The notes under the pieces are model-generated. The model ran no database searches. It saw nothing but the letters and a program-made list of their open reading frames with translations, and was not told the origin of the DNA. Shown here in pieces: positions 1-64,000 of a stretch of 64,000 nt of DNA (positions are counted from its first letter, which is position 1; the number at the start of each line of letters is the position of its first letter). This DNA is from Candidatus Eiseniibacteriota bacterium (lineage in GTDB: Bacteria > Eisenbacteria > RBG-16-71-46). The stretch spans positions 1,888,001 through 1,952,000 of the forward strand of contig CAVQXP010000004.1 in NCBI GenBank assembly GCA_963717935.1, given 5' to 3'. The position numbers and the translations under genes were made by a program.

Positions 1-491
1 CGATCCTGAACGTCGGCTCGGAGATGACGAACATCAACATCATCCAGGCGGGCGTGCCGTACTTCACCAAGGATCTGCAGGTGGGCGGCACGACGTTCGT
101 CGAGGCCGCTCAGCGCAAGTTCAACCTGAGCCAGGCCGAGGCGGCCGCCGCCGTGCGCGGCGAGTCGGGCTCGAGCCTCGAGCTCGCGCCGGTGATCGAA
201 CAGGCATGCGAGGGGCTGGCGACCGCACTCGAGCGCGCGCAGGCGTTCCTGCGCACCTCGGGCGAGGCGGGAGCCATCTCGCGCATCATGCTCTGCGGTG
301 GAAGCGCGCTGACGCCGGGCGTGCCGGAGTTCCTGCAGCGTCGCTTCGGCGTCACGACGGAGATCGCCAACCCGCTGACCCGTGTGGCCTATGACCCCGC
401 GCTGTTCGCCGGGCAGGACGTCATGAAGGTGGCGCCGCTTCTGACGGTCGGGATCGGACTCGCGCTGCGCCGCGTGGGAGACAAGAAATGA
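1..491 (+). CDS. pilM: Type IV pilus assembly protein PilM (5'-truncated by window edge)
   Basis: Frame is open upstream of the called ATG (ILNVGSEMTNINI). Actin-like motifs IMLCGGSA and terminal VGIGLALR are present; first gene of a pilMNOPQ array. Confidence 0.9.
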   Translation, partial: ILNVGSEMTNINIIQAGVPYFTKDLQVGGTTFVEAAQRKFNLSQAEAAAAVRGESGSSLELAPVIEQACEGLATALERAQAFLRTSGEAGAISRIMLCGGSALTPGVPEFLQRRFGVTTEIANPLTRVAYDPALFAGQDVMKVAPLLTVGIGLALRRVGDKK

Positions 492-1057
492 TCCGGATCA
501 ATCTCCTCCCCGGGGAGGAAAGGCGGCAGCGCAAGGCCGCGGTCGCGCTGAAGGTCGGGGACCTGGTGGTACCGCTTGCCTTGTTGGTGGCGACGGCGCT
601 GATCGTGGCCGGCACGGCGTTCTCGCAGCGCACCCGCGCGGACGGCCTCGTACGTTCCATCGCGGAAGTGGACGCGCAGTCGCGCCTGCTGGCGCCCCAG
701 ATCGAGCGGGTCAACCGGCTGGCGCAGGAGCGCGCCGAACTGGACCTGCGGCTGGGCATCATCGGCAGGCTGCAGAAGGGACGCACCCAGAGCGTGCGGC
801 TCATGGATGAGCTGGCGCGCTGCATCCCCGAGCACCTGTGGGTCGGCGCCGTCAACCAGGAAGGCGGGACGACGCTGACCGTGGAGGGCACCACCCTCTC
901 GAACCTCGTGGTCTCGGACCTCATGTCGCGGCTCGAGCGCTCCCCGCTCTTCGCGAACGTGGAGCTCGACGTGGCCGAACAGGCGGCCATCGAAGCCCGC
1001 GACGTCGTCCGCTTCCGGGTGACCTGCCAGGTCACGCCGGACGAACCGGCCCAGTAG
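488..1057 (+). CDS. pilN: Type IV pilus assembly protein PilN
   Basis: N-terminal MIRINLLP signature, single TM segment, coiled coil; ATGA-type overlap with pilM. Confidence 0.93.
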   Translation: MIRINLLPGEERRQRKAAVALKVGDLVVPLALLVATALIVAGTAFSQRTRADGLVRSIAEVDAQSRLLAPQIERVNRLAQERAELDLRLGIIGRLQKGRTQSVRLMDELARCIPEHLWVGAVNQEGGTTLTVEGTTLSNLVVSDLMSRLERSPLFANVELDVAEQAAIEARDVVRFRVTCQVTPDEPAQ

Positions 1058-1067
1058 GGAGAACGCC

Positions 1068-1712
1068 ATGGCCAACCTCGATCTCAAGAACCCGATGGTG
1101 CAGAAGACCGTGCTCAGCGTGCTCCTGTCGGGCGGCCTGCTGGCGGTCTTCTTCTTCACGCACTTCCTGCCGTTCGGCTATCCGAACCAGCAGGACCGGC
1201 TCAACGTGCTCAAGACCGACTTCGAGCGCAAGTCCACCGAGCTGGCCCGGGCGCGCACGACGGTGGCGGACCTGCCCCGTTTCGAAGCCGAGTACGAGCA
1301 ACTGCACGACCGCTGGCTGCTGGCGGCCGAGTTGCTGCCGACGGACCGGCAGCTGGGCTCGCTGTTGCGCAAGATCACGCTCGCCGGGCAGGAGACGGGG
1401 GTGCAGTTCGTGCGCTTCAAGCCCACGGCCGCGAAGACGGAGACCTACTACACCGAGATGCCGGTGCAGATCGCGGTGAGCGGCGGCTACCACCAGGTGG
1501 GGTCGTTCCTTGCGGAACTGGCGAACCTGCGCCGCATCGTGACGGTCACGAACATGCGCCTCAAGACGAACCCGGGGCTGTCCGACAACCCTCTCGCCAC
1601 GACGGCCATCGAGCTCACTGCGTCGGCCTACAGCCTGAACACCTCGTCGACGGTCGCGCCAGTGAAGGAAGCTCGTAAGGAGGGAGGCTCGGATGCGCGC
1701 AAGTCTTCGTAA
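1068..1712 (+). CDS. pilO: Type IV pilus assembly protein PilO
   Basis: TM plus coiled coil, LLP motif, YxEMPVxIxVSGGYHQVGSFL...LRRIV motif; SD GGAG upstream. Confidence 0.92.
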   Translation: MANLDLKNPMVQKTVLSVLLSGGLLAVFFFTHFLPFGYPNQQDRLNVLKTDFERKSTELARARTTVADLPRFEAEYEQLHDRWLLAAELLPTDRQLGSLLRKITLAGQETGVQFVRFKPTAAKTETYYTEMPVQIAVSGGYHQVGSFLAELANLRRIVTVTNMRLKTNPGLSDNPLATTAIELTASAYSLNTSSTVAPVKEARKEGGSDARKSS

Positions 1713-2466
1713 GCGGACCCCGGACACCGGTGCCGCGCATGCCGCGGCGCGCAGGAGTGCCGGCGTCGCGCTGCTCGTAGCGTGTGCCGGTCTGGTGGCG
1801 GGAACGGCCCTGGCGGGCTCCTCGGTCGAGGCGCGCGCCATCGCCGCCGCACGGCAGGTCGCGGCGCGGGCCGAGACCTGCGCACAGACTCAGAACGTCG
1901 TCGCGGGCGTGTCCACGCCCCGAGGAAAGCCGGTCCCGGCGAAGGCCGTGGCCCCGGCGAAGACCGTCCCGGCGGCGGCCGCGATCCCGGCAAAGGTCGG
2001 GAAGCCCGCGGTCCGCGCGTCGGTGGGCGGCAAACCCGTGGTGGCGGCATCCGTTCGCCCGAGGGTCGCGGCGACGGCCGCCTCGATGCGGTCAACCATG
2101 AATCCGGTGCCGTCGCCGTCGGCCGCGCGACTCGACGACCAGGTGACGTACCAGTACAACGCACTGGGTCGGCGTGATCCGTTCATGCCGCTCGTGGGCG
2201 GTGGGGAGTACGTCGCGATCGAAGCCCCGCTCGAGGTCGGCGCCATGCAGGTCGTCGGCATCGTGTGGGGGACGCAGGACAAGTTCGCGATCATCGAGGA
2301 CGGCCGCGGGAACAGCACGGTGCTGCGCCCGGGCGACAAGGTCATGAACGGAGTCGTGGAGGGCCTGAAGCGGGACGGTGTCGTCGTGAACCTCACCGTG
2401 GACGGCCAGACGCAGTCGGTGACCATCCCACTGACGCGGAAGGGAGATTCGAATGCGAACCGCTAA
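1693..2466 (+). CDS. pilP: PilP-like pilus assembly protein with long Ala/Pro/Lys/Val-rich linker (start uncertain)
   Basis: Y-x-Y...RRDPF motif followed by beta domain VVGIVWG...AIIEDGRG...GD; lies between pilO and pilQ. Confidence 0.8.
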   Translation: MRASLRKRTPDTGAAHAAARRSAGVALLVACAGLVAGTALAGSSVEARAIAAARQVAARAETCAQTQNVVAGVSTPRGKPVPAKAVAPAKTVPAAAAIPAKVGKPAVRASVGGKPVVAASVRPRVAATAASMRSTMNPVPSPSAARLDDQVTYQYNALGRRDPFMPLVGGGEYVAIEAPLEVGAMQVVGIVWGTQDKFAIIEDGRGNSTVLRPGDKVMNGVVEGLKRDGVVVNLTVDGQTQSVTIPLTRKGDSNANR

Positions 2467-3806
2467 GCTCCTGGCGAGTCTGTTGCTGATCGCCGGCGCT
2501 GCCCTGGCCGCCCTCGCGCCCGTCTCGGCCAGCGCGCAGGATTCGGGCACCATGAAGCAGGTGGGCCTCGTCCGCACCAGCTCGGGGACGTTCAGCCTCG
2601 ACGTGGAGGGCGCGGACATCCGGACGGTGCTGCGCGCCATCTCCGAGTTCAGCGGGCGCAACATCGTCGTGAGCGGGAACATCAGCGGCAAGGTGCGGGT
2701 CTCCCTCAAGAACGTCGGGTGGCAGGACGCGCTGCGCACCGTCCTGCGGTCGAGCGGCCTGGACTACGTCGAGGAGAACGGCATCCTGCGCGTGGACGAG
2801 ATGCAGAAGCTCCAGGCGGAGGGGGTCGAGCGCGAGACCGCCCGGGCCAAGCAGCAGGAGCTCATGACGCTCGAGACCCGGGTCGTGAAGCTCAACTACG
2901 CCAACGCGGGCGAACTCACCAGCGCCCTGATGGGCTCGTTGACCAAGCGCGGCTCCATCCTGGTCGAGAAGCGCACGAACTCTCTCATCATCAGCGACCT
3001 GCCCGAGCGCGTGGGCCCGGTCGTGAAGATGGCGCTGGATCTGGACACGGCCACGCCGCAGATCGAGATCACCGCGAAGCTGGTGGACGTGGACGTGGAG
3101 GCCCTGCGCGGCCTCGGGGTCGAGTGGAACATCGCGCCGGTGATGCCCGAGTTCTGGGGCGGCGACGCCCTGCCCGGCGGCGGCGCTCTGCACAACAGCG
3201 ACCGCACGCTCAACATGTCCGGTGAGCAGAATACCGGGCTCGGCGATCCCGCGAACCGGTTGACGTTCGGTCTCTTCAAGAACTGGGCGTCCATCGAGGC
3301 CCAGCTCCAGACGCTGGAGCAGAATCGCAAGGCCAAGATCATCTCGAACCCCCGGATCACGACGGTGGACAACCGGGAGGCCAAGATCCTGGTCGGACAG
3401 AAGATCCCGCTGATCGTGCAGGACGTGGCGGGGAACCCGGTCTCGCAGTTGCAGACCATCGGCATCCTGCTCAGGGTCACGCCGCACCTGACCGCGGACA
3501 AGAAGATCGTCATGGACCTCCACCCCGAGGTCAGTGACCTGTCCACGCAGAGCACCGTGCAGGGCGGCGTCATCATCAACACGAGCGAGGCCGACACGCG
3601 CGTGATGGTGGACGACGGCCAGACGGCCGTCATCGGCGGCCTGATCCGCACCAACGAGGGCAGCGTGCGCCGCGGCGTGCCGTACCTGAAGGACATCCCG
3701 CTCCTCGGGCTGCTGTTCAGCTCCACCAACACGCGTGAACTCGAACCGCGAGCTGATCATCTTCGTCACCCCGCGGATCATCAATCCCATCGCCAGCAAC
3801 GAGTAG
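2453..3806 (+). CDS. pilQ: Type IV pilus secretin PilQ (+1 frameshift near 3734; true stop TAG 3804-3806)
   Basis: Secretin motifs SLDVEGADIRTVLR, IISNPRITT, GVPYLKDIPLLGLLF. The terminal RELIIFVTPRII appears in the next frame just after ~3734. Confidence 0.92.
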
Positions 3807-3822
3807 GCCGAAGCATTCCCGA

Positions 3823-3852
3823 GGCGGCCGCCGGTCTCGACCGGCGGCCGTT
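3823..3852 (+). terminator. GC-rich hairpin after pilQ (terminator or mRNA-stabilising stem)
   Basis: GGCGGCCGCCGGT-CTCG-ACCGGCGGCCGTT 13-bp stem including two G-U pairs; only a weak U tail. Confidence 0.45.
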
Positions 3853-3884
3853 CGGCGTTCCGGGCCCGGGCCCCGCGGGGCGCT

Positions 3885-3912
3885 TTGCCGCGCCCCGCGA
3901 TGCGGTTAGGCT
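3885..3912 (+). promoter_or_regulatory. Putative sigma70-type promoter for leaderless aroK
   Basis: TTGCCG-N16-TAGGCT; ATG starts 7 nt after the -10 box; no SD. Confidence 0.45.
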
Positions 3913-3919
3913 GGCGGCC

Positions 3920-4471
3920 ATGACGAACGCGGATGCGCGCCCCATCGCCCTCGTGGGGCTGATGGGCGCTGGCAAGAGCGCGGTGGCCCGTGCCCTGGGC
4001 GAACGCCTGGGAGGGGCCGTGGCCGACCTCGACGCGATGGTGGAGGCGGAGCGGGGCTGCTCGGTCGCCGAGCTCTTCGAGCGCGAGGGGGAGCCCGCGT
4101 TTCGGAGGCTCGAGGGCCGCATCCTCGAGCAGGCGCTGGCCGCCGGCGCGGGCGTCATCGCCTGCGGCGGGGGCATCGTGCTGGACCCGGCGCACCGCGG
4201 TGCGCTCGCGGCCCGGTGCCGGGTGGTGTGGCTCGAGGTCAGCCCGGGCGCGGCGGCGCGGCGGCTCGCGAGCGCCGCGGGCTCGCGGCCGCTGCTCGCG
4301 GCGGGCGTGGCAGGAGAGACCGCGGTTCCGGTCCAGCGGCTCGGAGAGCTGCTGGCCGCGCGCCGGCCCCTCTACGAGCAGGTGGCGCGGGTGCGCGTCT
4401 CGGTCGAGGACCGCACCGTGGACGAGGTGGCGGACGAGGTGCTCCGCGCGCTGGGCGGGCGGGCGGGATGA
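3920..4471 (+). CDS. aroK: Shikimate kinase
   Basis: LVGLMGAGKS P-loop, DLD, FEREGEPAFR, CGGG, RPLL motifs; conserved pilQ-aroK linkage. Confidence 0.93.
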   Translation: MTNADARPIALVGLMGAGKSAVARALGERLGGAVADLDAMVEAERGCSVAELFEREGEPAFRRLEGRILEQALAAGAGVIACGGGIVLDPAHRGALAARCRVVWLEVSPGAAARRLASAAGSRPLLAAGVAGETAVPVQRLGELLAARRPLYEQVARVRVSVEDRTVDEVADEVLRALGGRAG

Positions 4472-5301
4472 GAGGGCGCCGGCGGACCCTCGCGCGGGTG
4501 GTGGCGACGGTGGCGCTGGGAGTGGTCGCGGCGTGTGCGCCGCGGCCGTCGACGATGGCGCCTGTGACCGGAGGGGCGCGCGTCGAGCGCTACCTGTCGC
4601 AACTGTCCCGGCGCGAGCAACGGGCGGCCATGGTCGAGGGTGTCGCCACGATCTGGCCGCGGGCCTTCGCCCTCTGCGAGACCTGCCCGCCCCGTCGGTT
4701 GCCCGCCCTCCAGGCGGGGATCGTCCTGGCCTGGCCGGACGCCTTCCGGCTGCGCGTCGGCTCGGCCTTCGGCACGGCCCTGGATCTCGGCCTGGTGGGC
4801 GACTCGATCATGGCCCATGCGCCGGCGCAACGCTGGGGCGTGGCGCTCGACGCGACGAACGACTCGGTCGGGCCGGAACAGCCGGGACGGCTCGCAGTGC
4901 GTCTCGTGAGCGCCGCGTGGCGACCGCCGCCGCCGGCGTGGGCGCGGGGGAGCTGGGAGGGCGACCTGCTCGTCCTGCGCTGGAGCGACGCGGCGGACTC
5001 CGTCGCCGTGGCGGTCGACGAGGCCGGCACGCCGATCTGGGCGCGCGTGTGGCGGGGCGTGCGGTGGGGGGTGGTCGTTCATTACGAGCGCTGGGAGGTC
5101 GTGGACGACGTGGCCTGGCCGGTCCTGCTACGGGTGGGGATGCCGGGGCGTGGGTTCGATCTCACCTGCCGTGTCGATCGAGTGACGTTCCGCGCCCGTC
5201 CGGACCGCTCCCGGCTCGCGGTGCGCATCCCTGCGGATGCCGACCGGCTCGGGCTCGACGGGCTGCGCGGCCTGCTGGAGCGGGTGGGGGACGTGCGGTG
5301 A
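4468..5301 (+). CDS. Putative lipoprotein, LolB/DUF4292-like beta-rich fold (tentative)
   Basis: Basic N-terminus, hydrophobic stretch and lipobox VAAC; PDxFRL motif and C-terminal WP-x-LRV beta pattern; overlaps the aroK stop. Confidence 0.5.
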   Translation: MRGRRRTLARVVATVALGVVAACAPRPSTMAPVTGGARVERYLSQLSRREQRAAMVEGVATIWPRAFALCETCPPRRLPALQAGIVLAWPDAFRLRVGSAFGTALDLGLVGDSIMAHAPAQRWGVALDATNDSVGPEQPGRLAVRLVSAAWRPPPPAWARGSWEGDLLVLRWSDAADSVAVAVDEAGTPIWARVWRGVRWGVVVHYERWEVVDDVAWPVLLRVGMPGRGFDLTCRVDRVTFRARPDRSRLAVRIPADADRLGLDGLRGLLERVGDVR

Positions 5302-5921
5302 GTCCGGTCCTCGTGCTGTTGCTCTCGGCCATGCTGACGGTGTCCGCCCCGGGCACGCCCGCGGCCGCGGCCCGGGCTCCGCTCGGCTCGAGCCGGGCGC
5401 TGCTCGCGCGGTTGCGCTCGTCGGGCCGGGCGGAGGCCGCGGTGCGGCTCAGCCGACTCGACCCGCTCAGCGGGCGCACGAACGTCGTGCGCGGGCGGCT
5501 CATCCTGGAACTGCCCCGGCTCGCGCGCCTGGAGTTCGAGGACGGCCAGCGGTTCACCCTGCGCGATGACGGCGGCGACTGGCTCCAGCCCGCGGCGCGT
5601 CAACTCGTGCGCGCGGGGGCCCGCTCCGCCGGGGGAGCGCTCGTGTGGTGGGGGGCGCTGCTGGACCCGCAGGCGACGGGGGTCCAGGAGCGCAAGGTCG
5701 CCGCACGGCAGTACGTGCTCACGCGCCCGGGGGTCGGCCAGGCGCTGGCGCAGCGAGTCGAGCTGGGCGCGGACGGGCTGCCGTGCCGCCTGACGGTGGA
5801 AGCGAGCGCGGGCGAGCGCGTCGAATACCGTCTCACGCGCTGGCGCTTCGTGCGGTCGCGCGGCCGGGCCGACTTCGTGCTCGAGGCCCCGGCGGGGTTC
5901 GAAGTCGTGGAGATGCCCTGA
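5298..5921 (+). CDS. LolA-like periplasmic lipoprotein carrier-fold protein
   Basis: GTG start with signal peptide; GRLILELPRLARLEF resembles the LolA G-x-l-x-x-x-RP-x-x-R region; C-terminal FVLEAPAGFEVVE resembles LolA F-x-F-x-P-P-x-G-V-x-V. Confidence 0.6.
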   Translation: MSPVLVLLLSAMLTVSAPGTPAAAARAPLGSSRALLARLRSSGRAEAAVRLSRLDPLSGRTNVVRGRLILELPRLARLEFEDGQRFTLRDDGGDWLQPAARQLVRAGARSAGGALVWWGALLDPQATGVQERKVAARQYVLTRPGVGQALAQRVELGADGLPCRLTVEASAGERVEYRLTRWRFVRSRGRADFVLEAPAGFEVVEMP

Positions 5922-5981
5922 GGCCCGTCGGCCCTGGCCGCTCGAGGGGCGCGGCGGCGCCGCCGGCGCGGCACGCCTCGC

Positions 5982-6010
5982 TTGACACCCCCCGGAGGCT
6001 CGCGGAGACT
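5982..6010 (+). promoter_or_regulatory. Putative sigma70 promoter for rsmD-coaD-pta
   Basis: TTGACA-N17-GAGACT immediately upstream of rsmD. Confidence 0.45.
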
Positions 6011-6021
6011 CGCCGTCCTTC

Positions 6022-6600
6022 GTGCGCGTGATCGCAGGCATCCTCGGGGGGCGCCGGCTCAAGGCGCCGCGCGGCCGGGACACCCGGCCGACGTCGGACC
6101 GCGTGCGCGAGTCGCTCTTCATGGCGCTCGAGCCCCTGGAGGGGCAGCGGGTCGTGGACCTGTTCGCGGGCTCGGGGGCGCTGGGGATCGAGGCGCTTTC
6201 GCGCGGTGCGGCCCGGGCGGACTTCGTCGAACGCGACGCGGCCGCGCGCCGGGTGCTCGAGGAGAACCTCGAGTCGCTCGGACTCGTCGAGTGCAGCCGG
6301 GTGTGGGCGCTCGAGTTGCCGCGCGGGCTGGAGCGGTTGCGCGAGGAGCTCGGCCGGGCGGACCTGGTGCTGGCGGACCCGCCGTACGGGGGAGGGCCGG
6401 CGCGGGAGGTGCTGGAGGTGCTGGGGCGGCCGGGGATCCTGAGGCCGGGAGCGCGGGTGGTGCTCGAGCACCACGCGAAGGACGAGGTGCCGGAGTCGAA
6501 CGGACGTCTCGCGCGGGTGCGCGCGCGGCGGTACGGCGAGACCATGGTGTGCACGTACCAGGTGGCGGATGCATCCGCTGCCGAGGAGCGAGGGCGATGA
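6022..6600 (+). CDS. rsmD: 16S rRNA m2G966 methyltransferase
   Basis: MRVIAG..GRRL, RPTSDRVRESLF, DLFAGSGALGIEALSRGA, DPPY. Confidence 0.95.
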   Translation: MRVIAGILGGRRLKAPRGRDTRPTSDRVRESLFMALEPLEGQRVVDLFAGSGALGIEALSRGAARADFVERDAAARRVLEENLESLGLVECSRVWALELPRGLERLREELGRADLVLADPPYGGGPAREVLEVLGRPGILRPGARVVLEHHAKDEVPESNGRLARVRARRYGETMVCTYQVADASAAEERGR

Positions 6601-7169
6601 GCACGAGCCGCACGGCGCTGTTCCCCGGGACGTTCGATCCGATCACCAACGGCCACCTGGATCTGGCGCGGCGGGCGGTGCATCTCTTCGACCGCGTCGT
6701 GGTGGCGGTGGCGGACAGTCCGTCGAAGGGCGTCCTGTTCACCCTGGAGGAGCGCGTCGAGATGATCCGCGTCGCCACGCGGGGGATGAAGCGCGTGGAG
6801 GTGGTGTCGTTCGGGGACCTGGTGGTGGACTGCGCGCGCCGGGTGGGCGCCCAGGTGATGATCCGGGGCCTGCGGGCCGTGAGCGATTTCGAGTTCGAGT
6901 TCCAGATGGCGCTGATGAATCGCCGGCTCTCGCCGCGGCTCGAGGTCGCCTTCCTGATGCCGAGCCAGAAGTACACGTACCTGAACTCGACGCTGGTGAA
7001 GGAGGTCTCGCGCCTGGGGGGCGACGTGACGGACCTCGTGCCCCGGCTGGTGGCGGAGCGCCTGCGGGCGCGCCTGCGGCCGGGGACGATCCCCGCGGCT
7101 CGGACGCGCAGGCCGGCGCGGGTGACAGGGCGGAAGCCGGCGCGGGTGGCGAGGCGGAAACCGGCTTGA
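6597..7169 (+). CDS. coaD: Phosphopantetheine adenylyltransferase with basic C-terminal tail
   Basis: FPGTFDPITNGHLD, IRGLRAVSDFEFE, NSTLVKE motifs; conserved rsmD-coaD linkage. Confidence 0.95.
   Translation: MSTSRTALFPGTFDPITNGHLDLARRAVHLFDRVVVAVADSPSKGVLFTLEERVEMIRVATRGMKRVEVVSFGDLVVDCARRVGAQVMIRGLRAVSDFEFEFQMALMNRRLSPRLEVAFLMPSQKYTYLNSTLVKEVSRLGGDVTDLVPRLVAERLRARLRPGTIPAARTRRPARVTGRKPARVARRKPA
7107..7166 (+). repeat. 2.5 copies of a 24-bp imperfect repeat encoding R(R/K)PARVxx in the CoaD tail
   Basis: cgcaggccggcgcgggtgacaggg / cggaagccggcgcgggtggcgagg / cggaaaccggct. Confidence 0.7.
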
Positions 7170-8162
7170 GCGCGATTCTGGAGCGCATCCGGCGCGACGG
7201 CGCGGTCGCGGCCGCAGCGCGTGTTGCTGGCGGAGGCGGACGACGAGCGCGTCGTGCGCGCGGCGGAGAAGCTCGCGCGCGAGCGCATCGCCGAGGTCGG
7301 CGTCGTGGGCTCCCGCACCGTGCTGAGAGCGACGGCGCGCAGGGCGGGGGTGGGGCTCGGCGGCGTCGAGGCCATCGAATCGAGCGAGGCGGCCGAGATC
7401 GCGCGCACCGCGGCGGAGTTGCGCGCCGTGCGCGGCGACCGGCTGAGCGGCGCCGACCTCGAGCGCCACGCGCGCGATCCGCTCTTCCAGGCGGCCTGCC
7501 GCGTTCGCCTGGGGCTGGCGGACTGTTTCGTGTGCGGGGCGGTGCGGACCACGGCGGACGTGCTGCGGGCGGCGCTGTATCTGGTGGGACTCGTCCCGGG
7601 CACGAGGACCCTGTCCTCATTCTTCCTGATGGTGCTGCCCGGCGCCGGCGGGCGGGAGCGCGCGCTGGTCTTCGCGGATTGCGCGGTCGTGCCCGATCCA
7701 TCCGCGGAGCAACTCGCGGACATCGGCATCATGGCGGCCGAGCACTTCCAGCGCCTGATGGAGGAGATCCCGCACACCGCCTTCCTGTCGTTCTCGACGC
7801 GCGGCTCGGCCGATCACCCGCACGTGGCGAAGGTGCGGCAGGCCGTGGCCCTCGCGCGTGAACGGCGGCCGGACCTGCATCTGGACGGCGAGTTGCAGAT
7901 CGATGCCGCCATCGACCCGGAGGTGGGCCGCAGGAAGGCCCCCGGCAGCGTGGTCGCGGGGTACGCGAACGTGCTCGTCTTCCCCGATCTGGATGCGGGG
8001 AACATCGGATACAAGCTGGTCCAGCGGCTGGCGGGTGCGCAGGCGTACGGCCCGATCCTGATGGGGCTCGCCCGGCAGGGCAACGACCTCTCGCGCGGAT
8101 GCAGCGCAGCGGATGTCGTCGAGACTGCTACGATCGCCTGCGCGCTTTCCGCGACGAGTTGA
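7166..8162 (+). CDS. pta: Phosphate acetyltransferase (TTG start; frameshift near 7192)
   Basis: E-x-x-[56 protein letters not shown]. Confidence 0.92.
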
Positions 8163-8177
8163 GGGAGGACGGTCTCC

Positions 8178-8610
8178 ATGCCCACCTACGACTACCGGTG
8201 CCGGAAGTGCGGGCACCAGTTCGAGCTCTTCCACGGCATCAAGGACGACGTGCCGAAGCGCTGCCCGAAGTGCAGGGGAGGGGCGCAGCGCGTCCCGGCG
8301 GGCGGGGCGGGCGTGCTCTTCAAGGGGAGCGGTTTCTACGTCACCGACTACCGGAGCAAGGCGTACAAGGAGAAGGCGCGCCAGGAGAAGTCCGCGGGTG
8401 GCGGAAGCGGCTCGACGGGTGGCGGAAGCGGCTCGACGGGTGGCGGAAGCGGCTCGACGGGTGGCGGGAGCGGCTCGACGGGTGGCGGGAGCGGCTCGAC
8501 GGGCGGCGGGAGCGGCTCGAGGGGCGGCGGGAGCGGCTCGACGGGCGGCGGGAGCAGCTCGCGGGTGGGGGAGTGGTCCGACGGGCGGCAAGACGCCGTC
8601 GGGCGGCTGA
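8178..8610 (+). CDS. FmdB-family zinc-ribbon putative regulatory protein with Gly/Ser repeat tail (probable frameshift ~8562; the called frame would run to 8738)
   Basis: MPTYDYRCRKCGHQFE...CPKC...FKGSGFYVTDY signature; SD GGAGG; the alternate frame ends GSGPTGGKTPSGG-TGA at 8610, just before the next ATG. Confidence 0.85.
8397..8561 (+). repeat. Tandem 21-bp repeat, ~8 copies (GGGSGST)
   Basis: ggtggcggaagcggctcgacg x3, then variants ggtggcgggagcggctcgacg / ggcggcgggagcggctcga(c/g)g. Confidence 0.95.
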
Positions 8611-8622
8611 GAGCCGGCGCGG

Positions 8623-10512
8623 ATGGCCTTCGGTCTGGTGCAGGCTGTGCTGGATTCGCACGGGCTCGGGAGCGGGGGCCCGGAGCGTGGCCCGGATGCG
8701 GGAACGCGGCTCGTCGATCAGGTGCTGCTCGGCAGTGAACAGGCACCCCTCGTGGTCGCACTCCTGAGGCGCTCGGGCGTCGAGTCCGTGTGCGTGAGCC
8801 CCGCCCTGGTGGATCCCGGGTGTGGTGGGAACGGAGGGGAGGACGAGGCCGCGGGCGATTGGCGCCGCGCCGCGCTCGGACTCGGCCTGCTGCTTCCGCG
8901 GCCCGGGCACGGCGACATGAGGGTGCTCCACCGGGAACGGCTGGCGGCGCCGGGGCGCCTGGCGCTGTGCGCGGGACGGCTCGCGGACTGCGGAGCGCTG
9001 GGCATGCTGGCGGTGGAGACGGACGCGCTGGTCGCGGCGGCCGTGCTGGCGGGGGGGCCGTTCGCCCCGGGGGCGCCCCGGGTGCTCGGCGTGGAGCTTG
9101 CGGGGGCGTTGGCGCCTGCGGCGGGAGGTGTGGATCTCGCGCTGGCGTTGCTGTCGCGGTTGCGCGAAGTGAGTGAAGCGGTGGAGGTGCTCGAGTTCGG
9201 GGGGGCCGGAGTGGGGACGCTGGCGATGACGGAGCGGATGAGCGCTGCCTGGCTCCTGGGGGAGGCCGGGTTGCTGGCGATGTTCCCGTCGGACGACGTG
9301 ACCCGGGCGGAGCTGGCTGCGCTGGGGCGCGATCAGGACTGGCGCCGCCTCGATGCGACCGGCGAGGGCGATGGCGCGGTGTGGCGCGTGGACCTCGAGA
9401 GTCTCGATCCGCTGGTCGCCCCGATGGAGGAGCTCTGGGGTTCGCGCCGCGCGAGCGCGTTCGCGGGGACTCCGGTCGAGCGCGTGCTGGTGGGGCCGGC
9501 CGCCACGCTCGCCGATCTCGCGCGGCTTGGCGCGCGGTTCGAGGGCCAGCGCGTGCACGAGCGCGTCGAGTGCACGGTCGTGGTGGGGAGCCGCACCGTG
9601 CTCGACCGTGTCGCGGCGTCGGGTGTCGCGCAGCAGTTGACCGTCGCCGGCGTGCGCGTTACGGAGGGACAGGTGGCGGCCCACGCCGCGGGTTCGGGCA
9701 CCGGGCTGTGCTTTGGCGTGCCGCGGGAGGCCGTGGCGTCCGGTCGCGCGCGCTGGCTGGTGGCGGGCGTGGAATGCTGCGCGGCCGCGGCGCTGGCGGG
9801 GACCGTGACGCGACCCGGGCGCGACGGCGAGCCGGTGGTCCTCGAAACAGGGGACGGGCTCGACACGGATCCGTGGATGTCCGGAGGCGCGGGACGGCAA
9901 GCGCCGGCGCCGGCCGCGGAGCAGCCGGGGCGCGGGGCGCCGCCCGCTCCGCGCGGTCCGTTCCGTGGCGAAGTGCTCGCGGTGTTGGGCGACGAGTTGG
10001 AGTGCGCACGGTTGCTCGCTCCGGGCGCGCGCCTCGAGGGTCTGCGCGGCCGGCTGCGCTCGCTCGCGGGGCAACTGCTGGCGGGCATCGATCCGGGCTT
10101 CCCGGAACGTGCCCGTGAGCGGGGTGGGGGCTTCGTGGTGGCGGGGACGGGGTTCGCCCGCGGGGAGCCGTGTGCGGCCGTGGCTCTCTGCCTGGCTGAA
10201 TCGTCCGTCCGGGCCGTGCTGGCGCGTTCGTACGCGCCCGGGGCGGCGCAGACGCTGGTGAACGCGGGGGTGATGCCGTTGCTGCTGACGCAGGAGGGGA
10301 TGCCGGGGCCGCTCGAGCGTGGCGATGAAGTCGAACTGCCGGGGCTGCCGGGGACGCTCGTGCCGGCGCACCCGCTCACGGCCAGGAACCTGACGCGCGG
10401 CACGCACGTCACGCTGGGGCACGACTTGTCGGAACGGGCGATCGCAGTGCTGCGCGCAGGCGGGCTCCTGCCGTTCGTCACTGGCCGCGCGTGGAGCGCG
10501 GGGAGGCACTGA
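8623..10512 (+). CDS. Aconitase-superfamily protein, full length (three domains plus swivel) with degenerate active site
   Basis: Residual motifs RPGHG..LHRER..PG, GALGMLAV, GVELAG, LEFGGAGV, MFPSDDVT, VDLESLDPLVA, GGGFVVAG, AVLARSYA, LVNAGVMPL, LRAGGLL; 629-aa intact ORF. Confidence 0.8.
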   Translation: MAFGLVQAVLDSHGLGSGGPERGPDAGTRLVDQVLLGSEQAPLVVALLRRSGVESVCVSPALVDPGCGGNGGEDEAAGDWRRAALGLGLLLPRPGHGDMRVLHRERLAAPGRLALCAGRLADCGALGMLAVETDALVAAAVLAGGPFAPGAPRVLGVELAGALAPAAGGVDLALALLSRLREVSEAVEVLEFGGAGVGTLAMTERMSAAWLLGEAGLLAMFPSDDVTRAELAALGRDQDWRRLDATGEGDGAVWRVDLESLDPLVAPMEELWGSRRASAFAGTPVERVLVGPAATLADLARLGARFEGQRVHERVECTVVVGSRTVLDRVAASGVAQQLTVAGVRVTEGQVAAHAAGSGTGLCFGVPREAVASGRARWLVAGVECCAAAALAGTVTRPGRDGEPVVLETGDGLDTDPWMSGGAGRQAPAPAAEQPGRGAPPAPRGPFRGEVLAVLGDELECARLLAPGARLEGLRGRLRSLAGQLLAGIDPGFPERARERGGGFVVAGTGFARGEPCAAVALCLAESSVRAVLARSYAPGAAQTLVNAGVMPLLLTQEGMPGPLERGDEVELPGLPGTLVPAHPLTARNLTRGTHVTLGHDLSERAIAVLRAGGLLPFVTGRAWSAGRH

Positions 10513-10513
10513 G

Positions 10514-11539
10514 ATGCTCATCGATCAGGCGCGCATCCATGTGCTCTCCGGGCCGGGCGGGGAAGGCTGCGTGAGCTTCCGCAGGGAGAAGTTCGTGCCC
10601 AAGGGCGGGCCGGACGGGGGCGATGGCGGGCGTGGCGGCAGCGTGTTCCTCGAGGTGGACGCGCACGTGCGCACGCTGCTTGACTGCCGTGAACAGCCCC
10701 GGTACCGTGCCGACAGTGGCCGTCACGGCTCGGGCAACAGGCGCTCGGGCAAGGACGGGCGGGATCTCGTGGTGCGCGTGCCCCGGGGGACGGTGGTGCG
10801 GGATCCGGCGACCGGCGAGGTGCTGGTGGATCTGGTTCGCGCCGGGGAGCGCTTCGCGGCCGCACGTGGCGGACGCGGTGGACGCGGCAATGCGCATTTC
10901 GCGACCTCGACGCACCAGGCGCCGCGGCACGCCGAGCCCGGCGGGCCCGGCGAGGAGCGCTGGCTCGAGCTGGAGCTGAAGCTCATCGCCGACGTGGGCT
11001 TCGTGGGCCTGCCGAACGCGGGCAAGTCGACGCTGCTCGCGAGGGTGTCGAAGGCGCGGCCACGCATCGCGCCGTACCCGTTCACCACGCTGGAGCCGCA
11101 CCTGGGGATCGTGGTGCTCGACGACGAGCGCCAGTTCGTTGCTGCGGACCTGCCGGGGCTGATCGCGGGCGCGCACGAGGGCAAGGGGCTCGGCCATCAG
11201 TTCCTGCGCCACATCGAGCGTACGCGGGTGCTGTTGTTCATGGTGGAGGCGGGCGCGGAGGATCCGGCGCGCGACCTCGAGGTCCTCGAGCGGGAGGTGT
11301 CGTTGCACGGTCCGGCGTTGCTGGAGAAGCCCCGGCGCGTGGTGGTCACCAAGGCCGACCTGCTGCCGTCGGAGGACCACGCGGCTGCCTGCGCGAGCCT
11401 CGGACTCCCGGATGCGCGGCTGATCAGCGCGCAGAGTGGCGAGGGGCTGGCCCCGCTGCTCGAGGATCTCTGGGGGCTGATCGCCCCGAGCCTGGCGGCG
11501 GAGGACGCCGCCGCCGCGGACGAGGGCGAAGATGGGTGA
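10514..11539 (+). CDS. obgE: GTPase Obg/CgtA (short C-terminus)
   Basis: SFRREKFVPKGGPDGGDGG, DVGFVGLPNAGKSTL, YPFTTL, DLPGLI, TKAD. Confidence 0.97.
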   Translation: MLIDQARIHVLSGPGGEGCVSFRREKFVPKGGPDGGDGGRGGSVFLEVDAHVRTLLDCREQPRYRADSGRHGSGNRRSGKDGRDLVVRVPRGTVVRDPATGEVLVDLVRAGERFAAARGGRGGRGNAHFATSTHQAPRHAEPGGPGEERWLELELKLIADVGFVGLPNAGKSTLLARVSKARPRIAPYPFTTLEPHLGIVVLDDERQFVAADLPGLIAGAHEGKGLGHQFLRHIERTRVLLFMVEAGAEDPARDLEVLEREVSLHGPALLEKPRRVVVTKADLLPSEDHAAACASLGLPDARLISAQSGEGLAPLLEDLWGLIAPSLAAEDAAAADEGEDG

Positions 11540-12263
11540 CCAGAAGCACTCCCCGGGAAAGACCTACGACCCGCTGAACACACGCAGCCTGGCGGCCAAG
11601 CGCGAGTACGTGCGCGGCCTCGAGCAACGCCGCGACACCGAGGCCATGTCGCTGCTGGTCGAGTGCCTGTGCGACGAGTCCTGGTACCTGCGGCAACTGG
11701 CCGAGCAGGCCTTCCTGAACGTCGGCAGCGAAGGGGCCCCGATGCTCCTGCCGCTGCTGGAGGAGGGGCTGTGGTTCACGCGCACCAGCGCCGCCGGCAT
11801 CCTCGGGAAGCTGGGCTACCCGCCCGCCGTGCCGGGCCTGCTGCGCCTCACCGAGGACAAGAACCGCACCGTGGCCGAGGCCGCGTGCGAGGCGCTGCTC
11901 GCCGTCGGCCGCTCGAGCGGCGCGGTGCGGATCGCCCACGTCCTGCACCGCGTGCCGCCCGATGCCCGGCGCCGCCGGCTCGATGATCTCACGGCGCGCG
12001 ACGCGGCCCTGGCCGAGCGCATCCAACGCCTGATGACGAACGATGAGCTCATGGCGGTCGAGGATGCCGAGCTGCTCACGGACGACCACCCGCTGGTGCG
12101 GGCGAGCGAGGAAGGCTTCGAGTGGGAACTGCTCACCAGCCCGTCCGTGCCGAAGGTGCCCGCCGGGCCCGGGCCCCAGTCGGGGCCGCAAGGAACGTCC
12201 TCCCCGCAGTCCCAGGCCGAGCCCCCCGGGCGCACGGAGGATGACGGCGGTCCCACCGCTTGA
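11532..12263 (+). CDS. HEAT-repeat protein
   Basis: Repeated L..LL.D..W..R..A..AL..LG pattern (DESWYLRQLAEQAF, EGLWFTRTSAAGILGKLG, DKNRTVAEAACEAL); overlaps obgE. Confidence 0.75.
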   Translation: MGDQKHSPGKTYDPLNTRSLAAKREYVRGLEQRRDTEAMSLLVECLCDESWYLRQLAEQAFLNVGSEGAPMLLPLLEEGLWFTRTSAAGILGKLGYPPAVPGLLRLTEDKNRTVAEAACEALLAVGRSSGAVRIAHVLHRVPPDARRRRLDDLTARDAALAERIQRLMTNDELMAVEDAELLTDDHPLVRASEEGFEWELLTSPSVPKVPAGPGPQSGPQGTSSPQSQAEPPGRTEDDGGPTA

Positions 12264-13218
12264 AGCGCGGGTGCTCTTCTCACGCTCGCCCGCCGCAGCC
12301 GACCCGGAGTCGGCCTGGCAGGCTGCCGGGTCCGGGGAGCGCGTCGCGGCGGACCGTGCGGCGCGGGCGCTCGAACGATTGGGCGTGCGCGCTCCGCTGG
12401 CCGGCGAGCCCGACTACCCCGCGGCCCTGCGCGATCTTCCCGACGCTCCGCGCGTGCTGTTCGTGCGTGGCGTCCTGCCGGAGCGCGGCCGGTCGGTCGC
12501 CGTGGTCGGTTCGCGGGCAGCCACGCCGTACGGGATGGCGCAGGCGGCGGCCCTGGGTGCGGACCTCGCTCGCCTGGGCTACACCGTGGTGAGCGGTCTG
12601 GCGCGCGGAATCGACGGGGCCGCGCATCGCGGTGCGCTCGAGGCGGGTGGCGCGAGCGTGGCGGTGCTTGCCGGCGGCCTCGACGCGATCACGCCACGGC
12701 ATCACGCCGAGTTGGCCGAGTCGCTGTGCGCGCGTGGTGGGTTGCTGAGCGAGCGGGCGAGCGGGCCGCCGCCGTTCCGCGGGACGTTCCTCGAGCGCAA
12801 CCGGCTCATCGCTGCGCTGTCTGCCGCGACCGTGGTGGTCGAGGCGGCGAGGCGCAGCGGCGCGCTCGCGACGGCGGCCTGCGCGCGCCGGCTCTGCCGG
12901 CCGGTACTCGCCGTGCCCGGTGACGTGGACCGCGAGACGAGCCGTGGCACGCACGCACTGATCCGCGCCGGAGCCGCGCTGTGCGAGAGCGCGGGTGACG
13001 TGCTGAGGGTCCTCGGCGGTGGTCCGCGCCGTGGGGGCGAGGCGCCACCGGAGGCGCGGCTGGGTGCGGTGCTGCGGGCCGAGCCGCGCGGCGCGGCCGA
13101 ACTCGCTGCGGCAGCGGGCCTCGCGGTGGACGAGACGCTCGCGCTGCTGCTGCAGTTCGAGTGGGCGGGCGCGGCCGTAGCGCTGCCGGGACAGCGCTGG
13201 CGGAGGGCCCCATCGTGA
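12241..13218 (+). CDS. dprA: DNA-protecting protein DprA/Smf (short N-terminus)
   Basis: DYPAALRDLPDAP..LFVRG, VAVVGSR.ATPYG, VVSGLARGIDGAAH, FLERNRLIAALS, SGALATA; C-terminal winged-helix-like segment. Confidence 0.92.
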   Translation: MTAVPPLEARVLFSRSPAAADPESAWQAAGSGERVAADRAARALERLGVRAPLAGEPDYPAALRDLPDAPRVLFVRGVLPERGRSVAVVGSRAATPYGMAQAAALGADLARLGYTVVSGLARGIDGAAHRGALEAGGASVAVLAGGLDAITPRHHAELAESLCARGGLLSERASGPPPFRGTFLERNRLIAALSAATVVVEAARRSGALATAACARRLCRPVLAVPGDVDRETSRGTHALIRAGAALCESAGDVLRVLGGGPRRGGEAPPEARLGAVLRAEPRGAAELAAAAGLAVDETLALLLQFEWAGAAVALPGQRWRRAPS

Positions 13219-14138
13219 GGGCGAGCGACCGGGCGGTCTCGCTGCTGGCCCGCGGCACGCTGGCGGGCCTGCGCGCGCTGTCCTGGGAGAGGGCCCGGGC
13301 CGCGGGTGAGCGCCTGGGCGATGCGGCGCGCGGGCTGGGACTGCGGCGGCGCGTGGCGCAGGAGAACCTCGCGCTCGCCTTCCCGCAGTGGAGCACCACG
13401 GAGCGGGAGCGGGTGCTGCGGGAGCACTATCGCGAGCTGGGACGCGTGGTCGCCGAGTACGCGCACGTCGACCGGCTGGCGCGTGCGCCGCTGGGCGAGG
13501 TGTTCGTGGAGACGGGCGGGATGGAGATGCTCGAGCCGCTGAGGGGCCGCGGCGCGATCCTCCTGAGCGGCCACTACTCCAACTTCGAGCTGATGGGCGC
13601 CATGGTGGCGCGCCTGAACCCGGTGGACTTCCTGGTGAAGCCGCTCGCGAACGCGGGTGTCGAGCGGCTCATCGCCGGACGCCGCGCCGAGGCCGGCGTG
13701 GGCTGCATCCGCACGAGCGAGGGGACGCGGGGCGTCTACCAGGCGCTGGCCGCGGGGCGGTGGGTCGCGATCCTCGCCGACCAGGACGCGCGACGGAGTG
13801 GGCTGTTCGTGCCCTTCTTCGGCAGACCTGCGAGCACGGCCGTGGGACCGGCGCGCATGTCCATCAAGACCGGGGCGCCCATCGTGATGGGGTTCGCGGT
13901 GCGACGGCCCGATGGGCGCTTCGATCTGCAGGTCGAGGGTCCGCTCGAGGTGGCGGAGCCGGAAGCCCCCGACGCGGTGCTGCGGCTCACCGCGCACCAT
14001 GTGGCCGTGCTCGAGGCGCGGGTCCGCGCGCGGCCTGAGCTCTGGTTCTGGCTCCACCGACGGTGGAAGACCCGCCCGCCGTCCGGCGGACCGGGGGGCG
14101 GGTCGGCGGATTCCGCGACGGGAGGCGGGCGAGCATGA
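13215..14138 (+). CDS. Lipid A late acyltransferase (HtrB/LpxL family)
   Basis: NLALAFP, GHYSNFE (HxxxxE), LADQD, FVPFFG, PELWFWLHRRWK. Confidence 0.88.
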   Translation: MRASDRAVSLLARGTLAGLRALSWERARAAGERLGDAARGLGLRRRVAQENLALAFPQWSTTERERVLREHYRELGRVVAEYAHVDRLARAPLGEVFVETGGMEMLEPLRGRGAILLSGHYSNFELMGAMVARLNPVDFLVKPLANAGVERLIAGRRAEAGVGCIRTSEGTRGVYQALAAGRWVAILADQDARRSGLFVPFFGRPASTAVGPARMSIKTGAPIVMGFAVRRPDGRFDLQVEGPLEVAEPEAPDAVLRLTAHHVAVLEARVRARPELWFWLHRRWKTRPPSGGPGGGSADSATGGGRA

Positions 14139-14563
14139 GCAGCGACCGGGGCGAGACCGCATCGCGGTTCGTGGTCCGCGTGCGGTACGCGGACACCGAC
14201 CAGATGGGGATGGCGTATCACGGGAATTACATGCGCTGGTTCGAGGTGGGGCGCACGGAGATGCTCCGCGCGCAGGGCATGAGCTACCGGGAGGTGGAGC
14301 AGGCGGGCTTCCGGATGCCGGTCCTGGAGGTGCGCTGCCGCTATCTGAAGCCGGCGCGCTACGACGACGAGCTGGCGATCGAGACGGTGCTCGCAGACCT
14401 CGGGCGGGCGTCGCTGCGCTTCGAGTACCGCGTCGTGCGCCAGGCGGACGGCGAGTTGCTGGCGCGCGGCATGACGAAGCACTGCTTCCTCGACCCGGCG
14501 GGCCGGCCGGTGCGCCCACCGGCGTTCTTTGCCGATCTGCTGGAGCGGGTGACGCGGCACTGA
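14135..14563 (+). CDS. Acyl-CoA thioesterase, YbgC/FadM hotdog family
   Basis: VRVRYADTDQMGMAYHGNYMRWFEVGRTE, YLKPARYDD. Confidence 0.9.
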   Translation: MSSDRGETASRFVVRVRYADTDQMGMAYHGNYMRWFEVGRTEMLRAQGMSYREVEQAGFRMPVLEVRCRYLKPARYDDELAIETVLADLGRASLRFEYRVVRQADGELLARGMTKHCFLDPAGRPVRPPAFFADLLERVTRH

Positions 14564-14573
14564 GCGGGGGGCG

Positions 14574-14648
14574 GTCAGGGAGCCTGTACATAGTAGGGCC
14601 GAGCAGAGGCACCATGCGCTCGGCCCTACTATGTACAGGCTCCCTGAC
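14574..14648. repeat. Perfect 31-bp inverted repeat with 13-nt loop (REP/MITE-like palindrome or bidirectional terminator)
   Basis: GTCAGGGAGCCTGTACATAGTAGGGCCGAGC (14574-14604) is the exact reverse complement of 14618-14648. Confidence 0.92.
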
Positions 14649-14683
14649 TACGATGGTGGCAGGCGAGCAGAGGAAACGTGCGC

Positions 14684-14749
14684 TCGGGGAAGCTCGGACA
14701 GGGGAGCCGAGCGCACGGCGGCTCCGCTCCCCTGTCCAAGTTCCCCCGA
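14684..14749. repeat. Imperfect 29-bp inverted repeat (25/29) just downstream of the DUF3467 stop
   Basis: 14684-14712 versus reverse complement of 14721-14749, four mismatches. Confidence 0.75.
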
Positions 14750-14754
14750 CCGGG

Positions 14755-15063
14755 CTAGGACCTGAAGCCGAGCCCCTTGGCGGGATTCTGATCCCCGGGG
14801 AGCTTGATCGCGCCGAACTGCGCTTCGTAATTCTTGAGGTTCTGCTCGAGCGCTCCGAGCAGCGACTTGGCGTGCTGCGGGGTCATGATCACCCGGACGT
14901 GGACGCGCGCCTTGGGGAGTCCAGGGAGGGCGCGCGCGAAGTCGAAGATGACCTCGGAGGGGGAGTGGGCGATGAAGACGAGGTTGGAATAGATGCCCTC
15001 GGCTTCCTTCTCGCCCACCTCGACCTGGAACTGGGGCGGGACCTGGTTTTGGCCATTTTCCAC
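14755..15063 (-). CDS. DUF3467-family protein
   Basis: EGIYSNLVFIAHSPSEVIFDFA...RVIMTPQHAKSLL.AL..N...YE..FG signature; GTG start with SD AGGAG; strong codon bias. Confidence 0.9.
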   Translation of the reverse strand: MENGQNQVPPQFQVEVGEKEAEGIYSNLVFIAHSPSEVIFDFARALPGLPKARVHVRVIMTPQHAKSLLGALEQNLKNYEAQFGAIKLPGDQNPAKGLGFRS

Positions 15064-15143
15064 GATGGACTCCTGTTCACACCCAAAAGGCCCGGGACGG
15101 GGTGCCCTGCGAACGCGGGAGGGTCCCGCGAATGGGCTTCTGC

Positions 15144-15172
15144 ACGGTATGAGGAAAGCGCTCTAGCGTCAA
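15144..15172 (-). promoter_or_regulatory. Putative sigma70 promoter for DUF3467 gene
   Basis: Minus strand TTGACG-N17-TACCGT. Confidence 0.55.
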
Positions 15173-15246
15173 GCGGAAAGCTGAGTTACAGGTTTGCTGC
15201 AGCTCGGAGGAATCCCGCTGCGTGGTGTCAGTGGCGGGGTGGGCGA

Positions 15247-15261
15247 TGGCATGCGCCTTGC
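15247..15261 (+). promoter_or_regulatory. Putative sigma54 (-24/-12) promoter
   Basis: TGGCATGCGCCTTGC matches TGGCACG-N4-TTGC at exact spacing with one mismatch, ~50 nt upstream of the GTG start at 15312. Confidence 0.6.
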
Positions 15262-15311
15262 GCGGTTCCAGGGTGAGTGTACCCCACCATGCCCCCATCC
15301 GGGAGGTCCAC

Positions 15312-17208
15312 GTGAGTTCTGACGCCTCCTCCGCCTCCTCGGGCAAGCGCCCGGAGGGCCTTGACGACTTCGCCGCGGGCGACCTCGCGAGTGGCTGCGA
15401 AGTGGTGTGCGCCCTGGCAGGGTTGCGCGATCTGGAGACCCTGGAGCGCGGCGCGCTCGCCGCGTCGGTGCATCCGGCCGGGGCCGGCTTCGAGCGGGCG
15501 TGGCTCTTCGTCTGGGATGCGTGCTCGAGCCTGCTGGAGGGCCGTGGGTCCGCCTGTGCCCCGGCGGCGCCGCCGCCCCTTGCCGCCTGGGTCGAGCAAC
15601 ACACTTCGCCGCGCCTCGAGTTGGAGCCGCGCTCGAGGCCGTTGACCCTGAGGCCGGATCAGCTGCGCGGTGTGGTCGGGCAGGCGTGGACCCCGGGAGC
15701 GACGCCGTCCGCCGCCGAGCCGGAAGCCGGCGTGCCGTGGGCGGGAGCGGCGCAGGTCGGGGCGGTGGCGCTGCGCCGGTCTGGGCTCCCGTGGGTGCTC
15801 CTGGTCGGAACGTGGAGCGTGGCCCCCGAACCCGGGCGGCGTGCGGCGCTGGCAGCGATCGCGGGACTCTGCCGACAGGCTGCACGGGCGCTGGATCACG
15901 AGCGCGAGGGCAGACGCCGGGCGCAGCACGCAGGCGCTCTGGCGCAGGCGGCGCGTGCCGTCGGCGCCACGCTCAACCTGGTCGAGGTCCTCCAGCAGTT
16001 GGTGCGCCTCGCCGCGCAAGGCACGGGGGCGCGCGGGGGTGCGCTGTGGGTGGTGGAGCCGGACGGGCTGCGCCTCGCGGTGACGCACGGATCCGCCGGG
16101 GGGAGGGAGCGCACGGGGCGGGCGCTGCAGAGCCTTGCCGAGAGGGTGGTGGAGGAGGGGAGGACGCGCGTGGCGGAGCGGGCGACCGAGGAGCTGTTGC
16201 ATGCGCCCGAGGTGATGGCGGAGGTGGACACCGTGGTGATCTGCCCGCTGAGCGCCTACGGGCAGGTGCTCGGGGCGGTGGCTTGCTACGACCGCCTGTC
16301 CACGCATCGGAGCGACCCTGTGGGTTTCCCGGGCGCGGACGTCGAGTACGTGGCTGCGCTGGCCGACCTTGCGGGGCTCGCGCTCGACCAGGCGGGCCGG
16401 TTCAAGGAGTTGCGCCGGGGTGAGCAGCAGCGCCGCGAGCTGACCGGGCGGCTGCAGCGACAGGAGCGGCTCGCGTGGCTCGGGGAGCTGGCTGGCCGCA
16501 TGGCGCAGGAGACGCGCAACCCGCTGGCATCCATCGGGGCGTTCGCTCGGCGTGCCCAGCGTTCGCTCGCGGAGGACCACCCGGGCCGCGACTACCTCGA
16601 GATCGTCCTGCGCGAGGTGGAGCGACTCGAGCGACTGCTGGCCGAGCAACTCAGCTACGCGCCGTCGAGCGAGGGCGCGCTTCGCCTCGAGAGTCTCAAC
16701 GTGGTGGTGCAGGAGGTGTTGTCGGGGGCCGCCGACGCGCTGGTGCTGCGGCGCGTGCGGCTCGTGAAGAAGCTGGCGGCCGACCTGCCCGCGCTGCTGC
16801 TCGATCGCGAGCGCATCCAGCGCGTGGTCGCGAACGTGCTGGAGAGCGCGCTCGAGGCCGTGGGCGTCGGGGGTCGCATCCGGATCGAGTCGCGTCGCCT
16901 CGGGGCGTCGGTGCTGCTGGAGTTGGCGCACGACGGCGCGCGAGCCCCGGGCGAGGTGCTGGAGCAGGTCTTCGTGCCCTTCGCGAGTCAACGGCCGGGC
17001 GGGCCCGGCGGTGGGTCTGGGGGTCGCGCAGCAGATCGTGCGCGAGCACGGCGGGGAGATCCGCGTACGCGGCGACGGGGAGTGGGGGACGGTCTTCTCC
17101 TTGAGCTTGCCGGTGCGCGAGAACCAGGACCGCCGGCGCGTCGGTGCGGACCGGCGCCGAATCCGCGCGGACCGGCGCTCGCAGCGGTCCGAGGCGAGGC
17201 CGGGTTGA
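15312..17208 (+). CDS. Cytoplasmic GAF-GAF-DHp-CA sensor-kinase-like protein with degenerate catalytic boxes (frameshift ~17005)
   Basis: SD GGAGG plus GTG; GAF-like segments (FERAWLFVWD, VICPLSAYGQVLGAV); ERLAWLGELAGRMAQETRNPL H-box, VFVPF F-box, GLGVAQQIVREHGG...GTVFSLSLPV in the shifted frame. Confidence 0.82.
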
Positions 17209-17232
17209 CCCCCTTGCGGCGGGCGTGATAAT
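17205..17232 (+). promoter_or_regulatory. Putative sigma70 promoter for tRNA-Phe/Thr-glmM operon
   Basis: TTGACC-N16-GATAAT upstream of the tRNAs. Confidence 0.55.
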
Positions 17233-17293
17233 CGTGACGGGTCTGCAGGGGCTGCCGGTGGCGCCTCCGACCGGTGCGCCCATTGGATCCGGT

Positions 17294-17369
17294 GCGACCC
17301 TAGCTCAGTTGGTAGAGCACGTGACTGAAAATCACGGTGTCCCCAGTTCGATTCTGGGGGGTCGCACCA
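17294..17369 (+). tRNA. tRNA-Phe(GAA)
   Basis: Acceptor GCGACCC/GGGTCGC, anticodon arm CGTGA-CTGAAAA-TCACG, T loop TTCGATT, encoded CCA. Confidence 0.97.
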
Positions 17370-17425
17370 TACGTATGCGCGGCGGTCGCGGCGTTTCTGC
17401 GCTGGCGGCCGTCGGAGACGCGAGA

Positions 17426-17501
17426 GCCGGTGTAGCTCAGCTGGTAGAGCCTTCGATTCGTAATCGAAAGGTCTGCGGTTCGAATCCGCACACCGGCTCC
17501 A
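17426..17501 (+). tRNA. tRNA-Thr(CGT)
   Basis: Acceptor GCCGGTG/CACCGGC, anticodon arm TTCGA-TTCGTAA-TCGAA, T loop TTCGAAT, encoded CCA. Confidence 0.97.
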
Positions 17502-17631
17502 TTCCCGGGCCGAACGCGCGCCACGCGCGGCTGGCACATCCCGGGCCGAAGGCGCGGGGGAGACCCTGCCCGCCGGTCCGGCGCAGCGGGGTACGGACCT
17601 CGCAAGGCCGGCCCCGGGAGGGGCCCGGACG

Positions 17632-18981
17632 ATGACTTCACCGTTGATGATCAGTGTGGCCGGCGTGCGCGGCATCGTCGGGGATTCCCTGACTCCGCCG
17701 GTGGTGACGCGGTTCGCGGCGGCCTTCGCCCGCTCGCTCGGGACCGGTCCCGTGGTCGTAGGACGCGATGCGCGGCCTTCGGGCCCGGTCGTCCATCACG
17801 CCGTGGCCGCGGGGCTGCGCTCCGCGGGCCGGGAGGTCGTGGACCTCGGCCTCGCCACCACGCCCACGACCGAGATCGCCGTCGAGCGCTTGTGCGCGGC
17901 GGGCGGCGTGATCATCACGGCGAGCCACAACCCCGCACCCTGGAACGCGCTCAAGTTCCTCTCGGCGCGCGGCGAGTTCCTCGGACCGTCCGAGGGTGCT
18001 GCGGTGCGCGCGGCCTTCGAGGCGGACGCGGGCCTCTGGACGGACGCCGCCGGGCTGGGTGGCGAGCGCGCGGAGTCGGCTGCGCTCGACTGGCACCTCG
18101 AACGGGTGCTCGGGCTCGACGTCCTGGACGTCGCCGTCATCCGCGCCCGCGCTCTGAGCGTGGTGGTGGACGGTTGCTCGAGCGTGGGGGGCATCGCGGT
18201 TCCGCCGCTGCTGCGCGCGCTCGGGGTCCGCGTGACGGAACTGGATTGCGCGGCGGACGGCGATTTCCGTCGTGAGCTCGAACCACTCCCCGAGCATCTC
18301 GGTGGGCTGTCACGCGCGGTGGTCGAGTCCGGTGCCGACTTCGGTGTCGCGCTCGACCCCGACGGTGATCGCGCGGCGTTCGTGGACGCGGGTGGTACGC
18401 CGCTGGGCGAGGAGTTCACGCTCGCGCTCGGAGTGCAGGTCGTGCTGGCGCGGCGGCGCGGGCCGGTGGTGACAAACCTCTCCACCTCCCGTATAGTCGA
18501 TGCGGTCTGCACGCAGGCGGGTGTGGCTCTCCATCGTACGCCGGTGGGCGAGGCGCACGTGGTGGCCGGGATGCGAGCCTGCGGGGCGGTGGCGGGCGGG
18601 GAGGGCAACGGCGGCATGATCCTGCCGGCCGCTCACTATGGCCGCGACGGGCTCGTGGCCGTGGCGCTCGTGGCACAGGCGGTGGCCGCCGGGGGGATGA
18701 GCCTGCGCGCGCTGGCCGACGCGCTCCCGGCGCTCCACATGGTGAAGCGGAAGTTCCCGCGGACGGGTGGGGACTGGGAGGGCCCGTCCGGGAGGTTGCT
18801 GCGGCGCTTCGCCGGGTTTGCGGCGGACGAGGCTGACGGGCTGCGGTTCGCCCGCGGCGAGGAGTGGGTTCACGTGCGGCCCTCGGGCACCGAGCCGGTG
18901 GTCCGCATCATCGCGGAGGCGCCGGCAGAGGCCCGCGCGCTGGAGTTGATCGAGCAGGCGCGCGAGGCGTTGCAGGGGTAG
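17632..18981 (+). CDS. glmM: Phosphoglucosamine mutase / phosphohexomutase
   Basis: GVRG, ITASHNP phosphoserine loop, DPDGDR metal loop, GGEGNGG, VRPSGTEP; directly upstream of glmS. Confidence 0.88.
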   Translation: MTSPLMISVAGVRGIVGDSLTPPVVTRFAAAFARSLGTGPVVVGRDARPSGPVVHHAVAAGLRSAGREVVDLGLATTPTTEIAVERLCAAGGVIITASHNPAPWNALKFLSARGEFLGPSEGAAVRAAFEADAGLWTDAAGLGGERAESAALDWHLERVLGLDVLDVAVIRARALSVVVDGCSSVGGIAVPPLLRALGVRVTELDCAADGDFRRELEPLPEHLGGLSRAVVESGADFGVALDPDGDRAAFVDAGGTPLGEEFTLALGVQVVLARRRGPVVTNLSTSRIVDAVCTQAGVALHRTPVGEAHVVAGMRACGAVAGGEGNGGMILPAAHYGRDGLVAVALVAQAVAAGGMSLRALADALPALHMVKRKFPRTGGDWEGPSGRLLRRFAGFAADEADGLRFARGEEWVHVRPSGTEPVVRIIAEAPAEARALELIEQAREALQG

Positions 18982-18993
18982 GAGGGTCGTTCC

Positions 18994-20827
<1,834 letters not shown>

Positions 20828-20846
20828 GGCGGCGGCGGAGGAGCCC

Positions 20847-21248
20847 ATGAAGAGCCCGTTGAACGTCCCGGATGCGCCGGCCGCGATCGGTCCCTACAGC
20901 CAGGCCCAGGTCGTGCGCCTGCACGGTGGCAACCGGCTGGTCTACACCTCCGGCCAGCTCGGGCTGGACCCGGCGAGCGGGAAGCTGGTCGCGGGCGGTG
21001 TCGCGGGGCAGACCGAGCAGGCGCTGCGCAACCTCGCCGCGGTGCTGCGTGGCGCGGGGCTGACGCTCGCCGACGTGGTGAAGACCACGGTCTACCTCGC
21101 CGACATGGCGGAGTTCGCGGCCATGAACGAGATCTACGGTCGGCACTTCGCGAGCGATCCGCCCGCGCGGACCACGATCGCCGCCGCCGGCCTGCCGAAG
21201 GACGCCCGGGTCGAGATCGAAGCGGTGGCCGTGGGACGGGAACTCTGA
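20847..21248 (+). CDS. ridA: RidA/YjgF reactive-intermediate deaminase
   Basis: APAAIGPYSQA, SGQLG, VVKTTVYL, PARTT, LPKDARVEIE. Confidence 0.93.
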   Translation: MKSPLNVPDAPAAIGPYSQAQVVRLHGGNRLVYTSGQLGLDPASGKLVAGGVAGQTEQALRNLAAVLRGAGLTLADVVKTTVYLADMAEFAAMNEIYGRHFASDPPARTTIAAAGLPKDARVEIEAVAVGREL

Positions 21249-21255
21249 GCCGGTC

Positions 21256-22315
21256 GTGAGCGAGCGACGGCGCATCGAGGTGCGCCTCACCGCGCAGGTC
21301 GCCTGCTCGGGCTGAGCGTCCAAGCTGGGTCCGGCGGACCTGAGAGCGGTCTTGAGCGGGCTTCCGGCGCGGTGCGCGCGACCGGCGCGTGCTGGTGGAC
21401 GAGTCCACCCTCGACGACGCGGGCGTCTTCGCCTTCGGCCGGGGCACGGCGCTGGTGCAGACCGTGGACTTCTTCACGCCCGTGGTGGACGACCCCTACG
21501 ACTTCGGGCAGATCGCCGCGGCCAACGCCCTGTCGGACGTCTACGCGATGGGCGGGACGCCACTGACGGCGCTGGCGGTGCTGTGCGTGCCCGGGAAGCA
21601 GATCGGCCCGGAGGTGCTGCGCGCGATCCTGCGCGGCGGGCAGGACAAGATGCGCGAGGCGGGCGTGAGCATCCTGGGCGGTCACTCGGTGACCGACCCC
21701 GAGCTCAAGTTCGGCTACAGCGTGACGGGCGTGGTGCAGCGGCGCCGGTTGCTCTCGAATGCGGGCGCGCGCCCCGGGGACCGGCTCGTCCTGACGAAGC
21801 CGCTGGGAACGGGCGTGCTGGCCACGGCGCTCAAGCAGGGGCGGCTCGACCTGGCGCAGACGCGCCGCCTCACGCGCACGATGACCGCGCTCAACCGCAG
21901 TGCCGCGGAGGTGGCGGTCGAATTCGGCGCGCACGCGGCGACCGACGTCACGGGCTTCGGGTTCGTCGGCCACGCGGTGCAGCTGGCCGAGGCGAGCGGC
22001 GTGACCCTGCGCCTGCGTCCGGCCCGGCGCTGGTTCCTGCCCGGTACGCTCGAGCTGGCGGCGCAGGGTGCGGTGGCGGGGGGGCTGAACCGAAACCGCG
22101 AGTTCTACGCCCCGGCGGTGGGTGGCGACGCGCTGGCCGAGCCGCTGGCCCTCGCGCTGCACGACCCGCAGACCTCGGGCGGGTTGCTCATCGCCTGTTC
22201 GGCGCGGCGGGCGCCGGGGCTGCTCGTGGCGCTCAAGCGCCGCAGGGTCTGGGCGATGGTGGTGGGCGAGGCGCTGCCACGCGGAACGCGCGCACTCGAG
22301 CTGGTCGCGCCCTGA
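21256..22315 (+). CDS. selD: Selenide, water dikinase; selenoprotein (UGA 21313-21315 = Sec; frameshift ~21370)
   Basis: N-terminus RLTAQVACSG-UGA-ASKLGP matches the SelD C/U-x-x-K catalytic motif; DDAGV, QTVDFFTPVVDDP, ANALSDVYAMGG, TDVTGFG, DPQTSGGLL. Confidence 0.93.
21326..21342 (+). promoter_or_regulatory. Bacterial SECIS-like hairpin
   Basis: UGGGUCC-GGC-GGACCUG stem-loop beginning 10 nt after the in-frame UGA, with G in the apical loop. Confidence 0.6.
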
Positions 22316-22456
22316 GGGCGCCGGGGCCGCGCGCGCTGGGCGCCAGGGCGCTGCGGTGGATCGCGCCGCCGAAGGTTGGCGCGGAGGGTCGGCTCTCTGG
22401 TAAGAGTGTGAGGATGGACTTCAGGCGAGCGGGCCCCGGTGGGCGTAAAGCAGTGC

Positions 22457-22554
22457 GGGAACGAATGGGATCTGGTGGTCCCCGGGGACTTCAAATCCCG
22501 CGGTCGGGCGTTAAGAGCGTCCGAGGTGGGTTCGATTCCCACGCGTTCCCGCCA
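22457..22554 (+). tRNA. selC: tRNA-Sec(TCA)
   Basis: 98 nt; long acceptor GGGAACG/CGTTCCC, 6-bp D stem GGGATC/GGTCCC with 4-nt loop, anticodon TCA at 22491-22493, long variable arm, T arm GTGGG/CCCAC, G discriminator plus CCA. Confidence 0.95.
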
Positions 22555-22587
22555 TCCCGACGACGGGCCGGCTGGCTCGCCATCGGG

Positions 22588-23226
22588 ATGGCGGTGGGGC
22601 TGGCCGTGGGCGCCGGGGCGGGCGTGGCTCGAGCGATGGCGCCCGCGGAGCCGGCCTTGACGCCGGTGGTGGCGGACTCGAGCACGGGGATGCTCCCGGG
22701 CGCGAGGGAGCCGGGTGCGGTGCCCTCGGACAACGCGGGGCGAGGGCTGCAGCTCGAGCGCCGGGCGGACACTGCTGTCGACACGGTGCGGGTCCGCGTG
22801 CGGCGCGGCCGCTTCGAGACCCCGCGCTGGGTCATGCTGCGATCGCTGGCCTTCCCGGGCTGGGGGCAGCTCCACAACGGTTCGTGGCTCAAGGCAGCGG
22901 TGTTGGGGGGCGGCGAGATCTGGCTGCTTGCCGGGATGGTGGAGGATGATCGGCGCATCCGGCAGCTGAGGGCCGAGGCGGACCTGGCGATGGCAGAGGC
23001 AGACAACGAGCGGTACAACACCGCGGTCGACGCGTACAACAGCCGGCTCGAACGGCTCATCTCGCGCCAGTGGCTGCTGGGGGGCCTGCTGGTCTACGCG
23101 CTGACGGACGCCTACGTGGACGCGCACTTCAGGGACTTCAAGGTGGAGTTCGAGTTCGACCCGGCGCTCAAGGGCGGGAAGCCGCCGGCCGGCCAGACGC
23201 GGCTCTCCCTGCGGTGGGACTTTTGA
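22588..23226 (+). CDS. DUF5683-like membrane/exported protein (start uncertain)
   Basis: P..[21 protein letters not shown] and DAYVDAH motifs; C-terminal LSLRWDF. Confidence 0.75.
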
Positions 23227-25031
23227 GCGACCCGCGCCTGAGCCGCATCCGCAACTTCTGCATCATCGCCCACATCGACCACGGCAAGAGCACGCTGGCC
23301 GACCGGCTGCTGGAGCTCACGCACACGCTCACGCCCCAGCAGATGAAGGCGCAGGTCCTGGACGACATGGATCTCGAGCGCGAGAAGGGCATCACCATCA
23401 AGTCGCACGCCATCGCCATGGAGTACACGGCCCGCGACGGCGTGACCTACGAGCTGAACCTGATCGACACGCCCGGGCACGTGGACTTCACGTACGAGGT
23501 GTCGCGCAGCCTGGCGGCCTGCGAGGGCGCGATCCTGGTGGTGGACGCCTCGCAGGGCATCGAGGCGCAGACCCTCTCGAACTACCTCCTCGCGCGCGAG
23601 CAGAACCTGGCGCTGACCGCGGCCATCAACAAGGTGGACCTGCCGGCGGCGCGTCCGGACGACGTGGCGCTCGAGATCGAGCACGCGACCGGCCTGCCGG
23701 CCGAGCACGTGGCGCGCATCAGCGCCAAGACGGGGCTGGGTGTGCCCGCCCTGCTGGAGCAACTCATCCAGGACATCCCGCCGCCTGCGGGCGACCCCGA
23801 TGCACCGCTGCGGGCCCTGATCTTCGATTCGCGCTTCGACCAGTACCGCGGCGTGGTCGCGCTGGTCCGGGTCGTGGACGGCCAGGTGCGCGCCGGCGAC
23901 GCCATCGTCTTCCTCTCGACGGGCAAGCGCCACGAGGTGACCGAGGTCGGCCACCTGCGTCTGAAGCTCGAGCCCGCGGAAGTCCTGGGCACGGGCGACG
24001 TGGGTTACGTCGTCGCCGGGGTGAAGACCGTGGCGGACGCGCGCGTCGGCGACACGCTGGGCGCGGCGGACGCGCCGGGTCTGGAGGCGCTGCCGGGGTT
24101 CCGCGACGTGAAATCGATGGTGTTCTCGGGGCTCTATCCGATCGAGTCGGAGGGGTACGAGTCCCTCAAGGAGGCGCTGGCGAAGTTCGCGTTGAACGAT
24201 GCGGCGCTGGTCTACGAGCCCGAGACCTCGGTCGCGCTGGGCTTCGGCTTCCGCTGCGGCTTCCTCGGCCTGCTCCACATGGAGATCGTCCAGGAGCGCC
24301 TGCGCCGGGAGCACCAGCTCGACCTCATCGCCACGACTCCGAGCGTCGAGTACCATGTGCTGCTCGAGAGCGGCGAGCAGTTGAAGGTGGACAACCCGAG
24401 CCAGATGCCGCCCGCGGGGGACATCGTGGTCGTGGAAGAGCCGTACGTGCTGTCGCATGTGCTCACGCCCGCCGAGTACCTGGGCGCCGTGATGAAGCTG
24501 TGCCAGGACCGGCGGGGGGTCTTCGTGAGCCTGGACTACCTGGAGGAGCAAAGGGCACGCGTAGCGTACCGGCTGCCGCTGGCGGAGATCGTGCTCGACT
24601 TCTACGACCGCCTGAAGAGCGTCTCGCGCGGGTACGCGTCGCTGGACTACGAGTTCGAGGGCTGGCACGAAGGGGACGTCGTGAAGCTGGACATCCTGCT
24701 GAACGGTGACCGCGTGGACGCGCTCTCGGCCATCGTGCACCGGGACAAGGCCTACGAGTGGGGGCGGGACATCTGCGCGAAGCTCAAGGAGCTCATCCCC
24801 CGCCAGATGTTCCAGGTCGCCATCCAGGCGGCGCTGGGGGGCAAGGTGATCTCTCGCGAGACGGTCGGCGCGCTGCGTAAGAACGTCACGGCGAAGTGTT
24901 ACGGTGGCGACATCACCCGCAAGCGCAAGCTGCTCGAGAAACAGAAGGAAGGCAAGCGCCGTATGAAGCAGATCGGCACGGTCGAAGTACCTCAGGAGGC
25001 CTTCCTGGCGGTGCTGAAGGTCGAACGATAG
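23223..25031 (+). CDS. lepA: Elongation factor 4
   Basis: [56 protein letters not shown] start. Confidence 0.98.
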
Positions 25032-25039
25032 GGGGAGGC

Positions 25040-25693
25040 ATGGCGGGGAAGAAGCGTTCCATCGTCCGCGAGTACGTCGAGGCCGCGCTGTGGGCACTGG
25101 TGCTCACGTTCCTGCTGCGCGCGTTCGTCATCCAGGCGTTTCGCATCCCGTCCGAGTCCATGGTCCCCACGCTGCTCAAGGGGGACTTCCTGTTCGTGAA
25201 CAAGTTCGAGTACGGGCCCAAGATCCCCTTCACCCACGTCCGCCTGCCCGGCCTGCGCGGGCCCCGCACGGGAGACGTCATCGTCTTCCAGTTCCCGGCC
25301 AATCCAAGCCTGGACTACATCAAGCGCTGCGTCGCGACCGGCGGGCAGACGGTGGAGGTCCGGGACAAGGTGGTCTACGTGGACGGGGTGCCCTCTCTTG
25401 CGGCCGACCGCTACGCGTACCACATGGACCCGGGCATCTCGTGCGGGGGCCAGATCGGGCCCTTCCCGGAGGACGTGGGGCTGCAGACCTGCCGGGACAA
25501 TTTCGGGCCGTTCCGCGTGCCGCCCGGGCGTCTGTTCATGATGGGCGACAACCGCGAGAACTCGAACGACAGTCGCTTCTGGGGCACCGTGCCGATGGAC
25601 TACGTGAAGGGCCGCGCCATGTTCATCTACTGGTCCTGGGATGGCGCGCGCTTCCAGCCCCGCTGGGAGCGTCTGCTGCGCATCCTGCACTAG
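25040..25693 (+). CDS. lepB: Signal peptidase I
   Basis: IPSESMVPTL (catalytic Ser), YIKR (Lys), GDNRENSNDSRFWG. Confidence 0.96.
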   Translation: MAGKKRSIVREYVEAALWALVLTFLLRAFVIQAFRIPSESMVPTLLKGDFLFVNKFEYGPKIPFTHVRLPGLRGPRTGDVIVFQFPANPSLDYIKRCVATGGQTVEVRDKVVYVDGVPSLAADRYAYHMDPGISCGGQIGPFPEDVGLQTCRDNFGPFRVPPGRLFMMGDNRENSNDSRFWGTVPMDYVKGRAMFIYWSWDGARFQPRWERLLRILH

Positions 25694-25703
25694 CGCGGCG
25701 GCG

Positions 25704-26992
25704 ATGATCGCGCGCAGCGGCGAGGGGCCCGGCGTGGCCGCACGCGAAGCCGCGCGCGCGGGGCTCTACGTGCACGTGCCGTTCTGCGCGGCGCGCTGCG
25801 CCTACTGCGACTTCTCGAGCGGCCTCTTCTCGGTCGCGGGCGCGGAACGCTGGCTGGCGGGCCTGGAGCGCGAGGTGGGGCAGCGCGCACCGGCGGCGGC
25901 CGGGCTGGCCTTCAGTTCGGTGTTCCTGGGCGGCGGGACGCCCTCGACGCTGGCTCCGGAGCAGGTCGGGCGGCTGTTCCGGGCGTTGCACGGCGGTTTC
26001 GCCATCGCGCCGGACGCGGAGATCACGCTCGAGGCGAACCCGGAGTCGGTGGGGGCGCGGCGGCTTGCCGCCTGGCGGGAGGCGGGCGTGAACCGGCTCT
26101 CGGTCGGGGCGCAGAGCTTTCACGCCGACGAGCTGGCGCGTCTCGGTCGCATCCACCCGGTGGGGCGCCCCGCCGAGGCGTTCGCCCTGGCCCGGGCGCA
26201 CGGCTTCCGGCGGCTCTCGCTCGACCTCATGTTCGGCTTCCCGGGGCAGACGCTCGAGCGCTGGGAGGCGAGCCTGGAGCGCGCGCTCGAACTGGAACCC
26301 GAGCACGTTTCCGCGTACGCGCTCAGCCCCGAGCCGGGCACGCAGCTGGGCGACGCGGTGCTGACGGGCGCGGCCGCGGTGCCGTCGGACGAGGAGCAGG
26401 CGGAGGCCTACCGGTTCTTCCTGGAGCGCGCCGCCCGGGCGGGTCTGGGGAGTCTACGAGACGTCGAACGTGTGCCGGCCCGGTGCCGAGGCGCGTCACA
26501 ACCTGGTCTACTGGCTGCGGCGGCCGTATCTCGGGCTCGGGCCGTCGGCGCACGGCCTGCTGGGTGGCGCGCGTTACGGGAATCTCCGGGACTTCGAACG
26601 CTGGGCAGTGGCGCTCGCGTCGGGTGGCTCGCCCGAGGCGGAGCGCGAGGCGGAGAGCGCGGCCGCTGCAGCGCGCGAGGTGCTTCTGCTGGGCCTGCGC
26701 CTCACGACGGGTGTGCGCCGGGGCGACTACGAGCCGGGGTTGTGGGAGGCCGTGGCGCGGCGCTACGGGGCCGCGCTGGAGGATGCCGCCGCGACCGGGC
26801 GGCTGCGCGCGACCGCGGACGGCTTCGCGATCCCGCAGCGCGCTGCGCTACCTCGCCGACGACGCGCTTGCGTGGATCGAGGCGCGCGCGGAGGCGCACG
26901 GATTTGACAGTGACTCCGCGCACTCCGTACCTTCGCTGCCATGTCCCAGCCCGCCGTCATCGGCAACCGGAGCGGCTCCGACCCGGACCTGA
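25704..26992 (+). CDS. hemW: Radical SAM heme chaperone HemW (frameshifts ~26450 and ~26837; end uncertain, 26907-26992)
   Basis: LYVHVPFCAARCAYCDF, GGGTPS, ITLEANP, NRLSVGAQSF, YETSN, HNLVYW, YLGLGPSAH. Confidence 0.9.
26904..26933 (+). promoter_or_regulatory. Putative sigma70 promoter for leaderless hrcA
   Basis: TTGACA-N18-TACCTT, ATG 7 nt downstream, no SD. Confidence 0.6.
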
Positions 26993-27982
26993 ACGCCCGT
27001 CTGCTGCGAGGTGTTCTCGGCGCTGGTCCAGGTGCACCGCGAAACCGCTCATCCGGTGGGGGCCGAGACCCTGGCACACCGGTCCAGGATCCGGCTCTCG
27101 CCGGCCAGCATCCGCCACACGCTGGCGGAGCTGGAGGCACTCGGGCTGCTCGAGCAGCGGCACGCCTCCGCCGGCCGGGTGCCGACCTCGCGCGGTGTCG
27201 ATCTCTACGTGCGTACGCTGCTCGCACCCGCGTTGCTGCCGCCCGAGATGGTCGCGGAGATCGAGCGGACGCTGACGCGTTCGACGCGCGACATCCAGCA
27301 GCTGCTCAGCGAAGCCTCGCGCCTGCTCTCGACGCTGACGCGCCAGCTCGGGCTCGCCGTGGCGGCCCTGCTGGACGACGAGCCCGTGCGAGAGCTCGAG
27401 CTGGCCCCGCTGGACCCGCGACGCAGCCTGATGGTGCTGAACCTCGGGGGTGGCAACGTGCGGACGCTGGTGCTCGAACTGGAGGGGCCGCTCCAGCTCG
27501 AGGAGCTGCAGGAGGTGGCCGCGGTGCTCCGCGAGCAGCTGGCGGGGCGCCCGCTCTCCGAGGTGCGCGAGCGGCTCGCCACGGACGCCGATCTGGCGCG
27601 GTACTCCGCCGTGCGGGTCGTGGCGCGTGCCGCGATGGCGGGCTGGAGCCGGCCGGTCTCCACGCCGCTCTTCGCCTCGGGTGCGATGCACATCGCCGAG
27701 CTCCCGGAATTCGCGGACGCGACGCGGCTGGGCTCGGTGCTGCGCTCGGTCGAGTCGGGCACTCCCCTGGACCGGCTCATGGTGAGGAGCGTGGAAGGCC
27801 AGGTGGCCGTGCGGGCCGGGGTGGACGAGGACCGCGCTCTGGCGGGCTGCAGCCTGGTGAGCTACGCGCTGCCAGGCTCCGTGCGCGGCGCGGTGGGCGT
27901 GCTGGGGCCGCTGCGCATGGACTACGCGCGCACGCTCGCGGTGGTGGACGCGGTGGGCAGCCGGCTCGCGGATCTGCTGTGA
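26941..27982 (+). CDS. hrcA: Heat-inducible transcription repressor HrcA (frameshift ~27004)
   Basis: LNAR...PVGAETL, SPASIRHTLAELEALGLLEQRHASAGRVPT, GAVGVLGPLRMDY; upstream of grpE. Confidence 0.9.
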
Positions 27983-28013
27983 GGCGGCGCTGCCCGCGAA
28001 GGGGATCCCGGAC

Positions 28014-28622
28014 GTGAGCGAGGAACGCAAGGGCAGGCGCACCCCGCCGGCGGACGACCCGGCGGAAGGGGGTGCCGGGGCGACCCCGGCCGGCTTCGGG
28101 ACTTCCGGGGCGGACGCCGCGGCCGCGGGGGAGGCGCGCCCGGCCGAACCGGCGGGGGCGGGGCCAGTGGACGCGGCGGAGGACGCTGCCGTGCTCAGGG
28201 ACCGCTGGCTGCGGGCGGAGGCGGAGTTGCAGAACTTCCGGCGCCGCGCGGCGCGCGATCGCGAGGAGACACGCCGGAGCGCCGAGGAGGGCGTGATGCT
28301 CGAGGTCATCGCGGCCCTCGACGATCTCGAGCGCGCTCTGGCGACGGTGCCCGAATCGGGTTCGCCGGAGCCGTGGGCCGAGGGTGTCCGCCTGGTGGCG
28401 GGCCGGCTGGTGGAGTACCTCGGGCGTCAGGGCGTGGTGGCGCTGGATCCGGTGGGGCGGCCGTTCGACCCGGTCTTCCAGGAGGCCGTGCTCGAGACGG
28501 TGGTCCCGGGGGCGGCGCCCGGCCACGTGACGCAGGTTCTGCTGAAGGGCTGGCGACGCGGGGCGCGGGCACTGCGCGCCGCGCGCGTGGTGGTGGCGCG
28601 GGCGCCGGATGGGGAAGCCTGA
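28014..28622 (+). CDS. grpE: Nucleotide exchange factor GrpE
   Basis: [33 protein letters not shown]....LRAARVVV. Confidence 0.92.
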
Positions 28623-29767
28623 TGGCCCGGCGCGACTACTACGAGGTGCTCGGAGTCCCGCGCGGGGCGAGCGAGGACGACGTCAAGAAGGCCTACCGCA
28701 AGATCGCCTTCGAAAGCCACCCGGATCGGAACCCCGGCGACAAGGATGCCGAGCGGCGCTTCAAGGAGGCCACCGAGGCGTACGAGGTGCTGCGCGACGC
28801 GGAGAAGCGCGCCCGCTACGACCAGTTCGGGCACGCAGCCCCGGGCGGCGCCGGCCCGCAGGGCTTCGACGTCAGCGGCTTCGACCTGGCCGATGCGTTG
28901 CGCGCCTTCATGAACGAGTTCGGCGGCGACATGGGTGGCTTCGGGGATCTGTTCGGTGGGGGCGCGGCGCGCGGAGGCGCGCGGCTTCGGCGCGGCGACG
29001 ACCTGCAGGTCCGGGTGCGCCTCACCCTGGAGGAGGTCTCCACCGGCGTCGAGAAGAAGATCCGGGTGAAGCACCTGCGGTCCTGCGCCGCCTGCCAGGG
29101 GCGCGGGGGAACGGGCGAGGGCGCCTGTGCCCAGTGCCAGGGCCGCGGGCAGGTGAGGCGCGTGCAGCAGTCCATCTTCGGGCAGTTCGTGAACGTCTCG
29201 ACGTGTCCGCAGTGCGGAGGCGCGGGACAGGTGGTGCGCGAGCGCTGCCGGGAGTGCAAGGGCGAGGGGCGTGTCTCGGAGTCCGACACGATTGCCGTGA
29301 AGGTGCCGCGCGGGGTCGCAAGCGGGAACTTCATCCCGCTGCGCGGCATGGGCGACGCTGGTCCGCGAGGGGGCCCCGCGGGTGACCTCATCGTGCTCAT
29401 CGAGGAGAAGCCTCATGCGGTCTTCGTCCGGGACGGTGAAGACCTGCACGTGGACCTGCCGGTCGGGTTCGCGACGGCTGCCCTGGGCGGGAAGGTCGAG
29501 ACGCCGCTCATCGATGGCACGAAGGCCTCGCTGAGCGTGGCGCCGGGCACGCCGACGGGCCACGTGCTCCGCCTGCGCGGCAAGGGGCTCGCTTCGTTGC
29601 GGGGCGGATCGGGCGACCTCCTGGTGCGCCTGGTCGTGTGGGTGCCGGAGCGCGTGAGCGGTGAGGAGCGTCGCCTGCTCGAACAACTGGCGCACTCGGA
29701 GGGTTTCAAGCCGCCCGGCCCTTCGAGGAGCCTCTTCGAGCGCGTCAAAGGCGCCTTTGGCGGCTGA
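28622..29767 (+). CDS. dnaJ: Chaperone DnaJ
   Basis: [14 protein letters not shown] region, four CxxCxGxG motifs. Confidence 0.97.
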
Positions 29768-30476
29768 CGCGGCGCCAGCGCTGCTCTATCTGCCCGGGCT
29801 TCCGGAGCCCGGGTCGCGCCTCGAGCTTGCGGCGGCCGACGCCCACTACGTGGCGCGCGTCTGCCGGGCGCGCGTGGGGGAGCGCGTGGAGGCCACCGAC
29901 GGACAGGGCGCGCGGGCGACACTGCGACTGATCGAACTGCGCCAGGGCGTGGTGGTGGAGATCGAGGCGGTCACGCGCGAACCGGCCCGGCGACGTTCCT
30001 GGGTGCTGTGCGGGGCGCCCGAGGGCGAGCGGGCGGACTGGCTGGTGGAGAAGCTGGCGGAACTTGGGATCGGGCGCTTCCTGCCGGTGGACACCGCGCG
30101 TGGGCGCTGGAGGACGGCTTCGGGGCGGCGGGCGCGATGGGAACGCCTGGCCATCGCGGCGCTGCGTCAGTCGAGGCGGCTGCACCTGATGGCCGTCGAA
30201 GAGCCGGTGCCCCTGCGGGAGGCGCTGTCCTCGCTGCCGCCGGGAGGCAGCCGCTGGGTGGCCGACGCGTCCGGGGCTGCTGCCGGACACGGCCAGATTC
30301 CCCCCGGTGGAGAGCCGGGGATCGGGCTCGTGGGGCCGTCCGGGGGGTTGGACGATGGGGAGCGGCAGGCGGCATTTATCGCCGGTTTCCAGCCTTTGCG
30401 GCTCTCGGACGCCCGCCTCAGGACCGAGACCGCGGCCCTTGCCTGGGCCGTCTGGTGGTCGGGCGGGGGGGGCTGA
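29757..30476 (+). CDS. rsmE: 16S rRNA m3U1498 methyltransferase (start uncertain)
   Basis: [39 protein letters not shown]. Confidence 0.85.
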
Positions 30477-30501
30477 CGGCCTTTCTCTGGCCAGGCCTGC
30501 C

Positions 30502-30530
30502 TTGACGGTTGGTGCGAGCGGTCATAGACT
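30502..30530 (+). promoter_or_regulatory. Putative sigma70 promoter for rpsU operon
   Basis: TTGACG-N17-TAGACT. Confidence 0.65.
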
Positions 30531-30628
30531 CAGAATGCTCGTTCACGCCCAGGTCGTTCCCCGAGGGGCGTCCTCAAGGAAGTTCTTCAATTGAATCAAT
30601 CTAAACTGGGCAGAGAGGGGGGGATGGA

Positions 30629-30823
30629 TTGCCCGGAATCAGGGTGAAGGACGGTGAGTCCTTCGAGAGTGCCCTGCGTCGTTTCAAGAAGAAGTGTGAG
30701 AAGGCTGGGATCATGGCTGACCTGCGCCGTCATCAGCACTTCGAGAAGCCGAGTGAGCGGCGCAAGCGTAAGCTGAACGCGGCCAGGCGCAAGAACTTGG
30801 CTCGCCGTCAGCAGGAGATCTGA
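30629..30823 (+). CDS. rpsU: 30S ribosomal protein S21
   Basis: [27 protein letters not shown] start. Confidence 0.97.
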
Positions 30824-30828
30824 AGAGC

Positions 30829-31401
30829 CTGAACTTCTGGCACAGCTTCACCGCGCTGGACTGGGGGATCCTCGGTCTGGTCGTGGTGTTCGCTATTCGG
30901 GGCCTCATCCGCGGCTCGGTCCGGCAGGTGTTCGGCCTGCTGGGTTTCGTGGGTGGCCTCTGGTTGGCGATGCAGGTTTCACGGTGGGTCGGAGCGCAGT
31001 GGCTGGGCGCCCGGCCCGCTGTGGTCTATTGGGTGCTGCGATGGCTCGTGGCGGCCCTCGCAGGGCTCGTGGTGGCGTCCCTTCTTCATTGGTGGGGAAG
31101 TCTGCTTGGCAAGGCCGTCAAGGCTGGGCCGGCAGGATGGGTCGATCGCGTCTTCGGCGTGCTGCTGGGGGCGTTGATCGGCGTGATGTGGGCGATCGCG
31201 CTCGTGACGCTCGCGTTGCTTGCGCCCCGGCTGGTCGGGGTGGAAGCCGCGGTGACGCAGGCGCGCACGGCCCACGCGCTGGTGAGCACGGGTGCGCGCG
31301 CGTGCGATGCGGTCGAAGCGCGCGTGCCCAGGCTCCACGGGCTGGGGCGTCTGCTCCACGAGGCAGAACGTCGCGCCCGGGCGCATCCCCGTGGTTCGTG
31401 A
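30829..31401 (+). CDS. CvpA-family membrane protein (likely start upstream of the called GTG 30883)
   Basis: LDWGIL...IRGLIRGSVRQV...G, DRVFGVLLG; precedes mutS2 as in many genomes. Confidence 0.8.
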   Translation: MNFWHSFTALDWGILGLVVVFAIRGLIRGSVRQVFGLLGFVGGLWLAMQVSRWVGAQWLGARPAVVYWVLRWLVAALAGLVVASLLHWWGSLLGKAVKAGPAGWVDRVFGVLLGALIGVMWAIALVTLALLAPRLVGVEAAVTQARTAHALVSTGARACDAVEARVPRLHGLGRLLHEAERRARAHPRGS

Positions 31402-31447
31402 CATCCAGGTGCGAGCGCGGGAAGGAACCCGCGCCGACGGGAGCGGC

Positions 31448-33811
31448 GTGGACGATCATTCCCTGCGACTCCTCGAATATGATCGCGTGACCGCTGCGGT
31501 CGCGGCGCGCGCGGCGGGGAGCGGTGCCCGCTCGCGTCTGCTCGCATGGCGGCCTCGCCCTGACGCCGCGGAGCGTGCGCGTGAGAACGCGCTGCTCGAC
31601 GCGGCGATCCGCCGCCAGGGCGAGCCCGACCCCTGGTGTCGCGTGGGCGCGGGCGATCTGGCGCCGCGGCTGGCTCCCGAGGCGCGCGAGGCCCTCGACG
31701 GAGCGGGGTTGGTCGAGGTGCTGGGCTGGCTCGAGGCGGGGCGCGAGACGCGCTCCCTGTGGTCCGACGAAGGCGTGCGCGCGCGCTTCCCCGGGCTGGT
31801 GGGCCTCGTAGACGCACTGCCCGAGGTGGAACTCCTGCGCCGCCGCCTGGCGTCCTCGCTGGAAGCGGACGGGCGCGTGACCGACGGGGCCTCGCCCGAC
31901 CTCGCCCGGCTGCGGCGCGGGCTCGAGCAGGGCGAGCGCGGGATCCAGCAGCGCCTCGAGCGCTGGGCGCACGGTTTCGGGGAATCGGCCTACGTGACCC
32001 GGCACGACGAGCGTTTCGTGGCCCTGGTGCCCGCGGCCGGTTTCTCACGGCGACGCGGCATCGTGCACGATGTCTCCGGCAGCGGACAGTCGCTGTTCGT
32101 CGAGCCGCTCGAGCTGTGCGAGGCCAACAACCAGGTCATCGAGCTGCGCGCCGGGGTCGGAGAGGAGGAGCGTCGCATCCTGTTCGAGCTCGCGGAGGCA
32201 GTGCGACAGGCAGGGCCGGAGCTCGAGTCCCTCGAGGCTGGGCTCGTCCAGCTCGACAGCCTGCGTGCGCGTGCCCGCTGGGCCGTGGAGTTCGGCGCGA
32301 TCGCGGTGGAGCCCGCCGGGGAGCGGCTCGCCCTACGGGCCGCCCGGCATCCGCTGCTGGCGATGGGCGAGGCGCACGCGGCGATCGTGCCCCTCGACCT
32401 CGAGCTCGCCGCGCCGGACCGCATCCTGCTCGTGAGCGGTCCGAACATGGGGGGCAAGACGGTGCTCCTCAAGACGGTGGGGCTCGCCGTCGCGCTGGCG
32501 CACTCGGCGCTGCCCGTCCCTGCGGCCGAGGGCAGCGCGGTGCCGGAGGTGGACGCGATCGTGGCCGACCTCGGCGACGAGCAGTCGGTGGACGAGGGGC
32601 TCTCGACCTTTGCCGCGCACCTGCGCGCCCTCGCGCGGATGGCGGAGCTCGCGAGTCCGCGCTGTCTCGTCCTGTGCGACGAGTTGGGGGCGGGGACCGA
32701 TCCGGAGGAAGGGGGGTCGCTGGGGCGCGCGGCGCTGGAGCACTTCGCGGCGCGCGGCGCCTGGGGCGTCGTGACCACCCACCTGGGGAGCCTCAAGCGC
32801 GCGGCCGGCGAGGTGCCGGGGGTGGTGAACGGCTCGCTCGAATTCGACCTCGCGGGGATGGCTCCGCGGTACCGCTTCCTGGCGGGTGTGCCGGGCGCGA
32901 GTCATGCGCTGGCGGTGGCGGAGCGGCTGGGGTTCCCGCCGGCGCTGGTGGCCCGGGCGCGTTCGCTGGCTCCGGCGGAGGCCGTGGCGCTCGAGCGCCT
33001 GCTGGCGGAGCTACAGGAGACCCGCGCGCGGCTCGAGGACGAACGGGCGCGCCTGGCGCGAGCCGAGGCCGCGGCGCAGGCGGCCGCGGCGGAGGGCCGG
33101 GCGGCGGCCGAGGAGGCGCGGCGCGCTCTGGAGGAGTTGCGGCGGCGGTTGACGCGTGAGAGCGAGGTCGTGCTCGCGCGTGCGCGCGAGTTGTGGCAGA
33201 CGGTGCGGCGAGAGGCGCGGCGCGCCGAGAAGACCCGCGGGGGAGCCGAGCGCATCGGCGCCGACCTGGTGGTGGTGGAGGGCGAGATCGAGGCTCTGCG
33301 GCACACGGCCGAGGCGGCGGGGGGGGGCCCAGCGCCGGTGCCCATGCTGGCGGGCCCGCTCGAGGCCGGTCGCAGGGTGCGGGTGCGGAACCTGGACGTC
33401 GAGGCGGAGGTGGTGAGTGGCCCGGACAGCGAGGGGCGCGTGCGGCTCCGCCGCGGCAGCTGGAGCATCCAGAGTCACGTGGGCCAGTTGGAGGCGGTCC
33501 GCCCGGCCGGGGCGGGAGGCGCGGAGGCGCCCGTGCCGCGGGCCTCGTGGAGCGCTCCCGAGGAGGCGCCGGGGCTCGAGGTCGACCTGCGCGGCATGGA
33601 GGCCGACGAGGCGCTGCGGAATCTGGACCAGGGTCTCGACCGGGCGGTGTTGAGCGGCTTCTCGGAGTTGCGCGTGATCCATGGCGTGGGCCGGGGCGTG
33701 TTGCGCTCCGTGGTGGAACGGCACCTGCGCGGGCATCCGCAGGTCGCCGCGCAGCGTCTGGGCGGGGTGGGTGAGGGTGGCCGGGGCGTGACCGTCGTGG
33801 GGTTGCGATGA
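31448..33811 (+). CDS. mutS2: Endonuclease MutS2
   Basis: LEY, GIVHDVSGSGQSLFVEP, SGPNMGGKT, DLGDEQS..LSTFAAH, DELGAGTDP, TTH, C-terminal Smr VDLRG...IHGVGRG. Confidence 0.93.
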   Translation: MDDHSLRLLEYDRVTAAVAARAAGSGARSRLLAWRPRPDAAERARENALLDAAIRRQGEPDPWCRVGAGDLAPRLAPEAREALDGAGLVEVLGWLEAGRETRSLWSDEGVRARFPGLVGLVDALPEVELLRRRLASSLEADGRVTDGASPDLARLRRGLEQGERGIQQRLERWAHGFGESAYVTRHDERFVALVPAAGFSRRRGIVHDVSGSGQSLFVEPLELCEANNQVIELRAGVGEEERRILFELAEAVRQAGPELESLEAGLVQLDSLRARARWAVEFGAIAVEPAGERLALRAARHPLLAMGEAHAAIVPLDLELAAPDRILLVSGPNMGGKTVLLKTVGLAVALAHSALPVPAAEGSAVPEVDAIVADLGDEQSVDEGLSTFAAHLRALARMAELASPRCLVLCDELGAGTDPEEGGSLGRAALEHFAARGAWGVVTTHLGSLKRAAGEVPGVVNGSLEFDLAGMAPRYRFLAGVPGASHALAVAERLGFPPALVARARSLAPAEAVALERLLAELQETRARLEDERARLARAEAAAQAAAAEGRAAAEEARRALEELRRRLTRESEVVLARARELWQTVRREARRAEKTRGGAERIGADLVVVEGEIEALRHTAEAAGGGPAPVPMLAGPLEAGRRVRVRNLDVEAEVVSGPDSEGRVRLRRGSWSIQSHVGQLEAVRPAGAGGAEAPVPRASWSAPEEAPGLEVDLRGMEADEALRNLDQGLDRAVLSGFSELRVIHGVGRGVLRSVVERHLRGHPQVAAQRLGGVGEGGRGVTVVGLR

Positions 33812-35592
33812 GGGGCGAGGTGGGTGGTGCGGGGGTGGCCCCGGGTGCGCGCGGACTCGACGACTGGGTGGAACGCGTGCGCGCGGCCAGCGACATCGTC
33901 GAGGTCGTCGGGCAGACGGTGGCGCTCAAGCGCACGGGGCGGAACCTGGTCGGGCTTTGCCCGTTCCACAAGGAGAAGACGGGCTCGTTCTCGGTGAACC
34001 CCGAGCGGCAGTTCTACCATTGCTTCGGGTGCAAGGCCGGCGGCGACGTCTTCCGGTTCGTGCAGGAGACGGAGAAGGTGGGCTTCATCGAGGCGGTCGA
34101 GATCCTGAGCCGGCGCGCCGGCATCGCGGTGCCCGAGCGGCGCGGCGAGGCCGGCGCAGCGGCGGGTGCGCGCGGACGCCTCACCGAGGCGCTCGAGGCG
34201 GCTGCGCTGGCGTACGAGCAGTGGTTGGGCGACCCCGACGGTGGCGCGGCCGCGCGGGCGTACCTCGAGCGGCGCGGCCTGGCCCGGGAGACGCAGCGCG
34301 CCTTCCGGCTGGGGCTCGCGCTCGAGGGCTGGGAGAACCTGGTTCAGCGCCTGCGCGGCCGCATCGCGGACGAGGTGCTCGTGCAGGCAGGCCTGGCGGC
34401 GCGGCGGGAGACTGGTCGCGGCGGCCTGTACGACCGCTTCCGCAACCGGCTCATGGTGCCGCTGGTGGCCCCCGGGGGCGTGGTCGTGGGGTTCGGCGCT
34501 CGCGCGCTCTCGGACGAGGACCTGCCGAAGTACCTCAACTCGCCCGAAACGCCCGTCTACCACAAGGGCGCGTTCCTCTTCGGCCTCGACCAGGCGCGGC
34601 GCAGGGTCGAGGCCGACGGGGAGATGATCGTGGTCGAGGGCTACTTCGACGCGATCGCCCTGCACCAGGCGGGACTCGGGAACACCGTGGCGACCTCGGG
34701 CACGGCGCTCACCCAGGACCAGGCGCGCCTGCTGAAGCGCGTCGTGCCGCGGATCGTGCTGACGTACGACGGCGACGCCGCGGGCCAGGAGGCGATGATG
34801 CGCTCGCTCGGCGTGCTGCTGGCCGAGGGGCTCGACGTCGTGGTGGTGGACCTGCCCGAGGGCGAGGACCCGGACACGCTGGTGCGCGGCGGCGGGCTCG
34901 AGGCGTGGGGTGTGGTGCGCGCGCGGGCCGCGGACCCGGTGGAGTTCATCCAACGGCACGTGCTGCGTGGCCATGTTGGCGGGCGCGATCCGCGGGAGCG
35001 CGCGCTGCAGGCCGTGGTGGACCTGGGCGTGAAGGTCGCCGACCCCATCCGGCGGCAGACGCTGGTGGAGCGCGCGAGCCAGGTGTTCCGCCAGCCCGAG
35101 CGCGTGATCGCGCGGGCCATGGCCCTGCGTCGCTCGGGCCAGCCGGCCGAGCGGCCGGTCGAGGCGGCGGTCCGCCAGCAGCGGGCGGGCGAGGCCCACG
35201 GCGAGCGCCGGCTGCTCGAGGCGATCCTGCACCGGCCCGAGAGTCTCGAGGAGGCGCGGGCCTTGGTCTCGCCGCAGGACTTCGGCGACCCGGTGTGCGC
35301 CACGCTGGCAGGATGGCTATGGGGTGGCCGCGCGGGCTTCCCCGCGGAGGACGAGGCCGCGGCGCTGGCGCGGGAGTTGGCCGCATCCGAGCCCGAGGAC
35401 TGGGAATCGCTCGCCCGGGGCGCGGCGCGCCGCCTGCTGCAGCATCGCCTTGCCCGACAGCATCGTGAGAAACAGGAGGAGCTTCGCCACGACCCTCAGG
35501 GTCCCGAGGCGGCCCGGCTCCTGCAGGAGATCCAGCAGATCGCACTTTCCATTCGAGAGATCGAGCAGTCGATTCGAGAACCCTCGCGCTGA
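33808..35592 (+). CDS. dnaG: DNA primase
   Basis: CPFH...CFGC zinc finger, DRFRNRLM, KYLNSPET, VEGYFD, YDGDAAG TOPRIM. Confidence 0.97.
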   Translation: MRGEVGGAGVAPGARGLDDWVERVRAASDIVEVVGQTVALKRTGRNLVGLCPFHKEKTGSFSVNPERQFYHCFGCKAGGDVFRFVQETEKVGFIEAVEILSRRAGIAVPERRGEAGAAAGARGRLTEALEAAALAYEQWLGDPDGGAAARAYLERRGLARETQRAFRLGLALEGWENLVQRLRGRIADEVLVQAGLAARRETGRGGLYDRFRNRLMVPLVAPGGVVVGFGARALSDEDLPKYLNSPETPVYHKGAFLFGLDQARRRVEADGEMIVVEGYFDAIALHQAGLGNTVATSGTALTQDQARLLKRVVPRIVLTYDGDAAGQEAMMRSLGVLLAEGLDVVVVDLPEGEDPDTLVRGGGLEAWGVVRARAADPVEFIQRHVLRGHVGGRDPRERALQAVVDLGVKVADPIRRQTLVERASQVFRQPERVIARAMALRRSGQPAERPVEAAVRQQRAGEAHGERRLLEAILHRPESLEEARALVSPQDFGDPVCATLAGWLWGGRAGFPAEDEAAALARELAASEPEDWESLARGAARRLLQHRLARQHREKQEELRHDPQGPEAARLLQEIQQIALSIREIEQSIREPSR

Positions 35593-35607
35593 GGAGAATC
35601 CGATTCC

Positions 35608-37413
<1,806 letters not shown>

Positions 37414-37455
37414 AAGAAGGGCGGGCCCGGGGCGGCGGCCGGTGCGCGGCGCGCC

Positions 37456-37485
37456 TTGACACCCTTCGCGAGCGGGTGCTAGAAA
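37456..37485 (+). promoter_or_regulatory. Putative sigma70 promoter for tRNA-Ile2/Val
   Basis: TTGACA-N18-TAGAAA with TG extended -10. Confidence 0.55.
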
Positions 37486-37525
37486 CACACGGTTTCGGGC
37501 ACCGGTGGCAGGAGGCTTGAACGCT

Positions 37526-37599
37526 GGGCCCATAGCTCAGCGGTCGAGAGCGGCCGGCTCATAACCGGTAAGACCCTGGTTCGAATCCAGGTGGGCCCA
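37526..37599 (+). tRNA. tRNA with CAT anticodon, probably tRNA-Ile2 (lysidine); CCA not encoded
   Basis: Acceptor GGGCCCA/TGGGCCC, arm GCCGG-CTCATAA-CCGGT; no initiator features; located downstream of rpoD like E. coli ileX. Confidence 0.88.
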
Positions 37600-37644
37600 G
37601 AATCGAACGCCGCGGAAGGCCCATGTGCGGGGCCGAGTCGAGTG

Positions 37645-37720
37645 GGGCGGGTAGCTCAGCTGGCAGAGCACCTGGATCACAACCAGGGGGTCGCAGGTTC
37701 AAGTCCTGTTCCGCCCACCA
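37645..37720 (+). tRNA. tRNA-Val(CAC)
   Basis: Acceptor GGGCGGG/TCCGCCC, arm CCTGG-ATCACAA-CCAGG, T loop TTCAAGT, encoded CCA. Confidence 0.92.
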
Positions 37721-37730
37721 TCTCCGATGC

Positions 37731-37920
37731 GAGCGCCATCCGAATGAAGGAGTTCGTGGACCGATGATGCTGCCATCGCGTGCGAGCGTCGGCCGCTGGC
37801 CGGCGGGGAGGTGGCGGAGTCGAACTCCGGTCTGCCCGCGCCGCCCGCCTGGTGCTCCCGGGGTGGCGATGCGCGCTGTCGAGCGGGGAAGTCCTTTCCG
37901 GACGTCCCCGCTCTTCGTTT
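37731..37920. ncRNA. Candidate structured RNA (rod-like, ~183 nt) ending in a terminator-like hairpin
   Basis: Nested pairings GAGCG/CGCTC, TCCG/CGGA, GAAGGA/TCCTTT, GTTCG/CGAGC, TGCCATC/GGTGGCG, GAGCGTCGG/CTGGTGCTC, CGGAG/CTCCG; folded by eye only. Confidence 0.35.
37881..37920 (+). terminator. Putative intrinsic terminator of the tRNA transcript
   Basis: GAGCGGGGA...TCCCCGCTC 9-bp stem with inner GTCC/GGAC, followed by TTCGTTT. Confidence 0.55.
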
Positions 37921-37933
37921 GCGGGGAGTGACG

Positions 37934-38647
37934 ATGAGCGAGGAGATCGACCGGCTGTGGGCGCTTCAGGGCCTCGACGAGCAGGCGCTTGCCGTGCGGG
38001 AGATCCTGGCACGGTTCCCGGAGCAGCGGCGGGAACTCGAGCACCGGATCGTGGAGGCGCGCCGGCGGCTCGAACAGGCGAAAGCCCGTCTGGGTGAATC
38101 GCAGAAGCAGCGTCGCGATCTCGAGCGCGAGGCCAGCGCGCTGGGTGAGCAGGAGCGGCGTTTCCAGCAGCAGCTCCCCGCGATCAAGAAGAACGAGGAG
38201 TACACCGCACTGCTGCACGAGATCGAAGGCGTGCGGCGGAAGCGCTCGGAGGTCGAGACCCAGGTGCTCGAGCGGATGGAGGAGGAGGAGCGCGAGCAGC
38301 GGGAGCGGCCGGCGCTCGACGGGGCGCTGAAGAGTGCGGAGGCCGAAGCGGCGGCGCAGGCGAAGCTCATCGACGCCGGGGAGACATCCGAGCGGGAGAA
38401 GCTGGGCGTCCTCGAGGCCCGCCGCGAGGCGCATGCCAGGGAACTGCCTCCAGCGACGCGGGCGCGCTACGAGCGCGTCCACGCCTCGCGGGGCGGGCGC
38501 GCGGTGGTGGCGATCCTCAAGGGCGCGTGCGGAGGCTGCTACCGCACCCTGCCCCCGGCCGTGTTGCAGGAGGCCCGGCGGCGCGACCGGATGATGAGCT
38601 GCGAAGGCTGCGGGCGCATCATGGTCTGGCCGCCTGGCGAGGCCTAG
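37934..38647 (+). CDS. Coiled-coil protein with C4 zinc ribbon (DUF164 / HP0958-like)
   Basis: LQGLD, long coiled coil, KKNEEYTAL..EI, CGGC...CEGCGRI. Confidence 0.9.
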   Translation: MSEEIDRLWALQGLDEQALAVREILARFPEQRRELEHRIVEARRRLEQAKARLGESQKQRRDLEREASALGEQERRFQQQLPAIKKNEEYTALLHEIEGVRRKRSEVETQVLERMEEEEREQRERPALDGALKSAEAEAAAQAKLIDAGETSEREKLGVLEARREAHARELPPATRARYERVHASRGGRAVVAILKGACGGCYRTLPPAVLQEARRRDRMMSCEGCGRIMVWPPGEA

Positions 38648-38657
38648 CCGGGCGACG

Positions 38658-40128
38658 ATGCACGATCCCGTGGCTGTGGCTCCGCCAGGCTCGCGCACGG
38701 GGCGGGACGGGCAGGCGCTGAATCCCCGCCGGCTGCGGCCCGACCTGCCCTTCCGGCGCATCGCGCTCGTGCTTTCCGGTGGCGGCGCGCTCGGCGCCTA
38801 CGAGGTCGGCGTGCTCCGGGTCGTCGAGGCCCTGCGACTCACCCCCGCGGTCGTGGCCGGGGTCTCGGTGGGCGCGATCAACGCGGTGGTGTGGCAGGCG
38901 CACGGGGGCCGCGCGGCCGTGCTCGAGGACGTCTGGCGGCGCATGACCGCGACCGACGTCGGCTTCCGCTGGGTGACACTGGCCCTGAGGGCCCTTGGCG
39001 CGCTGGTGGCAGCCGTGGGGTTGATCGAGTTGCTCCTCACGCTCGCGGGTTCGCGCGAGCTGTCGGGCTCGTACTGGTTCTGGAGGCGGAGCAGCGCGCG
39101 CATCGACCTGACTTCGACGCTGCTCGACCTCGGTATGTGGGGCCTGTTCGCGCTGGCCGGCGTGGTGGCGATGCTGTTCTCGCGCCGCGTGGAGTCGTGG
39201 CTGGCGCGCCGGCGTTCGCCCGGGGACCCCGGACGCACGTCGCGTCTCTTCGGCCGGATCGTGATCGGGCTCTGGTCGGTCTACGCCGTGGTCTGGATCC
39301 TCGGGCTGCCTTGGCCACACCGCTTCACCATGAGCGCCCTGCTGATGCTCGCGCTGATCTGGCTCGCGAACCGCCCGGGCCAGTCCAACGGCTGGGCGCG
39401 CCGCCTGCTGCACGTGCTCATGCCCGAAACGCGGGGCAGCGGATTGTGGGGTGCCACTGCGCGGCAGCGTCTGGTCGAGCGGCTGGTGCGGGAAGGCGAC
39501 GCGAGACGACTCACGGATCCCGGGACGCAGCTGGTGATCAGCGCGCTGGCCATCGACTCGGGGCGCATCGCGTACTTCGTGAGCGGGCCGGCTCCGCCGG
39601 AGGATTTCGTGCGGCGGCTCGAGGCGGAGCTGGGTGAGGTCATACGCGTGCGCGAGCCGGCCGAGGTGGTGCAGGCGGCGCTGGCCTCCTCGGCGATCCC
39701 GGGTGTCTTCGAGCCCGTGCGCATCCGGGGCCGCCACTTCGTGGACCCGGGCGGTTTCGCGAATCAGCCGCTGCACGTCGCGCTGGCGGCCGAGGCTGAC
39801 GCGGTCCTGGTGGTGTTGATGTTGCCGAGCGGGCGGCCGTCGGCGGCGTCGCCGCCGGGCAGCCTGTTCGCGCTCGGCAGCCGGTTGCTGGAGGTGGCGA
39901 ACTGGCGCGACATGCAGGTGGAACTGCGGAACCTGCCCGACGGGCTGGTCCCGCGAGGGTGACCCGGCGCGTGCGTGCGTGGTCGAGCCCGATGCGACTC
40001 TGCCGGGGGGAGTGCTGGGCTTCGACCCCGTGAACGCCGCAGCGCTCATCGAGCGCGGAGAAGAGGACGCGTGGCGTGCGCTCGAGCGAGCGGGGTGGCT
40101 GGCGGCGGAAGCGGGTGCGCAGGGGTGA
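38658..40128 (+). CDS. Patatin-like phospholipase with internal membrane segments (frameshift ~39950)
   Basis: LVLSGGGALG, GVSVG, ASSAIPGVF, FVDPGG; C-terminal LGFDP...LIERGEEDA in the shifted frame ending TGA 40128. Confidence 0.85.
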
Positions 40129-40246
40129 GGGCGTGGAACTCGCCGCGGGCTGGAGGCGATCACATCGAGGCGTCCCGCCGTGGGCGCTCGAGCCGGAAGG
40201 TCATCTTGGAGCGATTCGGCGGGGTCCGTCCCATGGGTGCCTCGCT

Positions 40247-42106
40247 GTGACGTCCGCGCCGGGACGTGGGGCGCGCGCCCGCGCGTCGGGAGCCGGCCAT
40301 GGCGCGCCCGGCCGCCCGCGTGGCGCGGTCTCCGGGGGTTCCGGCTCCTCCCGGCCACAGGCGGCTCCTTCGCGGGGCCGCAGGGCGCTGATCCTGGCCC
40401 TGCTCGCCGCCGGGACGTTCGCGGCCTTCGCCGGGGTGCTGCGGCACGGCTGGGCCATACTCGACGATCCTCAGTACGTCACCAGCAATCCGTACGTGAA
40501 CCGCGGTCTGACGCTGGAGGGTGTGCGCTGGTCCCTGCAGACGCCCCACGGCGGGAACTGGCACCCCCTCACATCCTGGTCGCACATGCTGGACGTCCAG
40601 GTCTTCGGCCTGGCGCCCGCGGGCCACCACGCCGTGAGCCTGCTCCTCCACGTGCTGACCGCGGGCCTCCTCGCGCTCGTGCTCTTCCGGCTCACGGGCG
40701 CCTGGTGGAGGAGCGTGCTCGTGGCGGGGTTGTTCGCGCTCCATCCGCTGCGGGTCGAATCGGTGGCGTGGATCTCGGAGCGGAAGGACGTGCTGAGCGG
40801 CCTTCTCTTCGTGCTTACGATCGAAGCCTACCGGCGGTGGGTCGCACGTCCGGGCGCGGCGCGCTACGGGCTCGTCCTGGCCGGGTTGGCGCTGGGACTG
40901 ATGTCCAAGCCGATGCTGGTCACGATGCCCTTCGTGCTCCTGTTGCTCGACGTGTGGCCGCTGGGGCGGCTGAAGCCGGAGGGGCGGGGCCCGGCGCCCG
41001 GCGCCCCGGTGCGGACGCTGGCGGGCCTGGTCGTGGAGAAATGGCCGATGTGGGTGCTGGTGGCGGCTTCGTCCGCCATCACCGTGTCCTTCCAATGGGC
41101 GACGGGGGCGGTGGCCGGGGCGGGACGCCTGCCGCTCGCGAACCGTGTGCTCAATGCGCTGGTCTCCTACTGGCGCTATGTCGGGAAGACACTCTGGCCG
41201 AGCGACCTGGCGGTGTTCTACCCGTTCAGCGGCACGGCGCAGGTGGCCGGAGGTGCCGCCGCGGCGATCGCGCTGGCAGGGGTGACCGCGTGGGCGCTGC
41301 AGCAGTCGCGCAAGCGTCCGTACGTGGCGGTCGGATGGTTCTGGTATGTCGGGATGTTGGTGCCGGTGATCGGACTCGTCCAGGTCGGGGGACAGGCGTA
41401 TGCGGACCGCTACACCTACCTCCCGACCATCGGTCTGCTCATCGCGCTGGTCTGGGGCCTTGCGGAGGTCGTGTCGAGCTCACGAGCGGCGAAGGTCGCG
41501 GCCACGTGCGCGTCTGCGGCCCTGCTGGTGGGCCTGGCGGTGGCCACGTCACGGCAGGTGGGACTCTGGCGGGACGACCGCACGCTCCTTACCCACACGC
41601 TCGCGGTCACGGGCGAGAATGCGGTGGCGCACCGGGGCCTGGGGGAGGCGCTCCTGAGGTCCGGGCACGCTCTGGCGGCCATCCCTCACTTCGAGGAGGC
41701 GCTGCGGCTGAGGCCGGGGCTGTACAGCCTGCGGGGCAACCTGGGAAGCGCGCTGGGTGCGGTGGGGCGGTACGGGGAGGCGGAAGCCTACCTGCGGGCC
41801 GCGCTGCAGGAGGGGGAGACCGCTCGGATCCACCACAACCTGGGGTCCGTACTCGTGGGGCAGGGACGCCTGGACGAGGCGATCGGCGAATACGAGGCTG
41901 CGGTCCGGCTCGATCCCGGCGAGCACCGGCTGCTCGACCAGTTGGCGGCGGCCCATGCCGCGGCGGGGCATCGGGTGGAGGCTGTGCGGTCCTGGGAGCG
42001 GGCCATCGAGCTCGCGCGGGGCGCGGGTGACGGAGCGGAAGCCGCACGGTACGCGGAGCACCTGGGGACGTACCGGGCGGACAGCGCGTCCCGTCCGTCA
42101 CGTTGA
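40247..42106 (+). CDS. TMTC-like multi-TM glycosyltransferase (GT-C fold) with C-terminal TPRs (start uncertain)
   Basis: LDDPQYV, NWHPLT, HPLRVESVAWISERKDVL, KPMLVT, ADRYTYLP, W.D...L, then TPR motifs (AHxxLG, HNLG). Confidence 0.85.
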   Translation: MTSAPGRGARARASGAGHGAPGRPRGAVSGGSGSSRPQAAPSRGRRALILALLAAGTFAAFAGVLRHGWAILDDPQYVTSNPYVNRGLTLEGVRWSLQTPHGGNWHPLTSWSHMLDVQVFGLAPAGHHAVSLLLHVLTAGLLALVLFRLTGAWWRSVLVAGLFALHPLRVESVAWISERKDVLSGLLFVLTIEAYRRWVARPGAARYGLVLAGLALGLMSKPMLVTMPFVLLLLDVWPLGRLKPEGRGPAPGAPVRTLAGLVVEKWPMWVLVAASSAITVSFQWATGAVAGAGRLPLANRVLNALVSYWRYVGKTLWPSDLAVFYPFSGTAQVAGGAAAAIALAGVTAWALQQSRKRPYVAVGWFWYVGMLVPVIGLVQVGGQAYADRYTYLPTIGLLIALVWGLAEVVSSSRAAKVAATCASAALLVGLAVATSRQVGLWRDDRTLLTHTLAVTGENAVAHRGLGEALLRSGHALAAIPHFEEALRLRPGLYSLRGNLGSALGAVGRYGEAEAYLRAALQEGETARIHHNLGSVLVGQGRLDEAIGEYEAAVRLDPGEHRLLDQLAAAHAAAGHRVEAVRSWERAIELARGAGDGAEAARYAEHLGTYRADSASRPSR

Positions 42107-42219
42107 AGCGGGTCGCCGGCCGGCACGACGCGCATTTCGTCCCGTGGCGGTCCGGCCCGGAATCCCGGGGACCGCGCAGGACCGGGAGGCGGTGCGGGGC
42201 TCGTCCGGCGTTCCGTCGC

Positions 42220-42248
42220 TTGTGGGTGCCACTCCCTTCGACTACGCT
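42220..42248 (+). promoter_or_regulatory. Possible promoter for leaderless rnhA(-rnpB)
   Basis: TTGTGG-N17-TACGCT, GTG start 6 nt later, no SD. Confidence 0.4.
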
Positions 42249-42254
42249 TCCTGC

Positions 42255-42675
42255 GTGAGCACTCCGACGAACGGCGAATGGACGCTGCGCTGTGACGGCG
42301 GGTCCCGGGGAAACCCGGGGCCGGCGGCGCTGGGGTACGTGCTCCTCGGGCCTGCGGGCCGCGAGGTGGAGGCGCGCGGCGCGCGCATCGGGCCGGCCAC
42401 GAACAACGTGGCCGAGTACCGGGCGCTGATCGCGGGCCTCGAGGCGGCCGGGAGGGCCGGAGCCGACCCGCTGCTGGTATGCATGGATTCCGAACTGGTG
42501 GTGCGCCAGATGACCGGCGAGTACCGGGTGAAGAACGCCGGCTTGAAGCCGCTCCACGCAGAAGCCCGTCGGGCGCTGGCAAAGCTCGGCCGGGTGCGTT
42601 TCAGCTCCGTGCGGCGCGAGGCCAACACTCACGCCGACCGGCTCGTCAACGAAGCGCTCGACGAAGTCCTGGGTT

Positions 42676-42692
<17 letters not shown>
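42255..42692 (+). CDS. rnhA: Ribonuclease HI (short, Actinobacteria/archaea-like type)
   Basis: DGGSRGNPGPA, TNNVAEYRAL, DSELVVRQM, VRREANTHADRL. Confidence 0.93.
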
Positions 42693-43092
<400 letters not shown>

Positions 43093-43174
43093 GTCTGTAC
43101 CTCCGGAAGGCCGCCGAACGCACGGTGCCGGCGCAAGCGGGCGCCGCGGCGGCGGCGGCGCCGGGGCGTCAGCC

Positions 43175-45160
43175 ATGACACGTTCGATGAGCAGGTCGCG
43201 CAAGGGCCGGGGCAGGGCGCCGGGTACGGCAGCCACAGACCCGGGGCCGCCGGTCCGTGGGCGGGGTTCTGGCCGTGGGGTACAGGCCGTGCTGGCCGCG
43301 GCGCTCGCCGCCTTCGTCCTCCATGCGCGGGGATTGAGTGGTGGCTTCGTCTGGGACGATCACCTCCTGATCGAGCAGAACCCGCTGCTGCGCTCGGCAG
43401 CGGATCTCGGGCGCGCGCTCGGCGGCGACTTCTGGGCCGCGAGCAGCGGGGCGCCTCCTCGGGCCTGTGGCGCCCGCTCATCACGCTGTCGTACGGGGTG
43501 GACGGGGCGGTATCGCGCTGGGATCCTGGCTGGTTCCACCTGTGAACGTCCTCGCGCATGCGTTGACCTCGGCGCTGGTGGCAGCGCTGGCGCTCGGGGC
43601 GGGGATGTCGGCGCTGACCGCGGGGCTGGTTGGGATGCTCTTCGCCGCCCTGCCCGCGCACGCCGAGTCGGTGGCGTGGATCTCGGGGCGGACCGACGTC
43701 TACTGCGCGGCCTTCTTCCTGCTGGCGCTGCTGCTGGACCGCCGCGCGAGGGCGGCGGGTCGCGCCTGGCCGGGTGCGGCCGCGCTGTTCGGCGCTGGCG
43801 CTGGCGCTGCTCAGCAAGGAGACGGCGCTGCCGTTCGTGCTGGTGGTCGCGGTGGCCGAGCGGATCGGGCTCCGGGGGCGCAGTCCCGACCTGCGCGCGA
43901 GCGCAAGGTGGCTCGCGCCCTACGCGGGGCTCACGCTGCGCTCCACCTGACCGTCGCACCAGGCCTCGGTGCGCGTGGCCGGCGAAGTGCCCATGGTCAC
44001 CGAGGCCGGCTCGCAGGGGCTCCGCGGCGCTGGCTCTGATGTTCCCGGGCTACCTCGCCTTCGCCTGGCCCTGGTTCAACCACACGCCGGCGGTCCTGCT
44101 GGCGCCCGCGAGCGCCGCCGCCTGGACCGTGGCCGGCGCGGTGGCCCTGCACGCCTGCTTCCTGCTGGCGCTGGGCTGGCTGCTGTGGAAGCGGTCCGCT
44201 GTGGCGCTGCCGCTGGCGCTGTTCTGGCTGACGCTGCTGCCCACGCTGGTCGTGGACCTGAGCCGGGGCACGTTCCTGTACGCGGAGCGCTTCTTCTACC
44301 TTCCGTCGGCGGGCCTGGCCTGGGCGGCGGGGACGGGGGTCGACGCGCTGCGCGGACGGCCGCGCGCGTGGCGGGCCGGCGTGGCGTGCCTGGCGGCGCT
44401 GGTGGTCGGAAGCGCGTCCGTCCTCGTCCCGCTTCTCCCCGAGTGGCACGACGACTCCGCGCTCTTCGAGTCCATGGCGCGCCGGGCGCCGCGGAACTAC
44501 ATGGCGCGCACCCAGTGGGCGCGCATGCTCGCGCTCGACGGGCGCGACGCGGAGGCGACGCGCGAGCTGGACGCGGCGCTGGCGCTCGATCGCGACGCGG
44601 CCGGAGGAGCCGGCCATCGCGCGCGCTGCTCGCGTACGGGCGGGGCGATTGGGCGGGCACGTTGGGGGCGGCGGAGCGGGCCATCGCGCAGGGCAACATC
44701 GAGAACGAGCCGCGGCTGCTGCGCGCGGCGGCGCTGCTGTCGGTCGGTCGAATCGAAGCAGGGCGGACGCGCGCTGGAGGACTTGCGCCGCCGTACCCCG
44801 GGACAGCCGGCGGTCGAGTCGCTGTGGGGGCAGTACCTGCTGAACACCGGGGATGCTGCCGAGGCGTACCCGGTGCTGTCCCAGGCGGCCCGGCTGCTCC
44901 CCGCGGACGTGGGCCTGGCGTACGCGAGGGCGCTGGCGGCGAACGACACCGGGCGGCACGCCGAAGCGCGCGCCGCGCTCCAGCGTGCCGTGCGGCTGGA
45001 GCCCTCGCGCTACGATGCGTGGCTGGAGCTCGCCCGCACCTGCGCGGCGCTCGGCGACGGCGCCGGGACCGCGGATGCGCTGGCGCGCGCGCAGCGGTTG
45101 CCGGCGGCGGTGGATGGCCGGGCGGAGGCACTGCGCGCGCGGCTGGCATCGCCGCGCTGA
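43175..45160 (+). CDS. Second TMTC-like glycosyltransferase with TPRs (multiple frameshifts)
   Basis: FVWDDHLLI, WRPLITLSY, NVLAHA, HAESVAWISGRTD, SKETA, YAERFFYLP and TPRs are spread across three frames. Confidence 0.8.
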   Translation: MTRSMSRSRKGRGRAPGTAATDPGPPVRGRGSGRGVQAVLAAALAAFVLHARGLSGGFVWDDHLLIEQNPLLRSAADLGRALGGDFWAASSGAPPRACGARSSRCRTGWTGRYRAGILAGSTCERPRACVDLGAGGSAGARGGDVGADRGAGWDALRRPARARRVGGVDLGADRRLLRGLLPAGAAAGPPREGGGSRLAGCGRAVRRWRWRCSARRRRCRSCWWSRWPSGSGSGGAVPTCARAQGGSRPTRGSRCAPPDRRTRPRCAWPAKCPWSPRPARRGSAALALMFPGYLAFAWPWFNHTPAVLLAPASAAAWTVAGAVALHACFLLALGWLLWKRSAVALPLALFWLTLLPTLVVDLSRGTFLYAERFFYLPSAGLAWAAGTGVDALRGRPRAWRAGVACLAALVVGSASVLVPLLPEWHDDSALFESMARRAPRNYMARTQWARMLALDGRDAEATRELDAALALDRDAAGGAGHRARCSRTGGAIGRARWGRRSGPSRRATSRTSRGCCARRRCCRSVESKQGGRALEDLRRRTPGQPAVESLWGQYLLNTGDAAEAYPVLSQAARLLPADVGLAYARALAANDTGRHAEARAALQRAVRLEPSRYDAWLELARTCAALGDGAGTADALARAQRLPAAVDGRAEALRARLASPR

Positions 45161-45177
45161 CGCGCGCCCGCGCGGCC

Positions 45178-45207
45178 TTGACCCTTCTGACGCGAGGCTG
45201 ATAGCGT
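45178..45207 (+). promoter_or_regulatory. Putative sigma70 promoter for recJ-rel operon
   Basis: TTGACC-N18-TAGCGT with TG extended -10. Confidence 0.5.
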
Positions 45208-45261
45208 GCCGGAAGCGTCGTCCCTCGCCGCGCGCCGCGTGCTCCTCTTCGAAGGCCTCCC

Positions 45262-46980
45262 GTGATCGCTCCGACCTCCGCTCCCGAGTGGGTGCCGCAT
45301 CCCCGGCGTGACGCCGGCCGGGCGTTGGCGCTGGCGCGCGAGTTGGGCGCGCCCGTGGCGGCCGCGCACGCCCTGGTGAACCGGGGGCTGGAGAGCGCGG
45401 ACGCGGCACGGCGCTACCTCGATCCCGGGATCGAGGACCTGCACGATCCCTTCCTGCTGCGGGACCTGGACGTGGCGGTGGCGCGCATCGAGCGGGCGCT
45501 GACGGCCGGGGAGCGCATCTTCGTCCACGGCGACTACGACGTGGACGGGATCACCTCGACGTTCCTGCTCTACTCGGTGCTCCGGGACCTGGGAGGCCGC
45601 GTCGAGGTCCGGATCCCGCATCGCACGCGCGACGGGTACGGACTGTCGGTCGAGGCGATGCAGGAGGCGCACGGCGCCGGCTGCACCCTGGTCATCACGG
45701 TGGACTGCGGCGTGACCGCGGTGGAGGCCGTGGAGCGGGGGCGCGAGCTGGGGCTCGATACGATCATCACCGACCACCACGAACCGGCGGCGGTGCTGCC
45801 CGACGGCGGTGGCGGTCGTGAACCCCCGGCGGCCCGGCTGCGCGTACCCGTTCAAGGCGCTGGCCGGCGTGGGGGTCACGTTCAAGCTCGCCGAGGCTCT
45901 GCTGCGCGGCCGCGGCGGGCTGGAGCAGGCGCGCGAGTTCCTCGACGTGGTGGCGCTCGGGACGATCGCGGACGTGGTCCCGCTGGTGGGGGAGAACCGG
46001 GTCCTGGCCCGGCTCGGGCTCGACCGGCTGAACCGGCACGCGGCGCGTCGGCATGAAGGCGCTGATGGAGGTGGCGGGCCTTGCCGGGCGCCCGGTCACC
46101 GAGCGGACAGGTGGCGTTCGTGCTGGCGCCGCGCATCAACGCCGGGGGCCGCATGGGCAATGCCGAGCAGGGCCTGCGGCTGCTGCTGGCCCGTGACGCC
46201 GCCGAGGCGCGTGACCTGGCGCAGAGCCTCGAGGACGACAACCAGCTGACGGCGCACGGTACGACGAGGAGGCGCTGGGGGAGGCGGCGCAGCGGGTCGA
46301 GAGCGAACTGGGTTGGCCCGACTGCGCGTCGATCCTGCTCTGGTCGGAGCGCTGGCACGCAGGCGTGATCGGCATCGTGGCCTCGCGCCTGGTCGAGCGT
46401 TTCCAGCGTCCAGCCCTGCTGGTGGCGCTCGACGGCGAGCGTGGCCGCGGCTCGGGCCGCAGCCTGCCGGGGCTCGACCTGAACGCGGTGCTGGCGGAGT
46501 GCGCCGACCTGCTCGAGGCCTACGGCGGACACGCCTTCGCCGCGGGGTTCACCGTGCACCGCTCGCACTGCCCGAGTTGCGGGAGCGGCTCGAGCGCCTG
46601 GTGCGCGAGCGGGTGTCGGTCGATGCGTACACGCCGCGGCTCACGATCGACGCCGACGTACACCTGGCGGAGTGCGATTTCGGGCTCGTGGACTGGCTCG
46701 AGCGCATGTCCCCGCATGGTCTCGACAATCCGGAGCCGCTCTTCCAGGCCGCGGGGCTGACGGTGGAGTCGGTCAGCACGGTGGGGCAGGGGCGCCACCT
46801 GCGCCTGCAGGTGCGGGAGGGCGCCGGGAGCGCCGAGGCCATCGGCTTCGGCCTGGGCGCGCGAGCGGACGAGGTCGGGCGGGCGCGGCGCTGCCGATCT
46901 GGCCTTCGTGCCCACGCGCAACGAGTGGATGGGCCAGGACGCGTGTGCAGCTCAAGCTGAAGGACGTGCGGGTTCCGTGA
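45262..46980 (+). CDS. recJ: ssDNA exonuclease RecJ (multiple frameshifts)
   Basis: [65 protein letters not shown] across frames. Confidence 0.92.
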
Positions 46981-49188
46981 GCACCCCCGGCCCCGGCTCC
47001 GAGGCTGGCGGAACTCCGCGCGTCGCTGCTTGCCGTCCTCGACGAGAAGGTGCCTCGCGTGGACCGCGACCGGGTCGCGGCCTGCTTCGACTTCGCCGCG
47101 CAGGCCCACGGAGCACAGCGCCGCGCCTCGGGGCAGCCGTACATCTCGCACCCGGTGGCGGTGTGCCGCATCCTGGTCGACCTGCTCGAGTCCCGGCTGG
47201 ACACGACGCTGGCCTGCGCCGCGCTGCTGCACGACGTCGTCGAGGACACCGACACGCCGATCACGGAGGTGGAGAAGCGCTTCGGCCGCGACGTGCGGGG
47301 GCTGGTCGAGGGCGTGACGAAGCTGGCCGGGCTGCACGTCGACAGCCCGGAGGTCCAGCAGGCCGAGAACTTCCGCAAGATGCTGCTCTCGATGTCGCGC
47401 GACCTGCGCGTGATCTTCATCAAGCTCGCGGACCGCCTGCACAACATCCGCACGATCGAGTTCCTGCCCCGCGAGCGGGCGGAGCGGATCGCCGTGGAGA
47501 CGCGCGACATCTACGCGCCGCTCGCCCACCGGCTGGGCATGGCCGGGATCAAGCGCGAGCTCGAGGATCTGAGCCTCAAGGTGCTCGATCCAGCCGCCTA
47601 CCAGGAACTGGTGCAGAGGATCCAGGCACGTCTCCAGGAGCGCGAGCGCTTCCTCTCGGGGGTGCGGGAGCGTCTGGAGGAGGGGCTGAAGGCGGTCGGC
47701 ATCCGGGCCGAGGTCAGCGGCCGGCCCAAGCACTTCTACTCGATCTACGCGAAGCTCCGCTCGGGGCGCGATTTCAAGAACATCTACGACCTGTTCGGGC
47801 TGCGCATCATCACCCACACGCGCAGCGACTGCTACCGCGCGCTGGGCGTGGCGCACGACCTGTTCATGCCGGTGCCGGAGCGCTTCAAGGACTACATCGC
47901 CACGGCCAAGAGCAACATGTACCAGTCGCTGCACACCACGGTGCTCGCCACCGGTGGGGAGCTGGTGGAGGTGCAGATCCGCACGCGCGAGATGCACCGG
48001 ACCGCGGAGACCGGGATCGCCGCCCATTACGTCTACAAGCAGGGCGGCAAGGTGGACGAGGAGCTCGACGCGAAGCTCGGCGGGTTCATGGCGCAGACGG
48101 CGGACTGGCAGCGCGCCGCGAACGACGACGAGTACATGGACTTCCTGCGGACCGCCCTCTACCAGGAGGAGGTGTTCGCCTACACGCCACGGCGGGAGCT
48201 GAAGCGGCTCCCGAAGGGCGCGACGGCGCTGGACTTCGCCTTCATGATCCACACGGCGGTGGGCCAGCACACGGTCGGCGCGCGCGTCAACGGTGAGCTC
48301 GTGCCCCTGCGGCACGCGCTGCAGAATGGCGACACCGTCGAGATCATCACCTCCCCGCAGGCCCAGCCGCACGAGGACTGGCTGCACGTCCTCAAGATGC
48401 CGGGCGCCCGCAGCAAGGTGCGCCACTGGCTGAGGCAGCGCCGCCACGCGGACAGCGTGGCGCTGGGGCGCGAGATGCTGGAGCGCGAGCTCAAGCGCGT
48501 GCGGAAGAAGCCCGCGGACGTACCGCTGGAGGAGGTCGCGCGGGCATTCGGCTGCAGCGATCTCGAGACGTTCTACGCGCGCGTGGCCGAGGGCCAGGTC
48601 TCGCTGACGCAGGTGACGCAGAAGCTCCTGCCTCCGAGGGAGGGGCTGGCCGAGCGCCTCGCGAAGGGGCCGCTCGAGGCGCTGGGGCTGGGACGCCGGC
48701 CAGCGGGCGGCATCCTCATCCAGGGGGTGGAGAACGTCATGGTGAGCTACGCGCGCTGCTGCCAGCCGGTGCCGGGCGATCGCGTCGTGGGCATCGTCAC
48801 GATCGGCCGTGGCGTCTCCGTGCACCGGCAGGACTGTCCGAACACGTTCGGTGACCGCGTGCCGTCGGAGCGCCGCGTGGCCGTCGAGTGGGACGTGAGC
48901 CTCGATCACAAGTTCCCGGTGCGGCTCCTGGTCTACGGCCATGACCGCAACTCGCTGCTCGCGGACATCGCCAAGGCCATCTCGCTGACCTCGGTCAACA
49001 TCCGCAGCGCCGGCGTGGCAAGCGAGGACCGGAGGGCGCGCGGCGTGTTCGTGATCGAGGTGCCGCATCTGGCGAAGCTGCAGGACGTGATGCACGCCAT
49101 CCGCCGGGTGAGCGGGGTGACCCGCGTCGAGCGGCGCCAGCGGATGTTCCGCTCCGCGGGCTCCCGGCGCGGCACGGGGGAGCGGTGA
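46977..49188 (+). CDS. rel: Bifunctional (p)ppGpp synthetase/hydrolase (frameshift ~46988)
   Basis: LLHDVVED HD motif, IKLADRLHN, GRPKH, YQSLHT, EVQIRT, TGS, CC zinc region and ACT domain. Confidence 0.95.
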
Positions 49189-49655
49189 GGGCGCTGGTGC
49201 AGCGCGTCGCGCACGCACGGGTGACCGTGGAAGGGCGCGTCGCGGGCGAGATCGGCCCGGGCCTGCTCGTGCTGCTCGGGGCGGCGCATGCGGACGGCGA
49301 GGAGCAGGCGGCGTGGCTCGCGCGGAAGCTCGCCGGGCTGCGGATCTTCCGTGACGCGGAGGGGCTCATGAACCTGGACGTGCGCCAGAGCGGCGGGGCT
49401 GCGCTCGTCGTGCCGCAGTTCACGCTCTACGGCGAGACGCGGCGCGGGCGCCGCCCGGACTTCACGGGGGCCGCGCCGCCGGGGCAGGCGGAGCCGCTCT
49501 TCGAGCGCTTCTGCGTGCTGCTGGCGTCGCAGGACGTGCCGGTCCAGCGTGGCGTCTTCGGGGCGCAGATGGCGGTGGAACTGCTGAACGACGGGCCGGT
49601 GACGCTCCTGATCGAGACGCCGGCCGCGGGCACGGCGCAGGCGGAGGCGGAATGA
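49185..49655 (+). CDS. dtd: D-aminoacyl-tRNA deacylase
   Basis: MRALVQRV, LRIF, QFTLYG, GRRP, FGAQM, NDGPVT. Confidence 0.95.
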   Translation: MRALVQRVAHARVTVEGRVAGEIGPGLLVLLGAAHADGEEQAAWLARKLAGLRIFRDAEGLMNLDVRQSGGAALVVPQFTLYGETRRGRRPDFTGAAPPGQAEPLFERFCVLLASQDVPVQRGVFGAQMAVELLNDGPVTLLIETPAAGTAQAEAE

Positions 49656-50254
49656 GCGCGCCGCGGCGGGCCCCGGGCACGCTGTTCTACGGGGGCAGCG
49701 GGCCGGTCGTTCTGGCGTCGGCCTCGCCGCGTCGCGTTGCGCTGCTGCGCCAGGTGGGTCTCGCCTTCACGGTGGTGGACCCGGGGCCGGACCGCGACTG
49801 GCCCGGCCATGCCGAGCCGCGCCACGGTGTGCGGGCGCTGGCGCTCGAGAAGGCGCGGCGGGTGGCCGCGCGGCGGCCGGAGGCGCTCGTCATCGGCGCC
49901 GACACGGTGGTGGTGGCGCGCGGCGTGCGGCTCGGCAAGCCCACGGGCGAGGCCGAGGCCCTGGCGATGCTGGGACGGCTCCAGGGGCGCACGCACGAGG
50001 TGTGGACGGGCCTCGCCATCGTGCGCGGCGGCGAGCAGCGCACGGCCGCCGAGGTCACGAAGGTGCAGTTCGCGCGGCTCGACGACACCGAGTTGCGCGC
50101 CTACGCCCGCACCGGCGAGCCGCTCGACAAGGCGGGGGCCTACGGCATCCAGGGCCTGGCCGCCCAGTTGGTCCGCCGGATCGAGGGGGACTACTCGAAC
50201 GTCGTCGGGCTGCCGCTCGCCAGGCTCCGCCAGCTGCTGAAGGAGTTCGCGTAG
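49652..50254 (+). CDS. maf: Maf-family nucleoside triphosphate pyrophosphatase
   Basis: LASASPRR, IGADTVV, GKP, DKAGAYGIQG, NVVGLP. Confidence 0.93.
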   Translation: MSAPRRAPGTLFYGGSGPVVLASASPRRVALLRQVGLAFTVVDPGPDRDWPGHAEPRHGVRALALEKARRVAARRPEALVIGADTVVVARGVRLGKPTGEAEALAMLGRLQGRTHEVWTGLAIVRGGEQRTAAEVTKVQFARLDDTELRAYARTGEPLDKAGAYGIQGLAAQLVRRIEGDYSNVVGLPLARLRQLLKEFA

Positions 50255-50302
50255 CGGGGGCGCCCGGGGCGACCGCGCCGGCGGGGCCGGCAGGGCGGCG
50301 GC

Positions 50303-50332
50303 TTGACACCCGTTTCCGCAGACTGCTAGTCT
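50303..50332 (+). promoter_or_regulatory. Putative sigma70 promoter for rplM-rpsI operon
   Basis: TTGACA-N18-TAGTCT with TG extended -10. Confidence 0.62.
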
Positions 50333-50435
50333 CCGACGCTTCTTATGGATACGGGGGAGTCCCCGCATCCGGTGGCCGTGGCGTGCCGCGGCGCCGGCAG
50401 GGCTTGCCCGACGGGATCGTGCAGCGGAGGACGGC

Positions 50436-50868
50436 ATGAAGACATATTCCGCCCGGCCGAGCGACGTCCAGCGGCAGTGGCTGGTCGTGGATGCCGAGGG
50501 CAGGACGCTGGGGCGGCTCGCGACGCAGGTTTCCATGGTACTGCGGGGCAAGCACAAGGCGATCTACACGCCCCACATCGACACCGGCGACCACGTCGTG
50601 GTGATCAACGCGAGCAAGGTGGTCCTCACCGGGCGCAAGCCCGAGGACAAGCGTTACTTCCATCACACGATGTACCCGGGTGGGGCGTCGTGGACCTCGA
50701 TTCGCGAGGTCATGGCGAAGCATCCCGAAGCGCGTGGTGTTGCGGGCGGTGCATGGCATGATGCCCAAGACCAAGCTGGGCCGTGCGATGGAGAGGAAGC
50801 TCAAGGTGTACGCGGGGCCCGAGCACCCGCACGTGGCGCAGCAGCCGGTTCTCTGGAACCCCGAGTAG
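50436..50868 (+). CDS. rplM: 50S ribosomal protein L13 (frameshift ~50728)
   Basis: WLVVDA, LGRLA, LRGKHK..YTPH.DTGD, then AVHGMMPK...[12 protein letters not shown] in the shifted frame. Confidence 0.96.
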
Positions 50869-50882
50869 GCACGAGGAGAGGC

Positions 50883-51281
50883 ATGGCGACCGAGATCTCG
50901 AACAAGCCCCTGACAGGGCGACGCAAGCAGGCGGTGGCCCGCGTGCAGCTGCTGCCTGGCAACGGCAAGCACCAGGTGAACGACCGCACCCCGCTCGAGT
51001 ACCTGACGCGGGAGACGCTGGTCCAGACGGCATTCCATGCGCTCGTCGTGGCCAACGCCGAGGGCAAGTTCAACGTGGTGGCGCGGGTGCATGGTGGCGG
51101 GCTCACGGGCCAGGCGGGCGCCGTGCGCCTGGCCGTGGCGCGGGCGCTGGTGCGCGAGGATGAGAGCCTGCGGGCCGTGCTCGGCCGCGCCGGTCTGCTG
51201 ACACGCGACCCGCGCATGAAGGAACGCAAGAAGTACGGACAGCCGGGGGCGCGCAAGCGCTTCCAGTTCAGCAAGCGCTAG
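50883..51281 (+). CDS. rpsI: 30S ribosomal protein S9
   Basis: [42 protein letters not shown]. Confidence 0.98.
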
Positions 51282-51295
51282 TCCGGGAAACCAAC

Positions 51296-51374
51296 CCACA
51301 CGCCCCGCCGGAGCGCCGGGGTCCCCCAGGGGGGCAGCGCTCGTGGACGACGGAGGGGGCGGAGGACAGAACCC
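51296..51374 (+). promoter_or_regulatory. rpsB (S2) ribosomal leader RNA
   Basis: CACACGC...GGGGT...GGAGG-ACAGAACCC elements resembling the widely conserved S2/t44 leader, directly upstream of rpsB. Confidence 0.65.
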
Positions 51375-51388
51375 CGAGGAGGATGGTC

Positions 51389-52153
51389 GTGGCAGAGATC
51401 GTGATGAAGGACCTGCTCGAAGCCGGTGTGCACTTCGGGCACCAGACGCGGCGCTGGAATCCGCAGATGAAGAAGTTCATCTTCATGGAGCGGAACGGCA
51501 TCTACATCATCGACCTCCAGAAGACGCTGAAATGCGCCCAGGAGGCGAAGGCCGTGATCGAGAAGGTCGTGCGTGGGGGCGGGCACGTGCTCTTCATCGC
51601 CACGAAGAAGCAGGCCAAGCCCATCGTCGTCGAGGAGGCCACGCGCTGCGGCCAGTACCACGTCACCGAGCGCTGGCTGGGCGGCATGCTCACGAACTTC
51701 AAGACCATCCGCACCAGCATCAAGCGGCTGCACGAGCTCGACCGCATGGCGACCGACGGGACGTTCGAGAAGATGAGCAAGAAGGAGGTTTCGCGCCTCT
51801 CGCGTGAGCGCGCGCGCCTGGAGTTCGCCTTCTCCGGCATCAAGGAGATGCCTGGCGTGCCGTCTCTGGTCTTCGTGATCGACACCAAGAAGGAGAAGAT
51901 CGCGATCGCCGAGGCGAACCGACTCGGCGTGCCGATCGTGGGCGTCGTGGACACGAACTGCGACCCCAGCGTGGTGAACTACCCGATCCCGGGGAACGAC
52001 GACGCGATCCGTGCCATCCGCCTGTTCACGCGCATGGTCGCGGACACCATCCTCGAGACGCGCGCGGTCGCGCTGGAGGGCGCTGATCAGGAGACGGTCT
52101 CGTTCGGTGGCGAAGAGGCCGAGGGCGAGGTCCAGACCGCGAGCCCTCGGTAA
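51389..52153 (+). CDS. rpsB: 30S ribosomal protein S2 (GTG 51389 best fits the SD; ATG 51383 is the alternative)
   Basis: LLEAGVHFGHQTRRWNP, RWLGGMLTN, VDTNCDP, PGNDDA. Confidence 0.98.
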   Translation: MAEIVMKDLLEAGVHFGHQTRRWNPQMKKFIFMERNGIYIIDLQKTLKCAQEAKAVIEKVVRGGGHVLFIATKKQAKPIVVEEATRCGQYHVTERWLGGMLTNFKTIRTSIKRLHELDRMATDGTFEKMSKKEVSRLSRERARLEFAFSGIKEMPGVPSLVFVIDTKKEKIAIAEANRLGVPIVGVVDTNCDPSVVNYPIPGNDDAIRAIRLFTRMVADTILETRAVALEGADQETVSFGGEEAEGEVQTASPR

Positions 52154-52226
52154 GCGGGGAACGGGTTCGATGAGCGCCCGTCCGTGATGGTGTCGCGGGC
52201 GGGCGTCGTGACGACAGGGGAGTGAG

Positions 52227-52823
52227 ATGACGATCACCGCCGAACAGGTGAAGCAGCTCCGGGACCGCACGGGTGCCGGGATGATGGAATGCAAGAAGGC
52301 GCTGGGCGAGGCGGATGGCGACCTCGAGAAGGCCATCGACGTGCTGCGCAAGGCCGGCAACGCCAGGATGGAGGGCCGCACCGCGCGCACCGCCAACGAG
52401 GGTCTGGTGGAGGCGTACATCCACCCGGGCAACCGTACGGGCGTGCTCATCGAGGTGAACTGCGAGACCGACTTCGTCGCGCGCACCCCCGAGTTCGCGG
52501 AGCTCACGCGCAATCTCGCCATGCAGGTCGCGGCGCTGGGCGCGGAGTTCGTAAGGCGCGAGGACGTGCCCGCCGAGCGCGTGGAACGCGAGCGGGCGAT
52601 CTACGCGGGCCAGGTCGAGGGGCAGGGCAAGCCGGCGGCCATCGTCGAGAAGATCGTGGACGGCAAGCTCGAGAAGTTCTACGGCGACGTGTGCCTGCTC
52701 GACCAGCCGTACATCCGCGACGAGAAGGTCAAGGTCGGCGACCTGGTGCTGGAAGCCGCCCGCAAGACGGGCGAGAACGTCTCCGTGCGGCGCTTCACTC
52801 GGTTCCGGCTCGGACAGGAGTGA
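52227..52823 (+). CDS. tsf: Elongation factor Ts (short ~200-aa form)
   Basis: [42 protein letters not shown]. Confidence 0.97.
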
Positions 52824-52828
52824 CACGG

Positions 52829-53542
52829 GTGGCCGGCCGCTGGCAGCGTGTGCTGCTGAAGCTCTCGGGCGAACTGCTCGCCGGTGGGGGCGGGCACGGC
52901 ATCGACGAGACGGTGCTGGCCGCGCTGGCCGACGAGATCCGTGACGTGCGTCAGCTCGGCGTCCAGGTGGGGGTCGTGACCGGCGGCGGCAATATCTTCC
53001 GGGGCCTCGCCGCGAGCACGCGGGGGATGGACCGGGTCGGCGCCGATACCATGGGGATGCTGGCGACGGTCATCAACGGGCTGGCGCTGCAGCATGCGCT
53101 CGAGAAGCGGGGAGTCCACACCCGTGTGCTGTCGGCCATCGAGATGGACCGGGTGTGCGAGCCGTATATCCGGCGCCGCGCGGTGCGGCACCTCGAGAAG
53201 GACCGTGTGATCGTGCTGGTGGCGGGCACCGGCAATCCCTACTTCACCACCGATACGGCCGCGGCCCTGCGGGCCGTCGAGATCGGTGCCGACGTGGTGC
53301 TCAAGGCGACCAAGGTGGACGGCATCTACAGCAGCGACCCGGTCACGCACCCGGACGCGACCTTCCATCCGCGCATCACGTACAAGGAGATCCTCGACCG
53401 CGGCCTCGCGGTCATGGATCTGACAGCGATCACCTTGCTCAAGGAGAACCAGCTGCCGCTGGTGGTGTTCAACGTCGGCCAGCGCGGGAACCTGCTGAAG
53501 CTCGTGCAGGGCGAGGCGCTGGGGACCTCGGTCACGGAGTGA
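52829..53542 (+). CDS. pyrH: Uridylate kinase
   Basis: [37 protein letters not shown]. Confidence 0.97.
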
Positions 53543-53547
53543 CGGCC

Positions 53548-54105
53548 ATGACTCACAAACTGCTGGTCGAAGCCGAAGATCGGATGAAGAAGGCGGTGGA
53601 CGGCGTGCGGCGGGAGCTGACCGGCATCCGCTCGGGCAAGGCGAGCCCGGCGCTGCTCGACAGCGTGCGGGTGGAGGCCTACGGGCAACTCGTGCCCCTG
53701 ATCCAGGTGGGGCAGGTGTCCGCGCCGGAACCACGGCTGCTGGTCGTGCAACCGTACGACCGCAGCCTGGTGAAGGTCGTGGCCCGCGCCATCCTGCAGT
53801 CGGACCTCGGGCTCAACCCGACGGACGACGGCGTGGTCGTGCGCGTGCCCATCCCGACCCTGACGGAGGAGCGGCGCCGGGACCTCGTGAAGCTCGTGGC
53901 GAGGTTCGCCGAGGAAGGCCGCGTGCACATCCGGCAGATCCGGCACGACGTCATCCACGAACTCAAGAAGCAGGGGAAGGAAGGCACGCTCCCCGAGGAC
54001 GAGGAGCGCCGCCTCGAGGCGGAGACCCAGAAGCTGACGGACCGCTACATCGCGGTCGTGGACGAGCTGCTGAAGAAGAAGACGGCCGAGGTCATGGAGG
54101 TCTAG
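53548..54105 (+). CDS. frr: Ribosome recycling factor
   Basis: IRSGKASP, YG, LGLNP, P.LTEERR, EVMEV. Confidence 0.96.
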   Translation: MTHKLLVEAEDRMKKAVDGVRRELTGIRSGKASPALLDSVRVEAYGQLVPLIQVGQVSAPEPRLLVVQPYDRSLVKVVARAILQSDLGLNPTDDGVVVRVPIPTLTEERRRDLVKLVARFAEEGRVHIRQIRHDVIHELKKQGKEGTLPEDEERRLEAETQKLTDRYIAVVDELLKKKTAEVMEV

Positions 54106-54176
54106 CGCGGGCGGTCGAAGGACCGCCCGCGCTGGCGCCCCCGCGCCGGGAGCCGTGCCCGGCCCCGGGAGGATCG

Positions 54177-54921
54177 GTGCCCACGCGCATCCCGACGATC
54201 GAGGAAGTGAAGGCCGAGCGGGAACGTGCCCCGCCACGTCGCCATCATCATGGACGGCAACGGACGCTGGGCGAAGGCGCGCGGCGCGCCCCGGTTGATC
54301 GGCCATCGTGCGGCGCGCGAGGCGGTGCGCGAGGCGGTGCGCGGCTGCGCGGCGCTGGGGGTCGAAGTCCTCACGCTCTACACGTTTTCGACCGAGAACT
54401 GGAATCGCCCCGCGCGCGAGGTCTCGGCGCTGATGAGCATGCTGCGCGCGACTCTGCGGCACGAGCGGGCCGAGCTCAAGGCGAACAACGTGCGGCTGCA
54501 GGTCATCGGCCGCGTCTCGGATCTCCCGGCGCCCGTGCGGCGCGCGATCGAGGAGACGCAGCAGTACCTGGTCGGATCGACCGGGATGCTGCTGAACCTG
54601 GCGCTCTCCTACGGTGGCCGCGTCGAGCTGGTGGACGCCATCCGCCGCATGCTGGGCGAAGGCGCGGAGCGCCGCCTGCGGCCCCAGGACGTGGATGAGG
54701 AGCTGGTGGCGAGCTTCCTCTACACGGCGGGCCTGCCGGACCCGGACCTGCTCATCCGCACGAGCGGGGAGATGCGCATCTCGAACTTCATGCTCTGGCA
54801 GCTCGCCTACACGGAACTCTGGATCACCGACACGCTCTGGCCCGACTTCCGCCGCCGGCACCTGTTGCAGGCGATCGCAGAGTACCAGCGCCGGGAACGG
54901 CGCTTCGGCCGGGTGGACTGA
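54177..54921 (+). CDS. uppS: Undecaprenyl diphosphate synthase (frameshift ~54222)
   Basis: PRHVAIIMDGNGRWA, FSTENWNRP, YGGR, IRTSGE.RISNF.LWQ. Confidence 0.96.
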
Positions 54922-54922
54922 C

Positions 54923-55822
54923 GTGGATGACGCGCCCCGGCGCCCGGAGGGCGAGGGCAGGGCGGCCGAGGGCCGCACGAAGGGCTCGTCGTGGTCGCTG
55001 GGGCTGCGCATCGCGAGCGGCGTCGTGTTCGTGCCGCTGCTGGTGCTGCTGGCCCGGGCGGGGGGCTTCGCCTTCGCGGGGCTCGTCGCCCTCGAGGTGA
55101 CGTTCGGGTTGCGGGAATTCTACCGGATGATGCGGGGAAAGGGGCTGCGTCCTTACCCGCTCCTGGGGCTGTTGTGTGGCCTCGGCGTGGTATGGAAGAC
55201 CTTCCGCCCCCACCAGAGCCAGAGCGACCTGCTCCTGACCGGAGCGGTGCTGGTCACGCTGGGCCTCGGCCTGCGGCGCCCGGACCTGAAGGGCCGCATC
55301 GAGGGCATGGCCGTGACGCTCTTCGGCGTGCTCTACGTGGGCTGGCTCTCCGCGCACCTGGTCTTGTTGCGGGAACTCCCGTGGCGGGCGGGCATGCCGT
55401 ACGCCGACGGGTCCGCGTACGTGCTGCTCGCCTTCCTCCTGACGTGGAGCTGTGACACGGTTGCGTACGCGGTGGGCCGGGCCTTCGGGCGCACGCGGCC
55501 CTGGACGCGGATCTCCCCGCGCAAGTCCGTGGAGGGGGCGGTGGGGGGGTTGGTCGCGGCGGTGGTGGCGGCGTTCGTGGCGCGGGTCTGGTTCGCGCCG
55601 TTCCTGGGCCTGCGCGATGCCGCGGTGCTGGGTTTCGCTGTCGGCGTGTTCGCCCAGGTCGGCGATCTCGTCGAGTCCATGCTCAAGCGGGACGCGCGGC
55701 ACGGCGACTCGTCGGACATCATTCCCGGCCATGGCGGCATCCTCGACCGCTTCGACTCGCTCTACTTCGCCGCGCCGGTGGTGTTCTACTACCTCAAGAT
55801 CGTGGTCTTCCGGATCCCATGA
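54923..55822 (+). CDS. cdsA: Phosphatidate cytidylyltransferase
   Basis: Multi-TM; ISPRKSVEG, GDLVESMLKR, PGHGGILDRFDS. Confidence 0.95.
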   Translation: MDDAPRRPEGEGRAAEGRTKGSSWSLGLRIASGVVFVPLLVLLARAGGFAFAGLVALEVTFGLREFYRMMRGKGLRPYPLLGLLCGLGVVWKTFRPHQSQSDLLLTGAVLVTLGLGLRRPDLKGRIEGMAVTLFGVLYVGWLSAHLVLLRELPWRAGMPYADGSAYVLLAFLLTWSCDTVAYAVGRAFGRTRPWTRISPRKSVEGAVGGLVAAVVAAFVARVWFAPFLGLRDAAVLGFAVGVFAQVGDLVESMLKRDARHGDSSDIIPGHGGILDRFDSLYFAAPVVFYYLKIVVFRIP

Positions 55823-56985
55823 GCGCGGCCCCGGCGAAGCGGCTGGCCGTGCTGGGCTCGACGGGCTCGATCGGGACGCAGGCGCTCGAGGTCGCGGCGC
55901 GTGAGCGCGGGCGCGTGCAGGTCGTGGCCCTCGCCGCCGGCCGCTCGCTGGAGGCCCTGGTGGCGCAGGCGCGCATCTGGCGGCCCGCGGCGTTGGCGCT
56001 CGAGGTGGCGGCGGACCCGCGGGCGGCGCGGGCCGCGCTCGCGGCCGCGGCCCCGGGGGCCAGCGTGGACGTGGGCCCGGGCGCGGCGGCGCGGGTGGCG
56101 GCGGAATGCGGCGCGGACGTGGTGCTGAACGGCATCGTGGGGTCGGCCGGGCTGCGTGCGTCGCTGGCGGTCCTGGGCCGCGGGGCACGGCTGGCGCTCG
56201 CCAACAAGGAGTCGCTGGTGGTGGGGGGGCCGCTCGTGAGGGCGGCGCTGGAGCGGGGCGGTGAGCTCATCCCCGTGGACAGCGAGCACAGCGCGGCGCT
56301 GCAGTGCCTGGGGGGGCGCCCGGCCCGGGAGGTCTTGCGCCTCACGCTCACGGCCTCGGGTGGCGCGCTGCGCGCTCATCCCGACTGGCGGCGCGCGACG
56401 CGCGAGGAGGTGCTGGCGCACCCGGTGTGGAACATGGGTCCGCGCATCACGGTGGATTCTGCGCTGCTGTTCAACAAGGGCCTCGAGCTGATCGAGGCCC
56501 AGGTGCTCTTCGGGCTCGACTGGGACCAACTCGGCGCGGTGCTCCACCCACAGACCCTGGTCCACGCCGTGGTCTCCTTCCGTGACGGCTCGTCGGTCGT
56601 CCAGGCGGCTGCCCCGGACATGAGGCTCCCGATCCAACTCGCACTCTCGTGGCCGGAGCGCTGGGGCGAGGCGGTGCGCCCGCTCGATCCGGTCGCGCTC
56701 GGGGGGCTCGAGTTCGCGCCCCTCCACGCCGACCGGTTCCCTGCCTTCGGTCTCGCGCTGGCCGCAGGACGGGCGGGGGGCACGGCTCCGTGCGCGCTCA
56801 ACGGGGCGGACGAGGTGGCCGTCGGCGCATTCCTGGACGGGGCGATCCCGCTCGAGCGGGTGCCGCAGATCGTCGCCCGGGTCCTCGAAGCGCACCGGAT
56901 GGAGGCCGTGGAGTCCGTGGAGCAGCTGGAGCTCGTGGACGCATGGGCGCGGAACGCGGCGCGCGCCGCCGTGGCGGCGCGATGA
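55819..56985 (+). CDS. dxr: 1-deoxy-D-xylulose-5-phosphate reductoisomerase
   Basis: LGSTGSIG, LANKESL, PVDSEH, TASGG, HPVWNMG, NKGLELIEA, PDMRLPI. Confidence 0.97.
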   Translation: MSAAPAKRLAVLGSTGSIGTQALEVAARERGRVQVVALAAGRSLEALVAQARIWRPAALALEVAADPRAARAALAAAAPGASVDVGPGAAARVAAECGADVVLNGIVGSAGLRASLAVLGRGARLALANKESLVVGGPLVRAALERGGELIPVDSEHSAALQCLGGRPAREVLRLTLTASGGALRAHPDWRRATREEVLAHPVWNMGPRITVDSALLFNKGLELIEAQVLFGLDWDQLGAVLHPQTLVHAVVSFRDGSSVVQAAAPDMRLPIQLALSWPERWGEAVRPLDPVALGGLEFAPLHADRFPAFGLALAAGRAGGTAPCALNGADEVAVGAFLDGAIPLERVPQIVARVLEAHRMEAVESVEQLELVDAWARNAARAAVAAR

Positions 56986-57123
56986 GCGGGGGCCGTGCGC
57001 GCGCGATGGCCACGACGCTCCTGCCGTGCCGGGGCTGTGACCGCCCCTCGGGCCCGCGGAGGGAGCCGTCCGCGCTCGACCCGGCCCGTGCCGCGGGGCT
57101 CGCCCTCGAGCGTCCGGAGCGTC

Positions 57124-57906
57124 ATGGACGGTAAAGTGCCGGTCTCGGTCCTGCTGCTCGTGCGTGACGAGACGAGGCGAATCGAGGCGCTGATCCCGGC
57201 GCTCGCGTTCGCGCGTGAGGTGGTGGTGGTCTGGGATCCGCGCGGGAGCGAGGAGACGCGCGTGGTTGCTGAGCGCCTGGGCGCGCGCGTCTTCACGCGG
57301 GAGCTCGAGAGCTTCGGTGCGCAGCGGCAGTTCGCTCTGGCGCAGTGCCGTGAGAGCTGGGTCCTGTGGATCGATGCGGACGAGTGCCTGGATGAGACGG
57401 CCGTGACCGCGCTGGAGCGGCTGGCGGGCCTTCCGGTGGTGCAGGAGGGTGGCTTCGCTCTCGAGCGCCGAACCTACTTCCTCGGCCGCCGCATCCGCTT
57501 CTGCGGCTGGCGGGGCGAGGCCGTCGTGCGGGTCTTCCGGCGCGCGAGCGCCCGCTTCGACGACGCCCCGGTGCACGAGCGCGTGCTCGTGGAGGGACGC
57601 ATCGGACGACTGGCCGGAGTGCTCGAACACCACAGTTACGCCGACTGGGACGACTGCGTCCGCAAGCTCACGGTGTATGCGCAGGCCGGCGCGCAGAAGG
57701 CGCGGCGGGCCGGCCGCAGCGCGGGCGCGCTCGACGTGCTCCTGCGTCCGCCGCTGCGGTTCGTGCGGATGTACGTCCTGCAGCTGGGGTTCCTCGATGG
57801 CTTCCATGGCCTGCTGCTGTGCGCGCTCGCGGCGGCGCAGGTCTTCCTGAAGTACGCGGAGCTGTGGGCGTCGCGTCGCGATCGGACTCGCCCGGAGTCG
57901 CGATGA
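57124..57906 (+). CDS. Family 2 glycosyltransferase, WaaE/KdtX-like LPS core beta-glucosyltransferase
   Basis: FGAQRQFAL, WVLWIDADE, VHE, LEHHSY, GFLDG..GL. Confidence 0.88.
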   Translation: MDGKVPVSVLLLVRDETRRIEALIPALAFAREVVVVWDPRGSEETRVVAERLGARVFTRELESFGAQRQFALAQCRESWVLWIDADECLDETAVTALERLAGLPVVQEGGFALERRTYFLGRRIRFCGWRGEAVVRVFRRASARFDDAPVHERVLVEGRIGRLAGVLEHHSYADWDDCVRKLTVYAQAGAQKARRAGRSAGALDVLLRPPLRFVRMYVLQLGFLDGFHGLLLCALAAAQVFLKYAELWASRRDRTRPESR

Positions 57907-58985
57907 TGCGGCTCTGCTTCTTCGGCGCGTGGGACCCGTCCTACCCGCGCAACCGGATCCTGCGGGAAGGGCTGAGGCGCGCCGGGGTGGAGGTGCTCGA
58001 GGCGCGGGTGCGCGAGCGCCGCGCGTTCCGGCGCTATCCGGCGCTGCTCGCTGCGTTCGCGCGCTCGGCCCGCGCGGCGGACGTGCTGCTCGTGCCCGAG
58101 TTCCGTCACAAGGACATGCCGCTCGCGCGGCTGCTCGCGGGCCGCCGCCGGCTGGTCTTCGACCCGCTGGTCTCGCGTCACGACACCCTGGTGGGGGACT
58201 GGGGCCTGCACGCGGCGGGCTCGCCGCAGGCGCGCTGGAACCGGTGGCTGGACCGCTGGTCGCTCTCACTCGCGGACCTCGTGCTCTGCGACACCTGGGC
58301 GCACGGCGAGCTGTACGAGTCGCTGGGCGTGCCGCGCGGCCGGCTGCGGCGCGTGCTGGTGGGGGCGGAGGACGCGTTCTTCAGGGTCGGCACGGCGGTC
58401 CCGGCGCCGGCCGCGGGGCCGGTGCGGGTGGTCTACGTCGGTGGGTTCCTGCCGCTGCACGGCACGCGGATCGTGGTCGAAGCCGTGGCGCTGCTGGAGC
58501 GGACCGTGGGGAGCCTGCCGGAGTTCCAGGTCGAGATGGCGGGCCGGGGGATCGAGTGGGAGGCGGCCCGGGAGCGGGCCCGGGAGCTGGGCGTGCGTCG
58601 CGTCTCTTTCACCGGGGGGGTGCCGTATGCGGAGGCGCCGCGCGTGCTGGCTGCCGCTCATGTCGTGCTGGGGGCGTTCGGGGCCGGAGTGAAGGCGGGG
58701 CGCGTCATCCCGCACAAGGTCTACCAGGGGCTCGCGGCGGGGCGCGCCGTGTTGACCGGCGACGGCGCCGGGTTGCGCGAGGTGTGCGAGCCTGGCCGGC
58801 ACGTGGCCGCCGTTCCGCGAGGGGATCCGGAGGCGCTGGCGGAGCAGCTGGCGCGCCTGATCGGGGGCGCGGAGGAGCGCGGGGCGCTGGCGCGTGCGGG
58901 GCATGCCCTGGCTCTCGAGGTCGCCACGCCGGACCGTGTGGGCGCGAGCCTGATCGAGGCGCTGACGGAACGGGGGACGCCGTGA
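57903..58985 (+). CDS. Family 4 glycosyltransferase
   Basis: YPRNR, FDPLVS..DT, YVGGFLPLHG, RVIPHKVYQGLAAGRAVLT. Confidence 0.85.
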   Translation: MMRLCFFGAWDPSYPRNRILREGLRRAGVEVLEARVRERRAFRRYPALLAAFARSARAADVLLVPEFRHKDMPLARLLAGRRRLVFDPLVSRHDTLVGDWGLHAAGSPQARWNRWLDRWSLSLADLVLCDTWAHGELYESLGVPRGRLRRVLVGAEDAFFRVGTAVPAPAAGPVRVVYVGGFLPLHGTRIVVEAVALLERTVGSLPEFQVEMAGRGIEWEAARERARELGVRRVSFTGGVPYAEAPRVLAAAHVVLGAFGAGVKAGRVIPHKVYQGLAAGRAVLTGDGAGLREVCEPGRHVAAVPRGDPEALAEQLARLIGGAEERGALARAGHALALEVATPDRVGASLIEALTERGTP

Positions 58986-60091
58986 GGGTGGCGCATCTGG
59001 ACACGGGGCGCACCTGGCGAGGCGGTCAGGCCCAGGTGCTGCACCTGATGCGCGGGCTCGCGGCCCGCGGGCACGGCTGCCTGCTGCTGGCGCCCGGCGG
59101 GCCGCTGCTCGAGCGGGCCCGCGCGCTGGGGGCCGAAGTCGAGCGCTGGCCCACGCTGGGCGAGTGGGACGTGTCGGGCATCCTGAGGGCGGCGGCGGCG
59201 CTGCGCCGCTTCGGTCCCGAGGTCGCGCATTGTCACAGCGCGCACGCCCACGCCCTGGGGATCCCGGCGGCCCGGCTGGCGCGCGTCCCGGTCGCGGTGG
59301 TGTCGCGGCGCGTGGATTTCACGGTCGCGCGGAACCCGTTCAGCCGGCTCAAGTACCGGCTGCCGGTGGATCGCTACCTCTGCATCAGTCGCGGCGTGAT
59401 GGAGGTGATGGCCGCGGCGGGGGTCCCCGCGTCGCGGCTCGCGCTCGTGCCCAGCGGCGTGGAACTGCCCGCGACGGGGGCCGGGCCCGCAAGGGCGCCG
59501 GCGGCGGACCTGCGCGCGCTCCTGGGTGTGGCGCCGGTCGCTCCGGTGGTGGGGACGGTGGCGGCGCTCGCGCCCCACAAGGACCATGCGACCCTGCTGC
59601 GGGCCGCGGCGAAGGTGATCGCGCGGCGGCCGGACGTGCACTTCGCCTGGGTGGGTGAGGGGGAGTGCCGGGTCGCGCTCGAGCGGCAGCGCGCCGATCT
59701 CGGTCTCGAGACGAACGTGCACCTTGTCGGGTTCCGCGCGGACGCGGTCGGGTTGCTCGCGCAGTTCACGGTGTTCGCGCTCTCCTCGTACCTGGAAGGG
59801 CTGTGCACGTCGCTGCTGGACGCGCAGTCACTGGGCGTGCCGATCGTGGCGACGGCGGTGGGGGGAGTGCCGGACGTGGTCGAGGATCGGGCGACGGGGA
59901 GGCTCGTGCCGGGGCGCGACCCGGAGGCACTGGCGCGGGCGCTGCTCGACGCGCTCGATCGGCCCGAGGAGGGCCGCGAGTGGGCGGGGCGGGCGCGTGA
60001 CTCCGTGCGGCGCTTCAGCGTGGACCGGATGGTGGAGCGCACGCTCGAGGAGTACGGCCTGGCCCTGCGGCAGCGGGGCGCGAGCGGATGA
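58982..60091 (+). CDS. Family 4 glycosyltransferase
   Basis: WRGGQAQV, SRRVDF, HKDH, EGLCTSLLDA, ATAVGGVPD. Confidence 0.9.
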   Translation: MRVAHLDTGRTWRGGQAQVLHLMRGLAARGHGCLLLAPGGPLLERARALGAEVERWPTLGEWDVSGILRAAAALRRFGPEVAHCHSAHAHALGIPAARLARVPVAVVSRRVDFTVARNPFSRLKYRLPVDRYLCISRGVMEVMAAAGVPASRLALVPSGVELPATGAGPARAPAADLRALLGVAPVAPVVGTVAALAPHKDHATLLRAAAKVIARRPDVHFAWVGEGECRVALERQRADLGLETNVHLVGFRADAVGLLAQFTVFALSSYLEGLCTSLLDAQSLGVPIVATAVGGVPDVVEDRATGRLVPGRDPEALARALLDALDRPEEGREWAGRARDSVRRFSVDRMVERTLEEYGLALRQRGASG

Positions 60092-60130
60092 GGTGCGGTG
60101 GGTGACGCCAAAGCCCCGCGTGAGCGGCGC

Positions 60131-60160
60131 TTGACCCCCTCCGCCGGAGCGCGATAGCCT
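60131..60160 (+). promoter_or_regulatory. Putative sigma70 promoter for rseP
   Basis: TTGACC-N18-TAGCCT. Confidence 0.55.
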
Positions 60161-60192
60161 GCGGGAAACCGGCCCCTTAGAAGGGAACTCTC

Positions 60193-61576
60193 TTGCACTG
60201 GATGAGCGTCGTGAAGGCTGTCGGCCCCGGCGTCGTGCTGCTGGGCCTCGTCATCTTCGTCCACGAGTTCGGGCACTTCCTGGCCGCCAAGCTGCGCGGG
60301 GTCCGCGTCACGCGGTTCTCCATGGGATTCGGGCCCGCCATGCTCCGCACGACTCGCGGCGAGACCGAGTACCGGCTCGCCTGGTTCCCCCTGGGTGGCT
60401 ATGTCCAGATGGCGGGGGACAGCCCGGGCGAGGACGGCAGCATGCCTGGTGGGCGGGATGAGTTCCTCTCGCACCCGTGGGTGGGGCGGCTCCTCATCGC
60501 GGTGGCGGGCCCGCTCGCGAACCTGATCACCGCCTTCGTCGTGATGGTCTCGGTGGGGCTCGTCGGGGTCCAGTACCCCGACTACGCCAGCCGGCTCGGC
60601 GTCACGCCCGACACCAGCCAGGCGTTCCTGGCGGGCCTGCGCGAAGGGGACCGCGTGGTGGAGGTGGGTGGGCGGCCGGTGAAGTCCTGGATCGAGATCT
60701 TCACCGTGAGCGAGCGCCAGCCGAAGGGTCGTCCGCTGCCGGTGCTCGTCCAGCGGGGGGCTGCGCTGCTCTCGATCACGCTCCCTGCGGAGCGGCGGGA
60801 GCCCGTGCTCTTGAGTCTGCGCCGTCCCTCCGACCCGCCCGTGGTGGGGGTGGTGGTGACCGGGATGCCGGCCTACAAGGCGGGGATCAAGGAGGGCGAC
60901 CTCATCCTCGCGGTGAACGGCAGGCCCGTCCGCGTGTGGGAGGATCTGCCGGCGGCGCTCCAGGGCCAGACGGACATCCCGGTGCAACTGCGGGTGCGGC
61001 GCGGTGGGCAGGTCTTCGACCTGAGCGTGACGCCCATGAGCTCCGGCGAGGGGCCGGCGGCCGGGGGCCGTATCGGCATCGAGGCCCCGCGGCACGGCGT
61101 GTACGTCGAACGGCACAGCCTGATCGAGTCGGTGGACATGGGTTTCCGCGCCACCGGCGCCCTGGTGGTCAACGTGTACGCCGGCATGTGGCTCACGGTG
61201 AGCCGCCCGCTGTACTACCGCGAATACCTCGGGCGGCCCGCTCTTCATCGCCCAGGCAGCCAGCCAGCAGGCGCGGCGCGGGCTCGACTCGTACCTGCAG
61301 TTCCTCGCCATGATCAACATCGCCGATCATGGCATTCAACCTGCTGCCCATCCCCATCCTCGACGGCGGTCACATCGTGCTCGCCCTGCTGCGAGGGCGT
61401 GCGGCGGCAGGCCATCTCGGCGCGCGGTTACATCCGGTTCCAGAAGGTCGGGCTGGTGGTGATCGGCGCGCTCTTCATCATGATCCTGGCGAACGACCCG
61501 CTGCGGTGGCTGCAGCGCCAGCACGCGCTCGGCCGGGCTCCCCAGGAGAGAGACGGTTGCCCCGTCCCCACCCTAG
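60193..61576 (+). CDS. rseP: Site-2 intramembrane metalloprotease RseP, two PDZ domains (several frameshifts; end inferred)
   Basis: VHEFGH HExxH, FSMGFGP, PLGGYV, AGPLAN, two PDZ (GLREGD, GIKEGD), FNLLPIPILDGG. Confidence 0.93.
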
Positions 61577-63521
61577 GGTCCGTGCGCGGGACGCGAGCCG
61601 GGCGGGCGCCGCGCTGCTGGGGCTCCTCTTGTCCCTGGCTGGGCCCGCCGCTTCGGGCGGCGACCTCGAGAGCCAGCTCAAGACGGTCGCCGCCGTGGGG
61701 CTGCGTGGCCGGCACTCGGTCAGCGCCCGCGAGATCCGCGCGGTCCTCAAGACCCGGCCGCCGTCGTTCTGGCCGTGGGCGGAGCGCCGGCCGCTGCGCA
61801 CGGACTTCCTGGATGCGGATTGCGCGGCCGTCGAGGCGGTCTACCATCAGCACGGGTTCCTGGACGTCGCGGTGCGCGACAGCCTGCTGCCGGTGCGGGA
61901 TCCGGGCCGCGTGCGGGTGCTGTTCCTGATCCGGGAGGGCCCGCGTTCGCGCATCGTCAGCGTGGACTTCGAAGGGGTGCGGGCAGTGCCGCAGGAGGCG
62001 CTGCGCCGCGCGCTCTACGCGCGGCCCGCGCCGGCCGTTCAACCCGGCCTACCTGGTCGCCGACACGGCGATCATCGCGCGGCAGGAGGGCGAGCACGGG
62101 CACCTGCCGCGCGTGGTCGGCACGGCGCGGCGCGACGAGCGGGACTCGCTGCGGCGTGCACGTGGTCTACCGGGTGGACGAGGGGCCGGCGTTACCGGGT
62201 GGGGGCGGTGCACGTCGTGAGCCCGGAGACCCTGCGCGTGAGCGAGCGGCTCGTGCGACGCGAGTTGCTGCTCAAGCCAGGGAGCGTCTACCGGCAGTCG
62301 AAGGTGGAGGAGTCCGAGGAGCGGCTCTACGAGACCGGGCTCTTCAGCGAGGCCCAGGTCAGTCCGCAGCCCGACTCCACGAACAGCCGGATGGAGTTCT
62401 TCGTGCGCGTGCGGGGGCGCAAGCTGCGATGGCTGGACGCCGGGGTGGGCAGCGGCACGCAGGAGCGCCTGCGCTTCGAGGGGGAGTGGGGGCACCGCAA
62501 CCTCGGCAAGCACGGCCTGCAGGGGTTGCTCGGCGCGCGCCTCGCGCTCGACAAGAACGCGAGGTTCCTGCTGTCGCGGGGGGAGGTGTCCGTGCTGGAG
62601 CCCTGGCTGCTCGGCACGCGCAACCGGGCCCAGGTGACGGTCTACGCGGAGAGGCGCAAGGACTTCCGCATCGACACGCTCGAGATCGAGAAGCGGGCGC
62701 GGGGTGTCGCTTTCCAGGTGCAGCGGGGCTTCGGCCGGCTCACCTACGTGCGGCTCACGCAGGACAACACCTGGGTGGTGGAGCAGAAACCTGACCTTCC
62801 TCAATCCGAGCCTCTCAGCGGCGATCCGCGACAGCCTGCTGAAGGGCTTCCTGCCGTCGTACTCGACGCACCGCCTGCAGTTGTCCGGAGTGCGTGACCG
62901 CCGCGACAACCCGCTCAGCACCGCGCGCGGGAACCTGCAGGTGGCCTCGGCCGAGCTGGCGGGCGGGCCGTTCAAGGGCTCCACCAGCTTCACGCAAGTT
63001 CCAGGTCAGCTCCTCCTGGTTCACGCCGCTGCGCCGCCCGGGCTGGGTGTTGGCGGCGCGTGCGCGTGGCGGGCTGGTGAAGCCCTTCGGCGAGCGCCAG
63101 GACTTCGTCCCGTCGGCGGACGTGGATCGCGAGGTCGCGCGCGTCCCGACCGAGGACGTGTTCCGCCTGGGCGGCGTGAACTCGGTCCGCGGCTACGCCG
63201 AGAACGAGATCGCGCCCGCGGGCGGGCTCGCCCTGTTGAACGCCAACCTGGAGCTGCGCGTGCCGGTGGTGGGCCTCTTCGGGTTGGAAGCTGTTCGTGG
63301 ACGCCGGGAACGTCTGGGCACGCCCCGAGTTCATCCAGGCAGCGGATTTCACGCCGCGCCTCGGGCGGGCACAGCTGGACGCCGGCGACGTGCGGTACGT
63401 CTACGGCGTCGGGGGCCGGTTCAACCTGGCGTTCGCGCCCGTGCGCCTGGACGTGGCCTGGGGCGCTCAGGCCGGACACCGCGCCGGCAGCCTCCAGTTC
63501 GCCGTCGGTCCCACCTTCTGA
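61557..63521 (+). CDS. Omp85-family outer-membrane protein, TamA/BamA-like (several frameshifts)
   Basis: Signal peptide, POTRA-like segments (Y..HGFLDV...IREG; LYETGLFS), barrel HRNL, EPWL, RDNP, NSVRGY, NLELRVP, FVDAGNVW, terminal FAVGPTF. Confidence 0.85.
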
Positions 63522-64000
63522 TGACCATGAGCCCTTCCGACCCGCACGGCCCGCACGAGCCCCCCGGGGGCGAGGACGGGCATCCACCGCGGCACGGGGG
63601 CGTGGTCGAGACGCTCCGGGAGGAGGTCCAGGAGCTGCACGACCGCGTCGAGGACGCGGTGGAACACGCGCTGCCGCAGAAGGCCCGCTGGTCAGCGGGA
63701 CGCATCGCCTGGCTCATCGTGCTCTCCACCATCGGCCTCGTCGTGGTGCTGGTCGCGGGCGGACTGGCCTGGGTGACGCGGCACACGGAGTACGTCGCCG
63801 GGCACCTCACCGTGGTCGTGAACCGCGTGCTGGCCGACCACAGCAACCTCGTGCTCGAGGTGAGGGACGTGCGCGGGAACGCCTTCCGGAGCGTGACCAT
63901 CGTGGAGCCGCGGCTGCGCATCCGTGGGGACGCGGGCCCGGCCCTGCTCGAAGCTCGCTCGATGGCGCTGCGCTACGCGCCCTGGGCCCTGGCCTTCGGC
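63521..64000 (+). CDS. Probable TamB/AsmA-like protein, N-terminus (runs off the window)
   Basis: Open frame from ATG 63521 to the window end: MTMSPSDP...single TM (IAWLIVLSTIGLVVVLVAGGLAWV) then beta-rich LEVRDVRGNAFRSVTI; follows an Omp85 gene. Confidence 0.6.
   Translation, partial: MTMSPSDPHGPHEPPGGEDGHPPRHGGVVETLREEVQELHDRVEDAVEHALPQKARWSAGRIAWLIVLSTIGLVVVLVAGGLAWVTRHTEYVAGHLTVVVNRVLADHSNLVLEVRDVRGNAFRSVTIVEPRLRIRGDAGPALLEARSMALRYAPWALAFG

Follow-up and report, generated by a model that had tools for sequence, protein, structure and literature searches.

The 629-aa protein encoded between fmdB and obg in the window, i.e. the whole stretch of 64,000 nucleotides of Candidatus Eiseniibacteriota DNA that was analysed, is best explained as a folded, non-catalytic pseudoenzyme of the aconitase superfamily, kept by selection across one Eisenbacteria-like family, a reading to which a probability of roughly 0.7 can be given. 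Among the features by which a pseudoenzyme is operationally recognised, homology to an enzyme family combined with lost catalytic residues, and purifying selection, are found here. The sequence-only reading of this DNA had proposed a retained pseudoenzyme rather than a decaying pseudogene, and this view is borne out by the wide presence of the gene in relatives, its fixed synteny, its low dN/dS and the confidently predicted fold of its product.

Gene context and family membership

The pseudoenzyme gene is an uninterrupted ORF opening with ATG (Table 1), the start of which is overlapped over 116 nt by the tail of the upstream FmdB ORF, while an SD-like motif within its last codons and a single intervening nucleotide precede the obg start at its other end. 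This 1-nt spacing also occurs in loci L006-L009 and, judging from the arrangement of the junction, translation of obg may be coupled to that of the pseudoenzyme. The GC contents at the three codon positions (0.82/0.58/0.87) follow a coding-like pattern. The protein has a pI of 5.4, a net charge of -12 and not a single Lys among its 629 residues, the lack of Lys and the raised GC at second codon positions being what a drift of the majority of sites under GC pressure would produce. Acidity extends to the whole set of 19 orthologs, window protein included, with pI values of 5.3-6.5 and net charges from -4 to -17.

The window yields many long spurious ORFs, among which a 726-aa antisense ORF lies over the same DNA (8341-10521, minus strand). 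As a real gene the latter was rejected, since it has no family match, against homology, fold and orthologs for the plus frame, and it is a high-GC shadow frame.

Table 1. Features of the pseudoenzyme locus, with positions in the window
Feature	Position	Strand	Description	Basis
FmdB-family zinc-ribbon ORF, 5' neighbour	8178..8738	+	residues 1-52 matched	TIGR02605, 62.5 bits
Aconitase-fold pseudoenzyme gene	8623..10512	+	629 aa; ATG start; TGA stop 10510-10512	ORF, homology, predicted fold, orthologs
Residues 1-400, aconitase domains 1-3 (large-subunit-like)	8623..9822	+	dN/dS 0.24-0.30	Z 36.9 to 4kp1
Residues 289-296, LVGPAATL (ex-IGSCTNSS)	9487..9510	+	first cluster Cys lost, 2-residue deletion	L022 alignment
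Residues 348-354, EGQVAAH (ex-SCGPCIG)	9664..9684	+	second and third cluster Cys lost	
Residues 401-445, variable inter-domain linker	9823..9957	+	dN/dS 0.64-1.03	pLDDT <50 at 405-444
Residues 446-629, swivel (LeuD-like) domain 4	9958..10509	+	dN/dS 0.17-0.25	Z 18.5-20.4 to LeuD
Residues 567-577, GDEVELPGLPG	10321..10353	+	acidic Pro-rich clade signature	family consensus GDELExPGLPE
Pseudoenzyme/obg junction	10501..10516	+	SD-like GGGAGG in last codons, TGA, 1 nt, obg ATG at 10514	direct sequence read
obg (GTPase), 3' neighbour	10514..11539	+		ORF list

As had been noticed by eye, the ORF follows a single-chain aconitase of about 640 aa from end to end, since the NCBIfam model NF005558 (PRK07229 aconitate hydratase) aligns from residues 5 to 620 of the protein with positions 5-642 out of 647 of the model (E 1.3e-55). 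The score of 189.2 bits is below the curated cut-off of 612, i.e. the equivalog threshold, and that for TIGR01342 is similarly below threshold (184.8 bits vs. 719). Of the two Pfam families against which a profile search had been proposed, PF00330 (Aconitase) is matched at 75.3 bits, above its gathering cut-off of 28.7 (E 6.6e-21), and PF00694 gave no match to the window protein at E <= 1. The ~890-aa AcnA architecture is not present, the AcnA models reaching only 52.7 bits vs. 905 (NF009520), 45.4 vs. 686 and 41 vs. 945, with matches that span only residues ~124-239, a segment to which the PDB sequence matches to IRP1 are also limited. Scores likewise fall below the cut-offs for Aconitase X (PF04412, 12.5 bits vs. 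31.5, E 0.058), PRK00402 (73.9 vs. 385) and LEUD_arch (34 vs. 109).

In a FastTree tree with long branches, the window protein nests inside the PRK07229 family, and descent from a PRK07229/mitochondrial-type aconitase is the best explanation for its origin. Fifty-two fold-defining columns, with the same Gly, Pro or Asp, are common to the degenerate clade formed with its orthologs and to 35 canonical members, and 77 columns conserved in the canonical members vary freely in the degenerate clade. Taken with the fold and the conservation in relatives, this homology excludes a chance origin of the aconitase resemblance.

Predicted fold, lost ligands and the domain-4 signature

Although built from an alignment of only 19 sequences, the AF2 model of the window protein reaches a pLDDT of 82.4 and a pTM of 0.84; in the comparison with known aconitases suggested beforehand, it aligns to mitochondrial aconitase (1aco/7acn) with a Z of ~33.6 over ~582 residues (Foldseek E 3.7e-36), i.e. 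a confident aconitase fold. The four-domain architecture of aconitases, with three alpha/beta domains, a linker and a LeuD-like swivel domain, is found on this model: residues 4-401 align to the IPM isomerase large subunit 4kp1 (Z 36.9, VIA-align) and residues ~443-629 to LeuD-type small subunits, while the linker in between is the stretch of highest entropy among the orthologs. Domain 4 is the most constrained part of the pseudoenzyme (Table 1). The structural match to AcnX (Z 17, ~340 residues) remains well under those to aconitases and IPM isomerases.

In aconitases, the catalytic Ser belongs to the GSSRE motif, the Asp and His residues to DH, DSH and GICHQ, and substrate binding involves the Arg and Asn of NRNF as well as the Gln and Asp of QDATG. 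With the motif positions taken from the canonical in-clade enzyme L022 and their roles from the aconitase literature, the L-INS-i alignment sets the L022 motifs GSDSHT, IGSCTNSS, SCGPCIG, NRNFKGR, DNITTDDI and GQGSSREHA against CAGR-LAD, VGP--AAT, EGQVAAH, VPREAV, LGDELECARL and ARGEPCAAV, respectively, in the window protein. The substitutions listed in the sequence-only reading are thereby reproduced, with a reservation for the DH motif said to read DP, where the His is indeed absent but MAFFT puts the DP two columns away from the canonical DH.

None of the three [4Fe-4S] Cys ligands is present in the window protein or in any of the 18 orthologs, the column of the first one being a gap in 19/19 degenerate rows, and the Asp, His, Ser and Arg residues of the active site are absent from the same proteins; neither the cluster Cys nor the catalytic Ser were recovered at shifted positions in the alignment. 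The Cys of a GLCFG segment, which an approximate MAFFT alignment in faster mode puts in the column of the third ligand, is aligned by L-INS-i with the beta-strand after the loop and not with a ligand. Out of 21 functional positions, the window protein retains a single one, an Asp that belonged to the DNITTD motif, and at most 7 are kept in 54 of 82 full-length matches. Since cluster Cys and catalytic residues are gone, the name "aconitate hydratase" automatically given to the degenerate proteins at JGI is a mis-annotation.

In the signature of domain 4, all 19 orthologs have G567 and E571, and D568 and E569 are conserved to 90% or more. Conservation of E569, E571, P573 and P576 is peculiar to the degenerate clade and does not extend to the 35 canonical enzymes. 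It is in domain 4 that the positions conserved specifically in this clade are concentrated, and the polar ones among them (R448, E569, E571, R588 and H600) all lie there, away from the cleft motifs. As fold-defining residues shared with canonical enzymes make up most of what the clade conserves, these Arg, Glu and His residues may form a structural salt-bridge network rather than an interface.

Retention, selection and origin within the family

In a phylum-wide genome search, strong full-length matches were found in about 80 of the 88 species genomes in the taxonomic family of the source genome. Five of the eight family genomes with weak cases were examined, the other three being G122, G148 and G156: the 3' end of the gene is cut off at a contig edge next to obg in two of them, and three have no obg match at E <= 1e-40. 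The synteny with obg anticipated across relatives holds in 18/18 ortholog loci, with fmdB upstream and obg homologs downstream of the pseudoenzyme gene, and the same gene order is observed in a named Ca. Eisenbacteria MAG. While the downstream Obg orthologs stay 66-92% identical, the identity of the pseudoenzyme drops to ~35-40% within this one family. Homology runs end to end in one frame in all 18 orthologs, down to 31-38% identity, and 73 distinct gap intervals among the 19 orthologs are in-frame. A frame change inside the gene, corresponding to either a real disruption or a MAG error, was found in three family genomes (G016, G019 and G105), so that some lineages may be able to do without the gene; in G019, it falls exactly in the linker, mimicking a two-subunit layout.

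For the three closest pairs, the dN/dS of the pseudoenzyme, as estimated by NG86 with dS underestimated in this 73% GC genome, amounts to 0.275 (bootstrap 0.216-0.360), 0.324 and 0.249, with 0/1000 bootstraps above 0.47. These values are 2-3 times those of its neighbours obg and pta (0.10-0.22), and selection on the pseudoenzyme is purifying but clearly relaxed. At 0.64-1.03, the linker is effectively neutral and serves as an internal control; compared with it, the low overall dN/dS indicates that the amino-acid sequence is selected specifically in the folded parts. Relatives devoid of the gene, stops or a dN/dS near 1, by which the claim of retention could have been refuted, are not the pattern observed.

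The question whether a canonical aconitase is encoded elsewhere in the genome, as raised by the sequence-only reading, can be answered positively: L001 matches TIGR01340 at 963 bits for a cut-off of 825, and this normal aconitase does the TCA-cycle job. In the source genome too, the canonical aconitase gene is followed by a gene of the IDH family. Eleven of 89 family genomes contain an IDH-like gene, the immediate 3' neighbour of the pseudoenzyme gene in 10/10 assessable cases, which suggests a duplicated aconitase-IDH pair. In sister families, fmdB is directly upstream of obg (4/4 genomes). The pseudoenzyme gene would have entered the fmdB-obg string in the family ancestor as one half of such an aconitase and IDH-like pair and, as it persists where the IDH-like half was lost, the protein presumably has a use of its own.

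Partly degenerate relatives suggest an order for the loss of function. The protein P0108, for which a single-protein scan returned one locus (L067), branches as the sister of the degenerate clade (FastTree 100*). VDH and GADSH are intact in it, the cluster motifs read IGSYAGSS and CGPSIG, and GDELEIPGLPE is already in place in domain 4. In some relatives from other phyla, such as P0133 (labelled Sumerlaeota), three Cys are kept and other residues are changed. Along the lineage leading to the pseudoenzyme, loss of the cluster probably preceded that of the other catalytic residues.

Candidate roles and comparison with known systems

Several readings other than a folded binding protein have to be weighed. 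A sensor of tricarboxylates or other metabolites, using the old pocket without catalysis as proposed in the sequence-only reading, appears improbable. While the fold and the inter-domain cleft are preserved in the model, and while 16/19 rows retain the Asp from DNITTD and about half of them the Arg from GSSRE, the 21 former ligand and catalytic positions are at least as variable as average columns (mean entropy of 2.01 vs. 1.78 for all columns, with 1072 of 10000 random sets as variable). In addition, the substrate-binding Arg of NRNF and the Ser, His and Asp sites have different replacements in different genera, and no new conserved polar cluster was found in domains 1-3 when the columns of the degenerate clade were compared with the canonical ones; a re-fixed ligand pocket was rejected on the variability of the 21 positions. 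Very improbable is a functionless relic, the frame of which would stay open through the 73% GC or through a need for transcriptional or translational coupling to obg. The fast evolution under relaxed constraint, the lack of Lys, the frame changes in three family genomes, the SD-like motif of obg inside the 3' end of the gene and the commonness of long spurious ORFs in the window, as exemplified by the antisense one, would all fit such a relic, but a dN/dS of 0.25-0.32 with no bootstrap reaching 0.47, as against the near-neutral linker, the in-frame gaps, the one-frame homology in every ortholog and a confident fold obtained from so few sequences speak against it. Coupling to obg is not the reason for retention either, as another gene separates the pseudoenzyme gene from obg in 10 genomes. 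Most improbable among these readings is an enzyme with new chemistry, either a cluster-independent (de)hydratase or isomerase, or a protein with a new metal site made of non-canonical Cys. The 11 Cys of the window protein, including a CC pair, were counted much as reported beforehand, and relatives from other phyla such as P0133, which alter other residues and keep three Cys, would indicate a subfamily exploring new active sites; yet conservation stays below 90% in every Cys column of the 19-ortholog alignment, the number of Cys per protein varying from 5 to 12, the CC pair aligns with small hydrophobic helix positions of canonical enzymes (L022), and the clade-specific polar residues do not surround the cleft motifs. 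As the pocket drifts and no Cys is conserved, a new metal site and a ligand sensor are both unlikely, and a metal site built from the 11 Cys was rejected for want of any conserved Cys column.

Ranked next after protein binding, though still unlikely, is a constitutively apo aconitase acting with an open cleft as an RNA-binding post-transcriptional regulator, in analogy with IRP2 or with cluster-free AcnA and CitB. Cluster-free aconitases from a number of bacteria are reported to bind mRNAs, among them AcnA from Mycobacterium tuberculosis (PMC7527780) and the aconitase of Staphylococcus aureus (PMC11317140). The model also aligns to the structures of IRP1 and IRP2 (Z 24.5 and 19.5), and a total loss of the cluster would lock an apo-like state. 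On the other hand, the known RNA binders belong to the ~890-aa AcnA/IRP class or are AcnB proteins, the 640-aa PRK07229 class not being known to bind RNA, and the AcnA models reach only 45-53 bits for cut-offs of 686-905. The acidity of all 19 orthologs and the absence of Lys in the window protein disfavour RNA binding, without excluding it, and the AF2 model resembles holo-aconitase in its closed form (Z 33.6) more than it does the open IRE complex of IRP1 (Z 18.5), which may however reflect a training bias.

Regarding the mode of action of the folded, non-catalytic pseudoenzyme, binding is favoured over chemistry because the pocket has not been re-fixed, no Cys is conserved and the clade-specific positions cluster in domain 4. 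It is tentatively proposed that the protein works by binding, most probably to a protein partner via domain 4 and a putative acidic GDELExPGLPE surface. A complex prediction for the pseudoenzyme with Obg gave a score of 0.00 and no answer, which speaks neither for nor against their binding. More speculative, and somewhat unlikely as it stands, is the broader view of a bacterial counterpart of IRP2 reached by another route, i.e. a cluster-less protein arising from a duplicated aconitase-IDH operon and surviving its enzymatic partner by having turned into a regulatory or scaffolding subunit, with a newly evolved acidic surface on domain 4. Such a subunit could tune a TCA aconitase/IDH metabolon, take part in an Obg-linked control of the ribosome or of the stringent response, or bind RNA, and intermediates of its decay, with the cluster lost first, would still be living in metagenomes.

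Aconitases are the classic example of an enzyme turned regulator once the Fe-S cluster is gone, CitB and IRP2 being known as RNA-binding cluster-free members. To our knowledge, all the bacterial proteins characterised so far are active enzymes for which the cluster-free form is reversible. In the present family, the absence of the cluster is written into the gene and has been maintained by selection in no fewer than 28 genera of a lineage without cultured members; as far as titles and abstract openings tell, no published account of a bacterial aconitase paralog that lacks the cluster for genetic reasons was found. Should a partner or an RNA target be identified, nature itself would have provided the experiment that shows what this scaffold can do without its cluster. 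Besides, the "aconitate hydratase" labels from public pipelines would lead to overcounting the TCA-cycle capacity in metabolic reconstructions from MAGs.

Among known systems, the PRK07229/TIGR01342 enzymes (~640-650 aa) are the closest in length, four-domain order, fold and the 52 shared columns, but the pseudoenzyme lacks their three cluster Cys, Asp-His pairs, catalytic Ser and substrate Arg and scores 189 bits for a cut-off of 612. Domain by domain, the best structural matches are to LeuC/LeuD and HacA/HacB (Z 36.9 for the large-subunit part and 18.5-20.4 for the small one), which are made of two subunits, whereas the present protein is a single chain without cluster ligands and far below the cut-offs of these families. 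IRP2 (IREB2) is a vertebrate aconitase paralog without aconitase activity, retained for a non-catalytic role; it shares with the pseudoenzyme the superfamily, this non-catalytic retention and a structural match (6vcd, Z 19.5). Unlike IRP2, a member of the ~900-aa AcnA/IRP class in which the cluster cysteines are retained and which recognises IRE RNA, the pseudoenzyme is of the 640-aa class, acidic and altogether deprived of these cysteines. With apo AcnA, AcnB and CitB, it has in common a cluster-free aconitase fold and, by its proposed function, binding instead of catalysis; those proteins are active enzymes for which the cluster-free form is reversible, whereas the loss is here genetic and permanent, and a separate active aconitase has been kept.

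Homology, predicted fold and lost residues

On the evidence of profile matches, the 629-aa product of the ORF at 8623..10512 (+ strand, ATG start) is a true aconitase homolog, as the sequence-only reading had held: PF00330 (Pfam) scores 75.3 bits (cut-off 28.7) and NF005558 (NCBIfam, PRK07229 'aconitate hydratase') aligns residues 5-620 with positions 5-642 of its 647, at 189 bits, far under the curated cut-off of 612. A PDB sequence search matched IRP1 and mitochondrial aconitase, only over residues ~88-239. The window, of ~73% GC, contains many long shadow ORFs, as usual for high-GC DNA, and a 726-aa antisense ORF without family match was rejected as one of these.

In the AF2 model built from a 19-sequence alignment (mean pLDDT 82.4, pTM 0.84), low confidence is confined to residues 18-28, 69-76 and 405-444 (the linker) and to the C-terminal 7. 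The model matches mitochondrial aconitase by Foldseek (E 3.7e-36) and VIA-align (Z 33.2-33.7, 578-589 residues aligned, rmsd ~5.0-5.4); in VIA-align, residues 4-401 also match the IPM isomerase large subunit (Z 36.9) and residues 443-629 LeuD-type subunits (Z 18.5-20.4), and Z to IRP1 is 24.5 for the closed form and 18.5 for the open, IRE-bound form. The nearest ESM Atlas cluster is aconitase-family, with Candidatus Eiseniibacteriota as its commonest known phylum.

Functional residues were checked by aligning the window protein and 18 orthologs with L022, a canonical PRK07229-type enzyme found in the same class (genome G038), from which the motif positions were taken: QDATG, VDHN, GICHQ, GSDSHT, IGSCTNSS, SCGPCIG, NRNFKGR, DNITTDDI and GQGSSREHA, which we take from the aconitase literature to hold cluster ligands, catalytic and substrate-binding residues. 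The three cluster Cys are absent from every degenerate sequence, the first through a 2-residue deletion (VGP--AAT), as are the active-site Asp/His/Ser residues and the NRNF Arg, the GSSRE Ser being mostly absent. All the motif substitutions named from the sequence alone were recovered on this alignment, and the window protein retains 1/21 scored functional positions. The alternative metal site once suggested is disfavoured, no Cys column being invariant or ≥90% conserved among the 19 orthologs, whose Cys counts run from 5 to 12. The same residue is conserved in degenerate and canonical groups at 52 columns, made up of Gly, Pro and Asp that define the fold. Only a few positions are conserved in the degenerate clade alone (W378, R448, G502, E569, E571, P573, P576, R588, L590, H600); except for W378, they all lie in domain 4, the swivel (LeuD-like) domain (residues 446-629), where they include an acidic, Pro-rich stretch, GDELExPGLPE (residues 567-577). 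Together these residues could amount to a patch on the surface or to a network of structural salt bridges.

That the window protein serves as the cell's aconitase is ruled out, since its genome encodes elsewhere a mitochondrial-type aconitase (L001; TIGR01340, 963 bits against a cut-off of 825), the canonical enzyme that was to be looked for, and a LeuC/HacA-type large subunit (L002).

Constraint, distribution and neighbourhood

In the three closest ortholog pairs, dN/dS (NG86, 1000 bootstraps) is 0.275 (95% interval 0.216-0.360), 0.324 (0.257-0.409) and 0.249 (0.195-0.317), with 0/1000 replicates above 0.47. By region, it is 0.24-0.30 for residues 1-400, 0.17-0.25 for domain 4, the most constrained domain, and 0.64-1.03 for the disordered linker (401-445), which provides an internal neutral control. 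All 73 distinct internal gap intervals of the 19-sequence alignment are in frame. Codon-position GC is 0.82/0.58/0.87, that of the neighbours being ~0.76-0.79/0.50-0.51/0.89-0.92.

Constraint is nonetheless relaxed: in the three pairs above, dN/dS is 0.10-0.14 for obg and 0.18-0.22 for pta, identity across the window genome's family (f1) is 31-46% versus 66-79% for Obg, and 77 columns conserved among 35 canonical enzymes vary freely in the degenerate group. The window protein has 0 Lys and 58 Arg in 629 residues, which fits K-to-R drift under GC pressure with residue identity weakly constrained; Lys counts are 0-6 in orthologs and 36 in L022. A frame change inside the gene occurs in three f1 genomes (G016, G019, G105), and could be a real split or disruption or a MAG error. 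In G019 (L065, G019:C4:62545-66400), the frame switches within the variable linker with both halves open, leaving separate large-subunit-like and small-subunit-like ORFs; G016 has its change at L066 (G016:C30:1964-5800) and G105 looks similar.

Stop-free full-length orthologs were found in a search of 41 related genomes, identity being 82, 75, 58, 57 and 53% for members of the genus and 35-46% for f1 members from other genera. Searching 206 genomes of the phylum with a profile (tallies include G026, which has weak matches only and supports no claim made here) gave strong matches in ~80/88 other f1 genomes and, outside f1, only in G038 and G060, both canonical enzymes. Of the eight f1 genomes with weak matches, five were looked into: in G121 and G150 the gene's 3' end lies at a contig edge, adjoining obg, and in G116, G136 and G151 no obg match was obtained at E ≤ 1e-40 with the query used, the locus being not assessable there. 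An FmdB-type zinc-ribbon gene upstream and obg downstream flank the gene in 18/18 ortholog loci, pta being present in 16/18 and a HEAT-repeat gene in 14/18, with misses due to flank ends or an intervening gene; a named Candidatus Eisenbacteria MAG (L067) has the identical order. The intervals, the distribution and this synteny sustain the earlier view of a retained pseudoenzyme rather than a decaying pseudogene. In sister families (G025, G027, G028, G038), fmdB lies immediately upstream of obg, so that the pseudoenzyme was inserted into, or retained only in, the f1 string, and its adjacency to obg is weak evidence of a functional link. Database labels include 'hypothetical protein [Candidatus Eisenbacteria bacterium]' (P0041) and, for many such proteins at JGI, 'aconitate hydratase'.

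Regarding the flanks, the FmdB-family ORF (8178-8738) overlaps the pseudoenzyme start by 116 nt (8623-8738) in another frame, and its (GGGSGST)n tail is encoded by a 21-nt tandem repeat (8395-8589, 9.4 copies, 91% match) with codon-position GC of 0.69/0.89/0.74, differing from neighbour genes. As more distant relatives have a short fmdB (~70-100 aa matched) ending ahead of the aconitase-like start, the long tail may be a genus-specific extension or run-on. Downstream, a conserved HEAT-repeat-like ORF (11532-12263; weak CpcE-like match only, 29.5 bits) shares its first 8 nt with the end of obg and is followed by an ORF (12043-13218) that is DprA-like by eye only.

Proposed gene pair and possible decay intermediates

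At three loci, a ~1.1 kb gene of the isocitrate/homoisocitrate dehydrogenase family lies between pseudoenzyme and obg, its best match, PRK08997, reaching 375-382 bits where the cut-off is 510. VRENTEDLY, HKANIMK and NLYGDIVSD motifs, presumably catalytic, are visible.

IDH-like paralogs located between the pseudoenzyme and obg
Feature	Locus	Coordinates	Strand	Basis
IDH-like paralog	L017	372-1529	-	PRK08997 match
IDH-like paralog	L019	362-1537	-	PRK08997 match
IDH-like paralog	L024	341-1477	-	PRK08997 match

The three are 68-77% identical mutually, the adjoining pseudoenzymes only ~35%. Also found in G121, G101, G102, G108, G109, G112, G149 and G163, the paralog occurs in 11/89 f1 genomes (8/28 genera), immediately downstream of the pseudoenzyme in 10/10 genomes where a single contig carries both (G109 has them on separate contigs). 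As its identity to each of the two IDH-family genes in the window genome is no more than 40-44%, the paralog is absent from that genome, where L001 is followed by the IDH-family gene L069 as a canonical acn-icd pair (G000:C4:1532869-1536238). The simplest reading is that an aconitase-IDH pair, duplicated or acquired, settled in the fmdB-obg interval; its aconitase half would have lost its chemistry and been kept almost everywhere, and the catalytic-looking IDH half lost repeatedly.

Among 82 full-length matches in a 5.8-billion-protein collection, 54 retain ≤7/21 functional positions, 28 retain ≥18 and none lies between. Searching 1.84 billion representatives with a profile yielded 13,714 matches at E ≤ 1e-3; the best 150 included 142 new proteins, of which, by a fast, approximate alignment, 78 retain 0-7 positions, 37 retain 9-17 (some being fragments) and 27 retain 18-21. 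In a FastTree of 114 rows, to be read with caution for its long branches, one clade of 64 rows (support 100) unites the strongly degenerate sequences, all 19 family orthologs among them, with the exception of P0142, P0176, P0138, P0149 and P0168. P0108 is the sister of this clade; beyond it, partly degenerate sequences form a grade, two of them labelled Candidatus Hydrogenedentota and Candidatus Sumerlaeota. P0108 retains VDH and GADSH, reads IGSYAGSS and CGPSIG (1/3 Cys) and already has GDELEIPGLPE and VVRNLTRG, a motif state which suggests loss of the cluster as the first step and an early origin of the domain-4 signature.

Partly degenerate metagenome PRK07229-type proteins (P0108, P0131-P0133, P0139, P0141, P0147, P0148, P0151, P0162, P0169, P0181) retain 9-17/21 positions, some with all three Cys and without the swivel-domain Ser/Arg, and could be enzymes that have taken on a new function or pseudoenzymes as well. 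Besides, Ser replaces the first cluster Cys (GSSANPG or GSSVNS for GSCTNSS), with the C..C pair kept, in otherwise canonical PRK07229-type 'aconitate hydratases' (P0054, P0059, P0067-P0069, P0071, P0072, P0074, P0075, P0079, P0083), several labelled Kitasatospora, Amycolatopsis or Kibdelosporangium.

Candidate roles

The analysis shows the window protein to be folded, under selection and non-catalytic, with the aconitase fold; beyond this, a binding role is most likely. Its target would most likely be a protein partner; this carries a probability of roughly one in three, and is favoured because the strongest constraint and, W378 apart, the only clade-specific conserved residues lie in domain 4 and are acidic, the whole protein is acidic and the gene's ancestry is tied to an IDH partner, with the TCA metabolon as background. 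An IRP2-like, putative RNA-binding role comes next and is rather unlikely. A ligand sensor built on the old pocket, raised by the sequence-only reading, is improbable, the pocket having not been re-fixed: mean entropy at the 21 former functional positions is 2.01 versus 1.78 over all columns, 1072/10000 random sets being at least as variable. Also improbable are a new enzyme and, despite the relaxed constraint, a functionless relic; retention of the dead half through repeated loss of the IDH half argues that it has its own use.

Regarding known systems, assemblies of aconitase with IDH have been modelled (PDB 9a4j, 'Integrative model of ACNA-IDH'). As a non-catalytic member of the aconitase superfamily, the window protein is notable in that the cluster has been lost completely and genetically, the gene is retained throughout the family, intermediates survive and an aconitase-IDH gene pair has apparently decayed.
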